Program-made: the position numbers and the translations under genes
DNA from: Octopus sinensis
Lineage: Eukaryota
Direction: 5' to 3'
Assembly (NCBI RefSeq): GCF_006345805.1
Contig: NC_043004.1
Span: forward strand, 16,554,001 to 16,618,000
Length of the DNA stretch: 64,000 bases
Notes under the pieces: model-generated
What the model was told of the DNA's origin: nothing
What the model saw: only the letters and a program-made list of their open reading frames with translations
Database searches by the model: none
Shown here: piece by piece, positions 1 through 64,000 of the stretch
Position numbering within the stretch: position 1 is the stretch's first letter
Layout of the letters: every line of letters starts with the position of its first letter

Positions 1-820
1 AAGTCTATGTTATTTGCCTCAGATGGGAAAAGGTACGTTCGTCGAAAAGCAGGTGAAAAATGTCACCTAAATGCTTAAGACTAGTGTTAAATTCGGTGGA
101 GGACAGTGTCATGGTTTGGGGGATGATATCTGGAGATGTTGTGGGCCTTTTGCTGCGAATACATGGAAAGGTAAATGCAGGAGTTTAAAAACTTGTAAAA
201 GATCATGTCTTGCCTGTGCTGAGAATTCAACTAAGCGACCACCTATATTCAGGCAGGCAATGCCCCATGTCACAAGGCTAAGGTGGTCATGAACTTCCTC
301 AAGGTTGAAAAGGTTATTGTTATAGATTGGCCTGCTCAAAGCCCAGACCTCAATCCTATTGAAAATGTGTGGAATATTCTAGGAGAACGTTTGAAAGCCA
401 GAAATCCTAAAACAACCGAGCAATTATGGAATGCCCTTCAGGAAGAATAGAATAAGATCACCCAGCAAGAAATTGAAAATTTAATTTCCCCATGCAGTCA
501 AAAAACGTCAAACTTTGATTGAAGCTATAGGGCTTCACACTAAATATGAAATAATTCCAGCATTCTCTGTCACTTTTTGATTATTTTGTTATTTTTCAAA
601 CGTTCTGATCATTTTGGCCACCATGGGTTTTGTAGTAAATCACTATATCATCTATAACTTTTGTATTATCCACTCAAATTACACCAAAATCTCAGACAAT
701 ACCAATTAATATCGTATTTATTGTCTGTGAAAATTATAGAATATAAAACAACATTAATAAAAATTTATATTTATTTTTCTGACGAAAACGATGCCGTTCT
801 GAACATTTTGGGCGCAACTG
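1..820 (+). mobile_element. Tc1-family DNA transposon, 3' part (decayed transposase plus right TIR)
   Basis: Frameshifted translation gives RYVRR..., VKFGGG, VMVWG, NAPCHKAK, WPAQSPDLNPIENVW and a terminal GLHTKY at ~548. The right TIR gttctgaacattttgggcgcaactg ends at 820, followed by TA. A related inner copy, gttctgatcattttggcc, lies at ~602. Confidence 0.92.
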
Positions 821-1059
821 TACTTATAAATATATATATATATAATATATATTTTCAGTAATATATATCTATATATATATATATCTTCAGTACAATGCTC
901 ATTTCCCGAAAAACAGCAGAAAAAAAATCGCCAACGGTACACATGAGATCACATTTTGAAAGACCGAAAGTAGAAAGGGTTAAGAAATATGTTCTCAAAG
1001 ACAGAAGAGTTTTCAAAGACAGTATGGTAGTATGTCAAAGACAAGGAATGTAGGCGGGG

Positions 1060-2431
1060 GAATGTGTGTGGATGTGTGCGTGCGCGGAGGTCTGCGTGTG
1101 CGCGTGTGTGTGTATGCGTGCAATGATGAACGTGTGTGTGTGCGTGTGTTTGAGTATGTGTGTATGGTTGTGTCTGCAAACAACAGGCTAGTAGCTGGCT
1201 AGTTTGTAAGAATAAGGAGTGGTGTTTTTTTGTGTCCCAGCCACAGATAAGAACATTGAAGTATGTGCGTGTGTGTGTGTGCGTGTATGTATATGTATCA
1301 TGTGTGTGTTTGGTTTGTAGTGTGTGTGTGTATGGTGTGTGTTCCTGTGTGTGTATGCGTAGAGTTTTGGGTGTGTGCGAATAACTGGTGCTTAACTTAG
1401 TGTATGTGTGCGTTGTGTGCTTGTACGTGCGTATGTTTGTATATATATGTATGTATAATTGTGTGCGTGTATGTATAATTGTGTTCCGTGGTATGGGATT
1501 ATGTGTGGGTTCATTTGGTGTGTGTGTGTATGTATGTGCGTTGTTTGTGTGTGTGTGCGTGTATGTGTGCGTTTTGTATGTGTGGGTGTTGTAAGCGTAT
1601 ATGGATGTATATGCGTGTATCCGTGGGGTTGTAAGTTTTGGGTGTGTGCATTGGCGTGTGTGTGTGCGTGCGTATGTGTGCGTGTCTGTGCTTATATGTG
1701 TGTACGTATGTGTATGTGTGCGTGCGCGTGTAGGTATATATTGTGTGTATGTATATGTATGTGAATTTATGTGTGTTTGTACGTGTGTATGTGTGCGTGC
1801 GTGTATTGTATATGTATATGTAAATGTGTGTGCGTGTGTGTGTACGTGCGTGCGAGTGAATGTATGTATACATGTGCGTGTGTGTACAAATGTAGAGGTT
1901 TATATGTATGTTTATATGTTTATATGTGTGTATATATATGTATGCAAGCACACACTTTATATTTGAAAGATTGATGGAAAAGAATTGGTGTGGGTGTATG
2001 TGAATCCACAGGCACACACATACACACACTGACGCACGCCTGCAATACAGCCAGCCCCATATGTATGTATGTATGTATGTATGTATTATGTATGTATGTA
2101 TGTATGTATGTATGTATTTATGTGTGTATGTGTATGTGTGTGTGTATGTATGTATGTGTGTATGTATGTATGTGTGTGTGTGTATGTGTGTATGTATGTA
2201 TGTATGTATGTATGTGTGTGTGTATGTGTGTGTATGTGTGTATGTATGTATGTATGTATGTATGTATGTATGTATGTGTGTGTATGTATGTATGTATGTG
2301 TGTGTATGTATGTATCTATGTGTGTATGAGTTTTCAAGACAGTATGGTTGTATATATATAATATACATATATATATTTATGTTATATATATGTATATAAT
2401 ATATATCTATATATACATATCTGTATTTATA

Positions 2432-2471
<40 letters not shown>

Positions 2472-2543
2472 GTATATATATATGTATATATATGTATATG
2501 TATATAAATATATATATTGTATATATAGATATATATATAATAC

Positions 2544-2641
<98 letters not shown>

Positions 2642-2956
2642 TATATATATATATATATATTTATAAATATACATATATATGCATACACATACACACACAC
2701 ACATATATATATATATTTATAAATATACATATATATGCATACACATACACACACACAAGTGCTCTTCTTCACTTTCAGATTGTTCTGGTGTTAAGTTACA
2801 ATCATACATAATATCCAATATCCATCCATTTACATATTTATATATGTGCGTGTGTGTATGTGAGCGTGTCTGTGTGTATAAACGTGCATGCATATCTACG
2901 CATGGGTGTAATCGCTAACAAGTACACACAAGCGCGCACACACTCATACACTACAA

Positions 2957-2995
<39 letters not shown>

Positions 2996-3160
2996 TATAT
3001 ATTATATATATATATATATTATATATATAATATATATATGAATTCATGTATGTACTGGTTATCTCCATACCTTAAATTGCGACAATTATTACACATACGG
3101 AATATGGATGGATATATGAGTGTGTGTCTATGCGTGCATATATGTGTGTGCGTGTGTGTA
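1060..3160. repeat. Compound microsatellite block (GT, GTAT, TA)
   Basis: Directly visible simple repeats, including a ~55-bp tandem duplication at ~2655-2757. Confidence 0.95.
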
Positions 3161-3727
3161 CACGCGGGTAAATAGGGAGATATGTTTATTCATGATATTC
3201 ATGTTTTATTAGAGCTTGTTGTCAGAGAAGCTGAATATCAACACATGTATTTTATCGATTTTCATAATTCGTTCTAGATATATCTACATTTTTTTCGGTA
3301 GAGGATTCTTCACTCTCAGAGTGTGTTGGTATTACTTTACAATAACACATAATATCTAGTATCCATCCATATCAGTATATATAAAAATATATATATACGT
3401 GCATGCATATGTAAGCGTGCGTTTAACAGCTAAAGAGCTCATACAAACGCACAAAGACTTGAATATATTCAAATATGTGTACATAAAAACATATACACAC
3501 CTGCAGACACTCATATATGCGTATGTATATCTGTCTGTTTTTTGTAATTGTGTAACTATTTACGCATAGAGTTGATAACATTCTTACCTGCATACTTTAT
3601 TACGTGCATCAACATGCCTGCGTGTATTGTATTCACGGCAAATCTAACGTTTAATTCCTTTTTAAACAGTATGTCAACATTGAAATAGATATGAGTAATA
3701 TATTGAACATCTCTAAATTCACACACA

Positions 3728-3791
<64 letters not shown>

Positions 3792-3805
3792 CGTGTGTGT
3801 CTGTG

Positions 3806-4033
3806 TGTAAATTAATATGTGACAATTATTCGGTATGCAGGATAAAACTCCGAGTTTCGGATGCCGGGGTGGAAACCACGCCGCCATTTCTTCAGTTATC
3901 CGGCCATCGGAAAAAATACTTTTTTTTCCGATGGCCAGATAACTGAAGAGATGGCGGCGTAGATTTCCACTCCAGCATCTGAAACTCGGAGTTTTATCAT
4001 GGCTACGAATAATTGTTTCATATTACATTTACA
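3806..4033. repeat. ~230-bp near-perfect palindrome of a Penelope-like terminal repeat
   Basis: The arms gataaaactccgagtttcggatgc...cttcagttatccggccatcggaaaaaa and ttttttccgatggccagataactgaag...gcatctgaaactcggagttttatc are reverse complements centred at ~3918. Confidence 0.9.
3938..3998 (+). ncRNA. Minimal hammerhead ribozyme motif (mirror copy on - strand at 3841-3900)
   Basis: Stem I gataa/ttatc, CTGAAGA (3943-3949), stem II gatg/catc, GAAA (3981-3984), short palindromic stem III actc-g-gagt. Confidence 0.65.
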
Positions 4034-4108
4034 GATAAATTGCTCTATTTACGTAATATCGAGGTCTCTTTCATTCTTTTGTTGTCCTTACCATTTTTAT
4101 CAATGTAT

Positions 4109-4200
<92 letters not shown>

Positions 4201-4314
4201 GTGTGTGTGTTCTGGAATGAACATATAGTGAATATGTAAAATCTAAAATTTAATAAAGTATTACCATTATTAAAAATAACAATAAGGATAAAGTGGCCAG
4301 GAAAGTAAATCTAA

Positions 4315-4765
4315 ATAGGCAAAATATACAAATAAATTAGGGTACCAAAATACCAGTTTGCTAGAAATAGGAGTCAGCACTTCACAGCCACTTACGTTGA
4401 AAGAAACAGTTATAATAAAAATAGGCTTTACGTTTCCATAAACCACAAAGCAAGAACAGATGAATATTTTGGAAAATGGACGAATACTGTAAGCTTAGAG
4501 GATGATCCTAAAGTGCTGGTGCACAAAATGTGAGGTCGATTGATACCAAGATATCTGTTCTTGCTTTGTGTCTTATACAAAGTTAAGACCTAATTTTAAT
4601 ATATTCGTTGCATTCAACGAGCGTGTTATTTGATAGTGAGAAACTTGTGTCTTGGGAGTGTTTATTTCTATTTCTGTAAAGCTGGTATTTCGGTACCCCA
4701 ATTTATTTGTATATTTTGCCTCTTTAGATTAAGCTTGCTGACCACTATTATTATTATTATTATTA

Positions 4766-4805
<40 letters not shown>

Positions 4806-5149
4806 TTATGGTAATTTATTAAATTTTAGATTTTACATACCTTATGTTCGTTTTTTAATGTCACTGAGGCATTCAAGTGAACAAAAGCGCACAGTGTAAT
4901 GAAATGAATATTTTGAAAAGTAGATGAATACAATAAGCTTGGGTGATGATCCTTAAGCGATACCACACAAAGGGTGTGGTCATTGATACTAAGGTATCTG
5001 CTTTTGCTTTGTGGTTTATTCAAACGTAAGGCCTACTTTTTATTATATTCATTGCATTCACCGTGCGTGTTTCTTAACAGTGAAAAATTTGTGGCTTTGA
5101 GGTGTTAACTCCTATCCTAGCAAGCTGGTATTTCGGTACCCTAATTCAT

Positions 5150-5157
<8 letters not shown>
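4315..5157. repeat. Diverged repeat unit in two direct copies (~4460-4725, ~4905-5157) plus an upstream inverted partial copy (~4315-4465)
   Basis: gctggtatttcggtacc(c)(c/t)aatt occurs at ~4681 and ~5124. The inverse, aattagggtaccaaaataccag, is at ~4336. Both direct copies start with gaatattttg..aaa and share gatgatcct. Confidence 0.75.
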
Positions 5158-5530
<373 letters not shown>

Positions 5531-6919
5531 GCGTTTCCTTCCAGAGAAAGGATAACTTAGTTTCCTCATGTCCAACATTTGTATTGCAGTTTTGGACGAA
5601 AACGAGATATGTAGACACTACCAATTGTTGCCGAGTGGTTAACATAGGATGGGAGGAGAGCATGCGAAAGACCTACAAGATGGTGAGAATTCATTGTTGT
5701 CAAACAGTCAGGGTCCAAATAATGATATTAAAAGAAGAACGAAAATACATTGTGACCAGCGATGTATAAGATCGGGTCGTTAAGCAAGAATAAAGAAAAA
5801 TATACGCTTTTATATTCACTCTGTCTTGTCATCTTTTTTTTCAATATTTGAAAACATTTACATGAAATCCTATGAAATAAATGATTTTAAATTTTAACCT
5901 CAATAATAATGAAAAGTGTTATATTATACTACTGAAAAAAGGAAGTATTCAATATTAATCATAGAATAGTTTGCAGATATTATACATAATCTTGACAATC
6001 GTAAAAAACTTGTTATTTTTGTTTTTAATGTGTTTAGTGTTTTTAGAAGTACAGGGAGATGAAACATTTTAATGGAAGAAGGTTCTTGGGAGATTATGTG
6101 CCATTTCGGTGACTTTGCTTATATGAGACAAATCCTGCAGTATAGAGAACTTGTTTCTGGCTACATGGCTCTTCGAACGGAACAATTGTCAATGAGTAAA
6201 GTGGGAGAATCGACTTTGGTCAAAGGATAAAATTAATTACGAGTAGCGTGCACCTGATTATCTAAATATGTTGCCAAGAGAAACTCATTATTAGACTTTC
6301 AATGTCTCAATGTTATACATCAATAGAACCCTTTGAATTTAATGAAGCGCTAAGAAATTGAAGGGCGTTTGATTAAATATATTTAAAGAAATACAGATTT
6401 ATTAATATTGGATCAGGTGGATTATTAATGGGGATCAAGATTACACAATAATTTACTTCAAAATCTTTCTCATACAACCCGAGTTGTGTCAAGGACTTGC
6501 ATAAGTAGATAAAATCACTGTTGAAGGAAATTGCCTCAGCAATAGACATGACGCATACACACAAAATATAGGTTTCAAATTTTGCCACAAGCTAAAGAAT
6601 TCGGTACTTATTTTATCGACTCTGAAATTATAAAATGTGAAGTAGAACACGGCAGAATTAGCTATTACAACGTAAAGATGTACGAAAGGCTGCTAAGTAC
6701 TTTGTCCTTTATGCTAATGGTTCGGCCACAGATCGTCGCTTTACATACACAAAATATTGACAATGGATGCGAGCAGTACTGTGTGGTTAAAGTTAAATTA
6801 GCGACCACGGTATTCTGGTTCCATTCAGTCAAGTAAAATTTGGATAAAGGCATCCTATTTCATGATGACCTGTATATTCTTACAACATGAAAACTGTGTG
6901 AAAGTTGAGTAGTGCATGC

Positions 6920-6964
<45 letters not shown>

Positions 6965-7035
6965 ACACATACACACGCGCGCGCGCGCACAACACACACG
7001 TGCATAAACATACACACAAGGGGAATGTGGGTGTA

Positions 7036-7647
7036 TGGGAGGGTACTGAAAAGTTCCTGGCTTTGGGTAAGAGAAAATACAGGAAGACCCGTTAAATATG
7101 ATTTTATTCAATATATTTCCCTCTCAGATTCACACATTTATTTCTTTATTGCCCACAGGGGACTAAACATAGAGAGGACAGACAAAGGGATTAAGTCGAT
7201 TACATCGACCCCAGTGCGTAAATGGCACTTATTTAATCGACCCCGAAAGGATGAAAGGTAAAGTCGACCTCGGCAGAATTTGAACTCAGAACGTAACGGC
7301 AGACGAAATACCTATTTCTATTTCTTTACTATCCAGAAGGGACTAAACACAGAGAGGACAAACAAGGATAGACAAACGAATTAAGTCGATTATATCGACC
7401 CCAGTGCGTAACTGGTACTTATTTAATTGACCCCGAAAGGATGAAAGGCAAGTCGCCCTCGGCGGAATTTGAACTCAGAACGTAGCGGCAGACGAAATAC
7501 CGCTAAGCACTTCGCCCGGCGTGCTAACGATTATGCCATCGCGGTTCTTCAGTTTTCCTAAGTCCTGTAAAACAACTCGAAATGCTTCGCCCCAACCAGG
7601 CTTTTTGCGTTCACCTTTAAAGCCAGGAACTTTTCAGCGCCCCCTCG
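7036..7647. mobile_element. Mariner-derived MITE carrying nested SINEs
   Basis: TIRs TA|tgggagggtactgaaaagttcctggcttt and aaagccaggaacttttcagcgccccctcg|TA. An antisense remnant of a mariner C-terminus (KCVNLRGKYIE*) lies at ~7105-7140. Confidence 0.85.
7140..7540 (-). mobile_element. tRNA-derived SINE, family B: a full copy plus a tandem partial copy
   Basis: Two copies of taagtcgat..atcgaccccagtgcgtaa...ccccgaaaggatgaaagg...gaatttgaactcagaacgta. The B-box GTTCAAATTC is on the - strand. Confidence 0.85.
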
Positions 7648-8420
7648 TATACGTGTGTTTTGTATGAGATATAATATAAATAACTAAATAATTTACCAAG
7701 CTGTGCATCTCAAGTAATTTTTGACAAAAAATAAATAATTATTAGAGATGGAGTTTAGATTCATACATTAAAATAAACAATCGCAATGTTAACCAGGAAA
7801 ATAAGTTTCACAGGTGGCACACGTTTAGCTAGGCATGTAAACTGGATTTCCATTGTATGTTCGCGGTTTAGAAAGTTTTCAGAGGAAAATAAATATTTAT
7901 ATTAAAGAAAACTGACATCAACCATAAAAAGTAAACTGAAAAATGAAACATAAACAAATATAAATCTAGAATCAAAACATTACAAACAATAATAATGAAT
8001 TATAATAATATAAAAAAAAGCACAATAACAGCACTAACATTTAACAGGAATAACAACAGGAAGGCAAACAAAAACACGGAGTCTCTCGGAGAACAATGGC
8101 AGAGTTTTCGATCAATATTGGAAAAATCAAAAATATTACTTATGGAACAATTCTTTAAAATGTAAATTAATGGAAATTTACAGTATTTTTTTTTTATGGC
8201 AGACAGCAAAAGATGACAATGGCAGAAGATTTGCGGACACATTGACATGAAAGAGGAACAAATATGTAAGATATACGGGTTTGTGTGTGTGTGTGTGTGT
8301 GTGTGTGTCGGTCTGTGTGTATGTGTGTGTGGGAGAGAGAAAGAGAAAGAATATCGTTAACGTTGTCGATAAATGTGGGTTTCAGATGCATCGCTAAATC
8401 TCCAAAATTAATCATATCTG

Positions 8421-8466
<46 letters not shown>

Positions 8467-8511
8467 TGTGTGTGTGGAGAGAGAGGAAGAGAGAGAGGCG
8501 TATATATATTT

Positions 8512-8561
<50 letters not shown>

Positions 8562-8571
8562 TATATATATA

Positions 8572-8716
8572 CAGTTGTGACCAAAACTTTGGAACGTATT
8601 TCTAAAAAATAAAATTGTTATTCCCAAGTACAATTCAATTCAAATATATATATTTGGGTATTTGATATAAAAATTCTAATTTTCAGATCTATATTCCAAA
8701 ATTTTACCCACGAGTG
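8572..8716. mobile_element. 145-bp Tc1-like MITE
   Basis: TA|cagttgtgaccaaaactttggaa ... ttccaaaattttacccacgagtg|TA. These imperfect TIRs resemble the Tc1 TIR ending at 820. Confidence 0.65.
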
Positions 8717-8734
8717 TATGCATATACATGTGTG

Positions 8735-8786
<52 letters not shown>

Positions 8787-9052
8787 TGTCGGCAGGAAGC
8801 TATGTATGCAACGTAAGCGCGTATCTGGTTTTTCACCTGGCAGTGAGTTTTTTAACGTGCAAATTTCGTCGAGATTATACATAGTTTTCCTCTCTTCATG
8901 GTCGATAGCATAAGGTTTCAGTCGAAAATTGAAATAGCTGAAGAAACTGTCGAATAGGTGATTTCAGCTGTTTGAGTCATTCAAAATCAGCTAATCCTGT
9001 GGTTGAAACAAATATCATTATTATTTTTATTGTTAATAATGCTATTATTATT

Positions 9053-9545
9053 CTTCCGATTTCACTCAACTCTCATATCATTAAAGTATTTGACAGGGTG
9101 GTGAGATCGCAAATAACTTACTTCCCCGAAGACAACAATCTACTGAACCGTAACCAGCATGGTTTCCGTGATGGCAGGGACTGCAGGTAGCAGCTTCTAC
9201 ACCATTTTGATGACATCTTAAAAGCGTTGGGAGAAGGCTCCAACACTGACTGAATATACCTTGATTTTAGCAAGGCCTTTAACAGAGTGGACCACAAAAT
9301 CCTGCTGAAGAAACTGTCGAATATTGGAGTCCGTGGAAAGCTCCTGCAGTGGATAAAGTGTTTCCTGACAAACAGAACCCAACATGTTGTGTTTGAAGGA
9401 ATACGTTCCAGCTAAGATAAGGTCAGTAGTGGTGTCCCACAAGGTACTCTGTTGGGCCTACTCCTCTTCAATGACATAGGGAACGGCATCAGACATTCTG
9501 CATTGAAAATCTTTGCAGATGATTCCAAACTCCAGAAAGCTATAC
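9053..9545 (+). pseudogene. CR1/L2-group LINE reverse transcriptase fragment
   Basis: PISLNSHIIKVFDR, NQHGFR, IYLDFSKAFNRVDH, LLQWIKCFLTNRTQ, SGVPQG and IFADDSKL, with in-frame stops. Confidence 0.92.
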
Positions 9546-9890
9546 ACAGCATAGGAGTCCAAACATGCCTTCAGGTTTAGCTGGGTGGGGGTGATTGTCT
9601 CCCCCTTGTAAACATAAGGACACGGGAAATGTGTCAAGGCCGACAGGAAGCGTTGATGCTTCCTATGGCTAAATATCTGGGGCGTGATTCCCTTCATGGG
9701 ACTGTCACATTACGTTGACAGTATACAACTACTCTATTGTACTACTACTGCTTATATCTTTCTGAGATATTTAGAAATGTAATATTTCTATTTATATATA
9801 TAATATATACACACACACACATATATATACACACACACACACACATATATGTACATATATATGTATATTTATGTATATACATATATATAC

Positions 9891-9938
<48 letters not shown>

Positions 9939-9991
9939 TTATATATATTTATATATATTATATATATACATATATATATATATAGCACAAA

Positions 9992-10029
9992 CTGTCCGAC
10001 GAACGGGAACGTGAAACTCAGAGTAACAG
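9992..10029 (+). ncRNA. Minimal hammerhead-like motif (core variant CCGACGA)
   Basis: ctgt-CCGACGA-acg ggaa cgt-GAAAC-tcaga-GTA-acag. It sits in a short insert between (TA)n tracts. Confidence 0.6.
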
Positions 10030-10110
10030 GTTTTGTTGAATTTTCTGCTGCTTTTAAATAAAGTATATAAATATATATATATTTATACATATTTACACAT
10101 ATATATTATA

Positions 10111-10973
10111 ATAGCAATATAGCCTGGCGTTGCCCGGGATTAAGTTAGGATTATTAGGGTAAGCAAGCGCTTTGTTTCAAACCAAACTAAGTAACACTGA
10201 CGTAAACGCTGAAACTGGTAAACGCTTAACTGAAAATGGGTTGCAGACAATTTGATTCGGAAATTCCATAAGGAATAGATTTTCCACTCACCGATTTTTT
10301 TGGGGGGGTGGAGGTTAAAGCATTAAAAGATCCCATGAGTCCTAATTTACGCCGGCATCAAGTTTGAACAGAATACATCAAAATTGGTAAAATTTAAGGT
10401 AGAAAATGGGGTGTAGCTAATTTTGGAGAGAAATCCTATAAGGAATCGGTTTATCGATTTTTCATCCTGATTGAAAGAAAAACCCATAAGGAATCGTTTT
10501 TTGATTTTCACCCCAAATAGGACTTAATCGAACACAACATTGCTGATTCAAAAAATCTATATTTATACTTTAAAGCTGGTTTTCACACCCAACCCAGCTC
10601 TGCAGAATCTGGGTCGTGACGGGAACCCATAGGTTGGGAGTTTGACCGGCAGAGGTGATAAGGTTGCACATGCTGGCCCTTTCGAAACCATCCCCATCAT
10701 CTAACCCCACTTGGCCTATGGGTTGGGAGTGTTTCCAGCAAAGAAAATAGAACGCCCAAAAAAGGCTCCCGATCCTCTGTGTTAGAAAAAGTTATGTTCG
10801 GATCACAACTAAGCCTTAACCTAAGCCTAAGCTAACCTAGCGAAAGGGGGCTCAGAAGCCACTGAAAGGCAGCGACTAATCGCGATCTAGACATAAGCTC
10901 TCCTAGGTGTATTATCGGTCAAGCTTGCATCGAAGATCTGCATTGGAGAAGGTTGCATCGGAAATTTGCACAC

Positions 10974-11042
<69 letters not shown>

Positions 11043-11973
11043 GTATGTCACATATATATATTTAATAACAAACCATGTAACTCACTCTCTGGAAAATTTA
11101 TTTCTGTAAAATGTTGGGAGTGGGTAAAATTTCCGAGTCTTCCACCTCACCGCACCCAATTTTTCGGACTCAAAAAGGGTTTTGTAGTGTATTAGGAGGT
11201 CACAGGAATTCATTCAGCGAAATCCCCAATGAATCCGGGATTGGGGGGATGGGGGGCTCGCCGCACTCCTTTTTTCCGAATAAGGGATTTGCAGCATATT
11301 AGGAGGTCAGGGTACTTGATTCCACGCAAAAAATTCCGATTCTTTTTTTCCTTAGTGAATATGGTATGGGTGAAAATATCAAGGGGGGGGATTTCCAAGG
11401 CTTCAATCTCACTCCTCTCCGTTTTTCGGACCCCAAAGAGCGTTTTGTAGCACATTAGGAGGTAACAGAAATTCATTCAACGAAAAAAATCAATTCCAAT
11501 GATTCCGAGATGGGGGGGGTCCCTCTCTCCGAAGCCACTTCTTTTCCGAACCAAAATAAGGGATTTGCGGCATATTAGGAAGTCAGGGTACTTGATTCCA
11601 CGTAAAAATCCCTGATTTTTCTTTTTTCTTACTGAAAATCGTGTGGGTGTTAATCTAAAAATTTACCCTTTGTTTTTCCTTCTCGCCATTGCTAGACAAG
11701 TGACTTAACTCATATTAGCAAACCTGCGGATTTCACCGACGTCGAAATTGGCCAAAGTTATGGTTGAAAATCGATTTTTACCACGATCCGTGGTAAATAA
11801 GTTATGGTTGAAGATCGATTTTACCACTATCAAGGGAAAATAAGTTGACAAAAACACAGACATGATCGTGACCAATGTTCTAAAATTGGAGCGACATGGG
11901 TGCTAATTTGTGGACGTGCATAAATTACATTCACGTACACACACACACATCCTGCCTTTTATAGATATACAGA
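10111..11973 (-). mobile_element. Non-autonomous Helitron, ~1.86 kb, with internal tandem repeats
   Basis: The - strand starts A|TCTGTATATCTATAAAA and ends cccgggcaacgccaggctatattgCTAT|T (hairpin plus degenerate CTAG). Both termini match the element at 52050-52562. Confidence 0.78.
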
Positions 11974-13626
11974 TTTATACATGTGTGTGCGTGTGTGTGT
12001 ATGTATGTATGGATTGATGGATGGGTGTACGTTCCTTTGTGCTTCTCCGCCACCCTCCTGTTTAACAACCGGTGTTGAATTGCTTACGTCCCTGGTATAT
12101 GAGGGGATCGGAAGAAGAATCAATCGAATGAGGAAACCGTCATGACTGCAATCTCATGATTCAAATATATAAACAATAAAAGGTAACAAAGTGCAATAAT
12201 ATCTAAGATTGTCATAGCTTGACACTTCAACTGGTGCGAAATATTACACTTTCCACGCCTAAGTATTACAAATTGAATTTTGTGGAAACCAACTTTTTCT
12301 TGTCTTGTAACTTCGATACATTCACAAAATAAATGAGGCATGCATATCGAGTCTGACACATAAGGTATTTAATCGGTCAGTGTAACCTAATGGCGCTAGG
12401 GTGTTGTTGTTTTTTATATTGATGTCTAATTTCCGTTCAACATTGTTCATTTCATCTTCCTTAATGTATCTTAGCTATAGAGGGCAGAACTATTCCACGA
12501 GTTAGAAACAAATGTAGCATAATCTGAGAATTAATGAACATACATCTACTCCATTGATTTTGTTCTTTTTGTGCTCAAGTAAGCATTGCAATCAATTATA
12601 TTATTAGCGATAATTCTTCAAGGTCATTCAGGGGCAGGATAAAGAAGAATATTTATTTTTATAACTTTATCTATTTATCGCTTTTCTTTTTTTGGGAAGT
12701 GAGCAGCTCATTTTCATACAATTGCATTTCAACCAAAAAGGTAATTTTTATGAACATTATAGATACAAGTAATTTGGCTGTTTCGCACGCTTTGAAGTTT
12801 ACGTTCGTTAACGAAGATGATGCTCCTTTCCTTATGCATACATACATACATACATACATACATACATACATACATACATACATACATACATAATACATAC
12901 ATACAAACATATGTGTGTGTATGTATACATATATGTATGTATAAATCAATATCTATATACAGCCACATACAAACACGTGTGTGTGCTTGGACGTATGTAT
13001 GTATGTGTGCGTGTGTATGTGTGTATGCATTTGTGTATGCATGCATGAACAGATTAAAAGATTCTATATATTATTTCACAATGCGCTTCGCCTTGTTTTA
13101 GATTCCGAATGATGCCGCCCCGCTGGTTTTGGTGGGATGAACAACAATACTCTTGAACAGAACACGAGTCAACGGCAACCGCAGGATTACCTATTTACAC
13201 CTGATGTGACTGGAGGAACGTGAAGTGATGTCTTTTCCTGAAGAACACAACTCACTACTGATCTGAGATTCGAAATCTCGATCTTAGGAAGGTGATTGCA
13301 TCAACATCCTAGCTTGTAGGCTACGCGTTTTGTGAGACATATACGCATGCGCACACACGAATGAGTGCTCAACGCCGCATTGATGGATAACACTTCTTCA
13401 GTTTTGTATTAAAGATACCATGTTAATATCATAATTTTTCAAGCCGATCACAGGGAGGAAGTGTGCGTATTTGCAATTTATGAATGAAGGATATGAGTGC
13501 TTTTTATATCACATTCCACTTTAACTTGGGTTTATAGTAGAAAGAAAGAATAAGCATGACTGCCCTCTTATTACCCTTACGATAACGTCCTATCACCATG
13601 ACTAATTAAGCTCTAGATCTAATCTA

Positions 13627-13856
13627 CTTCTTTACTACCCACAAGGGGCTAAACACAGAGAGGGGAAACAAGGACAGACACACAGGATTAAGTCGATTAC
13701 ATCGACCCCAATACGTAACTGGTACTTATTTAATCGACCCCGAAAGGATGAAAGTCAAAGTCGACCTCGGCGGAATTTGAACCCAGAACGTAGTGGCAGA
13801 TGAAATACCGCTAAGCATTTCGCCCAGTGTGCTAACGTTTCTGCCTGCTCGCCACC
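13627..13856 (-). mobile_element. SINE family B
   Basis: Same body as 7140-7540. The head on the - strand is ggtggcgagcaggcagaaacgttagcac. Confidence 0.88.
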
Positions 13857-14223
13857 TAGATCTAATCATAGGTACATTAAACACTGAACCCTAGCTTACA
13901 GAAAACTCCAGCCAGCAGTAGGTATTACTATACTGGCAGGCCAGTCTACTAACTGTTTTAGAATCTAAACTGTGAGGCGTAGTTATGTGTACTTATGGTT
14001 TACATGTATCCAGATCAAACGCGTTTGGTGCCACCTTAAGAAACTGTGTGCCTTACGTACATCGTAATCGTTCAGGGATTCAACATAGTAATCATGCAAA
14101 ATTGTTTTTTGGCATAATATAATCGTAGAGATTCAGGAAACCGTTGACATTGATACCGGACTAATTACTGATAAGGGACTAATGCTAATGCCCACGTATG
14201 GCCACACTTTGTGCTGAAAATTC

Positions 14224-14392
14224 GCAAGGAGTGGCTGCGTGGTAAGTAGTTTGCTTACGATCCACATGGTTCTGGGATCAGTCCGGCTGCGTGGCACTTT
14301 GGGCAAGTATCTTCTACTACAACCTCGGGTCGACCAAAGCCTTGTCAGTGGATTTGGTTGACGAAAACTGAATGAAGCTCGTCGTATATATG

Positions 14393-14428
<36 letters not shown>

Positions 14429-14603
14429 GTGTGTGTGTGTGTTTATGTGTGTGTGTTTGTCCCTCCAACATCGCTTGACAACCGATGCTGGTGTGTTTAC
14501 GTCCCCGTAATATAGCGATTCGGCAAAATAGACCGATAGAATAAGTACTAAGCTTACAAATAATAAATCCTGGGGTCGATTTGCTCGACTAAAGGCGGTG
14601 CTC
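14224..14603 (+). mobile_element. SINE family A (tRNA head, internal microsatellite)
   Basis: ggagtggctgcgtggtaag...tgggcaagt..cttctacta...(TA/TG)n...catcgcttgacaaccgatgctgg...aaaggcggtgctc. Matches copies at 30361 and 48372. Confidence 0.88.
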
Positions 14604-15745
14604 ATCTGTGTGAAATGAAGGTCGTGGGACTGTTGAATATTTTGAAAGTCACCAATTTCACTGGTAGATAACACTAATGCACTTGTAGTAGTCTTCCTCC
14701 CAAACTGTTTTTGTGAGAAATATTATCAAAAGAAAAGTTTCTCAATAGACTTGAAATAGTACATGAAATACCCTCATATGCAATACGTGGTATAAAATAG
14801 AAACACCGTGCAACAATATTATGCTCAGATATACAAATGTGTACAACGTCGTACCCGCTTAAAGAAAATGGCGTTTTATTGCGAATAAATGAGAAACTCG
14901 ATTGATGTCAAGATTATAAAGGAGGTTGGATAAGATTTCACATCCGTGTATTAACGCTCTGTCTGTCTGTTTATATGTCTCTGTTTACCCCTCTTTTTTC
15001 CTTTTTCCTTTCTTTCTTTCTTTCTTTCTTTCTTTCAAATACTGATTGTTAGGGTGAATTGTTACGTAGATTAAGACAAATGTATTTGATTAAATTCTCA
15101 ATATCCAGTATGAGCAAAAATGGTCTGTGCTTCAGAAAATTATGCTTCTAGCATTCTGTTAGATGCCTTTATAGATATATAGTATGTGGCATCTAGAATT
15201 CCACAATGCTTTCTTACCAACAATGTAAACCTCCTGAAATTGATAACTATGTAAAATCTAAGGTTCCTTTTTTATGATATATTTTCGTAAACCAGATTTC
15301 TTGCGTTCTGTTTTAAAGAATTAACTGTATATAAATGTTAAATAATTTTATAGAATTTAACTGAATATATTTCGATTTTCTTTTGAGCGTTTTGTTCTAT
15401 AAAATGCTCTTAATTTTCAATACGGTCTCCATTTTAAGTGGACGATATCTTTATTATAAATGATCTTAAAAGCAGGAGGACATTGTGTGGTACACGCTAT
15501 ATACTCTACACGCATTAAAACATATTCACAAAGATGTACATATCTACGTATATGTATGTTTGAGTATGTATGAGTATAGTTTATTATAATATGGGTGCAT
15601 TTCCTTCCCCTCACTCTTACATAAAAATATCTGTTATTAAACAGGAGAAACTCATACATGAAATCAGCTGTTACGCCAAAGATCTCTCTGAAGTAATATA
15701 GATCTTAAATGAAAGAGATAGGAATATATATATATATATATATAG

Positions 15746-15808
<63 letters not shown>

Positions 15809-17723
15809 CACAAATTATTAGCGAAAATCGCTAGGTGCGTGCTTTAACAAGTAGCCAACATAGTATTACTTTTAGATAAGTATGTACTATATAAATTCCA
15901 CCACCATATATGTGTGTGTGTGTGAGTGTATATTTATACACACATACATATATACATACATATTTTATAGGTTTAAACAAGCATATTACGTATGTTTACT
16001 TAAATTATCTTTTCATGTCCTTGTAATTACCTTTTAATACTTGATTTTATTTTTAGTTTACAATTTATATGCATAATACTCAGCTTAAAAATCAACAAAG
16101 CCTAAGATTATGCTGGATGCCATAATCCGCTTTGTTTTTATACATATATATTCACGAAAATTTGAAGAAGTATTTGTAAAAGTTTGCAAAAGAAATAATC
16201 TTCTTTAGAAATAAAAAGAAATGCTTAAATGCTATTTTTTTCTCTTTCAGCTCTTTACTTTTATATTAAAGATTCAGCTAATCTGGAATAATACTATGTA
16301 TTGTTTTTCTGAACATTACAATTACATAATGATCTATGAATTAAAGTTTGAATAAATCCTCTGATGACTAACATGCAGCAGGTATTAGTATAGGTAAAAC
16401 TATTTTTTCTACGTACGATATAAGCCAGATAGTTCTAGAGTCTGTTATATCATTAAAAAAATTATATTTCCTTGTTAGTTTCCATGAATGTAAAAGGAAG
16501 GCAAATTAAATTTCAAAAAAGAAAACAGCCAAGTTGCCAATATTTTACATAAAGGTTCGATATTGTATGAGCCGACGAGGAAATTAATACAAAACAAAAA
16601 GAACTTAAAGACAGCGGAAAAAACAAACGAGCATTTGGTTTTTTTTTTCTTCTTTTATGAAAATCAATAAGTAATAACATAGGCTAACTGAGCCGGAAAA
16701 GTAACAGAATGTGTAACGAAGCCAATTTAATAAATGTACGTATAATACTATTTAGTAGAAACTTGTATTAAAAAATGACGTCTAGACAAAAAAGGAAATT
16801 CAAACGTGAAGTAATATTATTTGGCGCCAGATACTCTGCACACTGGCATTCCTCCAAAATTATTTTATTTCCTTCCTCCAATGTACATTTTCTGTAATTT
16901 GATATTTGTTGCTTCCTTTACTGATAAATTCTATCAGATTTTCCATTATACAAGTCAACAGAATAGTATTATTTTAAGTTTATAATTCAAGATAGAAATA
17001 AACCAGTATCACAATGTAGTAGGAATTTGGTTCAGTGACATTATTATTTTTTTTTACGTATAGCCATTCGCATTCAGAATACAGTTTCTTTCGTAACATG
17101 AGAAACATTTATTATCAGTATGTACTATTGTGCCTGTATTGTGGCAATTTGCAAGCATTCCTCGATTTCAATAATTATTTACAATTCAATCGATGATGTA
17201 GCATCTTTTTCAGGCATTTTACTAACGACGAAGAAAGCCACCTAACTACGCACGCCAATCCTCTAATTGAGCGAACGACTAGAATGTTGTTAGAAGGCAG
17301 GAAATACCGAGTTGTTCTTCATTAGATCATATATGTATTAATGTCTGAAGAAAGGAGGGAGAATTGGGTAATACATTAGCATATGTGAGAACCAATGACT
17401 GAATAGATATTACTGAATCAGAAAAGATCATGGATCTGACTTGGAGGAACATAACAAAGTCATCATTATACGAAATGCAATAGAATTTGAGAAGCAAGAC
17501 TTTTGTAAAATAGAAATACTGTTCACACAATAAATTTAGATCTTTTCAAATACATAACTAACTTGTAATAAATACAGTAAACTATGAATATTGACATGAT
17601 AAATATTAACGCAAATCATGAAAATATCCGTCTAAATGTAATCCGAAGTCAAATGTTATCCGTTTAACACGTTATGATTCTTTATATATATATTCTAAAT
17701 TGCACAAATGGGAGAGAGAAAGA

Positions 17724-17759
<36 letters not shown>

Positions 17760-18523
17760 TATTAAACATGTTAAAAATGATTAATAAAAAAAACTATTTT
17801 ATTCATTATATTCCACTGCTGTGTATTTATTACTCAGTCTGCTGAAAAGAGCAACGCTCTTAACACCATTTGAGTCATTGAGCTTAATGGAAAAGAAAGG
17901 AGTGAGTTTTTATTGAGCAGAGGCACCGAAATCAAACTGGGTGACGTATTACATGTATAACGTACACATGATGGTCATCTCTCAAGCAGGTTTCCACTCA
18001 ATTTGCTGTCTACAGATAGCAAGTTGGTCGACAAAATGCGAAAGAAGAAAGCTTTATCCGAAATTGTCGCGAAATGTGATTGATCCTAAAAGTACAATGT
18101 TTTCGTTGAACAATGTAATGCGCAGGTGTCTGTCTTCATATATTCTAGTGAACAACCACGTATAAGTAGTTTCTGTGACTTATTTTAATGGTATGACCAC
18201 GTTCCTATCAACAATAATCAGTGTCGTTTCTTTTCTTTCCCAATGTTCTTTTTAAGATTATTTATTGTATAACTAACGTCTTCATCAAATTTAAAATATA
18301 CCTTACTGTAAAAAAACAAAATGAGGAAGAAACAAACCTAATTGTATTCAGCTTACTTTTCTTAGTTGATTGCCATATCATATCATGTTCCTTTTCCTGT
18401 GGGTAAGGTACATGAAGAACAAGAGCAGCGTCTATAGTCTCTCACTCCCTTTGTGATGCAGCGTATATTCTGGTGTTACTCTCTCTCGCACCCTCTTACT
18501 TTCTCTCTCTCTCTCTCTATGTA

Positions 18524-18580
<57 letters not shown>

Positions 18581-18581
18581 G

Positions 18582-18630
<49 letters not shown>

Positions 18631-18988
18631 CTCATTTTGAGGTGTGTTGGTTGTTCTGTCTCTCTATTTAGTGAAGTATATTTTCTTATGTCTCTGATAT
18701 CATTTCTCTTCACCTGTAACTCAAAAAATATTTTCTCGTTCTTTAGCTTTTACTTCTTTATCTTACATTTCTATCTCTCTCACTCTTTCTCTTTCTCTCT
18801 CTCTCTCTCTCTCTCCCTCGCATGCATTATCTCTCAAGTTATGTATCTATTCTGCAACACTTTCGCACACAAACACACCCACACAGTGTCTATTTGTGAA
18901 GGAGAGTTCATTTTATATATATTTCTGAGTTTATTGCGGCTACGAAAATAAATAAGAGACTTTTATCTCTCACTTTTTGATAGTCAGA

Positions 18989-19130
18989 GGACAGTTTAGC
19001 TTAATTGGTAAAGCACTTGACTGGTAATCACAAGGATGTGAGTTCGAATTTCATGGCCGGCTGCTGACAAATTTTTAAACGGCGGCGCATCAGCATGGCC
19101 GCAGCTCTGAGCTGAAACTAGAGAGAAAAA
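18989..19130 (+). mobile_element. Short tRNA-Thr-like SINE
   Basis: A-box tagcttaattgg, anticodon arm cttga-ctGGTaa-tca, B-box gttcgaatt, then the tail ggcggcgcatcagcatggccgcagctctgagctgaaac. Confidence 0.7.
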
Positions 19131-19849
19131 AAGTAGTATAAGAAGACAAGGGGCTCACTCAATTCAATTAAGAACGCATGAGAAGATAAGTCCTTGTGCG
19201 CTGTCTGACAAAGTGCATTGAAGCAGAAGTCAGGGTAAAGAAGATACTTGATGGCCTTAACAGCTGTCTTCAGAAAGAACGGCCCAATAGCATACGAAGT
19301 CGTGTTTGGGGCGAAAAGTGTGGAAGTTGATGAGAACGAGTTACGGCCTCTGTCGCTAATATATATATAATTTTAACAAACTCACTGGCTAGTCGCGACA
19401 CCAGCGCCTGCTTTGACATTGTTATTATATGCAGCGTTGATGGGGGAGATGAATTACCTTTATCTCTAGCGGTCGAGTATGCTTCTTTGACAAGACCAAG
19501 AAAAGTCGAAATTATCTCGTGGTCTCCGCGCTGGAGTGGTGGGCATTTATCTCTCCGTTGATGACATAAAGAATAGTGCTTTTTGCACCAAAGCCTAGTA
19601 TGAGAATTTCTATCGTGGTGACTACCGCGTTATAGCTTGTTCTAGCTGAACATCCACATTTAAATGGGGATAAATATTATCTCTTGATATTAACACTGCC
19701 TATATCACTAATTTATACTTTTTAAACATTTACTATTGGTGTGGAACACGATGAAGGAAGAACAAGAGTAGCGTTTAAAATCTGTCTTTCACTTTATAAG
19801 CAGCATACATTTTTGCATCATACACACACATACACTCACATTTTCTCTC

Positions 19850-19892
<43 letters not shown>

Positions 19893-20796
19893 TCTCTCTC
19901 TCATTCACTCTATCTATCTATGTATTAATCTATCTATCAATCTCTCGCAATATATCGTGTTCCGTTTCATTTATTTTGTATATGCTCCTCACTCCCCCCA
20001 ACTTACCCTTTTCTTTCTTTTAGCCCTTAATGGTTTGGTATTTTAGCACAAACACTCACATCACAAATTCACATTTGATATATTATGATACTCCTGCTTA
20101 AATATGAAAATTTCGAAATTAAATTTTTGTTTCTATGGTATTATTTCATTGTTTGATCTGTAATTATTTAACGATTCACTTTAGGTTATGTATCCAAAAG
20201 ATCTTGCTTAACACACATACTAATACATCTGTTAGGCGAAGCGAAATTAATCTCGCAAATATTGTGTTTGAAGATGATCAATTACTTGGGATTTATGTGA
20301 CACAGGATAAATTTGTTTCCTTCAATATTATTCTATATGAAGTGATTAATAGCCTTGCAGTAGAATACTTATGCATATATATATATATATATATATGCAT
20401 AAAATCTATACACATGCTAGCGAACAACTTCAGCCAGTGCAAATTCAGTAAATGCTCAGAAATATATCACTCCTCGTTTTCTGTCGCGTTTCCCTGCTGG
20501 TAAATGTAAAGCAAGAAAAATGCTTACTTTAATGTTTAATAAGAATCATATGAACGAGCAAAACATTGGCTTTATATAAAGTTGGGAGTTTTGTAAATTT
20601 ATATTCATGCTTCATGTTTAATTGTAAATTGTTCTATTTTTATGAAGAATATCCTAACATTAAAACTGACTGAGTCTACATCGAAATGCTAACCACTAGT
20701 ATACTCTGGAGCAGGTTTATCTACCTCATCCATACTAATATTAAGTCCTAGCATTGGAACATAGAAATATTTTAGGTTGAGTACAGTCGAGTTCGT

Positions 20797-21062
20797 GGAG
20801 GCGCGTGGCTTAGTGGTTAGGGTGTCAGCATCATGATCGTAAGATTGTGGTTTGGATTCCTGGATCGGGCGACGCGTTGTGTTCTTGAGCAAAACACACT
20901 TCATTTCACATTGCTTCAGTCCACCTAGCTGGCAAAAATGAGTAACGCTGCGATAGACCGGCGTCCCGTCCAGCTGGGAAACACACAGGCCATTGAAACC
21001 GGGAAACCGGACACATGAGCCTAGTTAGGCTTTAAAAGGGCGCATTTATTTATTTATTTTTT
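20797..21062 (+). mobile_element. SINE family C (tRNA head, CORE-like gtgttcttgagcaaaacac)
   Basis: Head ggaggcgcgtggcttagtggttag, B-box-like ggtttggattcc and a (ttta)n tail. Related copies at ~34445, ~38820, ~39640 and ~51195. Confidence 0.82.
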
Positions 21063-21189
21063 ACAGTGGGGTTCATCAACTTTATTACTGCATACAGTAT
21101 ATCGCCCTCAAAAGAGACGTCACCACAATGTCAGAAAACCTATAATCAAGCGCCCTGGAGATTTGTTGCCACACCAACCACACCTTAAA

Positions 21190-21410
21190 ATATTGGTTTC
21201 AAATCTTAGCATCAGGTCAACAACTCCGGGAGAGAGAGTCGACTACATCGAACCCAGTTTTCAACAGGTACTTATTCCGTCGACTCCTAAAAGGACGAAT
21301 GGCAAAGTCAACCATGTCGAAATTTGAACTAAGAACGTAAACGGTGACGAAGTGCAGTTAAGATCTTGTCCAGCATGCTAACGATTCTTCTAGCCGCTTA
21401 CCTCGCCGTA
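21190..21410 (-). mobile_element. SINE family B, diverged
   Basis: gtcgactacatcgaacccag...ggcaaagtcaac...aaatttgaact. Confidence 0.7.
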
Positions 21411-23201
21411 AAATATTACATATGAAAAGAAGCCTTATAATGTTTTAAAGGTTTTCCAACTGTCTATAATCAAGTGTAAGCGATACAACAACTAAAAGTA
21501 ACTGAACACCAATTGCTAAAATTTAAGTATAGTATAGCGGTCCCAGATTTATAGGTATTTCATAAACATAATGATAGTCATCATGAAATGATAATATTTA
21601 CGAACACATGTAAATGCAAGATGTATTTCTTTTCCTTTTGTGTGTGCGTGTGTGTGTGTGTTTGGACATATTTACTGAAACCGTCACTGAAATAAAATTG
21701 ATTTTATTATGTTACTACGATAAGTTTTGTAAAGGAAGGAATAGAAAATTTTTTAAATATCTGATAATTTGCCCTCATTCCTTCAGATAAGATAAAGCTG
21801 TCAATGTTTCTGTGTATGATAATATTAAAAGAGAGTGACGTACTTTCGATACTGACGCTTGTGACAGTAAAATATTCGCTAAACTCAATGTCTATATCTA
21901 AGTAAACACACACCAACCAGTCACAAAAGGCTACAATTCTTCTTGCAGCAAGATTCAAAGTTTCATTGAAAAGTGAAATTGTATGGATATTTGGTATATA
22001 ATAAAAATGCTAGTGAGATTCCTATTATTATTCAAATAAGTTCGTTGTTTAAATGTCGTCTGTTCAATGTAACTGTATTTTATCAATACACAAATCTTAT
22101 GGTAAATAATCGGTGGGTAATTACAGAAAAGATAGAAGTTAAAACTCAGATAATCTATTATCTATTAGGACCGTGGATACTTTTGGTCTGGTAAAATGTC
22201 ACTGAATATTATTATATACAATCCACACACACGAGAATAAAATCATTTGTTGTTTTCTGAAATGTAGTAAACATGTTTGTTCCGTGAATAAGAATCCTGA
22301 GAAATTTTCTCGGCGTTAACGTGTCAGTAAAAAATACCAAAGATTTGTTATTAAGAACACCGTTACTCTATTTTATTTCCAGCAGAAAAAAGAGTGTTTA
22401 GAATAGGATTTTTTAAATAACTTTTTTATGCTCATATTTCTTCTTTGGCATCCACATATCTCAAGAAAAAATTGAGTTTTACAATACTTATCAGTCAAAA
22501 TTTTAGCTACAGTCCAACACTTTCCCAGCTATTGATGCTCTATAGTTGTTTGTATCCATAGTAACAGTTAAGTGATATCTCCAGAACGAAAGATTGGGCG
22601 ATTGTATAAAGGTCTTCGATTTCTCAACCCCAGGGATCCCCTTGCTTTCTTCCTGGTGTGACACTGATTAGTGCAAAGCAATTTAGCTACAAGACTGCTC
22701 GGAAAGTATTGAATAATGACACAAATTCCACCTCAGAATCCAATCTGGATTCATTATAATGTTTACTCCCAAGACTTTGTCTATCAACGCAGTGAGGTAG
22801 CTAGAGTTCCGTAAAACTGAAAAAAAACATATTATGCTATTGTAAGTGGAAGCTAGCTGGGTGTCGAACTCATATGAAACAGATTTATTACAACTTGAAT
22901 TAGTAACTGAAATCTCTATACACTACCTGAAAGCAACACCCCACTTATAGCTTGTTTTACTGTAAGTTATCCTAGTGTAACATATAAACAAGATACCTAG
23001 ACAGCATCAAAACGCAGAGGATTAAGAACATGCTTTCAACCACGGAGAGTAATAGATTTACATTAGTATATTTCAATATAGTCCATCGAATAACGAAATA
23101 TATTATCATTGACTGTAAAAAGCTTCATTACAATTATAATTATATCTGTCAATCTTTCTGTTAACCTATGTCTCACACACTTTATTTATCTACCTATATA
23201 A

Positions 23202-23262
<61 letters not shown>

Positions 23263-23289
23263 AGTGAGTGAGTGTCCGTGTGTGTGTAT

Positions 23290-23474
23290 TTGTGTGTCTG
23301 TGTTTGACCCCCTCCATCTCTTGACAACCGATGTTGGAGTGTTTATGTGCGGTTCGGCAAAATTAACCGATAGAAGTACTAGGCTTACAAAGAATAAGTC
23401 CAGGAGTCACTTTGTTCGACTAAAGGCGGTGCTCTAGCATGGCCATATTCAAGTGAGGGATTGAAACAAGTAAA

Positions 23475-23475
<1 letters not shown>
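23290..23475 (+). mobile_element. SINE family A, 3' half
   Basis: cttgacaaccgatgttgg...cgactaaaggcggtgctctagcatggcc...tgaaac. Confidence 0.8.
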
Positions 23476-23543
<68 letters not shown>

Positions 23544-23609
23544 GTAGAGAGAGAGATACTTATATATGTATACATATATGTGTGAGTATTTATATATATA
23601 TATACATAA

Positions 23610-23684
<75 letters not shown>

Positions 23685-24113
23685 AATGTATATATATATA
23701 TATATATCAGCAGAAAAAATATTCAGAAGCAAATATTTATATAAATATTGATATTGTTATTATTACCGAAGGCAATACAAATAGTTGATAATAACAACAA
23801 TATAGGTGGTCGAAGGCCAAAATCAGCATTGTATTGCTATAGACTCAAAAACTGTATAAATCAAAGGACACGTCAAACATTTGTGCTGAGCTGCAGAAAC
23901 ATTCGAAACGAATATCGAGAAAGAATCATAGGTGTATCAAATATTTTTACACAAATTACTATATACCTCTCTGTGGTATAATTTTTGTTCTTTACGACGG
24001 TCTCTAGACCTCCGTGAATTATAGATATTAGTATATTAGTAGATATACAATGATATGTAAACATTATAATGCAATATTATTGAAAAACACATAAGTAAAA
24101 ATAAACTGAATAA

Positions 24114-24158
<45 letters not shown>

Positions 24159-24161
<3 letters not shown>

Positions 24162-24300
24162 AGAGTTTACGAAAAAGACAAAAGACGAAGACAGGTGGTG
24201 TACAAAACAAGTAGATGTATTAGTATAACGCTTAGGAATAGAAAAAGTCTTTCACGTTTCGAGCCTACGCTCTTCTACAGAAAAAACAAGGAGAGGAAAA
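24159..24300 (-). mobile_element. Penelope-like terminal fragment with degenerate hammerhead
   Basis: The - strand reads CTGTAGA-agagc gtag gctc-GAAAC-GTG at ~24254-24281, next to (TA)n. Confidence 0.5.
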
Positions 24301-24339
<39 letters not shown>

Positions 24340-24588
24340 AAGACCATTATACAGGAGTACGTTCATGCACTATACACAGCATTTTATCGTCAAAAGGGTG
24401 TAGCAAGACTGAATCATTTGCACGAATAAATTATGGCCTCAAATGGAGAGGAGACCAAGAAATTAAATAAAGAATAAGAAATTATTAAAAGAGGGAAGCT
24501 ATTTTAAAATAATTAGAATAAAAAAGAAAGAAACAAACAAAAATGGAAAGACAGAAAGTGAACGAAAGAAAGATCGAAAGGAAGAAAA

Positions 24589-24620
<32 letters not shown>

Positions 24621-25944
24621 ATTTGAGATTATGAGAAGGAAGTATGTCAGTGAAGAAGATATAAAGTATAAAAAGAAGGGAGGACTAAAACTAAGAATGA
24701 AGAATATAGAGGTGGAAAGGATATGAGGAAGAGTATTTTTTATGTCTAAAGAGATAGAGTGACAGCAAAATGACGAAAGATTTAAAAAAAGTCGAAAGTG
24801 GCATGCCGTTCTCTGTACGAAATCTCACTGACTACAAGGAAAAGTTATAAAAAACAAGTAGTGAGAAGATGCAGGGTAAGTGAAATCTAGCATAAAAATG
24901 AAGGGAAGGTCCCTTGCATTATTTAGACGAAAAAGACCAAACTATTAACAACCTGACTTGAGATAAGTGTCTCGTATTGATTAAAAAAGGTACCAAGAGA
25001 AGCAACATACATGATGAAGTGCTATCAACAGTGGAGATGGAAACATTATATATTTTTATTGCAAGAAAGGCAATGAAATCGATCAATGTAAAGAGAGATA
25101 AAGATTTTCAAAAACTTTTTTTATAAACAACTATTAAAAAGAAAGGGAAAATTTAAGGAATGGTAAATCAAAATGAACAGAGTATAAATCTAAAATATAT
25201 GTATGCATGAATGCTGCACGAAAAAATAAAATAGATGAAATTTCTTGTCTATTGAAGATATCCTCACCGGCATGTATACAAAAGAGAAGGTGATAGAGTA
25301 AAAAAAAAATAGCTTTTGTGCCGATAAATTAAGTTCAACGTTTCTTGTAAATTATAGATGATTCCCACTTCCTATCGGATTATGTAAATGAACGTAATAA
25401 AAGTTATGATGCAAAACTTGGAAACGATGAGGAAATTCTGACACCTAAAAATAAAATCAGAAATATATAAGTCAATTTCAATAGATCGATAGGGGATAAA
25501 AAGAAAAAAAACATTTATCATATTTGTGATGGCAGTTGGTGGTTGCGAATATCTCATTTATTTAATATGATGTATTTATTCACTTTACATATCTCAACAG
25601 ATTGTCTGTAGCACATGTTGCATAAATCCCAACACCCTGGTACATATTTCCGGTCTAAATAATATGCCAGGAGATATCGTACGATATATTTTTGGCTTTC
25701 AATGACCTACGTAAGTTTATCAAACAAAGCGTCATTTTTACGCTCGATATTGGAGGATGTGATTTGTGCCAGGTAATGGCGCTTCAGATTGAAAACCCGA
25801 TGAATATTTTTACATTGCAATTATATACAACATTATAACACAAACAATGAGAGCTTAGAGGGCATTGAGGGAGTTACGCTACAATTACATTTCTTGTCAT
25901 CGCGTGTTTGGAGACAGCGTTTAATTTCTACAATAGCTATTGGT

Positions 25945-26617
25945 CATTATTATTTTTTGATGAAAGCTCTGTTTATTTACTAGTATGGAAAGTGTCAGCT
26001 GCCAACATCCAGTAAACTAAGGTGACACTTGTTTATTGATTATGCTTCAAGAACCCTGTGAAGGACTCTGGCAGTTTCAAGCAACGATTATTTTTGCGGG
26101 TATTCTATTCTTATATTTGTATCAAACTTTTTGAGTTATATTGATAGTAGAGGGCTGTTACTTTCAAGCGCGACGATCACTCTGAGTATCACACACACTT
26201 TCTTCACTGCACACATCCTGTATATTTCCAGCTTCACATCGTCATAACTGTTCTTTCTCTTCGATCATGTTGTCATCTGGACATGCTATGTCGTTTATCA
26301 GGCATGTTCTTCTTCTTTGCTGTTCACCACAACAATGTCAGTTTCCGATTTCTAATCTGATAGCCACGCTGAATCATTGCATCCCAGAGGATTTAACAAA
26401 CCTCATTCTCAGTAACTCCCATTGGGATTTGGTCTTACCAAATCTTTGATCTTTCTAGGCCATAATTTCCACAGAGTTTTCAAAGAATCATTCTTGCCAC
26501 ATTCTCACATCGTCCTTTATATTCATATTGTGCCAATTCCGGGCATTCAGTAACAATGTGCCACACTGTTTAACCCCTGTAACCACGCATTCTGCATTTG
26601 TCGCTCTCTGTTTTTAC
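25945..26617 (-). pseudogene. R4/Dong-like non-LTR retrotransposon 3' end (zinc knuckle plus restriction-like endonuclease)
   Basis: The - strand gives DKCRM..TVWHIVTECPELAQYEYK, KLCGNYGLERSK, ILWDAMIQ, INDIACPDD and TARVLHRVLEA* (stop 26040-26042). A 3' UTR follows, ending in aataataat. Confidence 0.85.
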
Positions 26618-28612
26618 ATGAAGACAATAGAAAAAATCGAACACTTTCCAGTTGTAAAAGAGATGGCATTTGAACCAACTCTAAGTGACATTTATTTAGC
26701 TGTGAATAAGCTGAATAAAAATAAGTCTCCAGGGTCTGATGGAATCTCTGCAGAAGTTTTGAAATATGGGGGTGACAAAATGTTTGAACTCTTAATTATA
26801 TTAATTTGTCACTGTTGGACAAATAAGAAAGGGCCTCAAGACTGGACAGATGCAATTTTAGTCTCCTTGTATAAATCGGGGCCAAAGGATCTGTATAGTA
26901 ATTTTCGTGAGATTTCTCTTTTGTCTGTGGTTGGAGAGGTACCTGCCCGCATTTTGTTAGAACGTTTAAATACCTTCTTAGCTTCAAACATAGTGTATGA
27001 GTCTCAGTGTGGTTTTATTTCCTCCAGGGCCACAACTGATTGTATCTTTATTATCAGACAAATACAAGAAAAGGGCATTGAACAGAATCTTGCTCTATAA
27101 CACTGATTCTTGAGCAAAGCATTCGATACTGTTAATCGAAATGCTCTGTGGCTAATTCTAAGGAAAATAGGTTGCCCAGAAACAATTGTAAACATGATAC
27201 AGGGTTTGCATCAAGATATGAAAGCTAGAGTTCACTTTGGTGCTAGGTTCTCTGAATCTTTTGCCGTAGAAAATGGAGTAAAGCAAGGAGACCTTGAGGC
27301 ACCCACCGTTTTTGCAATATACTTTGCAGTTTTGTTGTCACGTGCTTTTCAAATCTCTGAGGAGGGTATTTACATAAAATATCGAACAGGGAATATTTTT
27401 AATCTGAAGAGACCAAAATTCAAAACAAAGGTTTTTACTTCAATCATTAGGGAACTTTTACACGCTGACGATTGCGATCTTGTATCTGCATTTTACTCGG
27501 CTTGTGATGATTTTGGCTTGACCATCAACTTGCAGAAACAGCTGTAATGCATCAACCCGAGTGTGGTGCTGTTTGTAACCCCACTAAAAGTTTTGTTACG
27601 GGTAAGTTAATTGAGGTTGTCGATTCGTTCATCTACCTTGGATGCTCTATACAAAATGATGGAAATCTTGTCACTGAAGCAAAAGCATTTCGTGGTTTGG
27701 AATCGCGTTTGGTGCCAGCGACATATAAATAAGAATACAAAGCTGGTCTTTACAAACCATTTGTCATACCATCCCTGAAAATTCTTATGAAACATGGACT
27801 TGTTATGAAAGTCATTTAAATTATTAGAACAATTCCTCCAAAAATGCTTTCATTGCATTTTAAACATTAAATGGAGTTCTTTTACTCCCGATGTAGATAT
27901 CCTTGCATCTGCAGGCATCACCTAAATTAAAGCTATGATTCTGAGAAACCAATTGAGATGGTATGACCATATTGTTCGAATGGTGGATGAACGCATGCCG
28001 AAACAGCTGTTTCATGGTGAGCTTGCAGAGGGGCATTGATATCGTCGTAAACCTAACAAAAGGTTTAAGGAAGGCATAAGGCATAAGGAAGGCATAAGTC
28101 ATTTGGAATGGATCCAGATGACATAGAATATCTTGCTTCGGATCGTGTTGGGTGGCGAACAAAATTGTGGAGTGGAGTGAAAGTATTTGAAGAGGCCATG
28201 ATAACGCATGTCTTAAAAGAACTAAGGAATAATGTTACGATCGAGAAAGTGAATGACAATGACCTTTTTGTGTGCACAGTTTTTTACTGAGCTCAGATTT
28301 CATTTGCGGACCCATCGAAAACGAACCACCACCAACTATTCTGCCTATATGTATGTGCACACCTTTAAATGTAGCTAGCGTATGCTAGAAGGCTTGCAAA
28401 TCTAACGGAGGCCTCAAAAGACATTTTAAGATCCACTAAGATTGGAACTTATCTGCAGCTCTTGGTGGTGTGGTCCAAATCGGATGTGCAATCTATGTAG
28501 ATGTCTTTTCGGAACATTGTCTGGTCTAAAAAGCCACATCAGATGCCATGATATTGCTAAGGTGTAGGTACAGGAGGCGGCCAAACTCTGCATAAGGAGT
28601 AGACAACCACCA
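26618..28612 (+). pseudogene. RTE-clade LINE, 5'-truncated: RT domain plus three C-terminal C2H2 zinc fingers
   Basis: KSPGSDGISAEVLK, REISLLSVVG, ESQCGF, SKAFDTVNR, GVKQGD, LLHADD, FIYLG. Finger remnants HLRTH, KACKSNGGLKRHFKIH and CNLCRCLFGTLSGLKSHIRCH. Stop at 28565-28567. Multiple stops and frameshifts. Confidence 0.93.
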
Positions 28613-28686
28613 TATATATATGATAGATAAATAGATAGATAGTTAGCTAGCTAGCTAGCTAGCTAGATAGATAGATAGATAGATAT

Positions 28687-28752
<66 letters not shown>

Positions 28753-28753
28753 C

Positions 28754-28807
<54 letters not shown>

Positions 28808-28841
28808 AAGATAGATATACATACAGATATAGAGATATACA

Positions 28842-28904
<63 letters not shown>

Positions 28905-28905
28905 A
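28613..28905. repeat. (GATA)n/(TA)n microsatellite
   Basis: Directly visible. Confidence 0.95.
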
Positions 28906-29629
28906 ACAATTTTATAAACTCCATTCTGTTTTATGATAGAAATTCGTGTTCTCGAAACTATATTTAAATGAAATTGACAGCAAATAAGTTACTTAAAAGA
29001 CGACAGAAAGTATATTTATAATTAGAAGTAAAAAAACAGCCTATACATCTTCTTTATGAAAGACAATAATTTAAATTGAGTTTGTTCACGCAGCGCACAA
29101 TTGTTGTTAAAAAATCAGATTATAAATGATATGTCAACATAAATATGAAATTTGTAAGCTAAGTTCTTTGATAGTATAATAGAGATATATTTTATAATGA
29201 AACGATTTTTCTATATTCAGAAATATTAAAATGAAATAAATATATCCAATCTGAGAATATTCTATATTTTTGTGATATTCTCAGTAATGCCAACTTGTTG
29301 TTTAACATAGAAACGAAAGCATATTATTTGATGTCTAGAAAATAACAAATTTTGAAGTTTCGTGAAGCATAACTCAAATCTGAAAGAATTGTTGAAAGAA
29401 TTTGGCAATTTTTAAATATAAATAATGATTTGTAGTACATAAAATGAGGCTCACCCTGATTTTGTGACATGTTGCCGTAATTGAGTAACCAAAATCCCAT
29501 TATTAATATTATTAATATTATTATTATTATTAGTAGTAGTAGTAGTAGTAGTAGTAGTAATAGTAGTAGTAGTAGTAGTAGTAGTAGTACTACTACTACT
29601 ACTTCTACTACTACTACTACTACTACTAT

Positions 29630-30004
29630 TGCCTTTGCACAGCTTCTAAAGCTGGAGATGTACTACGGTGTCAGCTGTTCATTACCAGTGAATTAAGGTA
29701 ACAGTCCTTATTTTTCTAGCACCTTTCGGAGTTTTGAGCGGCTCTTGTCACTTATGCTGAATCTCCAGGCATTGCAATAACTATGATCTTAGATTCGTTT
29801 TTTCCTTTATCTACCACAACACTATCTTCTCTACGAGCATCGATTAGAAAGTCACATTGGATTGTAAAATCCCACAGTATCTTATGTTCATTGTTCTCGG
29901 CGACTCCTCCGGTTCATGTTCGTACCATTTCGTGCTCTGTTCAGGCCGTATTTTTCACATAGCTTCGAGTGAATTACCTTAGCCACATTATCGTGCTAAC
30001 TTGT
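29630..30004 (-). pseudogene. R4/Dong-like LINE, 3' piece (endonuclease domain plus 3' UTR)
   Basis: The - strand gives HDNVAKVIHSKLCEKYGLNRA, KWYEHEP, ENNEHKILWDFTIQCDFLIDARRE, VVVDK and LRKVLEK*. The 3' end abuts a trinucleotide tract. Confidence 0.85.
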
Positions 30005-30360
30005 ATAATTTTAATTATTAACAGCAATACATTCATTGAAGGTTTGATATTATATCGGTGTCTCATCAGCTACCACTGTGTTATTTTTATGTATAGGTCA
30101 GTGATCACACGTTAAGTGAAGCTGCGAGCTGATGATAATTTATCTGAAAAGATGATTATAATAATAACTTCACTTATATATCATGTTGTCGCAAGAACAA
30201 TATATCGAACAAAAAATGCACAACATATTTTGAACTGGACGATTAATGGAATTTGGTAGAGGATAAACCTTATTAATCTATCATATATGAATACATATAT
30301 GTACACAAATGCACATACACACACATGCATATATATGTTGTGTATATTACTATGTGTGTA

Positions 30361-30767
30361 CGTGACTGTGTGGTAAGTAGCTTGCTTACGAACCACATGG
30401 TTCCGGGTTCAGTCCTACTGCATGGCACCTTGGGCAAGTGTCTTCTACTATAGCCTCGGGCCGACCAAAGTCTTGTGAGTGGATTTGGTAGACGCAAACT
30501 GAAAGAAGCCCGTCGTATATATGTATATATATATGTATGTGTGTGTATATGTTTGTGTGTCTGTGTTTGTCCCCCCAGCATCGCTTGACAACCGATGCTG
30601 GTGTGTTTACGTCCCCGTAACTTAGCGGTTCGGCAAAACAGACCAATAGAATAAGTACTAGGCTTACAAATAATAAGTCCTGGGGTCGATTTGCTCGACT
30701 AAAGGCGGTGCTCCAGCATGGCCACAGTCAAATGACTGAAACAAATAAAAGAGTAAAGAGTAAAGAG

Positions 30768-30768
<1 letters not shown>
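30361..30768 (+). mobile_element. SINE family A (mirror copy at 37574-37933, - strand)
   Basis: Full body with the B-box-like ggttcagtcc and a (aaagagt)n tail. Confidence 0.9.
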
Positions 30769-30835
<67 letters not shown>

Positions 30836-31065
30836 ATATGCGTCTATATATAAATACATCTCCTGATCAGAGATGCACATATCATCAGCCATTAAGGGAC
30901 GTGCTCAATTGTATATGATGAAGGAACTGACAAGGGAATCTGTGAGATTGAGCAGAACATTTCTTGTGGCCAATCTTTTATATCGAGACAAAACATCTAC
31001 ATGATTAAACTTCCAAACATGATAAAAGTTCAAAACTTGTAAGATTCTTCTTCTTCTTCTTCTTC

Positions 31066-31134
<69 letters not shown>

Positions 31135-31135
<1 letters not shown>

Positions 31136-31310
31136 AGCGTAGCGGTATTTCCCCAGTTGCCAAGTTCTGAGTTCAAATTCAGCAGACGTCGACTTTGCCT
31201 TTCATCCTTTCGGGCTCGATAAAGTATGTACAAGTTGAACACCGGAATCGATGTAATCGACTCATCTCCACTTCCTCCAAGCTGGCCTTGTGGCAAAACT
31301 TTGAAATGAA
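31135..31310 (+). mobile_element. SINE family B, 5'-truncated (mirror copy at ~37040-37214)
   Basis: gttctgagttcaaattc...gtcgactttgcctttcatcctttcggg. Confidence 0.82.
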
Positions 31311-32249
31311 AATAATAATAATTATTACTATGCTAGTCTATGCTAATTTAGCTAACGGGTATTTCATTTTGTAATATGGTGACAGCTCTCCTCAAATAAC
31401 AAGAACCATCCTTCGAATTCTTCCATAGTATATATTGGTACTTTCCTGCAGATCGACAGTGAAATCGAATAAACGATCATTAAAAATAACAACAGCAAAC
31501 AAAAAGAGGACGCGCACATGGAGTGTAGTATTTTGACGCTCGGTTAAAAGATAGAGATTTTGACATTTCAGCATAGCTCTTCTTCAAACAGAAAAGTCCA
31601 ATATTTATATATATATATATATATATATATGGGTATTTGCTAAGGTGTGTATATGTATGTTTGTACGTATGAGTGTACGTCCGTATTTAGGGAAAAACGT
31701 TTCTCAAAAGAGCAATCATTGTATTTATTTGTTTCTAAGTACTGCATGAGCAACTTTGCAGTGCGATGAATAAGTTTGATGTACTTAAATGATATGATCA
31801 ATAAAAATATACGAGACTGATTATCCAGCTTCTATTTTTCAATCTTTATTTTAAAATGGTTTGGATGGTGGCAAAACTAGTGTGTAAGAGAATCAACCAA
31901 AACGACAATATTTGAAACTCATTTCACACTAATCAATTTTCGACCAAATTTTCTCTTTTTTCTTTTTCTTTCTCTTTCATCTATAGCTGATGCATTTATT
32001 ACATGGAGATGTGAATTTTATGAACATGTAAAATCTAAAAACACGCCCCTGTTAAATTCATGAATTAATTTTAATATGTGTAGTTGATGAATTTTCAGGC
32101 GTATATTACGTCTATCTTATTAGCTATAAAGTATTATATTGCCACTTTGAACTGAGTATAATTTGATTTTGAATAAATTTTAGATGACAATCTCATAAAA
32201 CTTACATGAGATATTTATGAATAATATATACGTATTATATACAATATAT

Positions 32250-32310
<61 letters not shown>

Positions 32311-32387
32311 TATTCATATATATATATATATATATATACGTAGGTATATATATAATATAATATAATATAATATTATATATATATATA

Positions 32388-33447
32388 TGATTGGTCATCC
32401 CATAAATAATGCGGTTTTTTATACTTCCTTTATTTTCCTTTTTCAATGTAAAATATACTCTCCTTCATTTTCTACAATGCTCTTCCATCTGTCTGGTAGA
32501 CTTGCAAGGCCCCGTTTTGTCCCAGTACTCCTCCAGTACTGTTCTGGCTCCGTCTACAGAATCCATATTTTTTCCATCGAAATGATTTTGAAGATTGCGG
32601 AATAAATGATAATCAGTTGGGGTAATGTCCGGCAAATGTGGTAGGTGGGACATCGTTTTTTATTCAAACTGCTCCAGCCTTTGGAATGTCATCCTCGCTG
32701 TATGTGTCTGAGTATTATTCTGACGGAAGAACACCTTTCATCTTCAAACCAAAATTGGTCATTTGCCTTCTACTCGCAGTAGATCTCCTTTGTTATCGTT
32801 TGGTTTGAGTTGAAAAGTTCAAAGTGGATAACACCTTTCATATCCCACCAAACCGATACCAACACCTTACGTGGGTGAAGACCTTCTTTAGCCTGGCGGG
32901 AGAGGCAGTTCTCCGTTCCCTACACACTGTTTTGGTGCTTCGCATTTTAATAGAGAAGCTCATTTGTCGTCACCAGTCACTATTCGTCAAAAAAAGTTTC
33001 ATTCGTGAGATGTGACAGCAAAGAAGAGCACACATTCAGAACGTTTTTGAGGAACCCATTGACCCAATATCCTGACTATTCCAATGGCACGCAGATGTCA
33101 ATGAATGGTTGAATGACCACATTCAAGATTCACTACTTGTTTCTCGATGGTTACAATGGCATTGTGTGTCACCAGGTTTTGCAGGACGTCCACGCCGAGC
33201 TCTACAGATCTTTTAGAATGAGACTTGTCTTCTAGATTGTAGTTTTCGGCTCGGAAATTCTGGAACCACCATTGACACTGGCTAACGCTTATTGTCCGAT
33301 CCCCATATACTGCATTAATATTCCCCGCACCTTCTTTTGAGGTGTTTCCTCTATTGAGCTCATAAATCAAATTATCCCGAATTTGCTCCGTTGACACATC
33401 GAATATAGCTTTGAAAATATAACTGTGAAAATCGGACTGCACTCATT
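32388..33447 (-). mobile_element. Mariner (DD34D-type) decayed transposon, duplicated copy
   Basis: EQIRDNLIYELNRG, INAVYGDRTISVSQCQWWFQNFR, IVTGDDK, PDITPTDYHLFRNLQNHFDG. The terminal repeat ggtcatcccataaataatgcgg lies next to (TA)n. Confidence 0.92.
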
Positions 33448-33605
33448 GTTCCTGAGCGCTGCATATCAATGCCTCAGTGCATCCTTTCAATACACTTTTT
33501 CTTTGCCATCTCCAAGTGTTGATCTTGTGTTTTCCTTCGATTTCTCTGAGGTATTGCCCGTAATTTTTCAGTTTTTTACTCTTTCTTCATTTTGTTCCTT
33601 AAATA
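33448..33605 (-). pseudogene. R4/Dong-like LINE, upstream piece colinear with 29630-30004
   Basis: The - strand gives YGQYLREIEGKHKINTWRWQRKSVLKGCTEALICSAQEQ, the segment that precedes the zinc knuckle in this family. It is cut at the duplication boundary. Confidence 0.82.
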
Positions 33606-34222
33606 TTTAAGGGTTTATCACATTTTCGGTAGATATCATATTGTTAATTCTAACAGCGACCAGCAAATATTCACTCTTGTTTGATTGACTTTACCGTTCG
33701 TTCTATCAGGGTCGATAAATTAAGTACCAGTTGAATACTGGGGTCGATGTAATCAACTTATCCGCCCCCAAAATATTTCAGTAAAACAAGAATTGTTTAT
33801 TTTTTTCATGTCTTATAGCTAGTACCAAGGGTCGTAGATATATTATCTCCGACTGGGTCATTACACAAACCAAAGGAAATAACAACCGTAATACTCCACG
33901 CTAATGACTTAATATCGTACATTAAACGTTTCATCGAACTTGTAATTATTAAAGTGATGAGTCCGCAATACGTGTTTATGTAAGATTTTGATGCTTCGTT
34001 ATGCCGATAGTCGAAAGAGGATTTTCTTTCACATCGAGATGTAGGAAAATTCAACTTCCTTCCAATAGTTTGCGTTGATTGTACCACGTCATATTAGCAG
34101 CTCCTACGATATTGCTGTTAATAATTAAAATTATACATGTCATTAATATCGAAGTATGCCCCCCCTCTCTCTCTCTCTCACTCCTTCTCTCTCTATATAT
34201 ATATACTTATTTATTCAAAATG

Positions 34223-34430
34223 TGACCGCGTGTGTACCGTTGGCGATTTTTTTTCCTCTGTCTTCCCTTCTCTGGATCTTTCCTTCTCCTATGTTCCTGA
34301 CGAAGAGATCCGCTCGAAACGTTAAACCCTCCTTCTTTCCTTCTTTCTGAGCGTCCAATAATACTATATTTGTTCCACGTCCTCGCGTTGTGTTTTTTTT
34401 GTGCTTTCTTGTTTGGATTAACTTTATATA
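34223..34430 (+). mobile_element. Penelope-like terminal repeat fragment with hammerhead core
   Basis: CTGACGA (34297-34303)-agag atccg ctc-GAAAC (34316-34320)-GTTA, followed by a T-rich tail. Confidence 0.55.
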
Positions 34431-34857
34431 CTTATTTATTTATGCGCCCTTTTCATTCCTAGCCAGGCTCATGGGCCTAGTTTCCCGGTTTTTATGGCGT
34501 ATGTGTTCCCCCCAGCTGGACGGGAGGCCAGTCCATCGCAGCGTTACTCAAGAAACATATGTCCATATACAAGCTTTTTATCTCTCTATACTTTTTACTT
34601 ATATTTCTTATATATTTTATATATTTTCTTTTACATATTTATAGAGATATTGTTTTATAGTTTTATTGCTCATATATTTTTTTACACATAATTTTTCACA
34701 TAATTTTTACACATAATTTTTCATAATTTATGCGGGTATGTATATATTTTTTGGCGAATGTGAGGGTGAGCACGTGTGTGTTTCAAGTGAGGGTGGATGA
34801 TTATATACATATTAGCGCATGTACGTGGGCGAGCGTGCGCGCATGTCTATGTATGTC

Positions 34858-35937
34858 TATATAAGCAGGTAGTAAATTTACATGGTGCTTACTCTTAGTG
34901 CAAATTTTAATGAGTGCAGTCCGATTTTCACAGTTATATTTTCAAAGCTATATTCGATGTGTCAACGGAGCAAATTCGGGATAATTTGATTTATGAGCTC
35001 AATAGAGGAAACACCTCAAAAGAAGGTGCGGGGAATATTAATGCAGTATATGGGGATCGGACAATAAGCGTTAGCCGAAAACTACAATCTAGAAGACAAG
35101 TCTCATTCTAAAAGATCTGTAGAGCTCGGCGTGGACGTCCTGCAAAACCTGGTGACACACAATGCCATTGTAACCATCGAGAAACAAGTAGTGAATCTTG
35201 AATGTGGTCATTCAACCATTCATTGACATCTGCGTGCCATTGGAATAGTCAGGATATTGGGTCAATGGGTTCCTCAAAAACGTTCTGAATGTGTGCTCTT
35301 CTTTGCTGTCACATCTCACGAATGAAACTTTTTTTGACGAATAGTGACTGGTGACGACAAATGAGCTTCTCTATTAAAATGCGAAGCACCAAAACAGTGT
35401 GTAGGGAACGGAGAACTGCCTCTCCCGCCAGGCTAAAGAAGGTCTTCACCCACGTAAGGTGTTGGTATCGGTTTGGTGGGATATGAAAGGTGTTATCCAC
35501 TTTGAACTTTTCAACTCAAACCAAACGATAACAAAGGAGATCTACTGCGAGTAGAAGGCAAATGACCAATTTTGGTTTGAAGATGAAAGGTGTTCTTCCG
35601 TCAGAATAATACTCAGACACATACAGCGAGGATGACATTCCAAAGGCTGGAGCAGTTTGAATAAAAAACGATGTCCCACCTACCACATTTGCCGGACATT
35701 ACCCCAACTGATTATCATTTATTCCGCAATCTTCAAAATCATTTCGATGGAAAAAATATGGATTCTGTAGACGGAGCCAGAACAGTACTGGAGGAGTACT
35801 GGGACAAAACGGGGCCTTGCAAGTCTACCAGACAGATGGAAGAGCATTGTAGAAAATGAAGGAGAGTATATTTTACATTGAAAAAGGAAAATAAAGGAAG
35901 TATAAAAAACCGCATTATTTATGGGATGACCAATCAT
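34858..35937 (+). mobile_element. Mariner decayed transposon, probable donor copy
   Basis: Same sequence as 32388-33447 except for a 32-bp deletion at ~35077. The 5' leader appears to continue ~50 bp into the spacer (judged from recalled consensus). Confidence 0.9.
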
Positions 35938-36071
35938 ATATATATATATATATAATATTATATTATATTATATTATATATATTTTATATATATATATACC
36001 TACGTATATATATATATATATATATATATGAATATCTATATATATATATATTATATATATATATATGAATA

Positions 36072-36107
<36 letters not shown>

Positions 36108-36717
36108 ATATAATACGTATATATTATTCATAAATATCTCATGTAAGTTTTATGAGATTGTCATCTAAAATTTATTCAAAATCAAATTATACTCAGTTCA
36201 AAGTGGCAATATAATACTTTATAGCTAATAAGATAGACGTAATATACGCCTGAAAATTCATCAACTACACATATTAAAATTAATTCATGAATTTAACAGG
36301 GGCGTGTTTTTAGATTTTACATGTTCATAAAATTCACATCTCCATGTAATAAATGCATCAGCTATAGATGAAAGAGAAAGAAAAAGAAAAAAGAGAAAAT
36401 TTGGTCGAAAATTGATTAGTGTGAAATGAGTTTCAAATATTGTCGTTTTGGTTGATTCTCTTACACACTAGTTTTGCCACCATCCAAACCATTTTAAAAT
36501 AAAGATTGAAAAATAGAAGCTGGATAATCAGTCTCGTATATTTTTATTGATCATATCATTTAAGTACATCAAACTTATTCATCGCACTGCAAAGTTGCTC
36601 ATGCAGTACTTAGAAACAAATAAATACAATGATTGCTCTTTTGAGAAACGTTTTTCCCTAAATACGGACGTACACTCATACGTACAAACATACATATACA
36701 CACCTTAGCAAATACCC

Positions 36718-36748
<31 letters not shown>

Positions 36749-37213
36749 TTGGACTTTTCTGTTTGAAGAAGAGCTATGCTGAAATGTCAAAATCTCTATC
36801 TTTTAACCGAGCGTCAAAATACTACACTCCATGTGCGCGTCCTCTTTTTGTTTGCTGTTGTTATTTTTAATGATCGTTTATTCGATTTCACTGTCGATCT
36901 GCAGGAAAGTACCAATATATACTATGGAAGAATTCGAAGGATGGTTCTTGTTATTTGAGGAGAGCTGTCACCATATTACAAAATGAAATACCCGTTAGCT
37001 AAATTAGCATAGACTAGCATAGTAATAATTATTATTATTTTCATTTCAAAGTTTTGCCACAAGGCAGCTTGGAGGAAGTGGAGATGAGTCGATTACATCG
37101 ATTCCGGTGTTCAACTTGTACATACTTTATCGAGCCCGAAAGGATGAAAGGCAAAGTCGACGTCTGCTGAATTTGAACTCAGAACTTGGCAACTGGGGAA
37201 ATACCGCTACGCT

Positions 37214-37299
<86 letters not shown>

Positions 37300-37540
37300 A
37301 AGAAGAAGAAGAAGAAGAAGAAGAAGAAGAATCTTACAAGTTTTGAACTTTTATCATGTTTGGAAGTTTAATCATGTAGATGTTTTGTCTCGATATAAAA
37401 GATTGGCTACAAGAAATGTTCTGCTCAATCTCACAGATTCCCTTGTCAGTTCCTTCACCATATACAATTGAGCACGTCCCTTAATGGCTGATGATATGTG
37501 CATCTCTGATCAGGAGATGTATTTATATATAGACGCATAT

Positions 37541-37575
<35 letters not shown>

Positions 37576-38269
37576 CTCTTTACTCTTTTATTTGTTTCAG
37601 TCATTTGACTGTGGCCATGCTGGAGCACCGCCTTTAGTCGAGCAAATCGACCCCAGGACTTGTTATTTGTAAGCCTAGTACTTATTCTATTGGTCTGTTT
37701 TGCCGAACCGCTAAGTTACGGGGACGTAAACACAGACACACAAACATATACACACACATACATATATATATACATATATACGACGGGCTTCTTTCAGTTT
37801 GCGTCTACCAAATCCACTCACAAGGCTTTGGTCGGCCCGAGGCTATAGTAGAAGACACTTGCCCAAGGTGCCATGCAGTAGGACTGAACCCGGAACCATG
37901 TGGTTCGTAAGCAAGCTACTTACCACACAGTCACGTACACACATAGTAATATACACAACATATATATGCATGTGTGTGTATGTGCATTTGTGTACATATA
38001 TGTATTCATATATTATAGATTAATAAGGTTTATCCTCTACCAAATTCCATTAATCGTCCAGTTCAAAATATGTTGTGCATATTTTGTTCGATATATTGTT
38101 CTTGCGACAACATGATATATAAGTGAAGTTATTATTATAATCATCTTTTCAGATAAATTATCATCAGCTCGCAGCTTCACTTAACGTGTGATCACTGACC
38201 TATACATAAAAATAACACAGTGGTAGCTGATGAGACACCGATATAATATCAAACCTTCAATGAATGTAT
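34909..38269. repeat. Right arm of the inverted duplication
   Basis: Runs aatgagtgcagtccg... to ...aaccttcaatgaatgtat, mirroring 33447 back to 30027. Confidence 0.97.
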
Positions 38270-38819
38270 CAGGAAAACATATATTAAGGCTGAATTAGTG
38301 TCCTACATCCAATTATGTAAAATGTGATTTGCAACGGAATAAATTACTCTAACATTAATTATTTTATTGCAGCACTGGAAGTATAAATTTGACCGAACAC
38401 TCTGGAATTAATTCAGTTGGTTGATATACCTACGTGATTATTCTACCATTCAAAGAAATGAAATTTTGTTACGAGCTAAACATTCTTTAAACATTAAAGA
38501 AGAATCAATGCCTTATGTTGTCTTTTCTTCAATCATCACTTTCTATTTCACAGAATTTATATTGTAGCAATCGTATTAGGATTTAATATGTTTATACCTT
38601 TTGATCTTGTTGCTAGCTTATCTTAGGTAAAATCATTTATATAAAAGTCATATATAAAACTGTTTCTTTATTCACTCATCTAAGAATATTTTGTTTTGCA
38701 AGTAGTCTTAAAAGTAGTTTAGCTCTGTTTTATAAATGCATACAGATAAATGGCCCAAATATGTGTACGCATGTAAATATATGTGTATGTATGTGCGTGC
38801 GTGTGGTGTGGGTGTGTGG

Positions 38820-39135
38820 CGGGGAGGTGAGTGTGTGTAGCTGGCAGTTCGTCGGTTATGAAGACGAGGGTCCAGTTGATCCGACCAACGGTACAGCCAC
38901 GTCGTGAAATTAAGCTAAAAGTGGCAAGCACTCCACAAACACGTGGTTCTTATCGTGTTTCTCAGGGAAATTCAGAGTGACACACAGTTTGACAAGGCCG
39001 GCCCTTTGATATACAGGTACTTCTCATCTTTGCCAGATGGACAGGAGCAACGAGAAACAAATTATCTTACTCAGAGACACAACGCACCGCCGGGAATCGA
39101 AATCACGACCTTTCGATCGTGAGCCGAACACTCCT
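38820..39135 (-). mobile_element. SINE family C-related, diverged
   Basis: actcagagacacaacgcaccgccgggaatcgaa...cgatcgtgagccgaacac. Its body matches the copy at 39640-39925. Confidence 0.72.
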
Positions 39136-39639
39136 ATAGGCGATACGAAAATCCATATTGAGACGTATCACGTTACTCAAATACATTATCATAAATATAC
39201 GACGAAAAATATTACAAAAGTGAATGAATTGAAGCTGAATTCCACAGTGTAATTATGGATGTGTTTTCATGATATGTGGCTTCATTTTTCTCCAAGATTG
39301 CGTTAACTCTTAAAGTTTCCTTGAGAGTTGTGTTGTATTTGATTGAACATGGTAAGAAGAAAGAATCATCAATTAATGCTAATGATTTACCGTTCATCGC
39401 TTAGCTCACCATGAAGAAATTCAGCTGTTGTTTGTGCAATTAACTATTCATAATACTTCATTACAGTGGAAACGAGTTTCTGATTAGTTTCTGAAAGTTA
39501 TGGAAAGTTCTTTTTGGTTAATGTATGAATATACATTGCATCCCCAATTTCTTACAACGTTTATATATTTTAACTCAATATTGCCAAGTCAGTAGCTTTT
39601 TAAGTACTTTCGGAATTCCTGATCCTATTCGAAAATTTA

Positions 39640-39925
39640 ACTCAGTCTCGTAGTCTGTCGCTTACGACGACGAGGTCTCCTGTTAATCCGATCAACTGAA
39701 CAGCTAGGTCGTGAAATTAACATGCAAATGGTTGTGTACTCCAAGGACACACGCACCCTTAACGTAGTTCTCACCATGACACAGAATGTTACAAGGTTGG
39801 ACTTTTGAAATCCACTCATTTTTGCCAGCTAGGTGGACTGGATTAACGTGAAATAAAGTGTCTTACTCAAGGACACAACGCGCTGCCGGCAATCGAATGA
39901 ACGTGAGCCGAGTACCTGCCCCACT
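39640..39925 (-). mobile_element. SINE family C-related, diverged
   Basis: actcatttttgccagctaggtggactg...tcaaggacacaacgcg is the reverse complement of the core of the 20797 copy. Confidence 0.78.
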
Positions 39926-42900
39926 AATTCAGGAGCCTTAACTGAAAGTTCGATATGGAGAATTTTGTCTTGGATTATAAAGAAAATGAATTTAAAATGA
40001 AATGTTGAAACTGGTATTAAATCTGTGTTTTTGTATTCCTTCATGGCCCAAGTTGTATTTCAAGCTGAGAAATTTTGGAAGGTATTCTGTATGTAAATCA
40101 GATAGCAATTAAAGTATATTTTGAACTGAATAATTTAAAATCTTAGTTTATATACGTTTACTTCATGATTAATACACATTTTTTTAAATTCCAATTCCAA
40201 ACGTTTAAATCACACATCAGTAACATAACGGCTTCTATTCTGACGTATACGATAATTCACAGTAAATTGTTGATTATTTGTATTGTAGCCCGTCTTTTAT
40301 TCATACACGGTGTGTATTTTTAATTCATTATCAAACATACCCCTACTTTTTAAGACTGTTAGGCACTATTTAACTAAGTTTTGGTTGTTTTGCCTAGCAG
40401 TTTGAGCGACGTCACAGAGCTTCCCTCGTTGGCTAAGCTTCACAGGAAGTTGCAGCTTGTGTTACACGTATTAATCCGTGGCAATCATTGCAATACGAAA
40501 TCGAATTGATGTCATCCATCAGCGCATTCTTAAGCGTTCTACTTTTATCTACCTTACCAAATTAATGCTATTAATTCTAGATCAGGTGATTTTCGACTTT
40601 AAATTTACCCCAAAGCTTTTATTTTATATTCTACATCTGCTAACATCTTAATAACAAAGGATTGCCTAATATGAGCTAAACTCCTAAATATTACATTTCT
40701 ACCTACTTACCATTATTTGGTTGAAGGCGGCAATTTATTAATGTGATTTCGGGGTCAACGAAACTTTTAATTACTTTAAGATTTCAACCTTGAAAGAAAA
40801 CGTCGCAAATATGAATTATTAGGATAATCTTGCAAAGTTCAAATGATTTAATATCACCTCCATTGATGTGTTGTTCGGTCTTTTGATGTTATCGTAACGT
40901 TATCGTGATTTCCTTAGTATGTCGTGTGAACTTTACTCTTGTATTTATCATATGATTTATCCTTAAGACAGGATATTTTAGTTATACGTCACTATTCTGA
41001 TAGCAAGCTTTCAAATATATTCTCATCATAAAAATACATAACAGTCCTTATGAAAGGAAAGTATTTACAAACGATGAGATGTTTAAATTTTAAAAAGCTG
41101 ATGAGGAAATAAATTATTTTCCTATATTAAGAAGAGAGTAATTAAAAAATGATGTTTCTTCATTTTGGCTAATTCATCTAATTCCTTCATATTCATCATA
41201 TTTGACTGAACGGTTATTTGACTGAATGGTTATTTTTATTCGTACTATATAAAATAAAGAGTTAACAGAATGCCAACAAGATGAATAGATATGATAGATG
41301 TTCATTCTGCGGATACATTAAATGTTATCAAAAATGTATAGATAAGTGTTCATAAATATGTGTAACCATATTTTATAAATCTTGCTGATTGTCTTTATAT
41401 TCATACCTGATTCTTAGATGTTCTAAGGCTGTTATTTCTATTACTTACCTCATCTTCTGAAATAGCTAGCTGTGAACGATAGGGGCTCATGCTTCCTCAG
41501 TATAGCATCACTAATCCTCTCCGCATGCCATTGGGTCGCACAAATCTATAATCTATATATTCAAATAGTTCTTCTCTTACGTTGTACAAATAATATTCGC
41601 AGCTTGCTACCTGCAGTAATTCACGCTGAATTACCAATGTCTTCGTTAGACTTATAACGTCAGAAAATGTAACTAAGTAATTGAAAATGGCCACCGAAAC
41701 AATTGCTTGCTTATTCATTCGATTATAGAATATGTAGTGCGAAGAGGTAAATTAGCTTCAAGAAAATAATAGAGTTGTTAATTTAAAATGTACGTATCCA
41801 GACGCCAAGAAATAATATGAAATAATTTGAACATTATTCCTAGCAATGTTGCTTCGAATAAATACAAGGCATTCCCTCTCTCACACTCTTGAATATAGTA
41901 TTCACTTATAATTATATATTATGGAAATATTCACACGCAACAACCACTGATGTCATCTTCAATATAGTGTAGTATGTGCGAATCAGATTAAAGTATATAA
42001 CAGCATTTATCATTTCTCCTTAGTTGTCAAAGAACTTCTTACCCTCTATTGGTTACTAATTGTAATTGATTTCACTTGGGAATATCATATATATCGTCTT
42101 TTGGGAAGAATGAACCGGTAAAAACATTAGTTATGCCTCATATCACAGCCTACATACATATTTCTTATGAAACTTTATAGACAAATTTAAAATGTGAATT
42201 CAATAACTGTCACAAAATCTATAATTATTATTCCTGTTGTAAATCTGAAATGATTCTCGAAATTTCTTCCAATGAACTCATATGACGGTTTCTATTCTTT
42301 TCAACGATATTTTTCCTTATGTTGTTAATTCCTAGATATTAATTTGACATTTGCATTTCTTATCCTAGACACTTAAGTCGCATACTTCTGAGAGCGTGAC
42401 TGTAACAACAAAAACTTAGGGCGATTGTAGTAAAGAGTAGACTTAGGTGTTTTATTACGTTTACTGTGGTGGTTCACTGTCCAGAAACAGCTGATAGTAT
42501 AACAACTAGTAACATATCTGTTACGTAATATTTTATTTGAATCCAGCAAAGCATGATTACATCAAGTATCAAATACATTATATAATCTTGTATATTCAAC
42601 GAAATCGAGCAGATTTTGTATTTACATATAATAATTATTAGAGCGCTGAATTAGTTTTGAGGCGTTCATGCCATTCCCAAATGCATACGAAACAGGTGCC
42701 AGTTATTTTCTATAAATGCTTTCAATATTCGTATTAGGAATTATTAATATTGCTTATCGATGAGGGGACTCCATTTTGACATCAATGACTGCATTTGCGA
42801 AACTGATTGATAAAATATATTAAAAATATATTAGTTTCTAGCTGAAATGCTTTTCCCCATTGATTGAATGAAGGAATATTTTCATATTCATTTGCTTTTG

Positions 42901-45009
42901 AAATATATTAAAGACAATATCCTTTGTACTTCGGATGAAAAATAGGTCTAAAATTTGGTAGCATATATATTAAGCTACTCGTTTCATATAATAAGAACAA
43001 TTTAATTCTGTTTCGTGTGTATCAGTTTAAATTATCGATAAATCATTGATTGAATCATTATGAAACGTCAACAGCAGACATAATTCATCCTGTCATTTAT
43101 ATTTTATTTATAGCTTTAATTTAAACCAATCTTTGACCTTCATCTAATCTATGAAGAATCGCCTTTTTTTTCTTTATATTTATCGAGTGGAATAATAGAG
43201 TCTCCAGCTAATTGACTGGTTCAATATCAGCTTGTTGTTCAACCATTTAATATAAGCAGCCAATGGCTATACCAAACGAGAATGATCATTTATTTCAAGT
43301 TTTATTTTGACATTTTGCCATTGTTAATTTTTATTTCTTGAGAATATTTTCCATGCAATCATAATCTATCTTTTTATCAGACAGAGTATTTGCGAGAACA
43401 CACGAAAAATATTTGATTGAAAATTCTTAAATCGTTATCGAACGATATATAGGAATTGCGTTTTTGCATTGTAATGTCTTTCCTGCGAAAGTTATAGTTG
43501 TAACTTAATTTTATGATTTTTTTCATTTCTTCCTGATCACATTAAGTTTGAAGCCAAATTTAGGACCACATCTTTATGATCAACTAAACAGACTGCATTT
43601 CAAACCTTGTACTTCTATAGCAATCCAATATGTAATATCACTAACATAAAGATCCTTTCCTAAGAAGCTGACGTAGCGCATGATGAAGCTAAACAGATTT
43701 TATATGCAAAACACTTCGTTGTAACAAAGATGGATGCAAGAAAGTAAAGCTTATATTACATTGTAAGCAATCAAGCCACCAGGGAAAAATCAATTTTCAT
43801 TTGATGTGTGGTTAGGGTATCATGGAGATATTGCTGAAAACATTGCTGGTATATTTTTCAAGAGGATATTACTTTGTCTCAAGGCAATTCAAAACTTTTA
43901 TTCCATACACCTATATCTTTTAAATCCGTACCGCTATTCTCTTCGCAAAATAAAGGAACATTTCAGACATAAAAGTCTTAAAAACATAAGGTTGTTTTGG
44001 AAACGAAACCAAACTTTAAGTAACAACATATCACGATTAGGAAATAACTTCAGAAGGAAAACCCATTTAATCCATCAAAGAGGCTAGCAATGTAACGCAT
44101 TTATTTAAAGGTGTGATACTTCTAAAACAGTCGCTCTTAAGCCAAAATAGATTTCTAAATCTAGTAAATAAATCAGAGTCACTGATCCATATACGTTTGG
44201 AATGTTATTTCGATAGGAGCTCAGGAAACACACAATGTTATTTCGGTAGGAACTCAGGAAACACACACAAAAACACACAGAAAGAGAGGCGATTAAAAAG
44301 TTACAAGGAAGTTGTCGTGGGGATCAGAAGAGTAGCCAGTGTTACGGATAGAGCCCCTCTCTAGGTTCAAGATGACATTAGCAACAAAAGGGCACAAGCG
44401 ATATATATTCTCTATTCAAATTTGAAACAATGTACCGACGGGTTTAAATGGAAGTTTTTTTGGGGGTTTTTTTCCCAGTTATTCACAAATCCTATGTTAT
44501 ACTTCAGGTCAACTCTCACATTAAGATTTCCTTCAGCCTGATATTCAGTACCTTCTCTTCTTTCCCTTACTCTTTCTTTCTAGTACTATACACGTATTTT
44601 ATCTCTCATACTATAGCCTTTCTGAGTCTACAACATCAACGATGCAATTTAGTTCCCGTTGGCTGCAGGTTGTCACGTAAGAACAGGGGATGTAAAATTC
44701 TGATGCTTTTCATCTTACTCACCTGTCATCTAAACCTCCAAAAGAAGCTCTGTTAGAAACATTCTACTCCTCGTGGAAATTTCAATATATTCCATCTTGC
44801 AAATTTTCTGAATTAATATGGAGTCTTACAGAACCAAACCACTAGCAAGATCTTTACATTCCAATTTCTATGATGTATGCGCGTATGTTTGCGAGAGTGT
44901 ACATGAGTGTACCTATGAGTATATCAATACCTATGAGTACACATTCTTGTATATAAACATGTGTGTGTATTTGTGTACATACACATAGGTAGATAGATAT
45001 ATATATCCT

Positions 45010-45385
45010 TAAATCTTTTAAAATGTTTCAGCCCTAAAAGCTGCGGCCATGCTGGGGCACCACCGTTGACTGTGCTACACTAGTATATCAAACCACCTCT
45101 GATACGTGGCACTTGATCAAGAAGGGAGTTCTACGCCGCTGCCCGCATCTGTGTTTCTTGCCGAGAGGTAGGTTCATCTGGAAACCCTGACAAGAAAAGA
45201 TCGAGTTTAGTTTTAAAGAAATCCACATCCACACCATGCAGATATCTCAGACATTTAGGAAGGATATTGAAGAACTCTAGCTGTGCTTTCTGAAACCCAA
45301 GCTGTTGCAGTATCTGGTCCTGTATTTTGATGATGATGTTGGGATATTTGGCAACATGCAGTGGCGCCCCGTTCTCCTGTTGGGT
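45010..45385 (-). pseudogene. CR1/L2-group LINE extreme 3' end
   Basis: FNILPKCLRYLHGVDVDFFKTKLDLFLSGFPDEP...RAAA*NSLLDQ, followed by the tail ggtggtgccccagcatggccgcag...ctgaaac. Confidence 0.8.
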
Positions 45386-45425
45386 TATATATATATATAT
45401 ATATATATATACATACATACACACT

Positions 45426-45456
<31 letters not shown>

Positions 45457-45717
45457 TCTATGTACTCTTGTACATATAAAACTATATATTTGTACGAACA
45501 CATACAAAAACACACACAAAATCACACACACGCGCACACACATATATTTGAATGCGTGCGTGTACGCACTCAAGTATGTACATTTCTATGTATGTACATG
45601 CATGTAAATACACATACACACACATATATATGCATACACACATGCGCGAATATTTATGTGTGTGTGTATGTCTGTGTGTGTGTATGTGTGTGTGTGTGTG
45701 TGTGTATGTCTGTGTGT

Positions 45718-45756
<39 letters not shown>

Positions 45757-46410
45757 CAGAAGAACGTGTTAGTCGTTTTGAAGCTTATGTCTAAGTTTAA
45801 TGTGATAGATATTTTTCAAGCAACGAAAGTTTGAAAGCAAGTATGTAAAAATATTTATTCCTGAATATATCAAAATAAGATTAATCACCGGTGCTTTTAT
45901 TGGAGTCAACTTACGCCTAAAAAATAGGCCATTCATTCATCTGTTCAATTATTATATCCTGAACATGTGATGCAGTACTCTATTCCTTATGCAAATGAAC
46001 TTGATATTTTCAGGGAAGATGAAATTTCTTTGGGAGATGAGTGATTTATTTTGTATATTATGACCTTATTCCAGTAAATTTCAAAACCATCAACGTGGAA
46101 AAAAATATATTAGATGAATTGTTAGAAGAAAATTCTTAATAGATACTGATAGCAGGGTCCCAAAATTCAAAAGGCTGTAATAGGATGCCGTAACTATCTA
46201 TCAAGTAAACAGGTCACGCTTACACCTCTAGAGATATTAGTGAAGGGGGACGCGTACCTTAGAATTTATTACTATTATTTAAATTCCATATTTGAAGAGT
46301 CATGTAGTGAAATATTTTTCCTGAACATCTCTATATACATAGGTGGAGCGTATCATGTATTTTAAAATTAATTTCAGTAAGCACCTGTAAATTTAAGAGG
46401 GCAAACATAG

Positions 46411-46627
46411 CAGGGGATACATAAGGGTTCCTGGATTTAAGGGTATCACGAAAGGATTAATTGTGACGCAAAGTTTCCGAGATCTTTTACATGGCTTAGG
46501 AAAACTGAAGGAGTGCTGGAATAAGTTTGTGAATCTGAAAGGAGAATATGTTGAGTAAAATCATAATTAGGTGATCCTCCTGGATTTTCTTTTATCCAAA
46601 GCCAGGAACTTTTTAACACCCACTCGT
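46411..46627. mobile_element. Mariner-derived MITE, same family as 7036-7647, opposite orientation, no SINE insert
   Basis: gggttcctggattta ... aaagccaggaactttttaacacccactcg|TA, with internal gtgaatctgaaaggagaatatgttgagtaa. Confidence 0.8.
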
Positions 46628-46859
46628 AATGGTTCTTAAGATTACAGAACAAGGGAGAGGTTTGCGTGTTCGCTGACAGTTGTTTATTTTTATTAGTTAT
46701 ATTAGTTACGGATGGTTCGATTTCCTCAATTTGGCTCCAATGTCCCGGATCACTTCTGCATTAAGCCTAAAATATTAAAAAACAAAAACTACGTGCATAT
46801 CAGCTTCATCGAATGATCTGATGGTTAAATCGATTCCTAGTCATTATGATTAGTCAAAC

Positions 46860-46861
46860 AT

Positions 46862-46946
<85 letters not shown>

Positions 46947-47157
46947 GAGATAGATAGGTAGATAGATAGATAGGTAGATAGATAGACAGACAGATAATGA
47001 GACAGATATAGATGCGTAGATAGAATGATAGATAGATAGATACATACATACATACATACATAGACAGATAGAGAAAGCGTGAGAGAGAGACATACAGACA
47101 GACAGGCAAACAGGCAGACTAATAGATAGATAAATGGATGTATAGATAAATAGATAA

Positions 47158-47201
<44 letters not shown>

Positions 47202-47391
47202 GTTTCTTTATTGGCCACACAGGGCTGCACACAGATGGGACAAGTTACAAGGTAGAGCTTTTCTTTTGGGGGATGAAAAAAAAGGGGGTGGCGTAGGTTT
47301 TCGATCAAGAGGGATCGTAAAAGGGAAGAAAAGAACAAAAAAAATTGAATAAAAAATAAAAAGAATAAAAGAAAAAAAAAGAAAGGGAAAT

Positions 47392-47474
<83 letters not shown>

Positions 47475-47640
47475 GATAGATAGATAGATGGATAGGTAGG
47501 TAGGTAGGTAGGTAGGTAGATAGGTAGGCAGGTAGGTAGAAACGCAGACAGACAGACTGATGCATATATGCATACATACATACATTCATACATACATACA
47601 TACATACACGCATGCATACATAGATACACACAGACAGACA
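46860..47640. repeat. (GATA)n array interrupted by a ~200-bp insert
   Basis: Directly visible; the insert spans ~47198-47395. Confidence 0.92.
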
Positions 47641-47779
47641 TAAACACGCTCCTGCACTCCTGACTTTACTTAGACAGCTGAAAGATAGATATATCTGCGT
47701 GTGGTGTGAGGGTATTTGAGTCTAGTTGTAAATTTAAATGCATCTAAACACAAACAGTTCAATATATATATATATACAA

Positions 47780-48360
47780 AGTGAGATAGGGGTTGCGAGT
47801 GTAACCCACTATGGGATAACATTTATCCAATATATTGCCAGTAAAGTACCCAGAAAGGCTAATACATAAATGCTAAGAATTGCAATGCAATTAATTCATT
47901 TATTGTATTATATGGGCGAAGGTAAAATGTTTTACCTCAAATTCATAATACAAAATAAGAAAATGGAGGAATAGATTTTAATCAATCAACAACTACTAGA
48001 TAATATCAATTCATATAATTTATTAACTAATTACTTAGGAACAACCAGATCAAACAGAATAATACAGAATAAAGCAGTACACATCAATGAGTAATATAAT
48101 ACCATAAGAACAATACATATAAATATAAAATGGATCTTACAGCTGTTTCAGCCATGTAGATAAGAGTACCTCCTTATGCTCATATTAGTCAGATGTATTA
48201 AGGTAATATGCGGTTATAAATGTGTTACTTATATATATATATCCCACGGTCTCGTCAGAGATTATAAAGTACAATTATAGAGGTATAAAAGGAAGATATA
48301 AAGTGCAAATATGAATATTAGAGAAGGTACACATATACAAGAATAAGTAGATAAGTACAA
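47780..48360 (-). mobile_element. Penelope-like fragment with a hammerhead carrying an expanded loop 2
   Basis: The - strand reads atct-CTGACGA-gaccgt...~100 nt...atggct-GAAAC-agct-GTA-agat (48134-48262). Confidence 0.55.
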
Positions 48361-48371
48361 CCCGCACGCAT

Positions 48372-48762
48372 TCTTTTACTCGTTTCAAACATTTGAATGC
48401 GGCCATGCTGGAGCGCCACCTTTAGTCGAGCAAAGCGACCGCAGAGCTTATTCTTTGTAAGCCAAGGACTTATTATATCGGTCTCTTTTGCCGAACCGCT
48501 ATGTTATGGGGACGTAAGCACACCAGCATCGGTTGTCAAGTGATGTTGGAGGGAAAAACACAGACACACAAGCATATACACACATACACATGCATATATA
48601 TATATATATACGAAAGGCTTCTTTCAGTTTCCGTCTACCAAATCCACTCACAATGCTTTTGTCGGCCCGACCGTATAGTAGAAGACACTCGCTCAAGGTG
48701 TCACGCTGCGGAAATGAAACGGAACCATGTGGTTGGTAAGCAAGCTACTTACCACACAGCCA
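48372..48762 (-). mobile_element. SINE family A
   Basis: Reverse complement of the 30361 copy, including head and tail. Confidence 0.88.
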
Positions 48763-49357
48763 TGTATTTATTCCTAAACTATCAAACGTGCCTACCGTCT
48801 GGGTTTACTTGTTACAATTTTTTGAGAAATTAAGGATTCCTCGTAGTTCTACGATCGCTTTATGTTAATGATATACCACTGTTCATGAATGAAATGAAGG
48901 ATTTCGATCAATTCCACAGACAGCACCACTAATTCGGACGCGAAGCAAATAGAATGATCGATAAGAGAGATAAGAACTGTTTTCTTTATCCTGCTTTACA
49001 TTTATCATTTCTATTGGTATCCTTGCTTTCCTATATATTGCAGGCATCAGTATTTGCTGGTTCAAGTGAAAATATGAAGCTGAGGATTAAATTATTTTAA
49101 CTATTGCTATGTATGCATCCGTATCAACGGCTGCAGGGAGTGATAAAACCATAAAAATCGTATATATTTATAGAAAAGTGGAGGTGTTTATTCAAACGCA
49201 TACACACACACACACACACACACACTCACACACACACACATATGTACATGCACACTTATAACTGATCACATACAAACACAAATAAATCTAGAGGTTACTA
49301 AAAGGAACAGAGTAAGGCTCCTTAGAATGAAGAGCTCAGAATATTGGGGCAGATTAG

Positions 49358-49555
49358 GGCAGCGAAATTGTAGAATCGTTACCGCAAGGGACATAATGCT
49401 TAGCAGCGTTTCGTCTGCCAATATGCTCTGAGTTTAAATTCCCCCGAGCTCTATTTTGTGTTCCATCCCACCGGAGTCGATAAAATAGGAACCACTTGAT
49501 GTGATTAACGCTTTTCTCAAAGAAGGTGATGGCCTTGTGTCAAAAATTTGAAACT
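49358..49555 (+). mobile_element. SINE family B, diverged
   Basis: gtagaatcgttaccg...aatgcttagcagcgtttcgtctgcc...ctgagtttaaattcc...gtcgataaaat. Confidence 0.65.
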
Positions 49556-49770
49556 CATATCGGCACAGGTTGCAAATATGTTTGATTAAAATAGTGGTTC
49601 CATTCAATGGCATTCAACCAACTTCGTAAATAGTCGGAAACCGATTCATAAAAGAAGTGTGAAACCTGATACAGTTGACATTGTGTTCACGAGAAAAGTA
49701 AAAACCGGAGTAGAAAATGTATAGAACTGTCGATATATTGATGAGGACGGTGTGTTGGTACTGGTGGTGG

Positions 49771-49808
<38 letters not shown>

Positions 49809-50267
49809 ATGATGATGACGATGACGACGATGATGATCACGACGATGATGGTGGTGTTGCTGGTGGTGGTGGTACTGCTAGAAGATAAATATATGTAAAT
49901 GAGATCATTAAGCTGTTTAGTGAATTCCCTCGATATTTAGTAGTATGCTGCAACGAAACAACTGCGGAGGCCATGTAAAATATACAATGTGTAGACAGTT
50001 ATGCACATTTACATACACACGTGCGCTCACACATACACAACCATATATATATAGAGAGATATACACTTGTGCACATACACATAGATAAAAACACATATTT
50101 TTATACGTATACGTTCATATAAATAGATAAATACACACACATTCATACAAAAACACACACACACATCCGCACTCAAACAAACACATGGAGGATGCGACGG
50201 GTAAATTGTTGCCATTATATTTTTTATTCGCGCATGCGCATTGATTGCTTTTGATTTTGTCGACCAC

Positions 50268-50724
50268 ACAGTTTAGTGGGGTCAGACCCTGTGTCAGGCA
50301 ACAGGACTCTGCACCGTGCCACAGAAGCAGGAAAACCCAGTTACATTTATCAAACAATTTCTGCGACCACATCACATCTAACACCTAACTCCCCAGACTG
50401 TAACCTTCTTGATTATTATGTGACTTGCGTCGCAGTTGAGCGAGAGACCAACAAAACTCCTTGGAACACGAAAGATTAGCTGAAGGCAAGGATTATGGCA
50501 GCATTCACAACTTAAACAAGGAGACCGCCCAGAAGAGTTGCAGGAGATTCCGAAGTCGTCTGGAGGCCATCGTTGAAGCCAATGGCAGTTTTTATTGAAT
50601 AAATTTACTCTTTAGAATTTCAAGATATTTTTATGTAATTTTGGTTAAATATATGTTAAAATGAGATGTCAGTGTTATTTTCATTTTTGCATAATTTAGA
50701 CGACAGTTTATTCACTGCACCCTG
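50268..50724 (+). mobile_element. DD37D (maT-like) transposon 3' fragment with right TIR
   Basis: QQDSAPCH...PNSPDCNLLDYYV...CRRFRSRLEAIVEANG. The terminus is ...ttcactgcaccctg|TA. The D-to-D spacing fits 37 if a small deletion before PNSPD is allowed. Confidence 0.82.
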
Positions 50725-51194
50725 TATGTATGTATGTATGTATGTATGTATGTATGTATGAATGTATGTATGTATGTATGTATGTATGAATGTATGTATG
50801 AATGTATGTTTGCATGTATGTATGTATGTATGTATGTATGCGTATGTCTGTATGCATGTATGTATGTATATTGGTGGAACTGTAGTGATAGTGCGGTTGG
50901 TCTTCTGTAGTGATAGTGGTGGTATTGGTAATGCCTACTCCAATAAAATGGTGACGGCAGCAGTGTTATGTTGACGGCTGTTGTGGGGGACATTGGTGGC
51001 GGTTCTAGTCGTAGAGATTTATGGGGTAGTAATGGTTGTAATGAATGTAGTAATAGTTGGAGTAGTGTTGATGGTAATGGTGGTAGTGGTGGTGTTAGTG
51101 GAGGAGGTGGTGGTAGAGGTTGCGGTGGTGATAATGGTGGTGGGGCTATTGGTGGTAGTGCCTAAGGCAGTCGAAGGAAGTAATGCTAGTAAGT

Positions 51195-51545
51195 GCAGAG
51201 GTCAATGGTTAGAGCATTAAGCTAACAATCAGAAGGCATTAAGCTAACAATCAGAAGTTCGATTACCGGACCGGACAGTGTGTTGTGGTCTTGAGCAAGA
51301 GTATTTATTTCACGTTGCTCCAGTTCATTCAGTTGTAGAAACGAGTTGCGACATCACTGGGGTCAAGCTGTACAGCCTTTGCCTTTTCCTTGGATAACAT
51401 CAGTGGCGTGGACACGAGATATTGTATACATAGGCGACTGCTGGTCCTGCATAAACAAATTTTCCTGGACCTGTGCCTTGGAGGGGAACTTTCTAGGTGC
51501 AATCCCATGGCCATTCATGAGAGAAGGAAATCTTTACCCCTTTTA
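51195..51545 (+). mobile_element. SINE family C-related, with a 22-bp tandem duplication in the tRNA head
   Basis: gcattaagctaacaatcagaag x2, gttcgatt, gtggtcttgagcaag. A related tail fragment lies at ~63680-63745. Confidence 0.72.
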
Positions 51546-51610
51546 ATAAGGTGATGAACAAGGTAGGGCGGTACACATTTCAGGAATATATAGTCATACA
51601 CACACTGGCA

Positions 51611-51775
51611 AAGGCGTGGCTGTATGGTAAGAAGCTTACTGCCCAACAAAATAGTTCCGGGTTCAGTGCCGCCACTGAGTGGAACCTTGGGTAGGTATCT
51701 TCTACTATAAACTTCGGGCCGGCCAAAACTTAGTGTGTGAATTTAGTTGACAGTAACTGAAAGAAGTGCGTCGTA
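51611..51775 (+). mobile_element. SINE family A, 5' half
   Basis: ggcgtggctgtatggtaagaag...gttccgggttcagt...tcttctactata...aactgaaagaag. Confidence 0.8.
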
Positions 51776-51946
51776 CGTGTGTGTGTGTGTGTGTATGTGT
51801 GTATGTGTGCGTGTGTGTGTGTGTATGTGTGTATGTGTATGTGTGTGTACGTCTGTGTGTATGTGTATGTGTGTGGTGTGCGTGCGCGCCTGTGTATGTG
51901 TGTACGTATGTGTGTATACGAACGTAAATATGTATAGATGCGTGTT

Positions 51947-51992
<46 letters not shown>

Positions 51993-52049
51993 ATATGTAT
52001 ATATTCAAGAAAGAGGCTGAAAGAAAGACACACGACACATAAGTACTAA

Positions 52050-52562
52050 TCTATATATATAAAACTGTAGTTGTGTGAGTGTCTGTCCCCTTCGATTTAG
52101 ATTCCTAACTACTCCCACATTTTGCGGTGCAGTTTAACCAAATTCGGGTATCTTATAGGCGTGATTCATATCGAGCCCGTCTGAGTATTAGCGCGCGTCT
52201 ACGACGAGTCTACGATTTTTAAAATAATTTAACATCATTTTTTATTCCATTTTAATGCATAATATTTCGTGTGTCGATGGCGGCGGAGTTGGCGTCCATG
52301 GTCACACCTGCACCTGTTTGCTTCTCCCCCTTCTTTCCTCCCTCGTGAAGCTGTGGGGAAGGGAGTGTAAGGAAATCAACGTCGTAAAGCGTTGTCAAGG
52401 AGACCAGCGCTCTTTTAGAACAACGACTTCATGGCTTGAAGACACCAAACCAGAAATGGCTAAGAAAGCCCGAATTGGCATCTATAAGGGAAGTAACTCT
52501 CTAAAAATGCTTATATAGTTATTTCCCTTACAAACCCGAGCAACGCCGGGCGATACTGCTAG
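52050..52562 (+). mobile_element. Non-autonomous Helitron, 513 bp
   Basis: A|TCTATATATATAAAA at the 5' end. The 3' hairpin cccgagcaacgccggg is followed by cgatactgCTAG|T. Inserted between A and T with no TSD. Confidence 0.88.
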
Positions 52563-54884
52563 TTATATATATATTTAATGAAATAATAATAAGACCTTAG
52601 TAACAAAATAAACATAGAGTTTAAATTTCTTAAATTGAAAGTAGATTAATAAAATAACATTGAATAAATTCGGAATGAAGAAGCCAAGCGCACAAATACC
52701 CATGATTGACCACTTAACTAAAATTGGTAAATCATTGATGGAGCATCTAGGTTTTTTTTTTTTTACTGTGGCAGAAGTAAAAATTAATTTGTCTTCAAAT
52801 ATTTCCCCACTGTTTAAAAGCTATAGATATGTTTTATAATGCAGTCCTAAATTCATTCCTTATATTTGAAACAAAGCTGAACGTGTAAGAGTTTGAATCG
52901 CTTGTCTTGTCCATTAAGACTGCTTTGAGATTTAACAACTTCGTTTGATATCCTCTTTAGTTACATTGGCATCATAAATTTGGAAAAGTAACTTAGAGGA
53001 CTGAGTAGATGATATGCATACCATCGACTCCGAATGAACGAAAGTTTATTCATAGTTTTCAACAGGATTTCAAATCAGACAATTCTGTATGGCATTTAGT
53101 TAATGTGTCTACCACTTTTCCATCATATTTTAAAACATTATTTAGCTTTATTTAAAATTTTGCATATATCGAATGATGAAGTAAACAGCATTCTTCAAAG
53201 CCACGAAACACACATTTTGCTTGTCTGATTACCTACGCTAATGCGACAGAAGCAGCGTTTCATGTCTTATCTTCTTCAGACTATGATTTTGTTTTACACT
53301 GTGGTTCTTGTTGGGGTTTTTCTCATATTTATCTTGATTTGTTTGTTTATATATGGCCAACAGTTGCTTTTATATCAGATATTAGACTGTTTAGAAATGA
53401 TCATAAGTGGTTGTTTCTCTTAAACATTTATGTTTTTAATAATATTGTATTTTCTTTAATCTCCCGCCACTGAACAACCAATAAAACTTTTGTACATAAA
53501 TATTATATTAAATATGTAGACATTGTTTGGTTTAATAATTTTTTACTGTTCACAATTTTCAGGTAACTGGGTACAGGAATAACAAAGCAGCAGATTAAAT
53601 ATTTTTCCTTATTTATTTTACATTCCGGCGATGCATTAGCTGATTCGTTACAGCGACTTCTGAAACGCTCTATAGTATTTGATCAAACTTTGAAACTCTG
53701 AGTCCCGACTATCGCTTCGACGCCCACGCCAACGTTAAAATAAAGCGCTGTTCAAGTACTTTGGGTTAATGCAATCGATTAATACTCTTCTCTCAAATTT
53801 CAGGTTTTGTACCAATATTAGAACCAACTTTCAGTTTCACGTTACACTTCTAGTTCATATCCCGCTGACACGGACGCTAATATTTCGACAAACATGTATT
53901 AGATTTGAACAAGATCGCTTTAATAAACTAATTCACATTTAAGTCAATTGTACTTCTCTTTTTTTCCACTTCTCCGTATTGTTATTTAGTTGTTGTCATA
54001 ATGCCAAGGAAATCGTTGTTTGCGTTCATTGCTAACATTTATATTAGCTTTCTTCAAGAGCATTTAAATGTGGAAACTCATTAGCTATCAAGTGATATTA
54101 TTAGTACAGCTGATAATACTTTATCCAAAGTCCAAATACCGAAAATAATCTACAATCGGAAATTGGAAAAATTCTGAAAGCAATCAAATGCGAATTTTCT
54201 GCTCTTTTCTTTTTGGTTTAATCTTGAGTAAGAAATGAGACGACAGTACACAAAACGAAATGGAGGAAGAGCAGTCTGGTATCTTCATTTATCTTTTACT
54301 TGTTTCAGTCATTGGAATGTGGCCAGGGTGTCGCACCGTGTTGAAGTGTTTAATAGACAAGTGTTTCAGTAGAAAAAAAAACACGATCCCAATACTTATA
54401 ATTTGATATTTGATATTTACGCTATCGAGCCGTAAAGTTACGTAGGCATCAACAGACATCAACTGTCAAACAGAGACACACAGACACACAGACACACAAA
54501 CGCGTGTGCACGCACACACACACATACAGGCACACACATATGTAGGGATACAACATGGAATCGACTTACCCCATTCCCTGATATTCCTGGCCTTCTGCCA
54601 AAACTTGAAACCAATATTCATTGTTTGAATATATTTTAATAAAACTGATAACGAAAATGCATTACTTTATGTTCCTTTAAATAAATAAATAAAATAATTA
54701 TAACTGATATATGCAAAAACGATTGCTTGAAGCTCTGGTTTTCCGCTTTTTTTTTTCTTTATTTGAATTTTATTTCTGGCTCTCGTGGAAATATTCTAAG
54801 TGCCTTACACTACATACAAACGAGGTCAGTTTTCTCGGGGAATTACATTATTCTAAAGTAATATTTCAAAGTATTAAGGCTGTG

Positions 54885-55085
54885 TGCTGCCAGAATCGTT
54901 ACCACACCGGACAAAATTCTCAGTAGTATTTCGCCTGTCTTTACGTTCTGAGTTCGAATTCCAGCGAGGTCGACTTTCGTCCTTTTGGAGTCGAGAGAAT
55001 AAACAGTGAAGCACTATGATCCATTTAAATGATTAACCCCCTCACCCAAAATTTCATACTTTGTGCCAATGGTTGAAAGGAATAT
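54885..55085 (+). mobile_element. SINE family B, diverged
   Basis: cagaatcgtt...tacgttctgagttcgaattccagcgaggtcgacttt. Confidence 0.75.
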
Positions 55086-56029
55086 TTCAAAATATTCTTT
55101 TTAATTTGTATGCGCTCACACTCGTGCATATGTGTGTGTACGTGTCTACGGGTACGTTTGCACAAAGGAACATATCCGTTACTGCTTCTGGTCCATTTAT
55201 ACCGTCCGCAGATATATTTCTGTATTTCATACTCTAGGCTCTAATTAATATTTTCTCATGATGCTGTTTAGCAGACTTTCGGCAATATATCGTCTTTAAG
55301 TATGATATATAGATTACTATTTTCAACTTATACATCTTCCATCGCTAATAACGGAGTTTTATTTAGTCAGCTGGCCAGTTGCCCTGCCTTTGCTTTCTTT
55401 ATCATTGGTTAACTCTATCAGAGAGTCAAAATTCATCTTGCCATACCGTTGTTCGTGGATGCCAACTACTAACGAAGCTCAGGGAAGAAGAAATAACTGC
55501 TTTAAGTATGATATACAGGATTAATATCTGCGCGTGTGGGCGTGGGCGCGCGTGTATCTACGTGCGTGTATGTCAGTGTCTGTGCAAAAATATTTTTTAA
55601 TATTTCGCTTAGGTAAAGCGATATTAACAACCCGCTGGTAGAACTCAATATTTATATATGCTTCGGTATAGGGTATTCGTTGGTTACTTAGCATAATGTG
55701 AAACCAAATACATTAGAAAGGATCAGGAATTTATGCAATGAATTTCAATGGCTTATCGCTGTTTCTGCTATTTGATACAGTCCTTTCAGACATGAGTGCT
55801 TATACATCATCTTATAGCTTCGTCAAAGTTTCTAAAATTAAGAGGACTACAAAGTGTAAAATATTCTGTCAATAAATTAAGTCCATTTCATAATTTGTAT
55901 TTTTTGTCATTTATTTACTTCATATATGTTTGTGTATGTGTAATACGTACGAATATGTGTATTTATATATATATATATATAGAGAGAGAGAAAGCAATAC
56001 ACTCATATTTATATATATTTCAATATATA

Positions 56030-56087
<58 letters not shown>

Positions 56088-56262
56088 TTGTGTGTGTGTG
56101 TGTGTGTGTGGTGTGTGTGTGTGTGTGTGTGTAAAGTTTGCCGAAGTATATTGGGTTCTGTGGTTTGTAGTTAACATACCTCTTTATTTTAACTGCACAC
56201 ACTGCGTTCGACTCCCCGAGACGATGTTATAAATTTGTTTTGACTTCATCTATATTCGTTAC

Positions 56263-56293
<31 letters not shown>

Positions 56294-56669
56294 TGTATAT
56301 GTATGTATGTGTACATCTTTGAATGAATAAATATCTTCATAATTGTCACATACATTTGACAATCGACTTTTACTCGTTAGTCAGAATATACTTAAAGCGT
56401 CAACTTTTAAGACTAGCTGTTTTGACAGTTGCTTCTATCTATTTAACTTTGGAATTTCTCTCACATGTATATCATTTTATGTAATGGTAAGTAATAGGTT
56501 CTCTGGCAATAAATATTTGTATTTCAATCTCTCTATATATTCATATAATACACTATACTAATAGCATGCGAGTTGCAAATATTGACAAGCATATATTTGT
56601 GGTTTGGTAACCATTATTTACACTATCAACAAGGGCAAATCGGTTTGCAACTCGGTAGGCTGATCCATG

Positions 56670-56875
56670 CGAGCTGGCGGAATCGTTAGCGCGCCGGGCA
56701 AAATGCATAGCGTTATTTCGCCCGTCGGTACGTCTTGAGTTCAAATTCCGCCGGAGTCGACTTTCATCCTTTCGGAGTCGACAAATTAAGTATCAGTTGA
56801 ATACTAGGGCTGATGTAATCCACTATCACTCTCCCGCCAAATTTCAGGCGTTGTGCCTATAGTAGAAAGGATTAT
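56670..56875 (+). mobile_element. SINE family B
   Basis: cgagctggcggaatcgttagc...gagttcaaattccgcc...ttgtgcctatagtagaaaggattattatt. Confidence 0.85.
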
Positions 56876-56886
56876 TATTATTATTG

Positions 56887-57439
56887 AGTGAGCGAGCAGT
56901 GCATGCCATCAAAATGACACTGAGGTAAAATATACGAAGCCCGGTATACCCATCATGACTACCCGTTTGAAAAGGGTACACCAGGCACATGCATCACAAC
57001 CATATGTGCGCGACATGGTGATTTCATATCAAGATAAATAGCGCATGATCTTTCAGGTGGGGTCCAGTTAGAAATTTCTTCTCGTCGAGTAACTCATCCC
57101 GCTCAAAAGGTCCCTGAATAAGGATTGTTTAATGTTCTTGAACGAAACAGCCATATTTCCAGTGGTGAATGATTCAAACCCCAAAGAATCCCTCTCAACA
57201 CATGGCTATGATGCTCCCCAACTACTTCTGCTCATGATCAGAGATGCACATATCATCAGCCACTAAGGGACATGCTCAACTTGTTATGGTCAAGCAACTG
57301 ACAAACAAATCTGTGGTATTGAGCAGAATAATTGATGTAGTCCATCTTTTATACCAAGACAAAAGAATATACATGATAACACTTCCAATCAGTTAAGATC
57401 AGAAGCCACGAGAGCCACTGCCTGGTATTGCATCAGGGC

Positions 57440-57441
<2 letters not shown>
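56887..57441. mobile_element. ~555-bp non-coding interspersed repeat embedded in (ATT)n
   Basis: Flanked by ATT repeats on both sides. The segment gatcagagatgcacatatcatcagcca..aagggac..gctcaa recurs at ~30860-31050 and in its mirror. Confidence 0.72.
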
Positions 57442-57508
<67 letters not shown>

Positions 57509-57699
57509 CATGATTATTAACGATTTTATAGGCGGTAAGTTGGTAGATAGCTTCGATTTCTTACATTTTCCACGTAAATTTCCAAACTTTGACACTTAGC
57601 TATTGCCTATTCATTCGGCACCATGATGGCAAATGGAAGAAAATATTTATTTTACCTCAGGTTTTCTTGGAACTCCAAGAGCCTTGCATGAGTGCCGGC

Positions 57700-58450
57700 T
57701 TTGCTGCCTGCAACCAACAGTATCATGATATCTGTTCTTTTCAACTATATAACACTTTCCTGATGATTCTGGCTATCCGAAGAATGCAAACCATTTTTTG
57801 CAACAGCTTTCTTGGGCACTATTTCGCAAGTTCATTTACATTCCTGTCTATACGTTCTTATACTGTTCCCCAGAGCCCCAACAATAATTGGCACTATCTT
57901 CTCCATTTTCATTTTCTACAATCGCGTAATCTTCACTTGAAGAACATGACATAAGATTACTTTTTTCGCCTTCTTAAATATTTGTGACTCAAATGAGTAT
58001 GCAACGTTAATTATAGAGCATGTGGTTTACCTTGTCCACCCGCACTAGGTACGGTTTGTTATACCCAAGCACCTGAGTGAGTCAAAAGACGATTTCTTAA
58101 TTGATTAAGAAATCGTCTCTGACTCACTCTCTGTTGTTTGTGGTCGCACCATGTTTTGTCTCTGTCTTTAATCCCCACTTTTCAGGTTTTAATGCAGTAT
58201 TTCTCTACCACATCATGTCGCCACACCTTGTATTGATTTTGTGCAATATGAGAAATGGCTTCGTCAAATCTATTACAAATTCGGCACAGTTGAGAGCTTT
58301 GCTCATTTCTATTATTAGCCATCCAATTTGGGGTCAAAGATTGGTCTTGCACTGCTAGTATGGTGCTCTTAGTCTCCTTTTTCAAGTATTACTTCTTTAA
58401 CCAATTTTCTCCATAAACTTTAGTGATGCTAAAACAGAAATGGCTGCATA
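57700..58450 (-). pseudogene. R4/Dong-like LINE 3' remnant, heavily decayed
   Basis: KKETKSTILAVQDQSL..LCRICNRFDEAISHIAQNQYKVWRHD and a terminal ARIIRKVL*. Confidence 0.75.
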
Positions 58451-58539
58451 CTCCCTTATTGAGTAGTGCTCCTCCATGTGCTTCATGTCTTTCATGTACT
58501 TCATGTACTTAATTTCCTTCATGTTCTTCATGTTTTGTT

Positions 58540-58822
58540 CTTGCTAGCAGAATTGTTAGCAAAATGCTTAGCAATATTTCGTCCGCCTGTACATCCTGAG
58601 TTAAAATTCTGCCGAGGTTGACTTTGCCTTTCACTCTTTCGGAGCATTAAAATAAGTAAATGCTTAGCGGTATTTCGTCCGTATATTACGTCTTGAGTTC
58701 AAATTCCGCCGAAGTCTACTTTGCCTTTCATCGTTCCGGAGTCGATAAATTAAGTACCAGTTGTGTACTAGGGATGATGTAATCTACTATCTCCCTGCCC
58801 CAAATTTGTGCATATAGGAGAA

Positions 58823-58863
<41 letters not shown>

Positions 58864-59105
58864 TATTATTATTATTATGAACGACTTTATAGGTGGTAAG
58901 CTGGTAGAATCGTTAGCACGCTGAACGAAATATATAGCGGTCTTTCGCCCGTCGTTACGTCCTAAGTTCAACTTCCGCCGAGGTCGACTTTGCCTTTTAT
59001 CCATTCGGGGTCGATAAATTAAGTACAAGTTACGCACTGATGTTAATGTAATAATCGATTATACCACTTCTCTAAACTTCAGTCATTATAGTGGAAAGGA
59101 TTATT
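58540..59105 (+). mobile_element. Cluster of three tandem SINE family B copies
   Basis: gagtt(c/a)aa(a/c)ttc(c/t)gccga.gt..actttgcctttt occurs three times (~58598, ~58696, ~58965). Confidence 0.82.
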
Positions 59106-59927
59106 ATAAACGATTTTTACATTCTTCATATCCTTTCTGTCGAGTTAGCATGGAACCAGAGTACATGTAAAATCCCCGGGGAAAATATATTATTTTATCA
59201 CTTCACGAATAATCACGCTTGCTTCATTAATTCTGTTAAAACGAAAAGCAGGTTCTATAAGTAAATTCCATTTCATGTGAAAGGAAACATACACGAAAAT
59301 CCAGCTACAAATATCGCTCCAAGCATTTCATTGATATGCGATTCGAAGAAATTACAAGATAAGGAGAATTATGCTTTTTGTAGTTATTCTTTTAGTTTTT
59401 ATACTGCGATAACAATGTGTCACTTGGCGTATAATATCCATTGTTACAAAATAGCGACTCGTCTTGTAATCGGTCATTAATTCTATATAGCTTCTTAGAG
59501 TGTTAGCTCTAGGCTCTGATACTGACTTCGGCATACTTTGAAATTACTACTGGCATTAGAATCAAACACGAATGAGATTTTGAAAGACGCAGTTTTAATC
59601 TTTTCAACGTCGGAAAGTTATTATTCAAAAGTTTTCGAAAATCAAGGTTCTTTTTTCGGGACCAGTATAAATAATAATCATAGAGTAGCGGATGTTTATG
59701 GTAAGGTGCCAAACTGTAAGAATTGCAGCGTGTGTGAGACTCACTCTTGGCTCGCAATCAAATTTGAGTACAACATGGGTTCCTCTTCCATTTCTGGTTG
59801 GTTTTTTTTTCTGTAAAGAGCTATAGGCGTCGTAACAATGAACCAATTTTACTCAATGAGGCCAATTTTATCCCGAATTAGGCGTTTTTCCCCCTAATAT
59901 TTTAGTAAACATACTTTCTTTTTATAA

Positions 59928-59976
<49 letters not shown>

Positions 59977-60167
59977 ATGTGTGTGTATATATACGTACAT
60001 ATACATATATATAGTATATAAAATAATATGCATTCGTAATATGTATACATTACCTATATATATATATAATATATATATATATATAGATATAGATATGTTC
60101 CAGGATAACCGCAATGCATAACCGCAAATGCATGGTTGAAATACATAAAATACATGTGTGTGAGAGA

Positions 60168-60205
<38 letters not shown>

Positions 60206-60252
60206 ACAGATGAGACCCACAGTATAGTAAGAGCCATACAAACACAAACATA

Positions 60253-60302
<50 letters not shown>

Positions 60303-62139
60303 CAAATTAACCTAGAACGTGAAGATGGACGAAATATCACGAAGCACTTTGCCCGGCCTGTCAACGCTTCTGCCAGCTCACCGCTCGTCGTTCTTCAAAG
60401 ATACTTGTAAGTTTTTCATGGGAATAGTTGTGTCAGACATGGTTACTTAAGAATGGTATTTATTGGTCTTGTAATGGTGTTGACAGGTTTTGAAATATTG
60501 AAATATATTTCTCGCCTATACAAACCATTTTGACAAAGAAATTATTATTTGTTGACTAGAGTAATTGTTGGAATCGGAAACGCATGGGTAAAGTCGTTAT
60601 GCAGCATATTGTAGCCTTTATTTATTCTCAAGTTCGAATCACACCCAGCGCATTGTACATTTTGCTTATGCCCGAGTCAATAATGTAAAGAGCTAAGGAT
60701 TCCTGAGAAAGATCTGGTATTTCACTCAATTTACCTTTACTTTTTGCTGTGTCTGTGCGAATACGCAAGCTACTTCTGCGTAAATTATATCTTCTTTGTA
60801 AAATATACATTGCAAATTGTTCTTCGTGCGTGTCCATGCGAGTAACCATCGTTCATCTTTTTCTATTAACAAAATTCGATTTTATCTTCAATACATTGTG
60901 TGTGCACATTTGTCTCTTTGGGCAATACTTGGAAAAGGTATGTGAGGTCACAACTTCACAGCTTTGGGTTAACACTGATTCCTCTGCCCCCTTCCTATAC
61001 ATGTTTTAACCATTTTCCTATGGTAGTCATCGCTATATAACAAATATTTTTACTTGCCGTTTGTTGTTTGATTAACTCCACTCCTTGTTCAACCCTGATA
61101 GTATCAGAGCTATAATCAAAGGGTATCCTATGACGTAGATATACAGGTTTTTCTAGTCGATCAACATGATAAAAGCTCTCCGTCGCTCGATGATAAAAGC
61201 TCTCTCCGTCACTCGATGGCTACAGAAATAGTGAATGCCTGTGTATTTTCATAAAAGTCGTGTTTAAGGAGAGCGGTTTCTGCTTCAAGCAATGCGAAAC
61301 CATTATTTTGTATGTTATGTTTATATTACAAATTTGCGAAAACACAATATATAGAATATTACGTTGCATGAAAGTGAAACAACCTTGTAAAATCTATTAT
61401 AGTAATAAAAACCCAGATTGTCAAAAAATAGTTTAAATGAACGTTATTTTATTAATATATTTATATTTATTACTTAATCTCCTCTTCAAATATTCCTTCA
61501 TATGCAGCGGAAGCATCAACTTCTGAACAATCCAATCTTTAAGGGTTTCTGTTAGTTATTCTATTGATCTTATTTTCTACGACTGACAGTAATGCCAAAT
61601 GTTCCTTGGTTGTACCCATCATTAATCTTTTTCTTCATCTTTCTTATGATCTTCTGTCTTCTTTGTATTCTATTTCTGCTTCTTATGTTGCTTTATTTCC
61701 ACCACATTCACCTTCCCCTTCACCTCCACCTCCACCTTCCCTTCGCAGCCGCCTTCGTCTTCATCTTCATCTTCAGCGTCAGCTTTTCCTTTACCCTTCT
61801 CCTACACATTCTTCTTCTCCTTCACTTTCCCCTTCTACTCTTTATCCTTCTTGCGCTACGTTGCTTGCTCATTTACATAACCATTCCAGTAGAGCTACGG
61901 CCTGAAATGTCACGCAAATCATGTTAAGAATCAACTCCAAAAACCAAAGGAATTAATGGATTTTAGATAGACTGCAACAGCGGAAAGCATCAAGATCGAT
62001 ACATATTGGGTTCCAATCGTAGTGCGTATTACAAAGATGTACTTTGTTTTCTACAGCACTGGTTTCCACTGCAATAATTCCCAAACATCATACAATTTCG
62101 TTTCACCGATCAGTCATCCAAGCTGAAATACACATACAA

Positions 62140-62810
<671 letters not shown>

Positions 62811-63389
62811 TAAGCACAAGACAGAAGAAGAGATTGAGACAGAAAGAGGAAGCGAGAAGTACATACAGTTACATATATATGTATGCAAATATAGTTCTAA
62901 GTATACTGAAGATTATTTTTTCCTAACATTTCTATATACACATATAAGCGAATAAGAATATTTCTCTTTGTACAGGCATATTTATACACGCACATATAAC
63001 CACATACATCTTTATATTGTTGCACGTATAAACACGTACACACACACGTACAGTACATATACATACATAATATATATATATATATGTTTATATGTGTGTG
63101 TATGTATCTTTATACATATGATATTTGTTTGGTGTGGCCTATTGATCACGACATGTAACCAATGTTTAGATCTCCATGCGTTTCGTTATATTTCAAACGA
63201 TCCATACATGAAAACCAAATGTGTTATTATTCTATGCTTCTTCCTCTACTCTAAATGATTTAATGTCTTGCTTGCATAGTTAAACTGAAAGTGTATTATC
63301 TCTATCAATATGTGGCGGTTGTCTATCAACCGAATATAGATCTGTTATATATATATATATATATATATACGTACATATATATATTTATA

Positions 63390-63428
<39 letters not shown>

Positions 63429-63430
63429 AT

Positions 63431-63473
<43 letters not shown>

Positions 63474-63790
63474 GAACATGCATACACACATATATATATA
63501 TTTGTGGAAACGCGCATAATGATGCATTAAACTATGTATAAATTCCATCCAGAGATTACTATTGTAATTACCATATTTATTCTACATAGTATCGGCACAG
63601 GTGGGTGCGACACCAAAAGACTGGTATTGCCAGTTGGCATCAGTAGGCAGTAGCCAGCATATTAGAAACAATCTTGCCCGTACTTTTGCCTCGGAGGGTA
63701 ACTTACTAGGTGCAATCCCATGGTCATTCATGACCGAAGGGATCACCATGTCACCCTCACTCTCTCACTCTCTCTCTATCTCTGTCTCTC

Positions 63791-63840
<50 letters not shown>

Positions 63841-64000
63841 TTGTATGCATATGTGTATACACAAACACATATCTATATATCTATATATGTAAATATATGT
63901 TTGTGTGTGTATACATATGTTATATACGTATGTTTGTATTCAGATATACATATACACATTCACACACACACATACACACACACATACACACACACTCACA

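What the first reader, a model, noticed from the sequence alone, without database searches (positions are those of the whole stretch)
29630..38269. 3.4-kb inverted duplication inserted into a LINE: readable template-switching repair scar
Seen: 30027-33447 mirrors 34909-38269 across a 1461-bp spacer. The left arm is flanked by two colinear - strand pieces of one R4/Dong ORF: ...EALICSAQEQ ends at 33448 and YK..HDNVAK resumes at ~30004. The intervening zinc-knuckle segment, present in the copy at 25945-26617, is missing. No TIR, TSD or tail bounds the arm, and it contains unrelated SINE, mariner and unique DNA. Inference: the left arm is the derived copy, made when a break in the LINE was repaired by copying nearby DNA in inverted orientation (FoSTeS/MMBIR-type), replacing roughly 150 bp.
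Basis: partly seen in the sequence, partly recalled or inferred. Interest (0 to 1): 0.8.

Follow-up and report, generated by a model that had tools for sequence, protein, structure and literature searches.

The report
DNA break repaired by inverted copying
A 3.4-kb stretch of repeat-rich DNA is present twice in mirror image, and the extra copy plus a 28-base inverted snippet from nearby sit inside a dead retrotransposon that lost about 140 bases; this is likely the scar of a recent DNA break repaired by fold-back copying, a known kind of rearrangement, with no gene found to be affected.

Summary
Arms 30027-33447 and 34909-38269 mirror each other across a single-copy 1,461-bp spacer. The left arm is the new copy: a mariner runs on past the right inner end in 23 of 23 genomic copies, while the left arm splits one LINE (18 of 24 relatives hold both pieces in line, about 132-143 bp lost). 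Junctions show 2-bp and 3-bp microhomology. Short-read contigs of one run break exactly at the new junction; a relative 2.3% away runs through with the old arrangement. Most likely a resected break end folded back, copied 3.4 kb, re-primed inside its own loop and was joined to the other end; fork switching and breakage-replication/fusion fit too. Young (roughly under 0.3 My), possibly polymorphic. Known class of rearrangement, no gene found hit. The scan noted one small templated scar before, in a bacterial genome; none in this genome.

The parts
29632..29996 (-). 3' piece of the broken LINE (restriction-like endonuclease region), followed leftwards by a TAA/TAG-type microsatellite at about 29500-29630
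   Evidence: translation; 29745-29996 is 81% identical on average to 18 family copies
29997..30001 (.). 5 bases at junction 3: either diverged LINE or untemplated filler
   Evidence: no unique local template found
30002..30029 (-). 28-bp templated insert, exact inverted copy of 34110-34137; its 3 bases 30027-30029 are shared with the arm (microhomology)
   Evidence: (2 matches in 2.72 Gb, control 0)
30027..33447 (-). left arm, the derived inverted copy (3,421 bp): SINE pieces, microsatellites, unique DNA, 5'-cut mariner
30562..30601 (.). 40 bp of a SINE kept in the left arm and deleted from the right arm (at about 37735), 7-bp microhomology
   Evidence: 17 of 17 spanning paralogue alignments carry it
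33248..33279 (.). 32 bp of the mariner kept in the left arm and deleted from the right arm (at about 35077), 4-bp microhomology
   Evidence: 19 of 20 covering copies carry it; contig of run X1 ends at 33251
33446..33447 (-). junction 1: 2-bp microhomology (AA) shared by the LINE and the arm start
   Evidence: 13 of 15 LINE copies continue with AA here
33448..33685 (-). 5' piece of the broken LINE
33448..34908 (.). single-copy spacer, 1,461 bp (the loop in a fold-back model)
   Evidence: 33790-34160 occurs once
34110..34137 (+). donor of the 28-bp insert, unique DNA inside the spacer
34857..35936 (+). decayed mariner that crosses the right inner junction; its first 52 bp lie in the spacer (end coordinate approximate)
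   Evidence: 23 of 23 copies cross 34908/34909; Pfam HTH_48 Mos1 E 2.5e-14 on the left-arm copy
34909..38269 (+). right arm, the original copy (3,361 bp)
   Evidence: ancestral junction bridged in contigs of X18 and X3

Best explanation
The left arm and a 28-bp inverted insert replace about 140 bp of one dead LINE, and they were likely made in one repair event in which the right-hand end of a double-strand break folded back on itself and copied its own strand. Inferred steps: the break fell in the LINE and the right end was resected; its 3' end (ending AA at 33446-33447) paired 1.46 kb back at 34909-34910 and was extended for 3.36 kb to 38269; the new end (TAT) slipped off and re-primed at 34110-34112, inside the single-stranded loop, for 25 more bases; it was then joined to the left end near 30001, and the other strand was filled in, which opened the hairpin without making a dicentric chromosome. 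Shown: the order, orientation and origin of all pieces, the two microhomologies, which arm is old. Inferred: that it was one event, the break, the fold-back, the enzymes (a long-tract polymerase, then end joining of the polymerase-theta type for the short insert). The product is most likely neutral.
For: Polarity: 41 of 46 repeat hits cross the right inner junction, 0 of 88 cross the left inner one, where 37 end and 40 start; 23 of 23 mariners cross 34908/34909. One LINE: 18 of 24 copies picked with the 5' piece hold the 3' piece in line, median gap 142.5 bp, both pieces 81-82% identical to them. Insert: 28-mer twice in 2.72 Gb; 1 of 1,325 random non-simple window positions has so long a local match. 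Both templates lie on the same side of the break and on the same strand, and the short one lies in the loop (about 7% by chance within 5 kb either side; modest). Spacer of 1,461 bp with 2-bp inverted microhomology matches human fold-back junctions (spacers 766-70,466 bp, 7 of 13 with 2 bp; PMC3907307 passages); yeast fold-back synthesis followed by capture of the other end by end joining, and Pol theta inserts up to about 30 nt, are described in PMC11724301 (Discussion). Reads: contig of X1 ends exactly at 33447; X3 and X18 bridge the ancestral junction unbroken.
Against: The same sequence results from fork template switching or from breakage-replication/fusion. The yeast fold-back inserts are 2-150 bp, far shorter than 3.4 kb, and human and yeast long fold-backs end in dicentrics. 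2-3 bp of microhomology is weak alone (134 of 1,000 simulated junctions had 2 bp or more). Junction 3 has 5 unexplained bases. The arms differ in a step pattern (6 substitutions in the outer 780 callable bases, 0 in the inner 2,157; P about 0.001-0.002) that one intramolecular copying event does not explain without a later crossover, conversion or a haplotype switch in the assembly.
Confidence: 0.5

Rival explanations
1. Fork stalling and template switching or MMBIR: a nascent or broken 3' end switched template three times (LINE to 28 bp at 34137-34110, to 38269-34909, back to 33448), using the sister or the opposite parental strand rather than its own strand.
For: Two templated pieces, short then long when read from the left, with 3-bp and 2-bp microhomology. 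[quoted passage not shown] A switch onto the homologue could also explain the step in arm identity.
Against: Nothing ties the event to a fork. It needs jumps of about 0.8, 4.1 and 1.5 kb that happen to use one strand and land the short template between the two inner breakpoints, which fold-back gives for free.
Confidence: 0.22
2. Breakage-replication/fusion: a staggered break end was replicated into two sister ends (33448 and 34909) that fused; one sister broke again at 38269 and was joined to the left end with a captured single-stranded scrap.
For: 33448 and 34909 are adjacent parallel breakpoints 1,461 bp apart joined as a fold-back junction, and the short insert maps next to the end; both are the hallmarks named in PMC12807874 (passages).
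Against: Needs a second break only 3.4 kb away and survival of the left end through a round of replication; no other rearrangement was seen in 464 kb around the site by self-comparison, though that test sees only duplications.
Confidence: 0.2
3. Assembly artefact: two haplotypes or a chimeric long read were stitched into a false inverted duplication.
For: Outer 0.77% divergence between arms is of a size alleles could have (typical heterozygosity recalled, not measured). The junction-spanning contig was not displayed. A haplotype switch may well explain some arm differences.
Against: Short-read contigs of X1 end exactly at 33447 and at 33251, the two places where the arms part, with arm depth 97-104 against 49-74 in the spacer. 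A false join would not put a unique 28-mer from the spacer at the outer junction nor delete one LINE cleanly between two in-line pieces. No N in the window.
Confidence: 0.03
4. A transposon with long terminal inverted repeats (foldback-like element), as is common in this genome.
For: 4 of 4 other local inverted pairs tested are high-copy families.
Against: Here the outer arm end and the unique interior occur only twice in the genome, the inner end cuts a mariner mid-sequence, and there is no target-site duplication.
Confidence: 0.01

Closest known systems
[quoted passage not shown]
   Same: Small loss, nearby duplicated segment, inverted junctions, one extra small template; the paper counts 472 two-jump cases and also 3-4-jump clusters.
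   Different: Germline, in an invertebrate, a few kb in size, read at base level because two old transposons mark the ancestral order.
Human fold-back inverted duplications with a disomic spacer (PMC3907307; passages read)
   Same: Single-copy spacer of 1.5 kb, 2-bp inverted microhomology at the spacer/inversion junction, local templated insert.
   Different: Those end in a terminal deletion through a dicentric chromosome; here the copy stops after 3.4 kb and returns to the other side of the break.
Local fold-back templated inversions at yeast double-strand breaks (PMC11724301; abstract and Discussion read)
   Same: [quoted passage not shown]
   Different: Those are 2-150 bp; this is 3.4 kb with a kb-sized loop and a second priming.
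Breakage-replication/fusion (PMC12807874; passages read)
   Same: Adjacent parallel breakpoints, fold-back junction, short insert from beside the end.
   Different: Described in chromothripsis and disease genomes with many breaks; here one isolated site.
1,752-bp intragenic inverted duplication in CHM (PMC8756506; abstract only)
   Same: Kilobase-size interspersed inverted duplication with microhomology at the junctions, inherited.
   Different: That one holds an exon and causes disease; no exon was found here.

Membership tests
Local n-jump: loss plus inverted duplication (PCAWG class) | local copy-number loss | tested here: met
   about 132-143 bp of LINE missing against 18 in-line relatives
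Local n-jump: loss plus inverted duplication (PCAWG class) | nearby duplication joined by inverted junctions | tested here: met
Local n-jump: loss plus inverted duplication (PCAWG class) | all junctions on one derivative chromosome | tested here: inconclusive
   so in the assembly; only short-read contigs were available and only the inner junctions were laid
Fold-back inverted duplication (human inv-dup type) | single-copy spacer of kb size | tested here: met
   1,461 bp; the part searched occurs once
Fold-back inverted duplication (human inv-dup type) | 2-8 bp inverted microhomology at the spacer/inversion junction | tested here: met
   AA, 13 of 15 LINE copies
Fold-back inverted duplication (human inv-dup type) | terminal deletion, dicentric intermediate | tested here: not met
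   the chromosome goes on in the same LINE beyond the outer junction; it works like a fold-back but is not a member of that class
FoSTeS/MMBIR product | several templated segments with microhomology at each join | tested here: inconclusive
   two templates; microhomology at 2 of 3 junctions, third ambiguous; feature list recalled and
FoSTeS/MMBIR product | origin at a stalled or collapsed fork; enzyme dependence | not testable with these tools
   leaves no mark in one allele
[quoted passage not shown]
   33448 and 34909; donor 34110-34137
Breakage-replication/fusion | sister ends made by replication, second break | not testable with these tools
   no signature available
Long-TIR transposon | many copies, shared termini, target-site duplication | tested here: not met
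R4/Dong LINE (host element) | CCHC knuckle followed by restriction-like endonuclease motif | tested here: inconclusive
   motifs visible in natural copy L032 (motif names recalled); Pfam zf-RVT E 1.8e-4, below cut-off; no useful PDB match
R4/Dong LINE (host element) | placement in the R4 clade by reverse-transcriptase tree | not tested

The most novel reading that the evidence does not exclude
A natural germline record of a rescued fold-back: a kb-size hairpin escaped the dicentric fate by re-priming inside its own loop, and the original arm lost 32 and 40 bp by microhomology slippage while it was re-synthesised in the same event. Both alleles may still segregate, so the order of steps could be read from wild haplotypes in a mollusc-type genome.
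Probability: 0.2. Interest if true: 0.5.

Novelty: new member of a known kind. Interest (0 to 1): 0.3.

Why it matters
Modest. It is a clean, base-resolved example of a rearrangement class known from cancer genomes, human disease and yeast, in a lineage where my searches listed no such description. Old transposons at three of four junctions give the ancestral order without a reference genome, a trick that could be run genome-wide to count such events and test whether short inserts come from the fold-back loop. It also shows a trap: most local inverted pairs in this genome are high-copy repeats, not scars. No gene or function was found.

Tried and rejected
(1) First polarity count for the 32-bp segment gave 2 of 11 carrying it; that set had been picked with the deleted right arm as query and was enriched for deleted copies. 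A set picked with a neighbouring part gave 19 of 20 (2 copies did not cover the place, 1 dropped for span). (2) I first guessed that such scars occur about once per 250 kb because 7 loci with local inverted pairs turned up in 1.26 Mb; 4 of the 6 others were tested and all are high-copy families, 2 untested, so that guess was dropped. (3) Depth of contigs does not settle carrier state: arm over spacer is 1.3-1.4 or 2.0-2.1 in X1 depending on the spacer contig, and 1.2 or 2.0 in X18, which shows no branch. (4) X19 had no displayed contig at the junction and depth about 6; no conclusion. (5) No unique template found for 29997-30001. (6) The right outer junction has no repeat crossing it (0 hits), so it could not be polarised directly. 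(7) PDB search of a LINE piece: nothing under E 0.8. (8) Pfam scan of 17 stop-free stretches from the window: 1 of 17 with a weak hit below cut-off, taken as chance; short exons would be missed. (9) A search for the gnomAD-type class name 'dDUP-iDEL' (recalled) showed 0 occurrences in the 10 papers listed.
Full report
OBSERVATION. Self-comparison of the window gives one long inverted match, 30027-33447 against 38269-34909 (3,474 columns, 12 mismatches, 166 gap columns), with a 1,461-bp spacer. Six mismatches and most gaps lie in microsatellites. Outside them the arms differ by 6 substitutions, one 1-bp indel, and two segments of 40 and 32 bp that only the left arm has. The window lies at G000:C8:16,554,001-16,618,000 of a 2.72-Gb genome. 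I take it for an octopus from its repeats; that is recalled and comes from no call. Unique parts of the arm match exactly twice in the genome, the second match stopping at the arm end; the spacer part searched matches once.

WHICH ARM IS NEW. The arm's inner end lies in a decayed mariner (Pfam HTH_48, E 2.5e-14). All 23 other copies fetched (23 of the 38 non-self matches listed) align 36-53 bp beyond 34909 into the spacer. Over all fetched DNA, 41 of 46 repeat hits cross the right inner junction; none of 88 crosses the left inner one, where 37 end and 40 start. So the right arm is in its old place at that end. No repeat crosses the right outer end, so that end is not polarised directly.

THE BROKEN LINE. 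The pieces 33448-33685 and 29745-29996 belong to one family: of 24 copies picked with the 5' piece alone, 18 hold the 3' piece in line, with a median gap of 142.5 bp (range 42-151, commonest 145); both pieces are 81-82% identical to those copies. 13 of 15 copies continue with AA where the arm begins with AA, a 2-bp microhomology. The loss is therefore about 143 bp, or about 132 if the last 4 insert bases and the 5 after them are LINE. The copy at 25945-26617 is another subfamily. The R4/Dong label is plausible from motifs but was not tested by a tree; PMC13282606 (passages) lists Dong-R4 among abundant, recently active LINEs of Octopus vulgaris.

30002-30029 is the exact reverse complement of 34110-34137, unique DNA in the spacer. 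The 28-mer occurs twice in 2.72 Gb, at these two places; the reversed control never. One of 1,325 random non-simple positions in the window has so long an exact match within 10 kb. Its three bases 30027-30029 are shared with the arm end (TAT). Five bases, 29997-30001, stay unassigned. Read on the minus strand the allele is: spacer down to 33448, switch (AA) to 34909 and copy to 38269, switch (TAT) to 34110 and copy to 34137, join to the LINE near 30001. There is no target-site duplication.

READS. One search listed 21 runs, 20 holding part of the stretch; four were laid on 32400-34908 as contigs. In X1, contigs identical to the window end exactly at 33447 and at 33251, the two places where the arms part, and a spacer-end contig overhangs 34908 by 30 bases, as a graph with a branch would give. 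In X3 (10 differences in 426 spacer bases, 2.3%) and X18 (none in 419) one contig runs from the arm through the ancestral junction into 34908 without a break, and X18 also passes 33251. So the relative X3 likely lacks the duplication, and X18, close to the window in sequence, probably does too, which would make it a polymorphism. X19 was uninformative.

ARM DIFFERENCES AND AGE. Paralogues polarise five of six substitutions: left derived at 30471 (19 of 20), 30918 (14 of 18), 30968 (18 of 18); right derived at 30674 (21 of 22) and weakly 30282 (2 of 2). Both larger segments are deletions from the right, original arm (17 of 17; 19 of 20), flanked by 7 and 4 bp of microhomology. All six substitutions lie in the outer 780 of 2,937 callable bases (0.77%), none in the inner 2,157 (P 0.0007-0.0016). 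A later crossover in the right arm, a haplotype switch in the assembly, arm-to-arm conversion or a switch to the homologue during the event would each give this step; I cannot separate them. Two deletions of 10 bp or more against six substitutions exceeds the ratio in 22 mariner copies (1 per 85; P about 0.002-0.009), but those copies were best-scoring and so poor in deletions; the LINE alignment shows more, so this is only a lead. With 0.09 divergence per 25 My (passage in PMC13282606) the age is about 0.28 My from the whole arm, under 0.19 My from the inner part; rough.

BACKGROUND. In 1,263,900 bases (464 kb around the window, four 200-kb blocks elsewhere) 7 loci, this one included, have local inverted pairs of 150 bp or more with 3% mismatch or less. 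Four of the other six were searched and are high-copy families; two were not. This locus is the only one shown to be a two-copy event, so such scars are not everywhere, but the sample is small and includes the region chosen for it.

MECHANISM. All copied DNA comes from one side of the lost segment and one strand, and the short template lies in the spacer. A resected right-hand end that folds back, extends, re-primes in its loop and is joined to the left end explains this with one break (0.5). Fork switching or MMBIR (0.22) and breakage-replication/fusion (0.2) give the same sequence. Templated, microhomology-linked repair of some kind, with the left arm derived, is about 0.92 likely; artefact about 0.03. 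Enzymes are inferred only.

WHAT IS KNOWN. [quoted passage not shown] Its inner junction resembles human fold-backs (PMC3907307, passages) but lacks their terminal deletion. Yeast shows the hybrid fold-back plus end-joining route for short inserts (PMC11724301, abstract and Discussion) and dicentric formation for long ones (PMC10622511, abstract). Breakage-replication/fusion is from PMC12807874 (passages). PMC8756506 (abstract) is a similar-sized human case. No supplements were read. Two searches that included octopus or cephalopod listed no paper using those words among the 15 and 10 shown; that is not proof of absence.

VERDICT. Real, correctly read in outline, more complete with the 28-bp insert; a new member of a known kind, probably neutral (no host exon seen; short exons would be missed). 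Interest 0.3.

Noticed in passing
G000:C8:16800976-16810657 (L124-L125): Inverted arms of 4.15 kb, 3 mismatches, 1,380-bp spacer; the outer end is the terminus of a high-copy family in TA microsatellite. Looks like a young transposon with very long terminal inverted repeats; interior not checked.
   Followed up: partly
G000:C18:30106467-30110750 (L216-L217), C12:20150136-20154270 (L201), C8:16631840-16634663 (L107): Three more local inverted pairs belonging to young high-copy families, best copies 97-99% identical, 1,500-4,100 first-look candidates each; families not classified.
   Followed up: partly
G000:C8:16441020-16444982 and C12:20180094-20181622: Two shorter local inverted pairs (303 bp; 161 bp within a tandem array) not tested for copy number.
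   Followed up: no
five sampled blocks, 1.26 Mb: 15 head-to-tail duplications of 0.3-2.6 kb at 94-99% identity; real tandem duplications or assembly effects, not examined.
   Followed up: no
window 25945-26617 (-) and about 26650-28230 (+): A 3' fragment of another endonuclease-type LINE subfamily lies head to head with a decayed reverse-transcriptase LINE on the other strand (Pfam RVT_1 below cut-off).
   Followed up: partly
mariner family, around the position of window 33248-33279: Many genomic copies carry different 18-45-bp deletions over this stretch, but that set was chosen with the deleted query; in an unbiased set 1 of 20 did.
   Followed up: yes
window 34857: The mariner itself begins abruptly here, lacking the sequence that other copies have further 5': an older truncation, unrelated to the duplication.
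   Followed up: no

What the first reader, a model, noticed from the sequence alone, without database searches (positions are those of the whole stretch)
30002..30029. 28-bp templated patch at the outer junction, copied inverted from the spacer (34110-34137)
tgtataattttaattattaacagcaata (30002-30029) is the exact reverse complement of tattgctgttaataattaaaattataca (34110-34137). It overlaps the long arm by a 3-bp microhomology (ata/tat) and runs into the LINE at taca. This implies three successive microhomology-guided switches: LINE to 34909, 38269 to 34110, and 34137 back to the LINE. It also argues against a simple fold-back chimera.
Basis: partly seen in the sequence, partly recalled or inferred. 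Interest (0 to 1): 0.72.

Follow-up and report, generated by a model that had tools for sequence, protein, structure and literature searches.

The report
Templated patch at inverted-duplication junction
A 28-base stretch copied in reverse from 4 kb away sits at the edge of a 3.4-kb inverted duplication inserted into an old, broken LINE element; it is present in independent short-read contigs and is likely the scar of one DNA-repair event that switched templates three times, which is a known kind of rearrangement.

Summary
30002-30029 is the exact reverse complement of 34110-34137. No shuffle of 100 reached two matches, and these are the only two copies in the 2.72-Gb genome.

The patch lies between a LINE fragment (29745-29996, minus strand) and the left arm (30027-33447) of a 3.4-kb inverted duplication of 34909-38269. 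A single-copy 1,461-bp spacer separates the arms.

Other genomic copies of the LINE show that it resumes at 33446-33685. Patch plus left arm are therefore an insert into an old LINE remnant that lost about 136-143 nt. The LINE is a bystander, not the agent.

Junction overlaps:
- Patch/arm: ATA, 3 nt.
- Arm/LINE: TT, 2 nt.
- LINE/patch: 5 unassigned bases (TAACT), so the proposed TACA microhomology is not shown.

In run X22, short-read contigs span LINE-patch-arm at depth 58.7. A second contig carries the other arm's flank at depth 36.3, and the shared arm contig has depth 111.6. An assembly chimera is therefore very unlikely.

The arms differ by 6 point changes outside microsatellites and by several indels.

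Best reading: one fold-back, serial template-switch repair event of the MMBIR or synthesis-dependent end-joining kind. This class is well known, so interest is modest.

The parts
29745..29996 (-). LINE remnant, part a (C-terminal coding region; decayed, with stops and frame breaks)
   Evidence: Matches to 39 other scored genomic copies at 82-87% identity, most ending at window 29996 (alignment). Minus-strand translation reads ...EHKILWDFTIQCDFLIDARREDSVVVDKGK, with stops.
29997..30001 (.). Five unassigned bases (TAACT) between the LINE and the patch: filler or locally diverged LINE
   Evidence: LINE copies read CTCCT here, a 2 of 5 match. No 8-mer or longer spanning it recurs within 25000-43000.
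30002..30029 (+). 28-bp templated patch, exact reverse complement of 34110-34137
   Evidence: Spanned by an X22 contig of depth 58.7.
30027..33447 (+). Left arm: inverted copy of 34909-38269, the inserted copy
   Evidence: Inverted-repeat segments I1-I8. Global alignment. It is flanked on both sides by halves of one LINE.
33446..33685 (-). LINE remnant, part b. Bases 33446-33447 (TT) are shared with the arm end (2-nt overlap).
   Evidence: 6 of 11 LINE loci match here: L007 at 82%, L009 and L010 at 77%, L013 at 77%, and L006 and L014 in part. In those copies it lies about 136-143 nt beyond part a.
33448..34908 (.). Single-copy spacer (1,461 bp) between the arms, taken to be the loop of the inferred fold-back
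   Evidence: I7: 1461 nt between the arms. 33850-34165 has one match in the genome.
34110..34137 (+). Source of the patch, inside the spacer, 662 nt from the spacer's left end
34909..38269 (+). Right arm: the resident (source) copy, continuous with the spacer and with the 38270+ flank
   Evidence: The X22 contig's loose end before 30027 equals the reverse complement of 38270-38299.
30562..30601 (+). 40 bp present in the left arm only; the right arm has a deletion flanked by the direct repeat TGTGTTT
   Evidence: Repeat copy L004 runs through this stretch in the left arm (30757-30525) but stops at 37734 in the right arm.
33249..33280 (+). 32 bp present in the left arm only; the right arm has a deletion flanked by GGCT. 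It lies inside a mariner-type HTH_48 reading frame (33098-33442, minus strand).
   Evidence: Pfam HTH_48, E 2.5e-14, for the left-arm ORF that contains it.

Best explanation
The 28-bp patch is a real, exact, inverted copy of spacer sequence at the outer junction of a 3.4-kb inverted duplication inserted into an old LINE remnant, and it was likely laid down in a single repair event that switched template three times. Shown: the LINE was continuous before the event and lost about 136-143 nt. The insert consists of TAACT, the patch (copy of 34137->34110) and the arm (copy of 38269->34909). Both copied pieces come from the same strand, on the right of the break. Overlaps are ATA (3 nt) at patch/arm and TT (2 nt) at arm/LINE. 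Inferred mechanism: a break or collapsed fork inside the LINE was resected. The 3' tail of the right-hand end folded back on its own strand and paired through TT/AA at 34909, leaving the 1,461-bp spacer as a loop. It was extended for 3.36 kb to 38269 and then dissociated. It re-primed through ATA at 34110 in the still single-stranded loop and copied about 25 further bases. It was then joined to the left LINE end, with 5 filler bases or a short TGTA pairing. A fork-based version with the same three switches by a nascent strand (FoSTeS/MMBIR) fits equally well. The LINE only supplied the site. Later, the resident right arm lost 40 bp and 32 bp by microhomology-flanked deletions, and the arms gained a few point differences.
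For: Exactness and uniqueness of the 28-mer. Arms and spacer. The spacer is single copy and the arm has exactly two copies in the genome. The same LINE stands on both sides of the insert: 6 of 11 other copies match both 29745-29996 and 33446-33685, with about 136-143 nt between them. The LINE is old: 82-87% identity to 39 other scored copies and broken frames. The arms differ at only 6 points outside microsatellites over about 3.4 kb. Overlaps of ATA and TT are read directly. In X22, the junction contig has depth 58.7, the flank contig 36.3 and the shared arm contig 111.6, and the loose end equals the reverse complement of 38270-38299. Literature: human fold-back inverted duplications had a non-duplicated spacer at all 21 sequenced junctions (766-70,466 bp), 2-8 bp of inverted microhomology in 13 of 21, and insertions mostly templated within 1 kb (PMC3907307, passages). 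In yeast, foldback-templated inverted insertions of about 5-34 bp form at breaks, with the other end captured by end joining (PMC11724301, abstract).
Against: The overlaps are short. From the window's base composition, an overlap of 2 nt or more is expected by chance at about 7.5% and of 3 nt or more at about 2% per fixed register, so they are suggestive only. The third junction has 5 unassigned bases and no proven microhomology. Nothing in the sequence shows that the patch and the arm arrived in the same event. The inner junction (33447/33448) was not seen bridged by any listed contig, since it lies in repeat-rich sequence and both read-laying runs are used. 3.36 kb of synthesis is far longer than the 5-34 bp foldback insertions in the yeast study. 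The left arm carries alleles seen in X1 and the right arm alleles seen in X23, so the history is more than a simple copy in cis followed by point mutation. X22 may be the sample the assembly came from, though it differs from the window at 30040 and 30135.
Confidence: 0.75

Rival explanations
1. Two separate events. An inverted duplication formed first, and a later small break at its outer junction was repaired with a 28-bp templated insertion copied from the spacer (or the reverse order).
For: The sequence cannot order the junctions. The 5 unassigned bases at 29997-30001 show extra processing at that junction. The arms carry later deletions, so the locus has changed more than once.
Against: The patch sits exactly at the junction and overlaps the arm end by ATA. 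Its source lies inside the spacer, on the same strand and side as the arm's source, as expected for one fold-back intermediate. A second, independent break at the same base is the less economical reading.
Confidence: 0.12
2. Assembly or library artefact: a fold-back chimeric long read, or a mis-join of two haplotypes, produced a false inverted duplication.
For: Inverted near-identical arms around a short spacer are the typical look of fold-back chimeras. The arm differences at 30215 and 30282 coincide with alleles seen in other runs (X1 against X23), as a haplotype mis-join might give.
Against: In X22, k-mer contigs built from reads independently of the assembly hold the LINE-patch-arm junction at depth 58.7 and the 38270-flank/arm junction at 36.3. 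They merge into an arm contig of depth 111.6. The insert replaces about 140 nt of a LINE with short junction overlaps. X22 differs from the window at 30040 and 30135, so the contigs are not a copy of the assembly.
Confidence: 0.03
3. LINE-driven rearrangement: the reverse transcriptase or endonuclease of the LINE at the junction jumped templates during its own insertion (twin-priming-like) and copied the patch and arm.
For: The junction lies at an apparent 5' truncation of a minus-strand LINE. LINE-linked rearrangements are described for L1 (PMC11702581, search listing only).
Against: The same LINE continues on the far side of the insert (33446-33685), so it predates the event and was cut by it. 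The LINE is 13-24% diverged from other copies and has broken frames, while the arms are nearly identical. The fragment is also cut off at its other end, at 29745.
Confidence: 0.03
4. The two 28-mers are the terminal inverted repeats of a DNA transposon spanning 30002-34137.
For: An exact 28-bp inverted pair 4.1 kb apart. A mariner-type HTH_48 frame lies between them.
Against: Only these two copies exist in 2.72 Gb. There is no target-site duplication: the flanks read ...GCTAACT and TGTCATT.... The LINE halves place the right edge of the insert at 33447, not 34137. The mariner piece belongs to both arms.
Confidence: 0.01

Closest known systems
Fold-back inverted duplications with a non-duplicated spacer (human germline; PMC3907307, passages read)
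   Same: Inverted and direct copies are separated by a single-copy spacer (1,461 bp here; 766-70,466 bp there). There is a short inverted overlap at the spacer/inverted-copy junction (2 nt here; 2-8 bp there). Templated insertions come from near the breakpoint.
   Different: Those cases are large, terminal, and pass through a dicentric chromosome with a terminal deletion. This one is 3.4 kb and interstitial, and the far end was rejoined to the other side of the same break with only about 140 nt lost.
Foldback-templated inverted insertions at double-strand breaks in yeast (PMC11724301, abstract read)
   Same: An inverted copy of nearby sequence is inserted at a break through microhomology-primed foldback synthesis, and the second end is captured by end joining. 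The 28-bp patch falls in the 5-34 bp size class. That study also notes complex inserts of two pieces from one locus.
   Different: The main copied piece here is 3.36 kb, about 100 times longer. The templates lie 0.66 kb and 1.46 kb from the break, not directly beside it.
MMBIR / FoSTeS serial template switching (PMC2621351, search listing and start of abstract only)
   Same: A complex rearrangement that mixes duplication, inversion and deletion, with several junctions in cis bearing short microhomology.
   Different: The scale here is kilobases within one 8.5-kb neighbourhood. A replication-fork origin cannot be told apart from a two-ended break with these data.
Polymerase-theta / synthesis-dependent MMEJ templated insertions (PMC2943611 and PMC5068794, search listings only)
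   Same: A short insert templated from flanking DNA in inverted orientation (snap-back), with a few bases of overlap at its end and possibly a few untemplated bases.
   Different: Dependence on the enzyme cannot be tested. The accompanying 3.36-kb copy exceeds what I recall as typical for this pathway.

Membership tests
Fold-back inverted duplication | Inverted and direct copies separated by a non-duplicated spacer | tested here: met
   Arms 30027-33447 and 34909-38269 with 1,461 nt between them. The spacer has 1 genomic match and the arm has 2.
Fold-back inverted duplication | Short inverted microhomology where the spacer meets the inverted copy | tested here: met
   TT at 33446-33447 is shared by the arm end and by the LINE as read in other copies (...CTTGTTCC...). 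At only 2 nt this is weak by itself.
Fold-back inverted duplication | Terminal deletion / dicentric intermediate (human germline form) | tested here: not met
   The chromosome continues on both sides and only about 136-143 nt of LINE are missing. This case works like a fold-back but is not the terminal class.
Serial template switching (MMBIR/FoSTeS) | Two or more novel junctions in cis with microhomology or short insertions | tested here: met
   Three junctions: 29996-30002 (5 unassigned nt), 30027-30029 (ATA) and 33446-33447 (TT).
Serial template switching (MMBIR/FoSTeS) | Origin at a collapsed replication fork | not testable with these tools
   Sequence alone cannot separate a fork origin from a break origin.
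Templated insertion by synthesis-dependent / Pol-theta end joining | The insert is an exact copy of sequence near the break, with primer-template overlap at its edge | tested here: met
   28 of 28 bases identical to a source 662 nt from the right break end. There is a 3-nt overlap at one edge; the other edge is unresolved.
Templated insertion by synthesis-dependent / Pol-theta end joining | Dependence on polymerase theta | not testable with these tools
   Needs genetics.
DNA transposon with terminal inverted repeats | Target-site duplication and further copies in the genome | tested here: not met
   No duplication in the flanks. The 28-mer occurs only twice in the genome.
LINE-mediated rearrangement (template jump or twin priming at insertion) | The LINE insertion is of the same age as the rearrangement and ends at the junction | tested here: not met
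   The LINE continues at 33446-33685 beyond the insert. It is 13-24% diverged from other copies, while the arms are nearly identical.
   Genomic copies read CRMCG...H....C and RRPDIVVVDK. The reading of these motifs is from recall. Pfam gave no family for this 146-aa piece.
   No tree was built and no reference sequences were at hand.

The most novel reading that the evidence does not exclude
The inverted copy was templated from the homologous chromosome and not from the same chromatid. The left arm carries the alleles (30215 A, 30282 C) and the 40-bp and 32-bp stretches of one population haplotype (as in run X1). The adjacent resident arm carries those of another (30215 T, 30282 A, as in run X23). 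This would be a natural germline record of inter-homologue template switching during break repair, still segregating in the species.
Probability: 0.1. Interest if true: 0.5.

Novelty: new member of a known kind. Interest (0 to 1): 0.3.

Why it matters
This is a clean, read-supported natural example of a multi-switch repair scar in the germline of a large, repeat-rich animal genome. All three junctions, both templates and the pre-event target (an old LINE) can be read to the base. Such cases calibrate how far and how often a repair polymerase jumps: here 0.66 kb and 1.46 kb from the break, with tracts of 28 bp and 3.36 kb. They also warn annotators that an inverted duplication beside a LINE need not be LINE-made or an assembly error. 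It adds no new mechanism.

Tried and rejected
- **Source for the 5 bases TAACT.** No word of 8 or more bases spanning 29990-30005 recurs within 25000-43000. The few 7-mers that recur look like chance.
- **Alternative haplotig with the empty site.** I searched the own genome for one. The spacer probe hit only the window's locus, and the arm probe hit only the two arms. The ancestral LINE sequence at the break could therefore not be read.
- **Second read-laying run (29930-30300).** It gave no cover at 29969-30300 for X1, X4 and X3. It also dropped arm contigs seen, such as the X22 contig 30041-30388. This hole says nothing about absence.
- **Absence of the patch junction in X1 and X23.** In one search, X1 (1,112-nt contig, 750 letters before 30027) and X23 (1,128 nt, 766 letters before) run unbroken across the arm end. 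In X22 the contigs split there. This hints that X1 and X23 lack the patch junction. However, contigs show presence, not absence, and the 750 and 766 letters were not shown to be the 38270 flank.
- **Inner junction 33447/33448.** No listed contig bridges it. It remains untested.
- **Pfam scan of the LINE C-terminal piece.** No family was found.
- **Earlier findings near this place.** None were on record.
- **Depth ratios.** The spacer contig has about half the depth of the arm contigs in X1, X22 and X23 alike. I judged this too noisy to use as copy number.

Full report
**1. The observation**

The sequence at 30002-30029 is TGTATAATTTTAATTATTAACAGCAATA. It is the exact reverse complement of 34110-34137. 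With up to 3 mismatches allowed, these are the only two matches in the window. None of 100 dinucleotide-preserving shuffles gave two matches. An exact search of the window's own genome (2.72 Gb; the window is G000:C8:16554001-16618000) found these two places only. The match stops sharply at 30002, as base 30001 does not continue it.

**2. Surroundings**

- A long inverted repeat has a left arm at 30027-33447 and a right arm at 34909-38269, with 1,461 nt between them (segments I1-I8).
- Patch and left arm overlap by ATA at 30027-30029.
- A unique probe from the spacer (33850-34165) has one match in the genome.
- A unique probe from the arm (31700-32200) has exactly two matches, which are the two arms.
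- A global alignment of the arms shows 6 point differences outside microsatellites: 30215, 30282, 30471, 30674, 30918 and 30968. There are some further differences inside microsatellites, plus length changes in the (TA)n and (TTC)n tracts.
- Two non-microsatellite stretches are present only in the left arm: 40 bp at 30562-30601 and 32 bp at 33249-33280.
- Both stretches look ancestral. The 40 bp are present in another copy of that repeat (L004). The 32 bp lie inside a mariner-type HTH_48 reading frame (Pfam E 2.5e-14).
- In the right arm the two gaps are flanked by the direct repeats TGTGTTT and GGCT. They are therefore later microhomology-flanked deletions in the resident copy.

**3. The LINE**

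Left of the patch, 29745-29996 matches a dispersed family on the minus strand. One search found 688 first-look candidates and scored 40. Apart from the window itself, the best identity was 87%.

The minus-strand translation of the window copy is broken by stops and frame breaks. Better copies read CRMCG...H....C ... KILWDF...ARRPDIVVVDK. From recall, this is the knuckle plus restriction-like endonuclease region of R2/R4/Dong-type LINEs. Pfam has no family for it, and I did not test the clade.

Aligning 11 other copies shows two things.
- The family continues past 29996 with CTCCTTTTGTAGTGCTTTTGGG..., not with the patch.
- In 6 of the 11 copies, the sequence that follows about 136-143 nt later matches window 33446-33685. 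This is the stretch that begins exactly where the left arm ends.

The LINE remnant was therefore continuous before the event. TAACT, the patch and the left arm (29997-33447) are an insert that replaced about 140 nt of it. The LINE is much older than the duplication and is a bystander.

**4. Junctions**

- Outer junction: LINE to 29996, then five bases (TAACT) that match neither the LINE copies (CTCCT, 2 of 5) nor the spacer, then the patch. TGTA occurs 7 nt further on in 7 of the 11 LINE copies.
- Patch/arm junction: a 3-nt overlap, ATA.
- Arm/LINE junction: a 2-nt overlap, TT (33446-33447). Other copies read ...CTTGTTCCTGGGCGCTG where the window reads ...CATTGTTCCTGAGCGCTG.
- From the window's base composition, chance overlaps of 2 or more and 3 or more bases are about 7.5% and 2%. 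These overlaps are consistent with microhomology priming but do not prove it.

**5. Reads**

All 24 runs found are Logan contigs.

In X22:
- A 211-nt contig of depth 58.7 spans 29860-30070 (LINE, patch, arm) with one difference, 30040 A>T.
- A 797-nt contig of depth 36.3 ends on 30027-30070. Its loose end before 30027 is ACTAATTCAGCCTTAATATATGTTTTCCTG, which is exactly the reverse complement of 38270-38299.
- A contig of depth 111.6 covers 30041-30388.

Both arm ends therefore exist in that DNA. They split just where a single difference (30040) separates them, and the shared part has about the summed depth. This excludes a chimeric long read as the origin.

X22 differs from the window at 30040 and 30135, so its contigs are not a copy of the assembly. 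It may still be the same animal or its other haplotype.

In X1 and X23, contigs run unbroken from 750 and 766 unlaid letters into the arm. This hints that they lack the patch junction, but contigs cannot show absence. X1 carries the left-arm alleles at 30215 and 30282, and X23 carries the right-arm alleles.

The inner junction was not seen bridged.

**6. Mechanism**

The points read directly from the sequence are these:
- One target was cut, with a small loss.
- Two copied tracts come from the same strand on the same side of the cut.
- The tracts are in inverted orientation.
- The shorter tract comes from inside the spacer.
- Short overlaps stand at two junctions.

The inferred sequence of steps is as follows.
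1. A break or collapsed fork arose in the LINE and was resected.
2. The right-hand 3' tail snapped back on its own strand at TT/AA (34909), leaving the spacer as a loop.
3. It was extended for 3.36 kb and then released.
4. It re-primed by ATA at 34110 in the single-stranded loop and copied about 25 further bases.
5. It was joined to the left end with 5 extra bases.

The same path can be drawn as three switches of a nascent strand at a fork (FoSTeS/MMBIR). I cannot separate the two versions.

This matches published patterns:
- Human fold-back inverted duplications had a single-copy spacer at all 21 sequenced junctions, 2-8 bp of inverted microhomology in 13 of 21, and insertions mostly from within 1 kb (PMC3907307, passages).
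- In yeast, foldback-templated inverted insertions of about 5-34 bp form at breaks, with the other end captured by end joining (PMC11724301, abstract).
- MMBIR, SD-MMEJ and polymerase-theta scars are cited from search listings only.

**7. Rivals**

- Two separate events cannot be excluded (0.12).
- An assembly artefact is contradicted by X22 (0.03).
- A LINE-driven event is contradicted by the LINE continuing beyond the insert and by its age (0.03).
- A transposon with 28-bp terminal repeats is contradicted by the copy number, the lack of a target duplication and the insert's true right edge (0.01).

**8. Verdict**

The feature is a new instance of a known kind of rearrangement scar. It is recent relative to the LINE and possibly still polymorphic. 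Interest is modest at 0.3.

Noticed in passing
window 30215, 30282 (and 38081, 38014): The two arms carry different alleles that also occur in other runs. The X1 contig has the left-arm alleles (A, C) and the X23 contig has the right-arm alleles (T, A). This suggests either later recombination of the resident arm with unduplicated chromosomes or a template from the homologue.
   Followed up: partly
window 37734/37735 and 35076/35077: The resident right arm has two deletions relative to the inserted copy, of 40 bp and 32 bp. They are flanked by the direct repeats TGTGTTT and GGCT. They are secondary microhomology-flanked deletions within a large near-palindrome.
   Followed up: yes
window 26459-27732 (+): A second, unrelated LINE remnant lies on the plus strand, with reverse-transcriptase frames broken over several ORFs. 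Its match to RVT_1 (27.5 bits) is below Pfam's cut-off of 29.6.
   Followed up: partly
window 30305-30787, 31110-31270, 33686-33846, 34169-34300: Very high-copy short repeats (summed contig word depth in the millions in all four runs) lie inside the arms and the spacer. They break the short-read contigs and limit read checks.
   Followed up: no
window 32400-33447 and 34909-35950: A mariner-type transposase remnant (HTH_48 domain) lies at the inner ends of both arms. The fold-back point 34909 falls inside it.
   Followed up: partly
window 30040 and 30135: The X22 contigs read T at 30040 on the patch-bearing arm only, and G at 30135 on the shared arm contig, where the window has A at both places. 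X22 is therefore not letter-identical to the assembly.
   Followed up: no
window 29745: The LINE remnant is also cut off at its 3' side. Other copies continue for more than 100 nt where the window has unrelated sequence, followed by a (GTA)n/(CTA)n tract at about 29530-29630.
   Followed up: no
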